DNA of 64,000 nucleotides, taken from assembly GCF_052425735.1 (NCBI RefSeq), contig NC_135763.1, positions 17,236,001 through 17,300,000 on the forward strand. The letters run 5' to 3'. A model generated the notes under the pieces. The model was given only the letters and a program-made list of their open reading frames with translations. It was not told where the DNA came from and did not search any database. Of the stretch, positions 1 through 64,000 are shown one piece after another. Within the stretch, counting starts at the first letter, position 1; each line of letters opens with the position of its first letter. The position numbers and the translations under genes are program-made. The DNA is from Oculina patagonica. Lineage: Eukaryota.

Positions 1-22690: not shown

Positions 22691-23439
22691 AATAATGATG
22701 GCGTTTATACGTCTCTATACAGAACCAAAAACAAATACACGAGAGAAAATGACTGACTGCAATGAATAATACGGATTACTAAGAGAGTAAACATAAAACT
22801 GTCGAGCTGTCACTCGGGCGTTCTCGCAAAGACGTGTTGCTAGGCAGTACGGTTAAAATGTCAGCTAAGACGCACCCTTTGATTCTAATTGAGTAGACAC
22901 TTGTGTTTTATGTCACCTTTCAGTGTATGATATCAGTAAACCAATAAAGAAATGATACTGAACTGAACGAATTGAAATTATCTTCGCAGCATTTACGCAG
23001 TATTTTTTTTAGCCTGATGATCATTTCATGTTCCACCGCAGATCACGCACATCAGTCTCGTTTTTGTCTCGTGTCGTCATGACGACGTTGTCATGACGAC
23101 ACGAGATAATTCTACAGGGGGAGAACTGCATTCCATGCGTGTTTGCTTTCTGAGGCCGCCGAATTTTCCCGCCATGTCAACATTTGCTTTGTGAGGCCGC
23201 GGAATTTTCCCGCGATGTCAACATTTGTTTTGTGATCGGATGCCGCCGGAATTTCATATCAACGAACAGATAATTTTTCTTTACAAAGGTCGCAACTAAC
23301 GCGTTGGTTTATCAAACAGTAAGTTAGGAGTATTTATTGAAAAGGGCTTATTATGTAAAAATACAGGCACGCTAAAAAGAGATGACGTTTTTTTCTGATT
23401 TTGCAGCAAACGAGCAAATTTTAAGTGGTCCAACAGGCA

Positions 23440-23740
23440 ATAAAAATGGAACAGAAATAAGGCCCCTTTTAGCTGGCAACAGTGCCTATCCGCTAACGAA
23501 CTGGCTAGTGAAACCCTACTCGGACAGAGGACGCCTGACTCAGGAGCAGCGAAAGTTTAAAACCTAAAGTTCGGTGCGGTACGATCTGTAGTGGAACGAT
23601 CGCGCGAGCATTTGGCATGTTGAAAGTTCGTTGGAGAATTGCATTGAAAAAGGTTGTACAAAAAACGAGCATCCTTAAAAAGACTATGATTGCTACGTGA
23701 CTTTTGCACAACTTTGTATTGAAAGGGGTGACCTTTGTGG
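23440..23740 (+). pseudogene. PIF/Harbinger (HARBI1-like) transposase remnant
   Basis: Frameshifted IRPLLAGNSAYPLTNWLVKPY..LTQEQRKF followed by VER..AFGMLKVRWR, matching the GDSAYPL and VERAFGxLKxRWR motifs. Confidence 0.75.
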
Positions 23741-25995
23741 CATGAATAACAACAATTTAATAACAGAAGATAAACGATTAGATAAAGACAATTATTTTGA
23801 TGCCAAATCTTTAAAAATGTCAACTGTGGCGTTTGTTTGTTCAAATCTTGCGTTGTGCTGTTCCATACTTTTTCTCACATTTCAATAAAAGCACTCTGCC
23901 AGTCTGGAGTCGTACTTTTTTGCCTTTCTTTTTTCAGGCGGTTCTGATTCATCGAGAGAAACATTTACACTTTCGATTTGCAAAGCCTCGTTTACACACG
24001 GCTCTGAGGTAAAGGTAGAACTTAATGTATGACCGAAAGAGGGAAATTATATTTGATGAGTTTTCTTAGGATTGAAGAGCAGAAATGTCAATCTAAAGCG
24101 CAAAACATACATTGTTTTTTTTATTTTTTTGACCCGAAGATTGACCTAAGTCAAGAGGCACTACATGTAGCTTCATATATCCTGCTGTGAATTCCACGCT
24201 ACAATGAACACAACTTTTATAGACGACAGCCTTTTCAGTGCATGAATGAAGCTCTAAAGAGGAATACACGTAGATGTGACGCATTTTTTTTTTTTTAAAT
24301 TAGCTGTACGCTTTTCAATTTTGGATATATTTGGGCTGCAGCCAGCAGTTATCAAGAAAAATACAGACAAGTTTTACGTTCTTAAAATAACATTCTAACC
24401 TTTGCCGATAAGATTGTACTGAAAATCAATGAAAGCAGAAAACGCGTAGAAGAAGAATGAAATGCACCAGGTTATTACAAACGCATAATACAATGTACTA
24501 ACCGAAAGAGAGAAATTATATTGATGAGTTTTAGAACGGATCTGAAAAGCAGAAGTGTCTAATAATCAACAAGATGTCATTAGATGGACCTGCCTGTAAA
24601 TTTTTTGTTGTCGTTGTTGTGCATTTAACGCTAGTATACCGCAACTTAAATTGAGCGAGAAAAGCAGTTTTTAACATGAAGCTCTAAAATCTCTTTGGAG
24701 TGTCTTGTCTTGTGGTCGCTTGTAAAGTTTTAATTTGTGCAATTGTGAGATGTATCAGAATAACAGCTTCACTTTGCCAATTTAATTTTTGTTTAAATTG
24801 TTTTTTGTTTAAAAACTTTTTTTAAATTTAGCCGCGGCAACAGATTGTATCGGGGTTAAAGAGGGATTGTAATCTAAGCAATTAGTTGGCGGTTCGGGAT
24901 TGAATGTCAAAGTTAATCTTGCACACATAGCACATGTCGTTTGAACAAAAGGTTTGAATCGTTTGAATCGTTAGTCGATTGAATACCCAACCATTTTAAA
25001 GTTATGACCAGTTATGGTACAGCATAGTAAGCTCTGTGTAGAAGTTAAAGTCTCTCTTTAAAAAAGTGACATTTGTGCGAGTTAAACACTACTACATAGT
25101 TTATTGCGTACCTAGCAGAATATTTCATTCAGTAGATTTCATCCAATAAGCAGGCCAGAGTCTAAGCGCGGGCCGGCCGAAAATAGCGAAGAAAATGACT
25201 GTAATTTACACGTTCTTTAGCCGCTGCGTTGTAGCTTTGGCGTTACAAAAAGAGTGACCAAAACCAAATTTCTCCTTACAATATCAATACTAAATCAGGA
25301 GAAAAGGTTATAAGAATTAACAAAATCATCACCACTCGCATGTCATTATCACTTAACAGGCTGAGCGTTCACGAATAAACACCCAAAGCGATATCTCATA
25401 TAGCGTGAAGAAAGCACATGGAAGTCATAGTTTAAGTATACAGTAGATCTAGAATGTATGCTTAGTGAACCAAAGTGCAATACAGCGTTTATCCACAGCT
25501 AAGTATCTGTCTGTCATCTTTTTCTGCTGTTATTGGAGTCCTTTAACTGTTCAACGGCCAGATGCTGAAGTGTACTTTGAGTTTTTTTTTTTTTATGTTA
25601 CATACACGCTTTTCAATTTTTGATATTTTTGCAAGCAATAAATAGACGTGAAAAGCGATCTCTTTTTTAAATAAACTCTAAAAAGTGACTCGAGACACTA
25701 AGCCCAGAGGGCTTTTGATTTTTTTTCTTGTTCTTACGATGCTTGATTTCGTGTGCATGAAAGATATCAGTCTCGCGCGCCGTCTCGCAAAGTCTCGGTC
25801 TTTGTACACGGTCAGATGCGTCGACAAAAGGCATGGGTACCAGCTTGAGCCCGCGTTAGCACTTCATCTTCCATGCGCTCTCATGTGTGACTAGCGTGAC
25901 TCGTTCGACTCATTTGAAAGCCAAAGCAGAAGCGATTCGGGAGCCGACTAAATACACTAAATAGTTGTATCAAACTCAAACTTGATCGTCTAAGT

Positions 25996-27324
25996 ATGTC
26001 TCTCGATGTGGCCAGTAAAGACTATTGGGAAGCGACATCTAGATGTTCAATCAGCGAGAGATGCAAGTTCATGTTTAACAACGAATTCTTGAGCGATGTG
26101 AAGTTTGCTGTTCGCCAAGGCGGAAGTGAAAGTATGAAGAAGATTCCAGCTCACAAGTTCTTGTTGGCGATCAGTAGCCCAGTATTTTTTGCCATGTTTT
26201 ACGGTGAATTGGCGGAGACGAGAGATTCTATCGATATCTCTGATTGTGAGTACGAGAGCCTGTTGGAGTTGTTCCGTTTCATGTACAGCGATGATGTGAA
26301 CTTGAACCCAGACAATGTCATGCAAGTTCTTTATTTGGCGAAGAAATACATGCTCCCTTCCCTTGCTGACAAATGCACAGAGTACCTTGGAAAGAACCTG
26401 GATGCCTCAAACGTGTTTCATGTCTTCCCGGACGCACAGAAGTACGAAGAGAAAGATCTTATGGATCGTTGCTGGGAAGTGATAGATGAACAGGCAGACG
26501 AAGCTGTGACATCAGATGGTTTCGTGACAATCGAGAAATCAGTGCTGGAGGAATTAGTCGAGAGAGATTCGTTGACCGTCAAGGAGGTGAAATTATTCAA
26601 AGCTGTCGATTGCTGGGCTACAAAGGAATGTGAAAAGCAAGGCCTAGCAGCAGAAGGTTCTGTGAAAAGAAGGATCCTTGGAGAACGGATCGTTAAAGCA
26701 ATTCGTTTTCCGGTGATGGAAGAAAAGGAATTCGCCGATGTTGTCCTAGACTGTGATATACTAACAAAGAAAGAGACTTTCGCCTTGATGAAGTATTTTA
26801 ATTCTGTGCTGAATTTTCCAGTGGGATTTTCTGAGGTCAAAAGAGCTGGTTCGCATCAGCGAATGTACAGGTTTGGATCAGGAGACAGATTGCAAGGGTG
26901 GTATTATCCTTGGAACTGTTCCGATTCGATAACTTTTTTGGTAGACAAAAACATAAAGCTTCATTCAGTGCGTCTGTTTGGTAGCGAAAGTAATGAATAT
27001 TCAGTGACCCTAAGAGTGTATGCTAATGGTGATACAAAAACAAAGACAGGCAAGTTTCTGTCTAAACTTGTACAGAGTGAAGGAGGCGATTACCACGGCT
27101 TTGATATCGTGTTTGAGCCTCCAATTGCGATACAGGCACAGATCCAGAACCGTTTTCAAGCCTCCATTAGTGGCCCACCTTCCTGGTATGGGCAAGGTGG
27201 CCTGTCTCGTATAAAATACTCTGGAGTAACATTTTACTTTAATGAGACCAATGTATGGCCAGGCCCAGAACGAACTATTGTTAAAAACGGACAATTTTCC
27301 GAATTCGAATTTACACTGAACTAA
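25996..27324 (+). CDS. BTB/POZ-BACK-PHR protein, BTBD3/BTBD6-like (intronless), copy 2
   Basis: 442-aa ORF paralogous to 3072-4421; ends GQFSEFEFTLN. Confidence 0.93.
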   Translation: MSLDVASKDYWEATSRCSISERCKFMFNNEFLSDVKFAVRQGGSESMKKIPAHKFLLAISSPVFFAMFYGELAETRDSIDISDCEYESLLELFRFMYSDDVNLNPDNVMQVLYLAKKYMLPSLADKCTEYLGKNLDASNVFHVFPDAQKYEEKDLMDRCWEVIDEQADEAVTSDGFVTIEKSVLEELVERDSLTVKEVKLFKAVDCWATKECEKQGLAAEGSVKRRILGERIVKAIRFPVMEEKEFADVVLDCDILTKKETFALMKYFNSVLNFPVGFSEVKRAGSHQRMYRFGSGDRLQGWYYPWNCSDSITFLVDKNIKLHSVRLFGSESNEYSVTLRVYANGDTKTKTGKFLSKLVQSEGGDYHGFDIVFEPPIAIQAQIQNRFQASISGPPSWYGQGGLSRIKYSGVTFYFNETNVWPGPERTIVKNGQFSEFEFTLN

Positions 27325-29389
27325 TCTCGCTGCAGTTCTTGCATTTTATACATGCAAATGTAACGATTGCTTAAGGTCAAAAAGCTAATTTAAATCAGCC
27401 AAGCACAATTGTGTGGCACTAGTGTAAAAAACGCACCTGCAGCTTGCAAAAAAGTCCATTTGTAGTGTAATGTAGTATTGAAGTGTTCAGTTTTTTGTAG
27501 TCTTTGTAGTTTACCTGTACTAATATTTTTAAAGAAGAATATTAAAATAAAATGCAGCAAAACAGAAAAAAAAAACTCGCAGTCACTATTTTTGTGCAAG
27601 TAGGGAATGACCACTGATTTTGTTTGCAATACGCGGTAAATCGAGATCTTCAATTCGGCACCGCGCTAAAAAATAATGGGAGGGAGAATACTCATTTATG
27701 TAACCATAGTACGTCCCACCGCGAAGGTATGGCTTTTTTAATGTTTTGGTCTAAACAAGGAGGAAGAAAAAGCGGTGAATGAACTCAGGAAATTTGGCGT
27801 AACAAAAAGAGATGAATTAGCACTTCCTGTGGAATGAAATTATAAAAGATCGAGTGCAGAGTTTTGAGATCAAATTTCAAATATAGGGTAAGGAAAATCA
27901 TATATCGTATATTCTTATGTCTTTCATTTTTTGTGGGTGACCTGATCGCTTTTCGTTTATCTTGCAAGAACACGCAACAATTTATCCTTATAAGGGAAAG
28001 ATAATCGCTTGCGGTGACTTTTCGCTACCGACAACTTTTCCGCCGAAACTTCGCTCTCCAATCGAGTGCGAGTTATAAAACATTCAAATGTAAAAGAAAA
28101 AAGGGAATTTTGGTCTGAATTAGACCGAGCGTTTTGAGTACGGGGCGATACATGCACTATATCCGAGGAATCGTCCCTCGGCCCCCAGGTGGGGGAGCTT
28201 CAGACATTGCATCTCGAGAAATTACCCCTTTCAAGGCAATGTTCCAGTCTGGTATTACAAAATGGATGGATTACAGACAGTTACTGAGTTCTTAACCAAG
28301 AGTACTTAAACTAAGTGGAGTACAATTCAGGGAGTAATTTTTAAAATCACGGGCAAGATTACTAATTACTATGAATTGTAGTGTTAGTTTAATACGCAAT
28401 TTCGAAGTTCGCGAGTCGTTGAAAAAACCCTTTTAATAAAAAAGAACTTCGGCGGACAGCTTCAAGATGTTGTTCTTTTGTTAGCGTCCGTCTTCTGCTA
28501 GTTGAGTTTGTTTCTTCAATGCTCGATTTTTCAGGGCTCCTGATTTGTTTGCCTACCCATAATTATATGGAGAATGTATCATTCGACGGACCAATCAAAA
28601 CCGGCGAGAAAACTTTTTTTTCCCCCCCCCCCTCCCCCCCCCCCCACCCTGGAACTTTTACTTGAATTGCATGCGTGTTCGCGTTCGCTTTACCAAACAA
28701 AACCCGCGTAGCTTCGTTTTACGTTCGGTGAACCTATCAAATATATTAATTCTATCAAGTCATTCGTTGTTTGCGTTCTGTTCAAGCGTATACGTAATGA
28801 TTTCAAGGTCAAATGAAAATCTACTTTGTAGGTTAAACAAACCGTAGTGGAAACAGCAAGAGAGATGTTATGAATTCGAAGTAAATGTCACTGAAACGTA
28901 GTCGTTTGATCACCACATTTGTTTATTGTAATCCAAACCTATCCCACAAAAACTGTAGATTACAATGTACACGGTTAATTCGATTACTATAAACCGGTAA
29001 ATCAAGTTATGAATCACTTCTCATGTACTGTACAAACAAAACCGTAAAGCAGGGGAATAACTAAATTACGTAACTGATACGGGTGATAGTGCGTGTGAAT
29101 GTGTGACAAAAGAACCCATTTTAGTGCAAAGAATTCACGCGCGAATAGAGTTGCTGTCCAATTTGAAAAATGAACAACCTGTACAAAAAGTTTAAGTTGG
29201 ACACCTGTAGCTGGACATCCCGCGATTGGACTGAGTGGTGTCGAATTTAGGGTATTACGTGACAAATAAGCGCGCGCAGAACCAATCAAAATCGATAAAT
29301 GTGTTACGTAATAACTTACGATTGGCCTGCGGAAAAACCAATCAGAAGCGAGTGTTTAAAGCTGGGTTGGAGACATTTCCGCACGGAAG

Positions 29390-29460
29390 TGAACCTGTTT
29401 CACCAATGTATAACTTACTGCTCTGTGTACAAGTCAGGCAATAGATTGCACTGGAAGAGG
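29390..29460 (-). pseudogene. GIY-YIG endonuclease fragment (Penelope-like remnant)
   Basis: Short peptide AIYCLTCTQSSKLYIGETG. Confidence 0.5.
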
Positions 29461-29937
29461 TGAAACTGAGAACAACTAAAACTTGTCGCTGGAGAAATTT
29501 ATGTACTGTAAAGACCTGTAAAATCCCTCGTTTTCTCGAAAATCCCAATATGTCGAACCAATTTTCTTTTGAAAAAATATAGACGGCAAACTAATCCTGA
29601 CGGCGTAAGCGGTCAAAAATGAACATATTGCAGATTTTCATTGCAATTTTCTTTTCCCTTGGATAGAACTTCTCTTTCATTTCAACCCCGATTTCTGGAA
29701 ATAAAGTTTCCCCTTGAGGTTCCAGAAATTGGGATTCTATTGTATTGCTAAAAAAACTACTTTATGATAAAAGATCCATGTTTTAAAGAAACTAGCCCTG
29801 TTATTCTGATACCTTCCTCGCTACCTCGCTCTCGATACCTTCCTCGATTTCTACAGTATATACATCCAATATTTATGGTCTGAAAAGAACCACATTTTTA
29901 CAGCATTCCAAAGCTGCAACAGTATATTTACACGGGT

Positions 29938-32900
29938 TTAAAGAATCTCATTCAAACGGCAGTGCTCATACGCTAGCCTTTGTTTGGCTGTTTGGAACGC
30001 CTGCTTTATATCGCTAAATTGTTCATACTCGTAAACAGCACGGGTCACATTTTTCCCATCAAATGGATCTTCGATGCGAATATAAGGCCTGGTCCACTTT
30101 TTATCAAAAGGGACACGTTTAGTGCTCGCTAGACGAACTGATAATACTTTATACCAGTCAAAGTCACAGTAAAAATTAAAGAAACCGACGAAAAGACTGC
30201 CAAGGCTCTCTGTGTTAGACGACTTATATGAGGTAACAACTGATGGAAGAGAGCCACTGGTCAGCTTATCAGCTAAAGCGCTGGCGCTCGACGATGAACT
30301 GAAGTGTGTTGGGCTGGAGCTTTGTAAAGATGGTAGGACGGCTGGGCTGCAACCTCTCTGTAAGTAATAAATCACCAAAAGGACCACGGCGAAACCTATA
30401 TTAAGAGAAAACCTTTAGGCGATGTTCTAATTATTTTCAAATTACTATGGTTTTTATTTATATGCATCTTTAACTTTCTCTGATATTCTTTTACTATATT
30501 ACTCAAAAAAGCACCGCGGCTTTACTAAAATTTCGACGTTTTGATGCGACGCTAATTCAAAGCTTAAAGGCGAAATTTAAATAAGTCGCCTTTGCTTTGG
30601 TATTGCGTCACCTCGCTTAGTGATTGGTTTAAACATGTTTAAAAATCCTCGCGCAACTAGTTCCCCGCCAATCAGCCGTGATTCGCTCTCGATTGCTTCG
30701 AGTTTTGATTGGCTTACTGGATTGTTTGCGTTTGGTTTTGGTTTTACCATACTCAATTAAAAATCGCTCTTCCAACGCACTAACGTAACTAGAGAACTAC
30801 GTCACTGACCCGAAAGCTTGTGGTCATGCGCACCAGTGATCCTCGACACTTGCGCCCAGTACTTGACGATCACTACCAGCGGAACAACCCTGGGGTCCAT
30901 TTTACCATAACACTTTTGTAAGTAGGTGTTGAATATGGAATTCTGGATATCGACACTGATATCTCCCTCGAGTCTTTCACTTCGGTCCTTGAGCTTCAAT
31001 ATGGGGACTACTGCAGTGCTGATCAGCTGGAATAACAAACACAAGAAACAATGGAAGAATACACAGTGTAGCTAAACTCGTTTCCACGTCTGGCAGCGTA
31101 AAAATTCAAGATTTCCTCAGCACAATACGGAGAACACACATCCTTGAACAAGGACAACAAATTCAAAAGCAAAAAAACAAACTAACAAACAAACAAAAAA
31201 TGATGTTTTCTTATTGCTGTTTGTTTTTCTTGTTTTTGTTTGTTGTTTTTTGGTTTTTTAAACAAAAGCCGCGAACATCGTATCGCAGTGGCGCCACGAT
31301 ATTTTTAAACGCACTCCTTTACCCGGTAACTGCATTATCATTTCCGTTTTTTGGAGTGTCACGCAGTGCTCGGTAGATGTGTTGCGTGACACAGCCATAT
31401 AATGGTCCAGTACCAAGGAGAGTACAAGGGTAACTAGTGGTAACCACAGGTTAGAAAGTGCGGGCCTTGACGCACTTAGACAAGGTACTGGTAGGCAGTG
31501 CCGATAATTATAAATAAACGACTGAACAAGGAGGACTGAAATGATCAAATGGACAATAGACAATTATTCTGAGTAACGCGTCACGCAAGGATTTTTCGCA
31601 CGCGGTGCAGTGTGAATTTAGATGTGATTTTTCTCAGTCGGTAAACTCGCTATGTTGTCAGTGTTATAAAGAATCTCTCGACAATAACCGCTGTTGGAAT
31701 CATTCGCTTCACCCTGGTTTATCTGTGATACAATCACATCAAATGTTCTCAAAAGCAACACATAACGCCTTCACGGAAGGTTTATCTAATGTGACAAGCT
31801 GTTTTTAAAATATCGCTCTTGGAGAACAGATTTTTCTCTTCCGGTTTTACGACAAACTGTCGTGATTAACACATTTTCGCCTTCCGATCGTGCTTAGTGG
31901 AAGAACAAAGATTTTCAACTTCCGGTTCGGTCCTGGTTTATAAACGTGGCACGCACGCGTAAAACGCAATCCGCTGGTCACTGTCAAGATTAGGGTTGCG
32001 GGCCTCTCTTGGGCCCGCAATTAATGGGTTGCTTGAGGCTCAAACGCAAACGTAGAATGAGTTTCAAGGAAAGTGCGATACTCTGAACATACGATGTGGG
32101 AGAAGCAGATACGCACAACCCGGTGGCAACGATAAAATTAACCAATGGAGTCGAACCGTTTCTTCATTATTTTACTCTATTAGTTTCAGTTCTGAGAAAA
32201 AAAAATCTTGAAAAAAAATGTTTTAAACAAGAATGCGCTTGCAGGACTGATAAAGTCTTTGCAAAAGCCGCGCAACACCTTCACCCGGAAACATAATGCC
32301 GGAAGTTTCGACGGTGTAAAATTGTCTGTTTAAGTGCTGATTAGTCTGCGAAAAATGGAGATTTTTACAATAGCTTGCTAAACCCACACTCTTTTCCTCT
32401 GTGCAATGAAAATTAAATTGATAGTAAACAAAATGCAAGCTGAAAATTATCAACACGTATTGAGATTGTTTGGACAATTCAAAAAAGGCGTGATTGGAAT
32501 GATTAGAATCGTAAATACTTGTTCGGCAAACCGAAACCGAAACTAACTTACTGAGACATTTTAAATAAATCATTTTCTTTAATTCTTTTTGCGATTTGCG
32601 CGAAAATAGTAAATGTCAGCACAGAACATCGATAGTGTTCAATCCATGACAAGTCAGCGCACAACATGTCACTTTTGAAACAATAATTCAATATTTTTGC
32701 AAAGCATCACTCTTAAATCTGTTTTTTCGTTGATCCTTAAAGTAAGGTATTTTTACTTTGATTCAAGATCTTGAAAACTTGAAATGAGAACAATGAATCT
32801 TAATTTAAGAAGCGATGTCTTAAATCAAGAGCTAAAGAACAGGCGACCATGTCTTGAGAGAAAAATTCTCAAAATGAGATAAAGATGTCTCAAAATGAGT

Positions 32901-35900
32901 TTAGAAATATCTTAAAGCAAGATATGAACCTTGGGACTTTAAAAATGATTTCAAGCTCAATAAAAAGCAAATCTTTTTATAAAACAACTTTTAATTCACT
33001 TCTTAACACCAACATACAACCATTACAAATAACTCATTAAAATAAAATAAAGCAGGTGAATTTTAATGCTAAACTAACCCTCTAAGCACCATGCTGATCA
33101 AACTAAATTCTTTGAGGAACAAAACAGATTAGCCTTTGAACTTCACACCTGCCTTAATTAAAGAACAAACAACTTCTTCCAATTAAAATTACAAGAAATG
33201 TATGCTACAAGTGGTAAGACTCTAAGTTGATTACATGTAACTACCATAATTTGAAGGGCTAACAACAATAATAATGCTATTATGGTATTTAAGTTAAGTG
33301 TAAACGCAATCTATTTAAAGGTGCTATTATATACGAGAGGCAGGTCATTCAAAACATGACTTAACTAATCCAGGTTTAGTACAAGTTTTTAATTTAGTTC
33401 TGTAGCTAGCATCAACTCCACAAAATGTAAGCTCTGACTATGCTCTTAATTTCAAAATCAATTTTAAAATTTTATGCTAGATTAGCCCTCTTAATTGCAA
33501 CAACTTTCGAGGAACCAGTTCCTGCAGTCCCAGTTGCAGCTAACCCTTATGCTAACCCTTTCACTGCAAGTGAAAGTAATTACAATTTTCATTGAAACTC
33601 AAAATCTGCTATAAAAATTAAACACTGGAAGTTAGTCATCCAAAACCATAGCTATCTTACAAAAGCATTGCAAAAATATTTCACTTCACTGTACTGGCAA
33701 CACCTCATCATGATGTTGACTCCATACATTGAAAAGCTAGTTGATTACACTTTATGAGTAACGGTTCAATTCAGCACGTGAAAGGGTTAATTTAAGCAGC
33801 AGCAAAATAATTTTCCTTCGTTGCTATGTATAAGCTACCATTAATTCTGTTAGCATGAAACACTTGGTGCCTGTACAAGTGGGTATGTAGTGTTACTTGG
33901 TTGCCTCCAGGAAGATCAGGGTCACATATCTTATACGCTACAAGCTTGTCACAGTATGACTCACAGTCCATGACTTTAGTGACAAAGAAGGGGTCTTGCA
34001 ATTGTATAGCATACCAGATGTTTAAAATCTTTGCAAACTCTGGAAGCCCATGCTCATTCAGTCCTAGCAACAAGTAGTTATTGTCACCACAAATATATTT
34101 TGTACCATAAACAACCACTGATTTTCCTTCAAACAGAGTACAATCTTCAAAGTCGATTTCATAAAATCGTGCAATAAGGCTTTTTGCATATTCTTGTTTA
34201 TTTCCTGTGAGGGGTTTACCACTTCCCAAGTGAATATCATCCCTAAACAAAGAGCATGGGTCATTGTCATCAACAGGTAACATATCAGCATATTCCATTT
34301 GCTGATGTCGTTTTGCAAGTGTAAGTGGTAAATTTTTAAAATTTTTAATCCGTCTTACTATGTCCTTAAAGTAAGAGTGCTTGGCTTCAAATCTCATGCA
34401 CCATGTCCTTATAAGAGGACCAAACATCATCATTTGAGAGGGCAAGTGCACTAAGAAATGCTGCTTAGGTAAAATTCTTGCCCCATAAATTTCTTTAAAA
34501 AGAATTAAATGTTCTTTAACGATTCGTTTAAGGTTCAAAATAGAACTTGAAGTTATCTTTTGTGCAAAGCAAATTCCCATAATTTCCAGGAGGGATGTAA
34601 AGCATTTCCACTGTGGACTTTCACTGTCTGTGATACCTCCTAAAATGAGAGGAAGGATCCTGGATAGCTCCCACATTTGAGCTGCATTTTGACCAAGGTT
34701 ACTGTCAGACTTAAAATCTATATCATCGTTTTTTATGAACGATGGTTTATCCTTTACATTAGAATAACCATAATGGATATTTTTAATTTGTGTGTTCAGT
34801 TGATCTAATGTGACTAAACCAGGTGTATGAAAATACTGTTTCAACAAAAACTTAAGTTCATAAGACAAAACTCCTTCCAGAAATATATGCATAATGTCCT
34901 GTGGTAGTTGTTTAGTAACATCAAAGTCTGGTATATTGCACAACGAAGACCTTCTGTTGATGCCATATTGCTTTGAAAAATATTTTCGTAAAAAAGGTGA
35001 ACCTGCATTTTCAATATCACTTAGCTGGTGTTCATGCCAATCACTATCCCGAAGGAGAAATTCCTCTTCAGTAAAATGCTGCTGCATGGATTCCCAGTCG
35101 GTCATGCAGTGACGGCACTTGCGGTATGCACCACCAACACCCTCTTTGTAACCACCTAATGAGTTACTGGCTGGGGTATCTGCCAGGACGGCCAAAACAG
35201 AACCATGTAAATAAATTTTTCCACCAGCAATTTCAAAAGGATATCCAAAATCACTTGATAACACCTTAAGGTCTTCAACAAGGGGCTCCAGTATCCTATC
35301 AATGCCATATTTCTTTATGTAATTTACACTGCAAGTTGCAAATAAATGAATTGATTTCAATTTTGATCTGTATTTGTAATCTATGTTTGCCAGTTGGTAA
35401 TAAAAGAACCCAATTTTGTGCATTTTGTTTGTAAGTGGATTGGCAACATTTACATCATCATAATAAAGCAGAATCTTGAGTGATCTATCATCTGTTGAGA
35501 ACAAAGGGTGACTTTGGACAAATGTGCCATCACTTAAATCTTCCATCACATGTCCCTCCTTTGGCAACAGGTCCGAACTCTTGTACACCATGTTGAAAAT
35601 TTGTTTTGATCCAGATAGCTGGTTTTCTATAGATTTTAAAATGGAAATGTAATAAAAGCATTCATTACGTTTAATTATTCTTTTTTTGTTATTACGTTTG
35701 GCTTTTTCACGTTTCTTGCCCAGTAAAACTGCTCGAGGCTCCTAGAAAGAACAGAAAAAAATCAGATGTAAGTGCATGTACAGCACTTATACCATATAAT
35801 TATACATGAAAACATGAGAAAAGCAGAATCTTGCCACATTGTGTAGTTCCAGAAAATATCTATACTACCCCCACACTGAAGGGATTGGAAATTCCTGAGG

Positions 35901-38189
35901 GCCACTGGAGGTCACAAGGACCAAAAAAAATAAAGAAATATGTGGAGTTTAATTGGAATTTCCAGATGGGTGGGGGGCCCTTTTAAAAATCCCTTCCATG
36001 GGAGGGGGGAGGTATGGGTATGTTGTGGAACTACACATTATAATTAAGTTATATGTACCACACATAGAAGTTTTCCATCTGTTGGTAGCCATCCCTTCTC
36101 GAGGCCATCAAAACAACTTGACAGTTCATCAAAACAATATGTTGCTTCGGGTATGTCTTCCAATTGAACATCAGCATTCTGCAAAGCTTGTGCCAAGTTC
36201 CTTCTGAGGTCATGCAGCGCACCTTGAAAGAGTCGGGACGTTGCACATGCAATGTTTTCCACTGTTCGTTGTGGAATACGATTTTCTTCTTTGATTTTCA
36301 CAAGGTAATTCAATGTCTTTTGCTGTAAATTTGCACCACTAGTTACATTCATTGATTCACTACCATCTTGTGATTCATCATCAGTTGAGCTGTCACCTTC
36401 CTGATCTCCAACAGTTTCAAAGGAAAAGAAAGGATCAGCACCAGGAACAGTGTCATCGGCTGAATCAACAGCTTCAGTTAACGACAAGGAGTCACTGTAT
36501 TCATCATGATCGCCAACACTTAATTCACACCAATTCCCTAGAAACAAGAAACCATCAATAATTTTACAAACAGTAATATTTAATAATTATAATTAATAAT
36601 TACTGTTTGCAAAAATTGCCAATAGCTGCTCTTTATGGCTTATCTTAAGAAATAAAATATTTTTTTAGTCACTAGTACCGCTGCTGTAGTACTTTTATTC
36701 CATCTTCTCTAATACTCCAGTCCAGTCCATGACCTCTGGCTCTCTCAAATTTCAATCGACACTTAACGATACTATCACAGACTTAATTTAAAAAAATGGT
36801 GGCTTAATACAGTTTTGAGGGGTAAAATTGCCAAACTTTTAACTTTTTTGTAAAATGCTCAAAATATTTACCTTCACAAGCTGCGTAACTCGGATCGGGA
36901 CTTCTCAGAAATCGATGATGTTTTTCACGCACGTGACGAACGAAGGTATTCGCTTTTTGGAAAGTCCTCCCGCAACCCTCTATGCCACACACGGTGTTCA
37001 ACTCTTCGAATTCCGTGGAATGCCTTGTGTTTATATGTGTTAATAAAATGCACAACTGAAGTGCCGCAAAACAAGCGCAAATAGCACATTTCCAAACCAT
37101 GTTAGCTTTATGTTCAGGACCTGTGAACGACTATTTGGAATTCGGGGAGTTTCGGAATTCGTCGTGTGAGAGCCGGAGATCTTTGACGGAGCCGGAGATC
37201 TCCACCCGTCAACGGTGTGGCCAATGAAATACTACCAAGATGTGTCGTCACGAATTCGTTTTGGCGGGAGTTGCCAGTAGTTTTTCGGGGTTTTTGCAAC
37301 CATGATGGATTCAGCGGACGAAGAGGTTGCTGGCTACCTTTCTGAGGGATTTACTCCACCGTCGAAGAAAAGAAAACGACAAGTAACTTGTCAACAGCTG
37401 GTCAGTTCTCTTAAGAGTCGTTGGGGACTTTCGGAATCAATATGTCGAGTTCTTGAAGGTTAGTAGTGAGGTCTAATAATGGCGATAATATTGACCAATG
37501 CAATACAATGTTACAGTAATGTGTTTCTTGTTTATTCAAAGAGAACGCTACTTCTCTAATTCTGTGACATTTTAGAATATGGCTGTTCACTCGTTTTAAG
37601 CTTAAATTATATTTCTTCTTTTACATTGTTAACTCGGCCGCTTTGGTATTATTGGAAAGTCACATTCAACAGTTTTATGGGTTAAATTTGCAGGCTAATG
37701 GCGCGCGCCCGCCCGCCACGATTGAAATCACAACAAAATTTGGCCGTTTTCAGCCGCTGCCGAATTGAACGGAATATAAAAATAACATCTTCAAACAGCG
37801 AAGAAATATCTTTTTAACAGTAAAAAAAACAAAAAAAGCGTGGATGGGCAAAACTTAAGAATATTTGAACGGATTGTATATGGGGTTTAACATTGTAAGA
37901 AACTGTTCATCCTATCAGTTTTTCAATCAACTACCATGTAAGAACGCTCAAGGTACATATTTCTCTATTATGAACCTTTGCTTGTGTCAATTAGAAGTAA
38001 AACATCCTCTAATGTTACGTTTCCTAACGAGTAGTTGAAAAAAAAAGGACTAGACTGACATTGATCATTCTTAATCCTGAGAACAGAGTACAAAGTAGTC
38101 AGTCAATGCACATCTCCGGCCAGGCAACGTTCCGTATTGTTGCAGTCCAATGGCTTCTTCTTGTAATTTTGCAAGTTGTTGTTGTGTGT

Positions 38190-38221
<32 letters not shown>

Positions 38222-41200
38222 TTGGGGGGGGGGGGGAGGGGCGAGGGGGTGGGGGTGTGGTTAAAACTTGGTGATGATGGTTTGCATTATGAAATTGTGC
38301 TCCAGAATCTGTAAAATTTCCAGGACAGTCATCTGACACTCTGCTATTTGTCTTTTTCCAAGAAAACAAAGTTGATGGAGACACTTTCATGAACTTAACA
38401 AGGGAAGACCTTCCTTACCTCCTAGGAAAGAAAAGTACTTTCAAAGAAAGAAAAGAGTTATGGGGCTGTCTGCAGCGAGTGGTAAGATCATTTGTCCAAA
38501 ACATGGAGCATTGAAACTAAAGTGAATATCCTTTCTGGGACAAAAACCTAGCCTTGGTTGCAGACAAAATTACCTTGCAGTGATGATGTTTTTAGGTTGT
38601 CAAAACTGTGAATGTAACTTATTTCTTATAGCGGGCTCTGTTGTCTTTGTTTATTTAGCAATACAGTGGCTTGAAGTCTCCTTTTAAAGAGGTGAGGAAA
38701 TTTAATGAATTTTATGTGTTAATGTAAATCTATATATGGAACGTAGCTGCCATTTCCAACAGCTACATTTTCTGTTATTTTACTGTTAGTATTACAACCT
38801 TACAATTAAGAGTAGTGTATGGCATTTTTGCATTGTTCTGAATGAAATAACATGTTACTTGCTAGCACATCAGAAACGGCAACACTAATATGTACTTCTA
38901 TTATAAGTTTAGCATTAAACTTGCACTAGATAACTTTTCTTTGGGTGTACTGGTACATGTATGTGACACAAACATATGCGAGAATATTTATTGTCTCTAT
39001 GGTTTTCATGTTAGAGAGAAAATGAAGAGTTGGCGGCCTCCCCTTCAAGTATCGATACTATGTCAGTGGAGAGTGATAGTGGAAGCGACAGGGCAACACC
39101 AACACAATCCCAACCTTCAACATCTAGATCAGTCCCAAAGTTGAAAAGGACTCATCGAATGGAACTGGAAAGACAGAACAGGGGACAGGAATCACCTGCA
39201 GAACAGGATTTGAGTAAACCCAGCATCCAGCTAGAGTCGTTCAAGTTTCCTGTATCTAAACGTGTCATGCAATATTGCAAAGAAGGAAAATCTCTTGAAG
39301 AAGAAGATAGAAAGCAGTTGATACGGGACTGTGTGACCTGCTTGAAAGCTGAGTGTGGGGACCATGTAACCAAGGAGCAATTCAAATCAGCCAGCCAGTT
39401 TATTTGTGGCAAAGTGCCAGTATTAAAGGATGTAAAACCACCACACTGGCCAGAAGATGAGGAGTTCCATTATTCTGTAAGTGATCTTACCTCCTCTGTC
39501 AGGGAATAAAATAATAAAGGGATAAATAATTAAATCTATAACCACAGTCTTGGACAGTTTGTGCCCTGATAGGGGTCAGTTTGTGTGTTTCCTCAAAATA
39601 GTTGTTTCTGGGGTAGAAGTAGTTTAACACTTAGAAAATTAAGTGTTACCTATTAAAGAAACCAAGCATATATTAGTCCAGTGAGAAATGTAGGTACAGT
39701 GTAGTACAATATCACTGTTGCCACTGAGAAAGTAACTTTCACTTTTTTAATTTATGAAACATACTGTACTTTTTTCCTTGCAGATGTTGTGATTTCAATT
39801 TATCTTTGGTTCAAAATTTTTCAAACCAGTTCAATTTTCATTTTCCTTTGTTGCAGTTTATGATAACGAATAGAAGTCCAATACTTTGATCAATTTTAAT
39901 CCAAAGCTAAATCACCACAGCATACATGCAACAATTGCCAAGTGCTTTTCTGCTGTATGACCTGTAAATGTTGGTGTACCTTTTAATTGTGTGGTTGATT
40001 CAGATTGATATTATGTTGTTTCCCTTCCAATAAGGCTTCTGTGGAGTATCTTCTCAAGAAAAGATACACAAATCTTAAAAGCAGAAAATCAAAAGACCCT
40101 GGAAAAGCTGTTAACCACCCAGTTCTTGACACAGTCACTGCTAAAGATGCTAACAGCCTGCACCAAGAACTCACCAAAGAGTTACAGAAAGGGCAAAAAA
40201 AAAACCCGGTCAATTGGGCAGCTGTGACAAGTTTACAGAAGTTGTCATTTTCGGCAAGGAAAGATGAGATACAAGCAATGTCTGGCACAAAGGTGGTAGA
40301 TCAAATCCTTGAGAAGTATCCATTCCTTGATAACGAAAGAATTGTAAGTGAAATAATTGTTTATATCCATGCACTGATTAGTTTCCATTAACAGAAATCA
40401 TTCAATTCAATTTTTACACTGATTATTATTTGGGAAGATTTTCAGGGTAATGTAATTGTAATAAATAACCATACAGTTCATAGGATGGTATGCCGGGTTG
40501 CAAAAATAACCAGTTGAAGGACACTTTATAGCCTCCCACAGGCTGTAGGCCTGGGTCACAATTACTATGGTGAGAAAAAAAAATGTTTTTCCCTGAATAG
40601 TTTAGGTATAAAAAAGAAGTGCATGTACCTTAGAATGCTAATGCCCTCAGCCCTTTAGTAAGATACCCATGCAAAACCTTAACAATTTCCTCTTTGCTTA
40701 TATTGGCAGCTGTGGAGTGAGTTGGAATTACACATTTCAGAAGAGCTAACGAAAGAGAATGTGCAGGTTGAGAAGTTTTTTGAGCGCTGGCGAAAAATTT
40801 CAAAATGCTTTGTTGATGAAGACTGTGATGAAGGTAACATCAAAAATTTTGTTTCTAGGGAACTTAATTAACACAATCTGCGCCCTCTGAATAATAGCCT
40901 TGGTGGGAGCAGTGACCTGAGGCTTAAAAGTCCTTTGATCTTTAAGAGGAGATTGTTTTTCTGCTTGCTGGCTAATGCATCTTTTGACAACATGAAAACT
41001 CTAAATTTAAGTGCAGGTAAAGGTTACAAGGTTACAGTATGCAGTGAAGAGGTAATGTTTGTGGTTTGTTGTTGGTGGAATTATTGTTCCATTGAGTTGC
41101 CCATTTCACACTGGGGTTCAGTGTTGAAGGTGGCACCTTTATGGACCAAAATCTACCAACTACGACCCAGAAACTTTACCTTTCGACCTTTCAGTATTAG

Positions 41201-43977
41201 GTCGGTGGCGGGCTGATTTTGTAGGTGAAAAGAAAATAAACAACAGTTAATGGTTGAGTTTGAAACTTTAAAGTTATGATATTAAAAGTAATAATTTTTA
41301 TTTCCATTCCCTATGCAGATGACCGTTGTTCTGCAGCACTGGAGAAAATGCCCAAAGTATTCAATTCATCTGCACCAGCACTTGTCTCATTCATACCAGT
41401 AAGTCTAGTACTTTGTGTCAATTAACACAGTAAAACACTTGTTGAGAAAAACGCAGTGCTTTTATCACTGATTTTTGTTACTAAACATGTTTTGGCTAAC
41501 TGACTTAGGCTTTTATTGTGTTTAAAGAGTTAGCTGATTGAAAGCCTAAAGTAAACATCAAATATCAAAGTCAGTGACAAAGCAGAAACTTTATCTTAAC
41601 AACTGTTATGTCGTGACTACATGCAGTTACTGGCTATAGTAAAACCCTGGTGTTGTATATATTATAGCACAGGACCAGAGAAAGTATTTACATTGGCATG
41701 GTAGTGATATTACTGAGTCTGGACTGTGAAAACTGGCTGTAAAGTGCAGATCTCTTGCAATATATCAATAAACTGCAAGGCTAACTAACTTATGAACTGC
41801 AACCTGAAATAGATAGTATATCTCATGTTAATTCTCATATGATTTTTTTTTTGTTCCAACAGCAAGGCAGTAGTCCAGAAGACTTCCTGAAGACATTGCC
41901 ATCAAATGACCCCCAGTTAGTTTGCTTCACTGGAGAAGATGACATTCGGGATCCTTCGTCATATCAGTGGTTCATAGTTGTAGACAAAGAAATTGTGCTA
42001 GAATGTGAATCTCCCTCAGGCTGTAAAGCCCTTATAACTTTAATTGCAGTGCATTTTGCTTTCAATCTTAAATACCACAGTAATCATGCAGCCATGTTTA
42101 AATTTATCCATGAACATGTGATTGGTGACATTCCCAGAAGGAAATCATATGCATTTAAAAAGCTGGAAAACACTCTTCTCTCTAAGTTAGAACTACCTAC
42201 CACTAATGGTGAGTAAGCATTAAGCAGTGTTTCCTTGAACATTACCTTCTAGTTGTCAAGATTGATGATGTATCGTGCACATTTCATTATTGAAGGTTTT
42301 GTTATCAATACACTTTAGAATGTGCAGTCTGTACACCTGTTGTTTTACTTTGATACTGAGTTCTGTGCTGGTTGTTTTACTTTTCATTCTGCAATATAAC
42401 AGTTAAATTGTGCAGATTTGTTCAAATTTATTCATGAACATGTGCTGGGTGACATTCCCAGAAGGAAATCATATGCATTTAAAAAGCTGGAAAACACTCT
42501 TACCTACCACTAATGGTGAGTAAGCATTAAGCAGTGTTTCCTTGAACATTACCTTCTAGTTGTCAAGATTGATGATGTATCATGCACATTTCATTATTGA
42601 AGGTTTTGTTATCAATACACTTAAGAATGTGCAGTCTGTACACCTGTTGTTTTACTTTGATACTGAGTTCTGTGCTGGTTGTTTTACTTTTCATTCTGCA
42701 ATATAACAGTTAAATTGTGCAGATTTGTTCAAATTTATTCATGAACATGTGCTGGGTGACTTGCCCAGAAGGAAATCATATGAGCTGGAAAACACTCCTC
42801 TCTAAGTTTTTGAGTATTCAAGATATTGTTAACCATATACTTAAAAATATGCAGTCGGCACACCTGTTGCGTTACTTTAATTCTTTAATACCGAGCTGTG
42901 TAGTTTGTTCTTTACGATATATGGGCTACTTTTGTGAACCCAGTATATTATTTGTAACTCAACTTGATGTTAAAGATGGCAGTCACTGAACTACAAAATA
43001 AATAAAATTAAAACATGTTTTGATTCAGTACAAGAGTTCCTTTCATTACTGCTCTTCATCACCATCCTAACTGGGTAAAAAAGTAATTTAGCTTTCGACT
43101 ATCAACATATTCCTTGCGTTATGAGAAAGTAGTAACATTTTTTGAGGTGTGGTTTGAACGACTCCATTCAAACTTGTATTGAGATCTGTATCCGATAAAG
43201 GTATCCTCGTTTTAAGAATACTAATCTTGTTTTGAGACTGTAGAGATCAAGTTCCTTTATTCTCAAAACAAGGCTCTTATCCTTATTTTAAGATACTGAG
43301 TTCCTATTTCAAGATTCCATACAATCTCGTTTTGAGGACATGAATGGTCTTATTTCAGGAACTCAAAATAAGAAAATTTCACCTTAATTCAAGGATACCC
43401 ACTTTAAGAGTGCATAAATCGAACTTCACGTTTAAACGCGGTTCAAACAAGTGCATTCATGAATGGACAAGGCATAATAATTGTTACTCTAGAAGCCAGT
43501 TCAGTCACAATCTTATACAGTAAAGTTAATAACCGGTTATAAATTACAAACATACAGCCGTTTAAACTAGTTGGCTTATCGGTGAAAAAACAATCGCAAT
43601 TAACAACACAGTGAAATCCGGGAGTGAAATTTTACCTCTGTTTCAATTTCAGGTCTTTTCCTCAAGTCGTCTCGAATTCGTCTTAGAACTTGAACCCCAG
43701 CATCCATAAATCCGTAAAACATCATCCTTTCTGTTTGAACAACCGTCAAATCTACATCACATCCCTCGATAGCAAAGCCGTTTGTCGACGAACCCACCAG
43801 AACGAGTTGCCGAGTCGGGAATATTTGCTTTATGTTTTGCTCTAAACTGTCGCACCACCTTTTCTTCTTTCTCGCTGTCGCTTCGCTTTCTTTTACCGAT
43901 TCATACTTTTGGATAATCTCACGAGTTAGCGATTCGCGTGAGCGTAGAAACATTGTTGTTCCCGAAATGTCTGACAT
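29938..43977 (-). CDS. GLD2/TENT2-like non-canonical poly(A) polymerase (terminal nucleotidyltransferase), 3 exons, ~338 aa
   Basis: Exons 43977-43636, 31026-30810, 30395-29938 (GT-AG, phases 0 and 1). Motifs LVGSSTNGFAIEGCDVDL, VPILKL..GDISV, KYWA..LSGFAVVLLVIYYLQ, IRIEDPFDGKNVTRAV. The start codon could lie further upstream. Confidence 0.85.
33792..37100 (-). CDS. CACTA/EnSpm-type DDE transposase with N-terminal C2H2-like zinc fingers (3 exons, ~885 aa)
   Basis: Exons 37100-36872, 36537-36059, 35741-33792, phase-consistent with no stops. Motifs YYISILKSI, YYDDVNVANPL, ADTPASNSLGG..CRHC, PQDIMHIFLEG, PKQHFLVH, GPLIRTWCMRFEAKH. N-terminal CAIC..H..H and CGIEGC..HVREKH. Confidence 0.9.
35840..36037. 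mobile_element. Degenerate MITE inside transposase intron 2
   Basis: TIRs TGTGTAGTTCCAGAAAATATC and GGTATGTTGTGGAACTACACA. Confidence 0.65.
37302..42216 (+). CDS. Transposon-encoded SAM-domain accessory protein, SAMD3-like (7 exons, ~534 aa)
   Basis: Exons 37302-37458, 38363-38481, 39015-39476, 40035-40343, 40710-40833, 41319-41398, 41863-42216; all GT-AG and in phase (1605 nt). NLS PPSKKRKR; SAM-like WGLSESICRVLEENKVDGDTFMNLTREDLPYLLG; C-terminal ALITLIAVHFAFNLKY..FKFIHEHVIG. Confidence 0.82.
42096..42900 (+). repeat. Tandem triplication (~310-bp unit) of the accessory gene 3' end and UTR
   Basis: AAATTTAT(C/T)CATGAACATGTG..GGTGAC..CCAGAAGGAAATCATATG recurs at about 42100, 42424 and 42731. 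Confidence 0.85.
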
Positions 43978-44706
43978 CGAGTTGACTCTTTCCCGGAAAA
44001 CCAGTCTACCTAGGGAGGGGCTAGACGGAAGACGAGTACGATTATGGAAACAAGGGAGGGGAGGTTAAGGCACGAGCGAGTTTTTTTTTATGGAAAAAAG
44101 GCCAAACGTCTTTGCTGAACGATCTGTGTTGATATAGAAAGGTGTTCCCGGAACTACAAGGAGAAACAGTAATTTTAATTAAGAGCAATTATTCCTTCCG
44201 GCATTCAGTGTTGCGCATTAATGTCATTTTTTGCATTTTGTTTTCACAGAGTTACAAATGCCCCACAGTGGAGACAAAATTAGCCAAGGTGTTCTCAGAG
44301 AAGACTGCAAATACCCTATCCCAGGAACCCCTTTGTGAGTAAATGTCCCACGGTGATGACTAACAACCTGCCAATTCCCAAAAGAATTCCTTGGCTTTGA
44401 AATGGGTCGGGGGCACGCGCCCGGGCGGTTCAGGGTCGGAAAGTGGGCGGGAGGGATCAGGGAATCAAAGTGGTCATCGATTGCAGTTTAGGCCGAGGAT
44501 TGAATCGTACGTTACATTATGGAAAAAGTTATTGTACAAGATTTTTAGAACCTGAGAGAAGGGTGCAACCTTGCGATTGTTGGTCCGCTACACCCCCGCG
44601 CAGCGACAGACTGGGGACCAGTGGTTTCGTGTTTATACATCAAAGCGAGGCTGATCGTCAATTCAACATGGCGGTCGGTCTCTGACAGAAGGTTTTGTTT
44701 TTTGTC

Positions 44707-55859
<11,153 letters not shown>

Positions 55860-57363
55860 GTTCTGAAAACTACTGTTTCCTTTCTGAATCTACCACTTCA
55901 TCCCCATGGCAGCCAGACGAAAGGCGGGAAAGCTACATGTTGCATACATACATGTATATCCGGCCGCGGGTTCTGTGCAAACGGTTTTTCCCGCCATTTA
56001 GTGACACCGTGCGTCGCAGCCAACAGTGTTTTCCCACCAGAAAGTGTCACGTGCATCGCAGCCTCCGTTGTTTTTCCCGCCATGAAGTGTTACGTCCTTC
56101 GCATCTTACAGTGATTTTTCCCGCCATGAAGTGTCACTCGAAAAGGAGTCGTGTGTATATAGAAATTAAAATCAAGTCACTTGGTGTAGAATATTTCACG
56201 ATACACCACTCGAAGAAACTCCGTAATTAGATCTAGAATTTTCTTGATAGTGATGTTAGCCACACGAACACCTTCAATAGTTTTCTTTCCATAGTTTAAT
56301 GAAAACTAGAAAGGATAAATTGTATGTAAAGGTTCTTTCGGCCAGCTGAAATGCAGTATTTTGCTTTGGTTTACTGTAAAATCTACCGAGTAACTTGACT
56401 TTCGTTGTATACGCACGAGCCTCAAGCCTTTCACCAACGGGCATTTCGGGCCACTGTATCGCCAAAATATTCAGAGGACGGGGGTAGCTTGAGGCATAAT
56501 TCAAGGTGACGATTGAAAACGAGGATTGAATGTTGGTCAGAGCTTTCAAATCTTGCTCTCTTTTTGTTATCTTTAGTGATATCACCTATTGCTAGCTAAT
56601 CTTTGTATTATTTTAGTAACACGTTTCTTATTTTTCAATTCTCTTTATATGGCTCACCTCTTACAAATTCAATTTATTTTTGCTGTTGTATAAATGATGA
56701 AATAAACAAATTGTACATGTATGTGTAATATATAATTATCTCACTGTTTGTACTTTTTCCTTGTCCAGGTAACAGACAAGTTTTTTGCTCTTCCTAACCC
56801 TTCTTGAGCCAAACTGATTTTTTTCCACTGCTTATCATAGGCGTCGGAGCGGTTGGACTGCATGCATTCCCCCCCCCCCCCCCAACAGTTTTTTTTTTTT
56901 TTTTTTTTTGGGGGGGGGGGGTGGAGGGCACAGTACACAAATTGTTTTATCAGGATCGTGCTTGACGGGATAATTTGGTTTAGAACTTTTAACAAAACTC
57001 CTTTCCCTAAAACGCTTTAGGAGAGGTCCGCAATCTGTTAAGATTGTATTTGACAAGCATCGGCGACTTCAGGGCGTACATTTTCTGCCCTCCGACGTCT
57101 AAAGAACAACCAAAAAAGCACCATGAAGCAGGATCGTCTGCGCTGTCTAGTTATGTAATTGTGCCCCCCCCCCCCTCCCGGGGATAATGTGTTTGGCTTG
57201 GAGTATGATGGGCCTTCAAGTTTCAAAACGCTCCGTCGCCTCGGAGATTAATCAAACTCGCAACGGTGAATACAACAGTTTTATTTGCACACTGTTCACA
57301 CTAAAATTCACAGTGAAATATATGTTGAATACATTTCTTCAGAAAAATGTAAGTACGGTTATA

Positions 57364-57526
57364 TAGAGCGTTTTCACTCACGTGATCAGTGGCCATATTG
57401 GTTTACTAAAACAAAAGTTTTTGAATAAATTTGAGTTTCATTGCCGGAGGAATGACTTGGTACACCGCCGTTCCTTTGTTTTTGAACACCAATATGGCTG
57501 CCGTGACGTCACATGAAAACGCTCTA
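57364..57526. mobile_element. Short MITE
   Basis: TIRs TAGAGCGTTTTCA and TGAAAACGCTCTA. Confidence 0.65.
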
Positions 57527-59587
57527 CATTACAAGAAACTATCATTGATAAGTTGTGCAGTTAAATTCAAAATGAATGCAGAATCTTTAAAGTAAAACTT
57601 ATTCCAGGTTTAAAATAACCAGACCTTGCTATAAAAGCGGTCAACTAGAGATCGTAGCCTCCGCTTACACTATTTGTACTTATTCAATTTAATACCTTGG
57701 TACATTAGAGAACTCACAATTAACAAACTTCAAAAAGTTCCAACAGACAATTTTCACATTTTCTCGAAATGGAACCAAGCCTGTCCATAAAAAGGCTATT
57801 TGTGGGAAGGTTAGACTATTAGCAAATTCAGCTGAGGCGCTCAAAGGTCTGGTTAGTGAGCTCACGATTGTAACTATAATGCCCGGTTTGATCATGTCTA
57901 GGTGCACATTATTTTAACAGCAAGACTAGATAGCCATAGACTGCTTCCAGGTATTTTTGCGAAGCATTAAAATGTATCGAATGTGAGGTATAGTAAGAAA
58001 ATACTTGAAAACAAACAATGCCTTTTTTCACCATGCCTTTACAGACGATCAGAAGCACCAAATATCTTGGTCCCGAACATTTTTTCAACGATGGAATTAT
58101 TCTTAATGCAAGCTTAAAACGAAACTACAAAAATCGTATTTACAAAATGTTTATAAACAAGAAGTTAAATATAGGTGATGCATAGGGCTCTCTTTCTTTT
58201 GTGCATTGCTGCGAGCACAAAAGATCGACTGCTCGCATTCTATTGACCCCTTGACTATAATTGCCGTGGGCAGATTTAGCGAGGGACCGCCTCCCCCTCC
58301 CACTTTTCCTTGGATTTGCTTAAAAAATGAAAGCGTCTTTCGAGAGTTTGTTGCGGGTACGGGACAAGGTTCCTACCTTGCCGAAATGTTTGCGGTCCCC
58401 CTTTCTGAATTTTCTAGATCTGCTCCTGAATTACTCTTCTAAATTATAATTTCCAGCCTGTGAATCTTGCCGCGAAATACTCTAGTACTAAAGGCTGACA
58501 AGTGTTTCGCGCTGAGTGAAGGGACACTGGACATAAGATTGCAAAAGAGGTTTGCTTTTGCCAACGAACTACGCTAAAGACATTTTGGGAAATTTGCTTG
58601 GCTTGGTGTACGATGACCCCCTCTCACATCCCCCCGTCAAGTTTCAAAACGCTCCGCCGTCTCAGTTACCGTATAATTCCAAAATAAACGACCCCCTGAA
58701 AGAAGTAACAATAAAATTTCACGTGTGTAAATTTTGCTGTTTATATTGGCCAGTACACTTAGCTACACCAAGCTAGTTCTCAGGCACGCCAGTCAAACTA
58801 AAACGAAACAATTATTTTGAATTATACATAATGAGCTTAAAAATGCCAACTGGCGGGACGGGCAGACCAGTTGGATATCTACAAGTATGACCGAGGATTT
58901 GAACTAGAGTCTTCGGAGAAACGACTCCAGGTGGTCAAAACGGACTTGAATCAGTATCACCGGGTTTCAAGTCCATCGCCCTAACCGCTCGGCAACGCTG
59001 CATCCACTAAAACGATCGATTGAAGTGTTTAGAAATAGGATACGGTATTCCATTAAAGGGTGTTTGACTTACTATGAAAGGGCAAGGGTTTGGACCTCAG
59101 GGTGGGACCTCCCGGTATAAACTCAACTCAAAGACGGTTGTAGAGGAGGTATTCTTCTAGATATAACCAGTTTTCTGGATTAGCTATTGACACTCATATC
59201 GATCTGCGCAAGCGTGTCTGTACTGATGAAAATCTTACATTGTGGCAAAAGATTTCATACGTCTAGGTATCGACCTTTTGTGTCAAGCTTGGCAAAGCAA
59301 GTAAACTTTAGTAAACTAAGGTGTTCTCAGTGCAGACATTAGAACCTCCGGTGTACTTTTTCCTACCACTAAAGCAATCGTAAACTCCGAATAGTGTTTG
59401 CATGAACACTCTCCCTCTTTAGTGAAAGTTTATATAACACCCACTCTCTTTTATGCTTCAGCTGCCCAAATCTCACGTAACATCTCTCCCCGTTCCTCTC
59501 CACTCCACCCCCCCCCCCCACCCCCACACACACCCTCACTGGTTCTCCAAAACCTACTTTCTCCTATAACTATTGCAAAGTTCTTGA

Positions 59588-61349
59588 TTACAGTGGAATT
59601 TGGACTCCAAGCCACCATTGCGTGGTAGCTTGATCATTTCGAACACACCGGTGATTTGGGTTGGCGGATCCGTAATGTCCAAAGCTGTCTTCGCTGTTTG
59701 TACTGTTTACCCACTGGACACAGTTGGCGCATCCGCATGACTGACCTACATCGCTCGCAATATGGTTGTGCTCATTATATACACCATAATACCTTGCTTT
59801 ACAATCCCTGCATTCAATACCTCGAATATTTATACGTTCAAATAACTTGCATCCGTTACTACCTACTAACTGAATATAAGAAAGTTTACCTCTTAAATAA
59901 TCAGTGTAACTAAATCCTTTGTCGAACTCACAAGTGGCTCTGACATGGGTCGAGTCAGAAAGGAGGTGTGTGCGCGCACTAAGGGACAAGCGGTGCTCAG
60001 AGAATTGAGGATCATTAGCCCTTATTGGCATGTCCGCCAAAAAATCGTTCTTAAAGTCATTCTTTTTTATCTTTTCAAAAGATTCTACCAGAGTCCAGAT
60101 AAAGCCCGGCTCGCTGGTGAAATCGCAGTATACGTTGAACCGCTCGGTATTGTTATGATTACTTATCTCATAGACTCCATTCTGCAACGAGCTGTCCGAG
60201 GCGTAATAGGAGGAACATGAATGCAACGTCAGCGTTGTCTCGCAAAAATTCCCTGTAAACCCAGCGACGCACGAGCAGGAAAACTTGACCGTGACGTTAT
60301 CACAGTGCTCTGTGCACAAGCCGCCATTCAAGCAAGGATTTGTCCTGCAACAGCCATTCATACAGCTTCCGGCAGCTTCCTGGGAAGGGAAAATAATGTG
60401 ATAAAAGGAAGTAAGCCAGGTGGAGACTTGGGCATGAGGTTAATTCGCGATATCCACAAGTTTGTATATTACACGTAATATTTATTTTTCCCTCATAAGA
60501 TATTTGTTTTTGTAGCACATTTTTCACTTTTGTATAACTCTGGATAAGTGCGGCTGAAGACAGACTCACAGTGCATTTATTCAAATCGGTTCTCCAATTC
60601 AGCTGATACTATCTTCAGTTTTGCCTGATAGACTCAACGTTTCTATCAGACGTTTTCTGAATTGGCTGTATTAAAACAATCAACTGTCGTTCAAATCTAT
60701 CGTAGCCTGGAACTAACAATGTCATCACCCAAGAGTGATACGATATGAAAGTGGACGTGTCAGGGGCGGATCCAGGGGGGGGGGGTGGGGGTGGATTGGG
60801 TGGCTAGCCTCCCCCCTTGATCCACAAGAAAAAAGACAATTAAGACATTTAAATAGAAAATAAGGACAATGACAGTCGATAAAGTTTTTAAACTTTAAAA
60901 AAATTATTGAAGTGAACGTGTGCAAATGGAATGCTTGAAGAAGTAAATGTGAACGCGAACAAAATAATGCTAAAATGAAAGTCTTTGTAGACAATTTTAC
61001 TCACATTCCTGTTGAGTTCTTGTTTCACATCAAAGTGTTTGTATCCTTGTACATCGTAAAAGTCACCAGAAGCGAGCAAGCGGTCTTGGTCCAGCAGTTC
61101 ACATCTTGTTCCTTCAACCTGAAAAGCCAAGCAACGGCAACTTGACACGCAGGCCGAAAGGCACTGGTGAGGGGCATACACAGTCACGTTTTGGAACGTG
61201 TGACCAATAAGAGCTTTGTTGACGATCACGTGATTTTCTTCCACGAAACTGCCTTTGTAGCACGTGCCAACACATGTAAAGTGTGCTTCCGCCGGAGAAG
61301 AAAAGGAGACGAGGATGACCATTACGAAAATAATATCTTGGGAAGGCAT
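59588..61349 (-). CDS. Secreted protein: signal peptide, PAN/Apple-like, EGF-like and fibrinogen-related-like domains (~378 aa)
   Basis: Coding exons 61349-61005 and 60379-59588 (phase 0); probable 5' UTR exon ending near 62943. Hydrophobic N-terminus; C..AC..SCRCLAFQ..CEL; CRTNPCLNGGLC..CSCVAGFTGNFC; SCSSY..GVYEI..VYCDFTSEPGFIWTLVES. Confidence 0.8.
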
Positions 61350-61549
61350 ATCTGCAAATTAAGAATATAAATACAATTAACTTTTTTTATGTTGTAGAAT
61401 AACAAAGCAATCTCAGGTTTGTTTCATCATCAATCCTTTTCGCGCTATTGGACGCATAAGGCCTCTCAGGTTTGTTTACCTTCCATAAAATTGGCAAAAA
61501 GGCGTTCTAGCTTTGGCTTGCCCACTCCCTTGCCGCTTGTTTATTTTAT

Positions 61550-61781
61550 ACGTTCGTTCGTTCGTTCGTTCGTTCGTTAGTTCGTCGTTCGTCGTTCGTC
61601 GTTCGTTCGTTCGTTCGTTCGTTCGTCAGTTCGTTTTTTCGTTTCTTCCTTTTTCGTTTGTTCGTTCGCTGTTTCGTTCGTTCGTTCGTTCGTTCGTTCG
61701 TTGTTTTTTTCGTTTGTTCGATCTCTTGTTCAATCGTTTGTTCGTTCGATCGTTCGTGCGTGCGTTCGTTCTTTCGTTCGA
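61550..61781. repeat. (TTCG)n degenerate microsatellite
   Basis: Direct reading of the sequence. Confidence 0.9.
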
Positions 61782-64000
61782 TTGGTTGGTGATAGCTCGT
61801 CATTTTGATTTCGTTTCGGAATACCTCGAGAAGATTGTTTTTGTACAATTTGGCACATTATGAGAGACGATACGAAAATACTTGGAAAGAATTTCTTTGC
61901 TCAGAATTCCACTTTTGTTAATACAAAATCTGCTGATAGTTCAATACGATATTCTAACTAAAAAAAATGTCTTGGAAACACCTCCACTGTGGATGGTTCA
62001 AGCGTAAGGTGGAGGACATAATACAAACAAAATGTCAAAAATATTCCATTTTTTATTTCTTCTGTTGCACTTCAGGGAATCGATTTCATGGAAAAGTAGC
62101 ATTGTTTTTTTTTTCTAACAAGAATGCGAATGATGTTGATGTTTTTTAAGACTATTCGTCAGAAACACCTGCAATTTTACACTGCTCGCGTCCTGCTGTG
62201 AGGAGCACTAGAGACTTCTGAAAAGTGATTTATGGCATTTATGATTGATGCACGTTCTGTTCTTTTAAGAAAAGTTGTTTCCAATAGAAAAAAATGTATC
62301 AAAAAGACAAAACTAAGCTCGAATATCTAACTTGAACTTTTAGTTGTTGTTGTTGTTATTGTTTTTATTTTTATTTTGCTCAGGAGTACGAACAGACGGT
62401 TTGCTTCAGTCTTGGTTTATCTACAAAATAAAACCCAGACAAACGATAATAGCTTACCTTACCAACATTAGAGACAAAAGAACTGTAAAATTGGAGAAAA
62501 ATTGTATAATTAACTAGTTTTTTGCTACCAGTCTCCCAAAAAATAAATCTTAACTTTGTTACCTTAAACATAGCCAAAATTGCAATTTTTAGGTTGAAAC
62601 TGTATGCTCAATAGTAACTTATCCAAAAACTGAAAAACGTTTCATAGCCTCAGATACTAAATCATTGCATAGCACGAACGGAAAATTTAAGTATTTCTTA
62701 ACCCTTCTATATTGCATGTATAGCGAAACGTTTTCGTGTAGAAGTTATCCATTTTAGCCTTCGAATTCAATTCGCCCTTATTTTGAGTTTCTATTATATT
62801 GATGATGTAATGGTATAAAGAATCATTTTCATGCACCTCAAAACTGTTTCCTATAGTTAAATGAATTGAAAATAAATATAAAGTACTCTTGGACACATTA
62901 ATACTTTTTTTTCTGCTATCTAGTAAGAAAATGAATTCTTACCTGTACAGATAGCTTTTGATGGTCAAGATGCGGTGTTTGTGTTTGTTCGAATGGGAAA
63001 GGTTTATTTTCCTGTCCTGTTTTCACCTAAATATCGAGTTCATGAATCATTAATTAAAGCCTCCTTTAGCTCTGTTTAATGTTTTTTAATTAGTTAAAGT
63101 AGCGACTTCTTTCACATAAAACAACTGATTCATCAGTTTTTTTGTTCGACGGCTGCACAGCAAAACAAGGATTTACTCTCATTTGCAAACACCTGGCCTC
63201 AGAGCAAAACAAGCAAAACAAGCAAAACAAGCAAAACAACGTTACCTCTTAGGTGAAGAACCTAACGTAATACAACATCTCAATCCGTGAACAATTTGTT
63301 TTTCGTACAGCTAATTGTTTTCCTGTTTACATTCTCATGATATTTCAAAGTTTCAATGACAAGAAAATAAGGAAACGTGTAACTACGTTGTAAGTATTGT
63401 TAATAGCTCGTCCTCTCTTTTAGGTACTGGGCCAAACATTGCATTTGCGTTTTGGAAAACTAACAATTTCATCAAGCCTTAATTGTCCAAATTCGTGGAG
63501 AAAGCGAAAAAAGGGCAAGTGCTGTTTGCATTAAAGGCGATGATACCGAATAAGGTTACGATAAAATGTTTTCAGACCATTTATTCAATTCTTATTTGCA
63601 TCATGGAGTACGAAATACAAACAAAAGCATGCGTTGTTATCGAAAACAAGCCCACGTTTAAAATATTATGCTGCTGCCGCTTGTACAAAAAAAATATAAC
63701 GGCATGCTTGCTGTTTGGACATCTCAGTGTTTTCTTATAAAGCGAACAAAGTCTCTATTTGATTTTTTTCTTCACTTAAGATCGTGTTGTTTTGGAAACT
63801 TGATTCCCATCTGTTATAGTCACGGCTTGTAATCTTTTTAATCGTATCTATAACAGAATCATCTGTTTTGATTGGTTCTGTGTGCCTATTTGTCGCGTAG
63901 TTGGCACGCGATCACGTGGGTGTCCAATTACAGGTATCCAATTTGAGCAACTTTATAAAATTGGATACCTGCAATTGGACACCTACGCCATTCGCGCTTC

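Follow-up and report, generated by a model that had tools for sequence, protein, structure and literature searches.

The 64-kb stretch of coral (Oculina patagonica) DNA analyzed here, which we call the window, contains an intact, transcribed CACTA/EnSpm (CMC superfamily) DNA transposon of 10,705 bp at positions 32708–43412. Beside its transposase gene stands a divergently oriented partner gene whose predicted product resembles the vertebrate protein SAMD3. Our preferred explanation, to which we assign a probability of roughly 0.55, is that this intact and transcribed element has been mobile recently and that its SAMD3-like partner serves as an accessory factor comparable to TnpA.

The element, its ends and its copies

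Both junctions could be read directly from the sequence, the left one at 32708 as AAAGCAT/CACTCTTAAATCTG and the right one at 43412 as CACTTTAAGAGTG/CATAAATCG. The ends form a perfect inverted repeat, CACTCTTAAA, matching at 10 of 10 bases and having C as the fifth base; the left copy (32708–32717, plus strand) is the transposase-side end, and the reverse complement of the right copy (43403–43412, minus strand) reads CACTCTTAAA as well. Immediately outside lie the two copies of an exact CAT target-site duplication (32705–32707 and 43413–43415). Arrays of the subterminal motif TCTYAAR (complement YTTRAGA) occupy 32708–32920 on the left and 43200–43412 on the right, with seven and five occurrences, respectively, in the terminal 300 bp versus a mean of 0.27 per 300-bp bin across the window, and the two bins richest in this motif are the element’s two ends. 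A 21-bp tandem repeat (32855–32899) lies inside the left array and a local palindrome (43213–43285) inside the right. The CACT-type repeats, the CAT duplication and the subterminal arrays reported in the initial annotation all held up, and together with a Tnp2-like DDE transposase bearing C2H2 fingers they bear out its description of a complete CACTA/EnSpm element. The insertion sits inside an intron of a host gene encoding a Cid1/GLD2-type nucleotidyltransferase.

These boundaries are no chance reading, because a 99.8%-identical copy in another public assembly (L049) aligns to exactly 32708–43412 and no further, the alignment stopping precisely at each terminal repeat. The L049 copy occupies a different site, with unrelated flanks and a TGT/TGT duplication. 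Across 10.35 kb, 24 substitutions and 6 indels in noncoding sequence separate it from the window copy, and its reading frames are intact. Because a near-identical copy lies elsewhere within a different duplication, the element looks autonomous and recently mobile, as had been suggested for it. DNA searches of its own assembly with both 300-bp ends, proposed as a way to find further copies, returned the window copy alone. A sister family, also present in this genome and with ends reading CACTG and CACCC, has copies that are 99.3–99.7% alike over their shared parts and lie at different sites, with TTA/TTA and CTT/CTT duplications that have the same 3-bp length as those of the window copy (CAT/CAT) and L049 (TGT/TGT); sister-family copies B and G have mismatched duplications and may be recombinants.

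Two deletion derivatives, copies F and G, have lost the catalytic exons and kept the partner gene. Because they have one breakpoint in common, the deleted form itself has spread. Plant CACTA elements likewise produce deletion derivatives that lose the transposase and keep the second gene, and the maize Spm derivatives that retain tnpA are a parallel to copies F and G.

A locus that is single copy in this genome, with both reading frames intact and the partner well expressed, might be a fixed, domesticated pair of host genes and a transposon no longer. We regard this as very improbable: the termini and the duplication are perfect, the 99.8%-identical copy sits at another site within another duplication, and in public DNA runs labeled organism B the proportion of 31-mers in common was 0.91–0.92 for the element versus 0.27–0.35 for the adjacent host flank; an old, fixed host locus would show the reverse.

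The transposase gene

The transposase gene, on the minus strand, was modeled as three exons with GT..AG introns and an open frame of 885 aa. Exon 1 (36872–37100) holds the start codon and encodes two C2H2 zinc fingers, C-x2-C-x12-H-x3-H and C-x4-C-x12-H-x4-H, which are legible in its translation; its zf-C2H2 Pfam matches are weak, and it is 57% identical in paralogs. Exon 2 (36059–36537) encodes an acidic linker; it has AG/GT sites and an open frame, is conserved in paralogs and is collinear with full-length homologs. Exon 3 (33792–35741) is an open frame of 649 codons plus stop that encodes the catalytic core. The zinc-finger transposase originally described is supported, with N-terminal fingers and a Tnp2-type DDE core.

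The protein’s own Transposase_21 match is sub-threshold (E about 1.4e-3 to 1.6e-3; 18 bits versus a cut-off of 28.6), as is its DUF4218 match, and its assignment to the Tnp2/Transposase_21 (PF02992) DDE class comes from the domains of its homologs and from conserved residues. At E=0, exon 3 has homologs among the proteins of cnidarians, fish and one sponge, and among transposase homologs (48–55% identity) several carry PF02992 or PF13960. Residues D424 and E525 (885-aa numbering) are invariant, D331 is shared by 90% of sequences or more, and a CxxC motif is likewise invariant. Over its full length the predicted transposase is collinear with annotated proteins of 878 aa (from Acropora) and 879 aa. 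Homology thus supports the three-exon model, which predicts a full-length product, and the frame and GT..AG sites agree with it, but splicing of intron 1 (36871–36538) was not seen in the RNA-derived contigs, which read straight through it. Intron 2 contains a small foldback (MITE-like) repeat (35838–36045) with 33-nt inverted arms, which recurs in other loci at positions unrelated to this one; a related element, L048, has only about 80 bp of intron at this position.

The partner gene and its transcripts

A 201-bp spacer (37101–37301), spanned by RNA-derived contigs and presumed to be a bidirectional promoter, separates the start codons of the two genes, and the head-to-head models on either side of it agree with the two divergent, intron-containing genes first proposed. 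The partner gene lies on the plus strand, encodes 545 aa and is transcribed and spliced. Assembled transcript contigs from two studies gave seven junctions, all GT..AG: 37458/38363 (seen in runs X1 and X2), 38481/38659, 38691/39015, 39476/40035, 40343/40710, 40833/41319 and 41398/41863. Because there are seven junctions, the gene has eight exons; the spliced structure proposed earlier stands as to splicing and canonical sites, but its count of seven exons had missed a 33-nt micro-exon. The suggested check of junctions against RNA thus showed splicing of the partner, and transposase intron 1 is unspliced in the contigs seen.

Exon 1 (37302–37458) carries the start codon, a KKRKR motif resembling a nuclear localization signal and the first half of a SAM-like domain, the second half of which is in exon 2 (38363–38481). 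An alternative exon 2 acceptor at 38324, giving a 13-residue insertion, was ruled out by the contigs, which join 37458 to 38363. Exon 3 (38659–38691), the micro-exon, has its junctions in runs X1, X4 and X5. Exon 4 (39015–39476) encodes a Ser/Thr-rich linker followed by a conserved three-helix domain (aa 176–257), and exon 5 (40035–40343) encodes a basic helical region that includes a run of ten A residues (40195–40204). Contigs of X2, X4 and X5, three of the four RNA-derived runs, have an extra A or AA in this run, and a longer run, if real, would therefore shift the partner’s frame. Exon 6 (40710–40833) is bounded by the 40343/40710 and 40833/41319 junctions, and exon 7 (41319–41398) was also predicted independently; a six-exon model joining 40833 to 41867 was discarded, since the contigs use exon 7. 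Exon 8 (41863–42216) encodes a conserved C-terminal alpha/beta domain and the stop codon. A 307-bp tandem duplication (42194–42782, plus strand) repeats the 3′ part of this exon, the last coding one, and extends into the 3′ UTR; its units are 98% identical, a third, partial copy extends to about 42884, L049 lacks one unit, and transcript contigs run into the duplication.

Predicted resemblance of the partner protein to SAMD3

The SAM-like region was scanned as a 66-residue spliced segment (residues 28–93). It gave a Pfam SAM_1 match with E 0.079 (13.8 bits versus a cut-off of 23), and all 16 of its PDB sequence matches were SAM domains, each of them weak (E 0.019–1.2); the Exaiptasia homolog P0203 matched SAM_Ste50p (E 0.0023) and SAM_2 (E 0.011). 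The SAM domain named in the initial annotation is a weak match that falls below the Pfam threshold.

Two further domains were modeled with AlphaFold. The three-helix model (pLDDT 86.7) superimposed on SAMD3 residues 144–211 with a TM score of 0.56 and an rmsd of 2.9, both sides being predicted structures, and a shape search placed it with SAMD3 Atlas clusters at TM 0.65. The C-terminal domain (pLDDT 86) has an alpha-beta-beta-beta-alpha core, and its profile matches 429 proteins at E<1e-3; its model matched SAMD3 residues 428–519 of 520 with a probability of 0.98–0.99 (TM 0.51–0.54) and a SAMD3-like Atlas cluster at TM 0.63. Language-model features of two Exaiptasia partner homologs also point to SAMD3 clusters. 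Over the matched parts, identity between partner and SAMD3 is 14–18% and the Foldseek E-values are weak (0.16–2.7). Vertebrate SAMD3 (520 aa) belongs to the same size class as the partner and has its parts in the same order: first an N-terminal SAM domain, which in the partner is a sub-threshold, SAM-like match, then three helices forming a domain, then a last domain at the extreme C terminus. Two independent domain models place the same predicted folds in that order in both proteins. SAMD3 itself is a host gene present in one copy and is not known to lie beside a transposase, and a literature search found nothing relevant that connects transposons with SAMD3 or with any SAM-domain protein.

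Pfam searches of the partner’s exons and structure searches of its two modeled domains found no recognizable DNA-binding domain or fold. No exon had a TnpA-family Pfam match, the weak SAM match being the only one for the protein. In PDB fold searches neither modeled domain significantly matched a solved structure, and rows resembling dsRNA-binding domains or helix-turn-helix folds were too weak for use. When P0273 and P0203, both full-length homologs from Exaiptasia, served as queries in word-indexed protein searches, each retrieved itself alone, and an Atlas search with the last partner exon alone was uninformative.

The gene pair across lineages

The head-to-head pair recurs at four other loci of this genome, where transposase identity is 50–58%, and at a fifth, where it is 37% and the partner match is weaker. 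It is also present in Exaiptasia, where the transposase-side end has the same terminal 11 nt; the second end of the Exaiptasia element falls in an assembly gap. In two teleosts, a divergent gene upstream of transposase homologs was matched, in the same order, by profiles of the N terminus and both partner domains; a naive search of these fish loci for CACT termini and duplications gave nothing convincing. Transposase and partner divergences increase together across lineages, and both genes are under purifying selection, dN/dS against L048 being 0.17 in the transposase gene and 0.27 in its partner. These comparisons show the gene pair to be a conserved unit of a transposon clade found in cnidarians and teleost fish.

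Plant CACTA elements are known to capture fragments of host genes, and the partner’s domains resemble those of a vertebrate host gene; the partner might therefore be a captured SAMD3-like gene, a passenger with no part in transposition. This seems to us improbable. A passenger would not stay head-to-head across transposases that are 37–58% identical, nor in both sea anemone and fish, and it would not hold a dN/dS of 0.27 between copies at different loci or be preferentially kept in deletion derivatives. Expressed, spliced, linked head-to-head in diverged lineages and subject to purifying selection, the partner is supported as a genuine part of the element.

Discussion

In the mechanism that we propose, the transposase would cut and paste the element by the usual DDE mechanism, its zinc fingers recognizing the element ends. 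The SAMD3-like partner would be an accessory factor needed for efficient propagation, the part that TnpA plays in maize En/Spm; it would most likely oligomerize via its SAM-like domain and help to assemble or regulate a complex on the repeat-rich ends. We infer this TnpA-like role by analogy.

End recognition could equally belong to the transposase zinc fingers without the partner, which, though encoded by the element, might then act on the host side, in anti-silencing, tuning of the bidirectional promoter or chromatin targeting, while the transposase alone handles the ends. Such a division of labor would fit a transposase with two C2H2 fingers of its own and a partner that has no known DNA-binding fold and whose C-terminal domain has weak dsRNA-binding-domain-like matches only, and conserved linkage and purifying selection would accompany any function that benefits the element. 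Nothing directly opposes it, and we judge it unlikely but well worth considering. The dense, short, partly palindromic motifs are of the type to which multimeric accessory proteins bind in plant CACTA elements (DeMarco 2006, PMC1636069), and a SAM-like oligomerization module would be apt for such binding.

The accessory role that we favor for the partner draws on the likeness to maize En/Spm and other plant CACTA elements, which also have CACT-type terminal repeats, 3-bp target-site duplications, short arrays of subterminal repeats and a Tnp2/Transposase_21 DDE transposase (TnpD) together with a second element-encoded protein. The coral element differs in its fifth terminal base, C rather than the A or G of plant CACTA elements, and in the N-terminal C2H2 fingers of its transposase. 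Its two proteins come from separate divergent genes, whereas those of maize En/Spm arise by alternative splicing of one transcript; a TnpA-homologous second protein made by alternative splicing is a maize-type feature, absent here, and does not define the superfamily. Among animal elements, SmTRC1 of Schistosoma mansoni is likewise a CACTA superfamily member with a Transposase_21 domain. According to DeMarco et al. 2006 (PMC1636069), the duplications of SmTRC1 are 2 bp long and its products arise from one unit by alternative splicing, its non-transposase products are proposed as TnpA analogues, and these extra proteins are said not to be found in other animal elements. The coral element, in contrast, has a 3-bp duplication, and its partner protein has a gene of its own, conserved between cnidarians and fish. 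PIF/Harbinger elements also move by cut-and-paste with a transposase and a separate accessory gene, and according to two reports (PMC9710019, PMC5339849) such a gene pair can be co-inherited and co-domesticated; unlike the coral element, they belong to an unrelated transposase superfamily, and their partner has a recognizable Myb/SANT DNA-binding domain.

Taken together, these observations allow a wider reading, which we put forward tentatively as a possibility: that a metazoan-wide CACTA clade is two-component, that the partner on which it depends gave rise to SAMD3 or is closely related to it, that SAMD3 was domesticated, and that the coral element is active and has recently crossed species boundaries. 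The last point is suggested because the element is far more alike between organism labels than the adjoining host DNA. If this reading is true, the immune-cell protein SAMD3 would descend by domestication from a transposon's accessory factor and would bind or organize nucleic acid.

Active CACTA elements have been much studied in plants and hardly at all in animals, and an intact, expressed and apparently recently moved coral copy might become the first animal CACTA system open to experiment, and in reef-building corals such an element might contribute to structural variation. The near-identity of the element across organism labels, set against the divergence of the host flanks, hints that it may recently have spread horizontally or by introgression. 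The constant pairing of transposase and partner from cnidarians to fish allows the purpose of the second CACTA gene to be asked directly, and the structural link, based on predicted models, offers a hypothesis for both the origin and the function of SAMD3, a vertebrate gene of unknown function.

Ends and setting of the element

The interval 32708–43412 of the window is a real, complete CACTA/EnSpm element. Read directly, the left junction at 32708 passes from ...AAAGCAT into CACTCTTAAATCTG..., and the right junction at 43412 passes from ...CACTTTAAGAGTG into CATAAATCG... The terminal inverted repeat, CACTCTTAAA, is 10 bp long and perfect, and a 3-bp CAT/CAT duplication lies on both sides. L049, a 99.8%-identical copy in another public assembly, is alignable exactly from 32708 to 43412 and nowhere beyond, which independently confirms these boundaries. 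Within 300 bp of each terminus, TCTYAAR or its complement is found 7 times on the left and 5 times on the right, against a mean of 0.27 per 300-bp bin over all bins of the window; the two ends are the top two bins in 64 kb. Thus, the CACT-type repeats, exact CAT duplication and subterminal arrays of the initial annotation all hold.

The element sits inside a ∼12.5-kb intron of a minus-strand host gene encoding a Cid1/GLD2-type non-canonical poly(A)/uridylyl transferase (nucleotidyltransferase). This intron splits the MTPAP-like palm domain between exons 43977–43600 and 31044–30802, and the PAP-associated domain is at 30387–29938 (all minus strand). An ordinary host gene, an intronless 442-aa ORF for a BTB-BACK-PHR (BTBD-like) protein, occupies 25996–27324 on the plus strand. 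Small high-copy repeats lie in the element's introns at 35838–36045, 37773–37888 and 39784–39849. The first is a foldback with 33-nt arms, absent from L048 (a related element in another assembly); the other two have very high depth or are found in unrelated loci.

The transposase gene

The transposase is encoded on the minus strand by exons at 37100–36872 (two C2H2 zinc fingers), 36537–36059 and 35741–33792, which GT..AG introns join in a single frame into an 885-aa model. Exon 3 has weak Pfam matches to Transposase_21 (tnp2) and DUF4218. Proteins very strongly homologous to it occur in Montipora, Acropora, Exaiptasia, Actinia, Dendronephthya, teleost fish and a sponge, and PF02992 or PF13960 is present in several of these proteins. 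In a 19-protein alignment, D188, E289 (exon-3 numbering) and a CxxC pair are invariant, and D95 is present in at least 90% of sequences. The corresponding residues of the full protein, D424, E525 and D331 (contexts ADTPA, LEGV and YYDD), form the pattern anticipated of a CACTA-type DDE core; the zinc-finger transposase would move the element by DDE cut-and-paste.

Support for the three-exon structure proposed initially comes from full-length alignments of the spliced model, both to an annotated Acropora cervicornis protein of 878 aa (41.8% identity) and to a fish protein of 879 aa. However, splicing of intron 1 was not seen in RNA, as contigs of the runs examined read through it unspliced.

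The partner gene and its product

Contigs from four runs in two studies contain seven GT..AG junctions of the plus-strand partner gene, at 37458/38363, 38481/38659, 38691/39015, 39476/40035, 40343/40710, 40833/41319 and 41398/41863. The runs carry the label “probable RNA”; because the junctions themselves are seen, spliced RNA is present in them. The partner is therefore expressed and has eight exons: the seven predicted from sequence were correct, but a 33-nt micro-exon had been overlooked.

The product is a 545-aa protein with an acidic N-terminus bearing a KKRKR motif, a SAM-like segment (aa 28–93) interrupted by intron 1, a Ser/Thr-rich linker, a conserved three-helix domain (aa 176–257), a basic helical region and a C-terminal alpha/beta domain (aa 429–545). 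Its earlier designation as a SAM-domain protein is suggestive only: all 16 PDB sequence matches of the segment are SAM domains (SARM1, Sfmbt, BICC1), albeit weak (E 0.019–1.2), but Pfam SAM_1 falls below its cut-off (E 0.079).

RNA-derived contigs from three runs labeled organism B have one or two additional bases in an A10 run of exon 5 (40195–40204), unlike X1, another probable-RNA run, and the DNA copy L049; alleles with a frameshift, slippage during transcription or homopolymer error could each account for this. At 42082–42884, a tandem array of ∼3 units of 307 bp repeats the 3′ portion of the last coding exon beyond the stop codon, and L049 lacks one unit. The last exon is also duplicated in the Exaiptasia element (L047:3376–4300), and four copies of the C-terminal domain in tandem make up the fish protein P0150; duplication of this domain is thus recurrent.

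Resemblance to SAMD3

We found no detectable match between the partner and plant TnpA. With a profile built from the partner's last exon, 429 proteins were retrieved at E<1e-3, the majority single-exon fragments from animals. AlphaFold models of the C-terminal and three-helix domains (pLDDT 86 and 86.7) had no significant match among solved structures. Against 550,000 Swiss-Prot models, however, the C-terminal model placed mouse and human SAMD3 at ranks 2–3 (probability 0.99 and 0.98, TM 0.51 and 0.54, residues 428–519 of 520), and the three-helix model reached its top TM, 0.56 (rmsd 2.9 Å), on human SAMD3 residues 144–211. SAMD3 clusters were also recovered by an ESM Atlas shape search (TM 0.63 and 0.65) and indicated by language-model features of two full-length Exaiptasia homologs. 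The SAMD3 matches keep the partner's domain order; SAMD3 has a SAM domain at its start, and the partner has its SAM-like segment near the N-terminus. These predicted folds make homology to SAMD3 likely, although the weak E-values leave it short of proof.

We infer an accessory role for the partner. By analogy with maize TnpA, described as bridging or organizing repeat-rich ends (PMC1636069), it may oligomerize through its SAM-like module and do likewise. A regulatory or anti-silencing role is equally open, and the ends may instead be recognized by the transposase's own fingers.

The two genes form a unit

The transposase and its partner are a unit. At four other loci in the same genome, a transposase of 50–58% identity has a partner homolog placed head to head with it, as in the window; at a fifth (37% identity), the partner match is weaker. 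In a sister family (copies A, B, F and G), nearly identical copies occupy separate sites and show TTA and CTT duplications. Internal deletion has removed the catalytic exons from F and G, which still carry the partner gene and the exon for the zinc fingers; as both have the same breakpoint, the deleted form itself transposed. The two catalytic-exon deletion derivatives are at G000:C2:36468001-36488000 (L043 and L044) and G000:C5:17901001-17921000 (L045 and L046), one with a clean CTT duplication. Two sister-family elements, at G000:C8:17773001-17793000 (L032 and L033) and at G000:C9:29091001-29111000 (L034 and L035), are 99.3% identical over 8 kb spanning the partner gene and one end, yet just 78% identical in transposase exon 3; one of the two is recombinant (chimeric), and the trinucleotides on its two sides do not match each other.

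The pairing extends to other animals. In Exaiptasia, ∼500 bp separates partner homolog LOC110247362 from transposase homolog LOC110247358, and the two are arranged head to head. On the transposase side the element ends in ...CTTTAAGAGTG, whose 11 terminal bases are identical to those of the window element; the other end falls within an assembly gap. In the teleosts Coilia and Trichomycterus, a gene in divergent orientation lies upstream of the transposase homolog. This gene is matched in order by the partner profiles (respectively, C-terminal domain, E 5e-10 and 1e-7; three-helix domain, 4e-4 and 1e-3) and by the Exaiptasia protein N-terminus (4e-8 and 5e-9). In comparison with L048, the transposase has a dN/dS of 0.17 and the partner one of 0.27, and the amino-acid divergences of the two increase in step across all lineages.

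Recent movement

Over 10.35 kb, L049 and the window element are separated by 24 substitutions and six indels, all of them noncoding and none within an exon. The flanks of L049 are unrelated to those in the window, and it lies inside a different repeat with its own TGT/TGT duplication. These features are the hallmark of a recent transposition event, in keeping with the suggestion that the element is mobile. Apart from short repeats, this genome contains nothing that corresponds to the 7.5 kb of sequence flanking L049, so L049 belongs either to another species or to a segment absent from this assembly.

DNA-like runs labeled organism B contain 0.91–0.92 of the element's sampled 31-mers (36500–42499) versus 0.27–0.35 of those of the host flank (43413–45400), whose best holder is organism A (0.71). 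A rule-of-thumb conversion, rough and based on one flank, gives a few tenths of a percent divergence for the element versus several percent for the flank, which suggests that the element's spread is younger than the divergence of its hosts.

Significance

CACTA elements of animals were already on record in 2006, with SmTRC1 (PMC1636069). No paper in the literature library we searched links SAMD3 or a SAM-domain protein to transposons. The apparent novelty lies in a SAMD3-like partner gene that is transcribed separately and conserved across phyla, and in the evidence of current activity in a coral.

What the first reader, a model, noticed from the sequence alone, without database searches (positions are those of the whole stretch)
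37302..42216. SAM-domain accessory protein may polymerise on transposon ends; possible link to SAMD3
The SAM-like domain is split across exons 1-2 and invisible in the ORF track. It is followed by a disordered Ser-rich linker, a helical basic region (LIRDCVTCL..SVEYLLKKRYTNLKSRK) and a C-terminal FAFNLKY-type domain that I recall from SAMD3-like proteins. SAM domains commonly form head-to-tail polymers. Such polymers could bridge the many subterminal motifs to pair the ends, or interact with SAM-containing chromatin repressors (inference).
Basis: inference. Interest (0 to 1): 0.7.

Follow-up and report, generated by a model that had tools for sequence, protein, structure and literature searches.

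The report
SAM-domain partner gene of coral CACTA transposon
This is a real, transcribed gene for a nuclear-looking SAM-domain protein that travels as the second gene of a cut-and-paste (CACTA/En-Spm-type) transposon, always head-to-head with the transposase, but its proposed polymerisation on the transposon ends and its kinship with human SAMD3 remain untested.

Summary
The gene at 37302-42216 (+) is real. Spliced contigs from three studies show GT..AG joints at all six predicted junctions.

It lies inside a complete 10.7-kb CACTA/En-Spm-type element (32708-43412). The element has a 10-bp CACTCTTAAA inverted repeat, a CAT target duplication, and arrays of a 12-bp subterminal motif. The gene sits about 200 bp head-to-head with a C2H2-finger, Tnp2-like transposase gene.

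- **SAM call: supported.** A profile of the exon-2 half hits only SAM domains in the PDB (BICC1, E=2.5e-5). An AlphaFold model of the sea-anemone homologue's N-terminus matches SAM domains (Foldseek probability 0.97-1.0; VIA Z up to 8.4).
- **Pairing with the transposase: conserved.** It recurs in two close copies and two remote relatives (transposase 25-57% identical per aligned segment). The gene is under purifying selection (dN/dS about 0.24).
- **Rest of the protein: no known relative.** The middle and C-terminal domains have no Pfam or PDB match.
- **SAMD3: no link found.** No search returned SAMD3.
- **Untested.** Polymerisation and DNA binding.

The scan noted the same kind of SAM partner gene before on other DNA of this genome (s1-313578, s1-271148, s1-291757).

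The parts
32708..43412 (.). Complete CACTA/En-Spm-type DNA transposon carrying two divergent genes
   Evidence: The ends are CACTCTTAAA and its reverse complement, flanked by CAT on both sides. Coordinates first taken from note s1-316950 and then checked.
32708..32717 (+). Left terminal inverted repeat CACTCTTAAA, preceded by the 3-bp target duplication CAT (32705-32707)
43403..43412 (-). Right terminal inverted repeat (TTTAAGAGTG on + strand), followed by the 3-bp target duplication CAT (43413-43415)
32735..32921 (+). Left subterminal array of the 12-bp motif TCTYAAANYRAG (5 perfect copies, 4 of them on the + strand, plus near copies)
   Evidence: All 9 perfect matches in the 64-kb window lie in the two subterminal arrays. 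There were 35 matches at 1 mismatch or fewer, against 15.2 expected; 0 of 100 shuffles reached 35.
43173..43409 (-). Right subterminal array of the same motif (4 perfect copies, 3 of them on the - strand, plus near copies, the last overlapping the inverted repeat)
36804..37100 (-). First coding exon of the transposase gene (C2H2 zinc-finger-like)
   Evidence: Weak Pfam C2H2-type hits. 81% identical in L002 and L007. Exon borders not verified.
36044..36547 (-). Middle coding part of the transposase gene (acidic/helical, no family match)
   Evidence: 63-78% identical in L002 and L007. Exon borders not verified.
33792..35591 (-). 599-aa ORF of the transposase gene (Tnp2-like core)
   Evidence: Pfam Transposase_21 E=0.0014 and DUF4218 E=0.08, both below the curated cut-offs. 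82-83% identical in L002 and L007, and 25-57% per aligned segment in L008 and L009.
37302..37458 (+). Exon 1 of the partner gene: start codon, NLS-like PPSKKRKRQ, first half of the SAM domain
   Evidence: Joint 37458|38363 in X1 and X2. Conserved in L002 and L007.
38363..38481 (+). Exon 2: second half of the SAM domain
   Evidence: Joints. A profile of this half hits BICC1 SAM at E=2.5e-5, plus ANKS6 and ANKS4B SAM.
38659..38691 (+).
   Evidence: Joints 38481|38659 and 38691|39015 in X1 and X4. AG/GT borders, and conserved in L002, L007 and L003.
39015..39476 (+). VPVLKD)
   Evidence: Joints. 16 related ORF fragments. Alignment A8.
40035..40343 (+). Exon 4: basic stretch (LLKKRYTNLKSRK) and conserved region ending at YPFLDNE
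   Evidence: Joints. Collinear with the Exaiptasia protein.
40710..40833 (+). Exon 5
   Evidence: Joints.
41319..41398 (+). Exon 6
   Evidence: Joints.
41863..42216 (+). Last exon: conserved C-terminal alpha/beta domain (FAFNLKY motif) and the stop codon
   Evidence: Joint 41398|41863 in three runs. 59 relatives by exhaustive phmmer. AlphaFold model with pLDDT 81. dN/dS about 0.1.
42406..42808 (+). Two tandem copies of the tail of the last exon (42406-42501 and 42713-42808), in the 3' region of the gene
   Evidence: RNA contigs run from 42124 to about 42455 without a joint.

Best explanation
The stretch is the second gene of an autonomous CACTA/En-Spm-type DNA transposon of an anthozoan, a stony coral according to earlier notes of this scan.

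The gene has eight exons and is transcribed and spliced. It starts about 200 bp from the transposase gene on the opposite strand, so the two probably share a bidirectional control region.

Its roughly 545-aa product has these parts, in order:
- an NLS-like basic patch;
- a SAM domain;
- a Ser-rich linker;
- a conserved middle region;
- a conserved alpha/beta C-terminal domain with no relative in Pfam or the PDB.

I think it is a transposition accessory factor, the functional counterpart of maize TnpA. On this reading it enters the nucleus, self-associates through its SAM domain, and joins the complex that the zinc-finger transposase forms on the 12-bp motif arrays at both ends. There it would help to pair the ends or to control the reaction.

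Shown here: the gene model, its expression, the SAM fold, the conserved linkage to the transposase, purifying selection, and the motif arrays.

Inferred: nuclear import, self-association, and any contact with DNA or with the transposase.
For: **Expression and splicing.** GT..AG joints occur at every junction, in contigs from 3 studies.

**Element anatomy.** A 10-bp CACTC... inverted repeat and a CAT target duplication. All 9 perfect copies of TCTYAAANYRAG in 64 kb lie within about 240 bp of the two ends. The transposase ORF gives weak Transposase_21 and DUF4218 hits.

**SAM domain.** The 7-sequence profile of the exon-2 half finds only SAM domains in the PDB: BICC1 E=2.5e-5, ANKS6 0.3, ANKS4B 1.0 (earlier). 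The AlphaFold2 model of the Exaiptasia homologue's N-terminus, built with window exon 2 in its alignment, has pLDDT 85.8. In Foldseek, 44 of its top 50 matches are SAM domains, most with probability 0.97-1.0. In VIA-align the best matches are SAM domains: EphA5 Z 8.4 at 1.8 A over 64 of 69 residues, then p63, CASKIN2 and SLy1.

**Linkage.** The same head-to-head pair occurs in L002 and L007, with transposase 82-83% and partner exons 59-75% identical. It also occurs in remote L008 and L009, with transposase 25-57% per aligned segment and the C-terminal domain 28-38% identical, and there too the partner starts with a split SAM.

**Selection.** dN/dS is 0.23-0.25 for the partner and 0.16-0.19 for the transposase gene.

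**Nuclear signal.** The NLS-like KKRKR patch is conserved as KRRK in L002 and L007.
Against: - No DNA-binding or other known domain was recognised outside the SAM domain.
- The C-terminal model has no convincing fold match: best Foldseek E 0.48, best VIA Z 4.7.
- Pfam's own SAM models hit neither the exon halves nor the N-terminally short Exaiptasia homologue.
- The transposase has its own C2H2 fingers, which could read the subterminal motifs without help.
- SAM domains are often monomeric or bind other partners, so a SAM fold does not show polymerisation.
- A pipefish protein with the C-terminal domain has no transposase within 10 kb.
- Scan notes report copies that keep the SAM gene but lack the transposase (not tested here).
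- The window's own SAM domain was never modelled as one chain, because the exons were not joined.
Confidence: 0.6

Rival explanations
1. The partner is a regulator or adaptor, not an end-binding scaffold. The transposase's own C2H2 fingers read the 12-bp motifs. The SAM protein either modulates the transposase, as an inhibitor or dosage control, or docks onto host SAM-containing proteins such as Polycomb-type repressors to influence silencing of the element.
For: No DNA-binding domain was found in the partner. The transposase starts with a conserved C2H2-like exon in the window, L002, L007, L008 and L009. SAM domains of Sfmbt, Scm, L3MBTL3 and PHC3 are among the structural and sequence neighbours.
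Against: Nothing singles out Polycomb-type SAMs. The best sequence match is BICC1, and the best structural matches are Eph, p63 and Caskin. The role of the conserved C-terminal domain is left unexplained.
Confidence: 0.3
2. The gene belongs to the SAMD3 family: either vertebrate SAMD3 descends from such a transposon partner gene, or the transposon captured a SAMD3-like host gene. This is compatible with either mechanism above.
For: The C-terminal domain does occur outside Cnidaria, in a pipefish and a parasitoid wasp protein.
Against: Exhaustive phmmer with the C-terminal exon against 1.84 billion representatives gave 59 hits. The only full-length one was an 'uncharacterized' Exaiptasia protein, and no vertebrate protein of SAMD3 size appeared. 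NCBI names the Exaiptasia, Entelurus and Leptopilina relatives 'uncharacterized', not SAMD3-like. The profile search returned no SAMD3 either. No paper links SAMD3 to transposons. These searches cannot see very distant kinship.
Confidence: 0.12
3. The gene is passenger cargo: a host gene picked up by, or lying beside, the transposon, with no role in its life cycle.
For: CACTA elements are known to capture host sequences (general knowledge). A pipefish relative has no transposase nearby.
Against: The same head-to-head pairing, with the same exon layout, persists across transposases that have diverged to 25-57% identity per aligned segment. The gene is under purifying selection comparable to the transposase. 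The gap between the two start codons is only about 135-200 bp.
Confidence: 0.07

Closest known systems
TnpA of maize En/Spm (CACTA superfamily accessory protein)
   Same: It is a second protein, besides the transposase, encoded by a CACTA element. That element also carries arrays of a 12-bp motif in both subterminal regions. TnpA binds those motifs and is needed for transposition (background as summarised in PMC1636069).
   Different: No detectable sequence similarity: no Pfam hit of any kind, including the plant En/Spm families. Here the partner is a separate, divergently transcribed gene, not an alternative splice form of one transcription unit. It carries a SAM domain. DNA binding is not shown.
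SmTRC1 of Schistosoma mansoni and other animal CACTA elements (PMC1636069)
   Same: An animal CACTA-type element with a Transposase_21-like transposase and additional, fast-evolving non-transposase products proposed to act like TnpA.
   Different: SmTRC1 makes its extra proteins by alternative splicing of one unit, and they have no recognised domain. Here there is a distinct gene with a SAM domain and a widely conserved C-terminal domain.
Oligomer-forming SAM domains (BICC1, ANKS3/ANKS6, Caskin, tankyrase, Polycomb-group SAMs)
   Same: The five-helix SAM fold. BICC1 SAM is the best sequence match (E=2.5e-5, 25-27% identity), and these domains are among the best structural matches.
   Different: No shared context. 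Those are host signalling, RNA-binding or chromatin proteins. Whether this SAM has working mid-loop and end-helix polymer surfaces was not tested.
Exaiptasia diaphana LOC110247362 (uncharacterized protein, isoforms X1-X4; P0055, P0094-P0096)
   Same: The only full-length annotated relative found. It is collinear with exons 2-7: 34% identity over exon 3, 31% over exon 4, 34% over the last exon. Its isoforms differ in the C-terminal tail.
   Different: It has a shorter N-terminus, with SAM helix 1 largely missing as annotated, and an extra insert of about 110 residues in some isoforms. Its genomic neighbourhood could not be fetched.
Human/vertebrate SAMD3
   Same: From general knowledge, not tested here: an N-terminal SAM domain followed by a long uncharacterised region of similar total size.
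   Different: No similarity could be demonstrated, and SAMD3 was absent from every search result.

Membership tests
SAM domain superfamily | Compact five-helix bundle of about 65-70 residues | tested here: met
   AlphaFold2 model of the Exaiptasia homologue's residues 1-72, with window, L002, L007 and L003 exon-2 rows in the alignment: pLDDT 85.8. In Foldseek, 44 of the top 50 matches are SAM domains, with TM 0.50-0.73 and rmsd 2.1-3.0 A. VIA-align best Z is 8.4 at 1.8 A over 64 residues of the EphA5 SAM. Caveat: this is the homologue, not the window's own chain, and helix 1 is short in it.
SAM domain superfamily | Significant sequence similarity to known SAM domains in the right register | tested here: met
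   The profile of 7 second-half sequences found three PDB hits, all SAM: BICC1 E=2.5e-5 (chain residues 29-58), ANKS6 E=0.3, ANKS4B E=1.0. The exon-1 half alone gave no SAM hit.
SAM domain superfamily | Match to Pfam SAM_1/SAM_2 above the curated threshold | tested here: inconclusive
   No hit for the exon halves or for the N-terminally short Exaiptasia segment. The intact spliced domain was not scanned, because the exons were not joined.
Polymer-forming SAM domains | Head-to-tail self-association through mid-loop and end-helix surfaces | not testable with these tools
   No multimer prediction or biophysics was available. Similarity to BICC1, ANKS and Caskin SAMs is only suggestive.
CACTA/En-Spm (CMC) DNA transposons | Terminal inverted repeats beginning CACT and a 3-bp target site duplication | tested here: met
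   CACTCTTAAA at both ends, with CAT on both flanks.
CACTA/En-Spm (CMC) DNA transposons | Transposase of the Tnp2/Transposase_21 type | tested here: inconclusive
   Transposase_21 E=0.0014 (18.3 bits against a cut-off of 28.6) and DUF4218 E=0.08. The co-occurrence of both and the end structure point the same way, but the curated threshold is not reached.
CACTA/En-Spm (CMC) DNA transposons | Arrays of short subterminal repeats in both ends | tested here: met
   All 9 perfect TCTYAAANYRAG copies in the window are at 32799-32921 and 43206-43293. Related clusters and the same right end occur in L002.
TnpA-like accessory proteins (homology) | Sequence similarity to plant En/Spm TnpA-type families | tested here: not met
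   No Pfam family hit for any exon at E up to 1, nor for the Exaiptasia protein. Functional analogy remains possible.
SAMD3 family | Homology of the non-SAM part to SAMD3 | not testable with these tools
   No SAMD3 sequence or model could be obtained. SAMD3 was absent from the exhaustive phmmer search with the last exon and from the word and profile searches.

The most novel reading that the evidence does not exclude
The partner protein forms SAM-driven head-to-tail polymers. These polymers line up on, or bridge, the multi-copy 12-bp motif arrays of both ends, either directly or through the zinc-finger transposase. That would give a polymer-scaffolded transpososome, a way of pairing ends not described for eukaryotic cut-and-paste elements. 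The vertebrate SAM protein SAMD3 could be a domesticated descendant of such a gene.
Probability: 0.15. Interest if true: 0.8.

Novelty: new variant of a known kind. Interest (0 to 1): 0.5.

Why it matters
Plant CACTA elements need a second protein (TnpA) to recognise and pair their ends. For animal CACTA-type elements the equivalent is essentially unknown.

Here the partner gene is conserved, expressed and under selection. It has a recognisable protein-protein interaction module (SAM) and two conserved domains of unknown fold, and it is tied to the transposase across deep divergence. That gives a concrete candidate to test.

It also adds a transposon context to the SAM domain. And it defines a widespread metazoan domain, the FAFNLKY-type C-terminal domain, that is absent from Pfam and the PDB.

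Tried and rejected
- **Family scans per exon.** Pfam and NCBIfam scans of each exon gave nothing.
- **Exon 1 profile.** Against the PDB it gave only a chance Cas9 hit.
- **Exon 3 word search.** It returned only exon-sized ORF fragments without names.
- **Searches seeded with the Exaiptasia protein.** The word search found only the protein itself. The profile search with A3 found only short fragments plus that protein.
- **Fragment alignments A1 and A5.** MAFFT stacked non-homologous exons on top of each other, so both were discarded and not used for any search or fold.
- **C-terminal domain.** Foldseek found no PDB fold match (best E 0.48). VIA-align found only partial thioredoxin-like similarity at Z 4.7, treated as noise. 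Profile searches of the middle and C-terminal regions against the PDB, and Pfam scans of all 50 C-terminal sequences, gave nothing.
- **Look-ups that failed.** P0003, P0055 and P0096 were not on record.
- **Loci that say nothing about linkage.** L001, L003 and L006 are copies truncated or disrupted by retroelement insertions. L004 (pipefish) and L005 (989 bp) are uninformative.
- **Literature.** Searches for SAMD3 with transposon, EnSpm with SAM domain, and SAMD3-like found nothing relevant.


Full report
**What is at the coordinates**

- 37302-37458
- 38363-38481
- 39015-39476
- 40035-40343
- 40710-40833
- 41319-41398
- 41863-42216

All have GT..AG borders and compatible phases.

Public runs that hold this DNA were found, and four of them were laid on 37000-42900. 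The runs are coded and guessed to be RNA.

Their contigs carry GT..AG joints at every predicted junction: 37458|38363, 39476|40035, 40343|40710, 40833|41319 and 41398|41863. The joints appear in up to four runs from three studies, with no other letters in most of the listed exon pieces of these spliced contigs. The joints are read as GT..AG on the + strand, so they belong to a + strand transcript.

It has an AG acceptor and a GT donor, and it is conserved in related copies. The gene therefore has eight exons and the product about 545 aa.

Contigs cannot give expression levels or transcript ends.

**The element around it**

The gene lies in a 10,705-bp element at 32708-43412. The coordinates came as a lead from note s1-316950 and were then checked.

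- **Ends.** The ends are a perfect 10-bp inverted repeat, CACTCTTAAA, flanked on both sides by CAT. That is the CACTA/En-Spm signature with a 3-bp target duplication.
- **Subterminal motif.** A 12-bp motif, TCTYAAANYRAG, has 9 perfect copies in the 64-kb window. All lie at 32799-32921 or 43206-43293, mostly pointing inward, with further one-mismatch copies beside them. There were 35 matches against 15.2 expected, and no shuffle of 100 reached 35.
- **Transposase gene.** On the minus strand sits a gene with three coding parts. The first is a C2H2-like exon (36804-37100). The second is a middle part (36044-36547). The third is a 599-aa ORF (33792-35591) with weak Transposase_21 (E=0.0014) and DUF4218 (E=0.08) hits, both below Pfam's cut-offs.
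- **Spacing.** The transposase start codon (37100) and the partner gene's start codon (37302) are 201 bp apart, head to head.
- **Host context.** The whole element sits in an intron of a minus-strand host gene for a Cid1/GLD-2-type nucleotidyltransferase.

**Is it a SAM domain?**

Each half alone is invisible to Pfam.

A profile of the exon-2 half from four copies plus the Exaiptasia homologue put two SAM domains on top of the PDB list: BICC1 at E=0.031 and Sfmbt at E=0.44.

After adding the equivalent halves of two remote relatives, all three PDB hits were SAM domains in the right register: BICC1 at E=2.5e-5, ANKS6 and ANKS4B.

I therefore folded the N-terminus of the only full-length annotated relative, Exaiptasia LOC110247362 residues 1-72, with the exon-2 rows of the window and its copies in the alignment (A7).

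- The model is confident: pLDDT 85.8, and above 90 for residues 11-60.
- In Foldseek, 44 of the 50 best PDB matches are SAM domains, most with probability 0.97-1.0 and rmsd 2.1-3.0 A.
- An independent VIA-align scan of 48,161 chains is likewise headed by SAM domains. The best are EphA5 at Z 8.4 (1.8 A over 64 of 69 residues), p63, CASKIN2 and SLy1.

The Z values are moderate in absolute terms. But the list is dominated by one family covering the whole domain, and it agrees with the sequence profile. I regard the SAM call as confirmed for the family.

Two caveats remain. The window's own domain was never modelled as one chain. And helix 1, encoded by exon 1, is short in the anemone protein.

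**The rest of the protein**

- **Exon 1.** It carries an NLS-like PPSKKRKRQ, conserved as KRRK in L002 and L007.
- **Exon 3.** It opens with a Ser-rich stretch and continues into a conserved block (A8).
- **Exon 4.** It has the basic LLKKR... stretch and a conserved end (A9).
- **Last exon.** It encodes a conserved domain. An exhaustive phmmer search of 1.84 billion representatives found 59 relatives, nearly all exon-sized ORF fragments from eukaryotic contigs. The named ones come from Exaiptasia diaphana, the pipefish Entelurus aequoreus and the wasp Leptopilina heterotoma, all 'uncharacterized'.
- **Fold of the last exon.** Its AlphaFold model (pLDDT 81: three strands, then three helices) has no convincing PDB match by Foldseek (best E 0.48) or by VIA-align (best Z 4.7).
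- **Other scans.** Profiles of the three regions find nothing in the PDB. None of 50 C-terminal sequences has a meaningful Pfam hit.

So no DNA-binding module was recognised. That is an absence of evidence, not proof.

**Is it tied to the transposase?**

I fetched loci around related ORF fragments.

- **Close copies.** L002 and L007 come from two different ENA assemblies. Both show the same order and orientation: transposase ORF (82-83% identical), middle part, zinc-finger exon, then exons 1-7 of the partner (59-75% identical). L002 also keeps the same right end and motif clusters near both ends.
- **Disrupted copies.** L001, L003 and L006 are broken by retroelement insertions.
- **Remote relatives.** L008 and L009 are more telling. 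Their C-terminal domain is only 28-38% identical. Both have a C2H2-finger plus Tnp2-like transposase, 25-57% identical per aligned segment (combined E about 1e-48 to 1e-55), head-to-head with the partner. In both, the partner again begins with a SAM domain. In L009 both halves are seen, split where the window's domain is split, and the two start codons are about 135 bp apart.
- **Selection.** Summed over exons without joining them, dN/dS between the window and L002, L007 or L001 is 0.23-0.25 for the partner. It is about 0.1 for the last exon and 0.2-0.5 for the SAM exons. The transposase gene gives 0.16-0.19.

The pairing is therefore old and maintained by selection. That argues against passenger cargo.

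**How it probably works**

By analogy with maize En/Spm, TnpA binds 12-bp subterminal motifs and is required together with the transposase TnpD (summarised in PMC1636069). On that analogy the partner is most likely an accessory factor of the transposition complex.

The SAM domain offers self-association or docking. Its nearest sequence relative, BICC1, and several structural neighbours (ANKS3/6, Caskin, tankyrase, Polycomb-group SAMs) form oligomers, but many SAM domains do not.

Which protein reads the motif arrays is open. The transposase has its own conserved C2H2 exon, so the partner may act through the transposase rather than on DNA.

**SAMD3**

No SAMD3 or SAMD3-like protein appeared in any search. 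The named relatives are 'uncharacterized'. No paper connects SAMD3 with transposons.

The single-sequence search would miss very distant kinship, and no SAMD3 sequence or model was available for a direct comparison. The link is therefore unsupported rather than refuted.

**Novelty and verdict**

Two-protein CACTA systems are classical in plants. Animal CACTA elements with extra splice products have been described (SmTRC1). A separate, divergently transcribed SAM-domain partner gene was not found in the searchable literature.

The scan itself has noted the same kind of gene on other DNA of this genome. Note s1-313578 reports an '8-exon SAM-domain gene', which agrees with the mini-exon found here. 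Notes s1-271148 and s1-291757 report similar genes.

I class it as a new variant of a known kind, of moderate interest.

**Limits**

All searches were by exon and by reference.

'Stony coral' rests on earlier notes of the scan and on the cnidarian nearest relative.

Noticed in passing
window 29941-30387 (-) and 43603-43977 (-): The transposon sits in an intron of a minus-strand host gene for a Cid1/GLD-2/TUTase-type terminal nucleotidyltransferase. The palm-domain exon (MTPAP-like_central, E=2.9e-16) is on one side and the PAP_assoc exon (E=1e-7) on the other. The partner gene is antisense to this host gene.
   Followed up: partly
window 42406-42501 and 42713-42808; L007 15830-18041; L002 13668-13809: The tail of the last exon is tandemly repeated downstream of the gene (87.5% and 70% amino-acid identity). 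Each copy begins with an acceptor-like TGTGCAG. A GTAATC donor-like site at 42080 inside the last exon would join in frame to copy 2 and give an alternative C-terminus. No such joint was seen in the RNA contigs. Related copies also carry extra last-exon pieces, and the Exaiptasia isoforms X1 and X2 differ only in the C-terminal tail.
   Followed up: partly
window 3072-4421 (+) and 25996-27324 (+): Two intronless paralogous genes for BTB-BACK-PHR proteins (BTBD3/6-like), 449 and 442 aa, lie about 23 kb apart.
   Followed up: partly
window 37000-37458: A 4210-nt contig of run X1 covers the intergenic 200 bp together with exon 1 of the partner, and continues leftwards over the transposase side. 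It ends exactly at the exon 1 donor. This is compatible with overlapping divergent transcripts or with host pre-mRNA. Strand and ends cannot be read from contigs.
   Followed up: no
This indicates a short, highly repeated sequence, probably a small mobile element or repeat, inside this intron.
   Followed up: no
L004 (Entelurus aequoreus chromosome CM067118.1) 10001-13170: A pipefish 'uncharacterized protein' (P0071, 232 aa) carries the C-terminal domain, has an internally duplicated segment, and has no transposase within 10 kb. It may be a remnant or a domesticated fragment.
   Followed up: partly
L008 10238-10489 (+) and 11283-11489 (-): Two copies of the C-terminal domain exon lie tail to tail about 800 bp apart. 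Only the minus-strand one belongs to the partner gene that faces the transposase at 13885-16513.
   Followed up: no
window 59588-61349 (-): ORFs of 257 and 153 aa with an EGF-like module (E=6e-4) and Cys-rich sequence. This is probably a secreted host protein gene.
   Followed up: no
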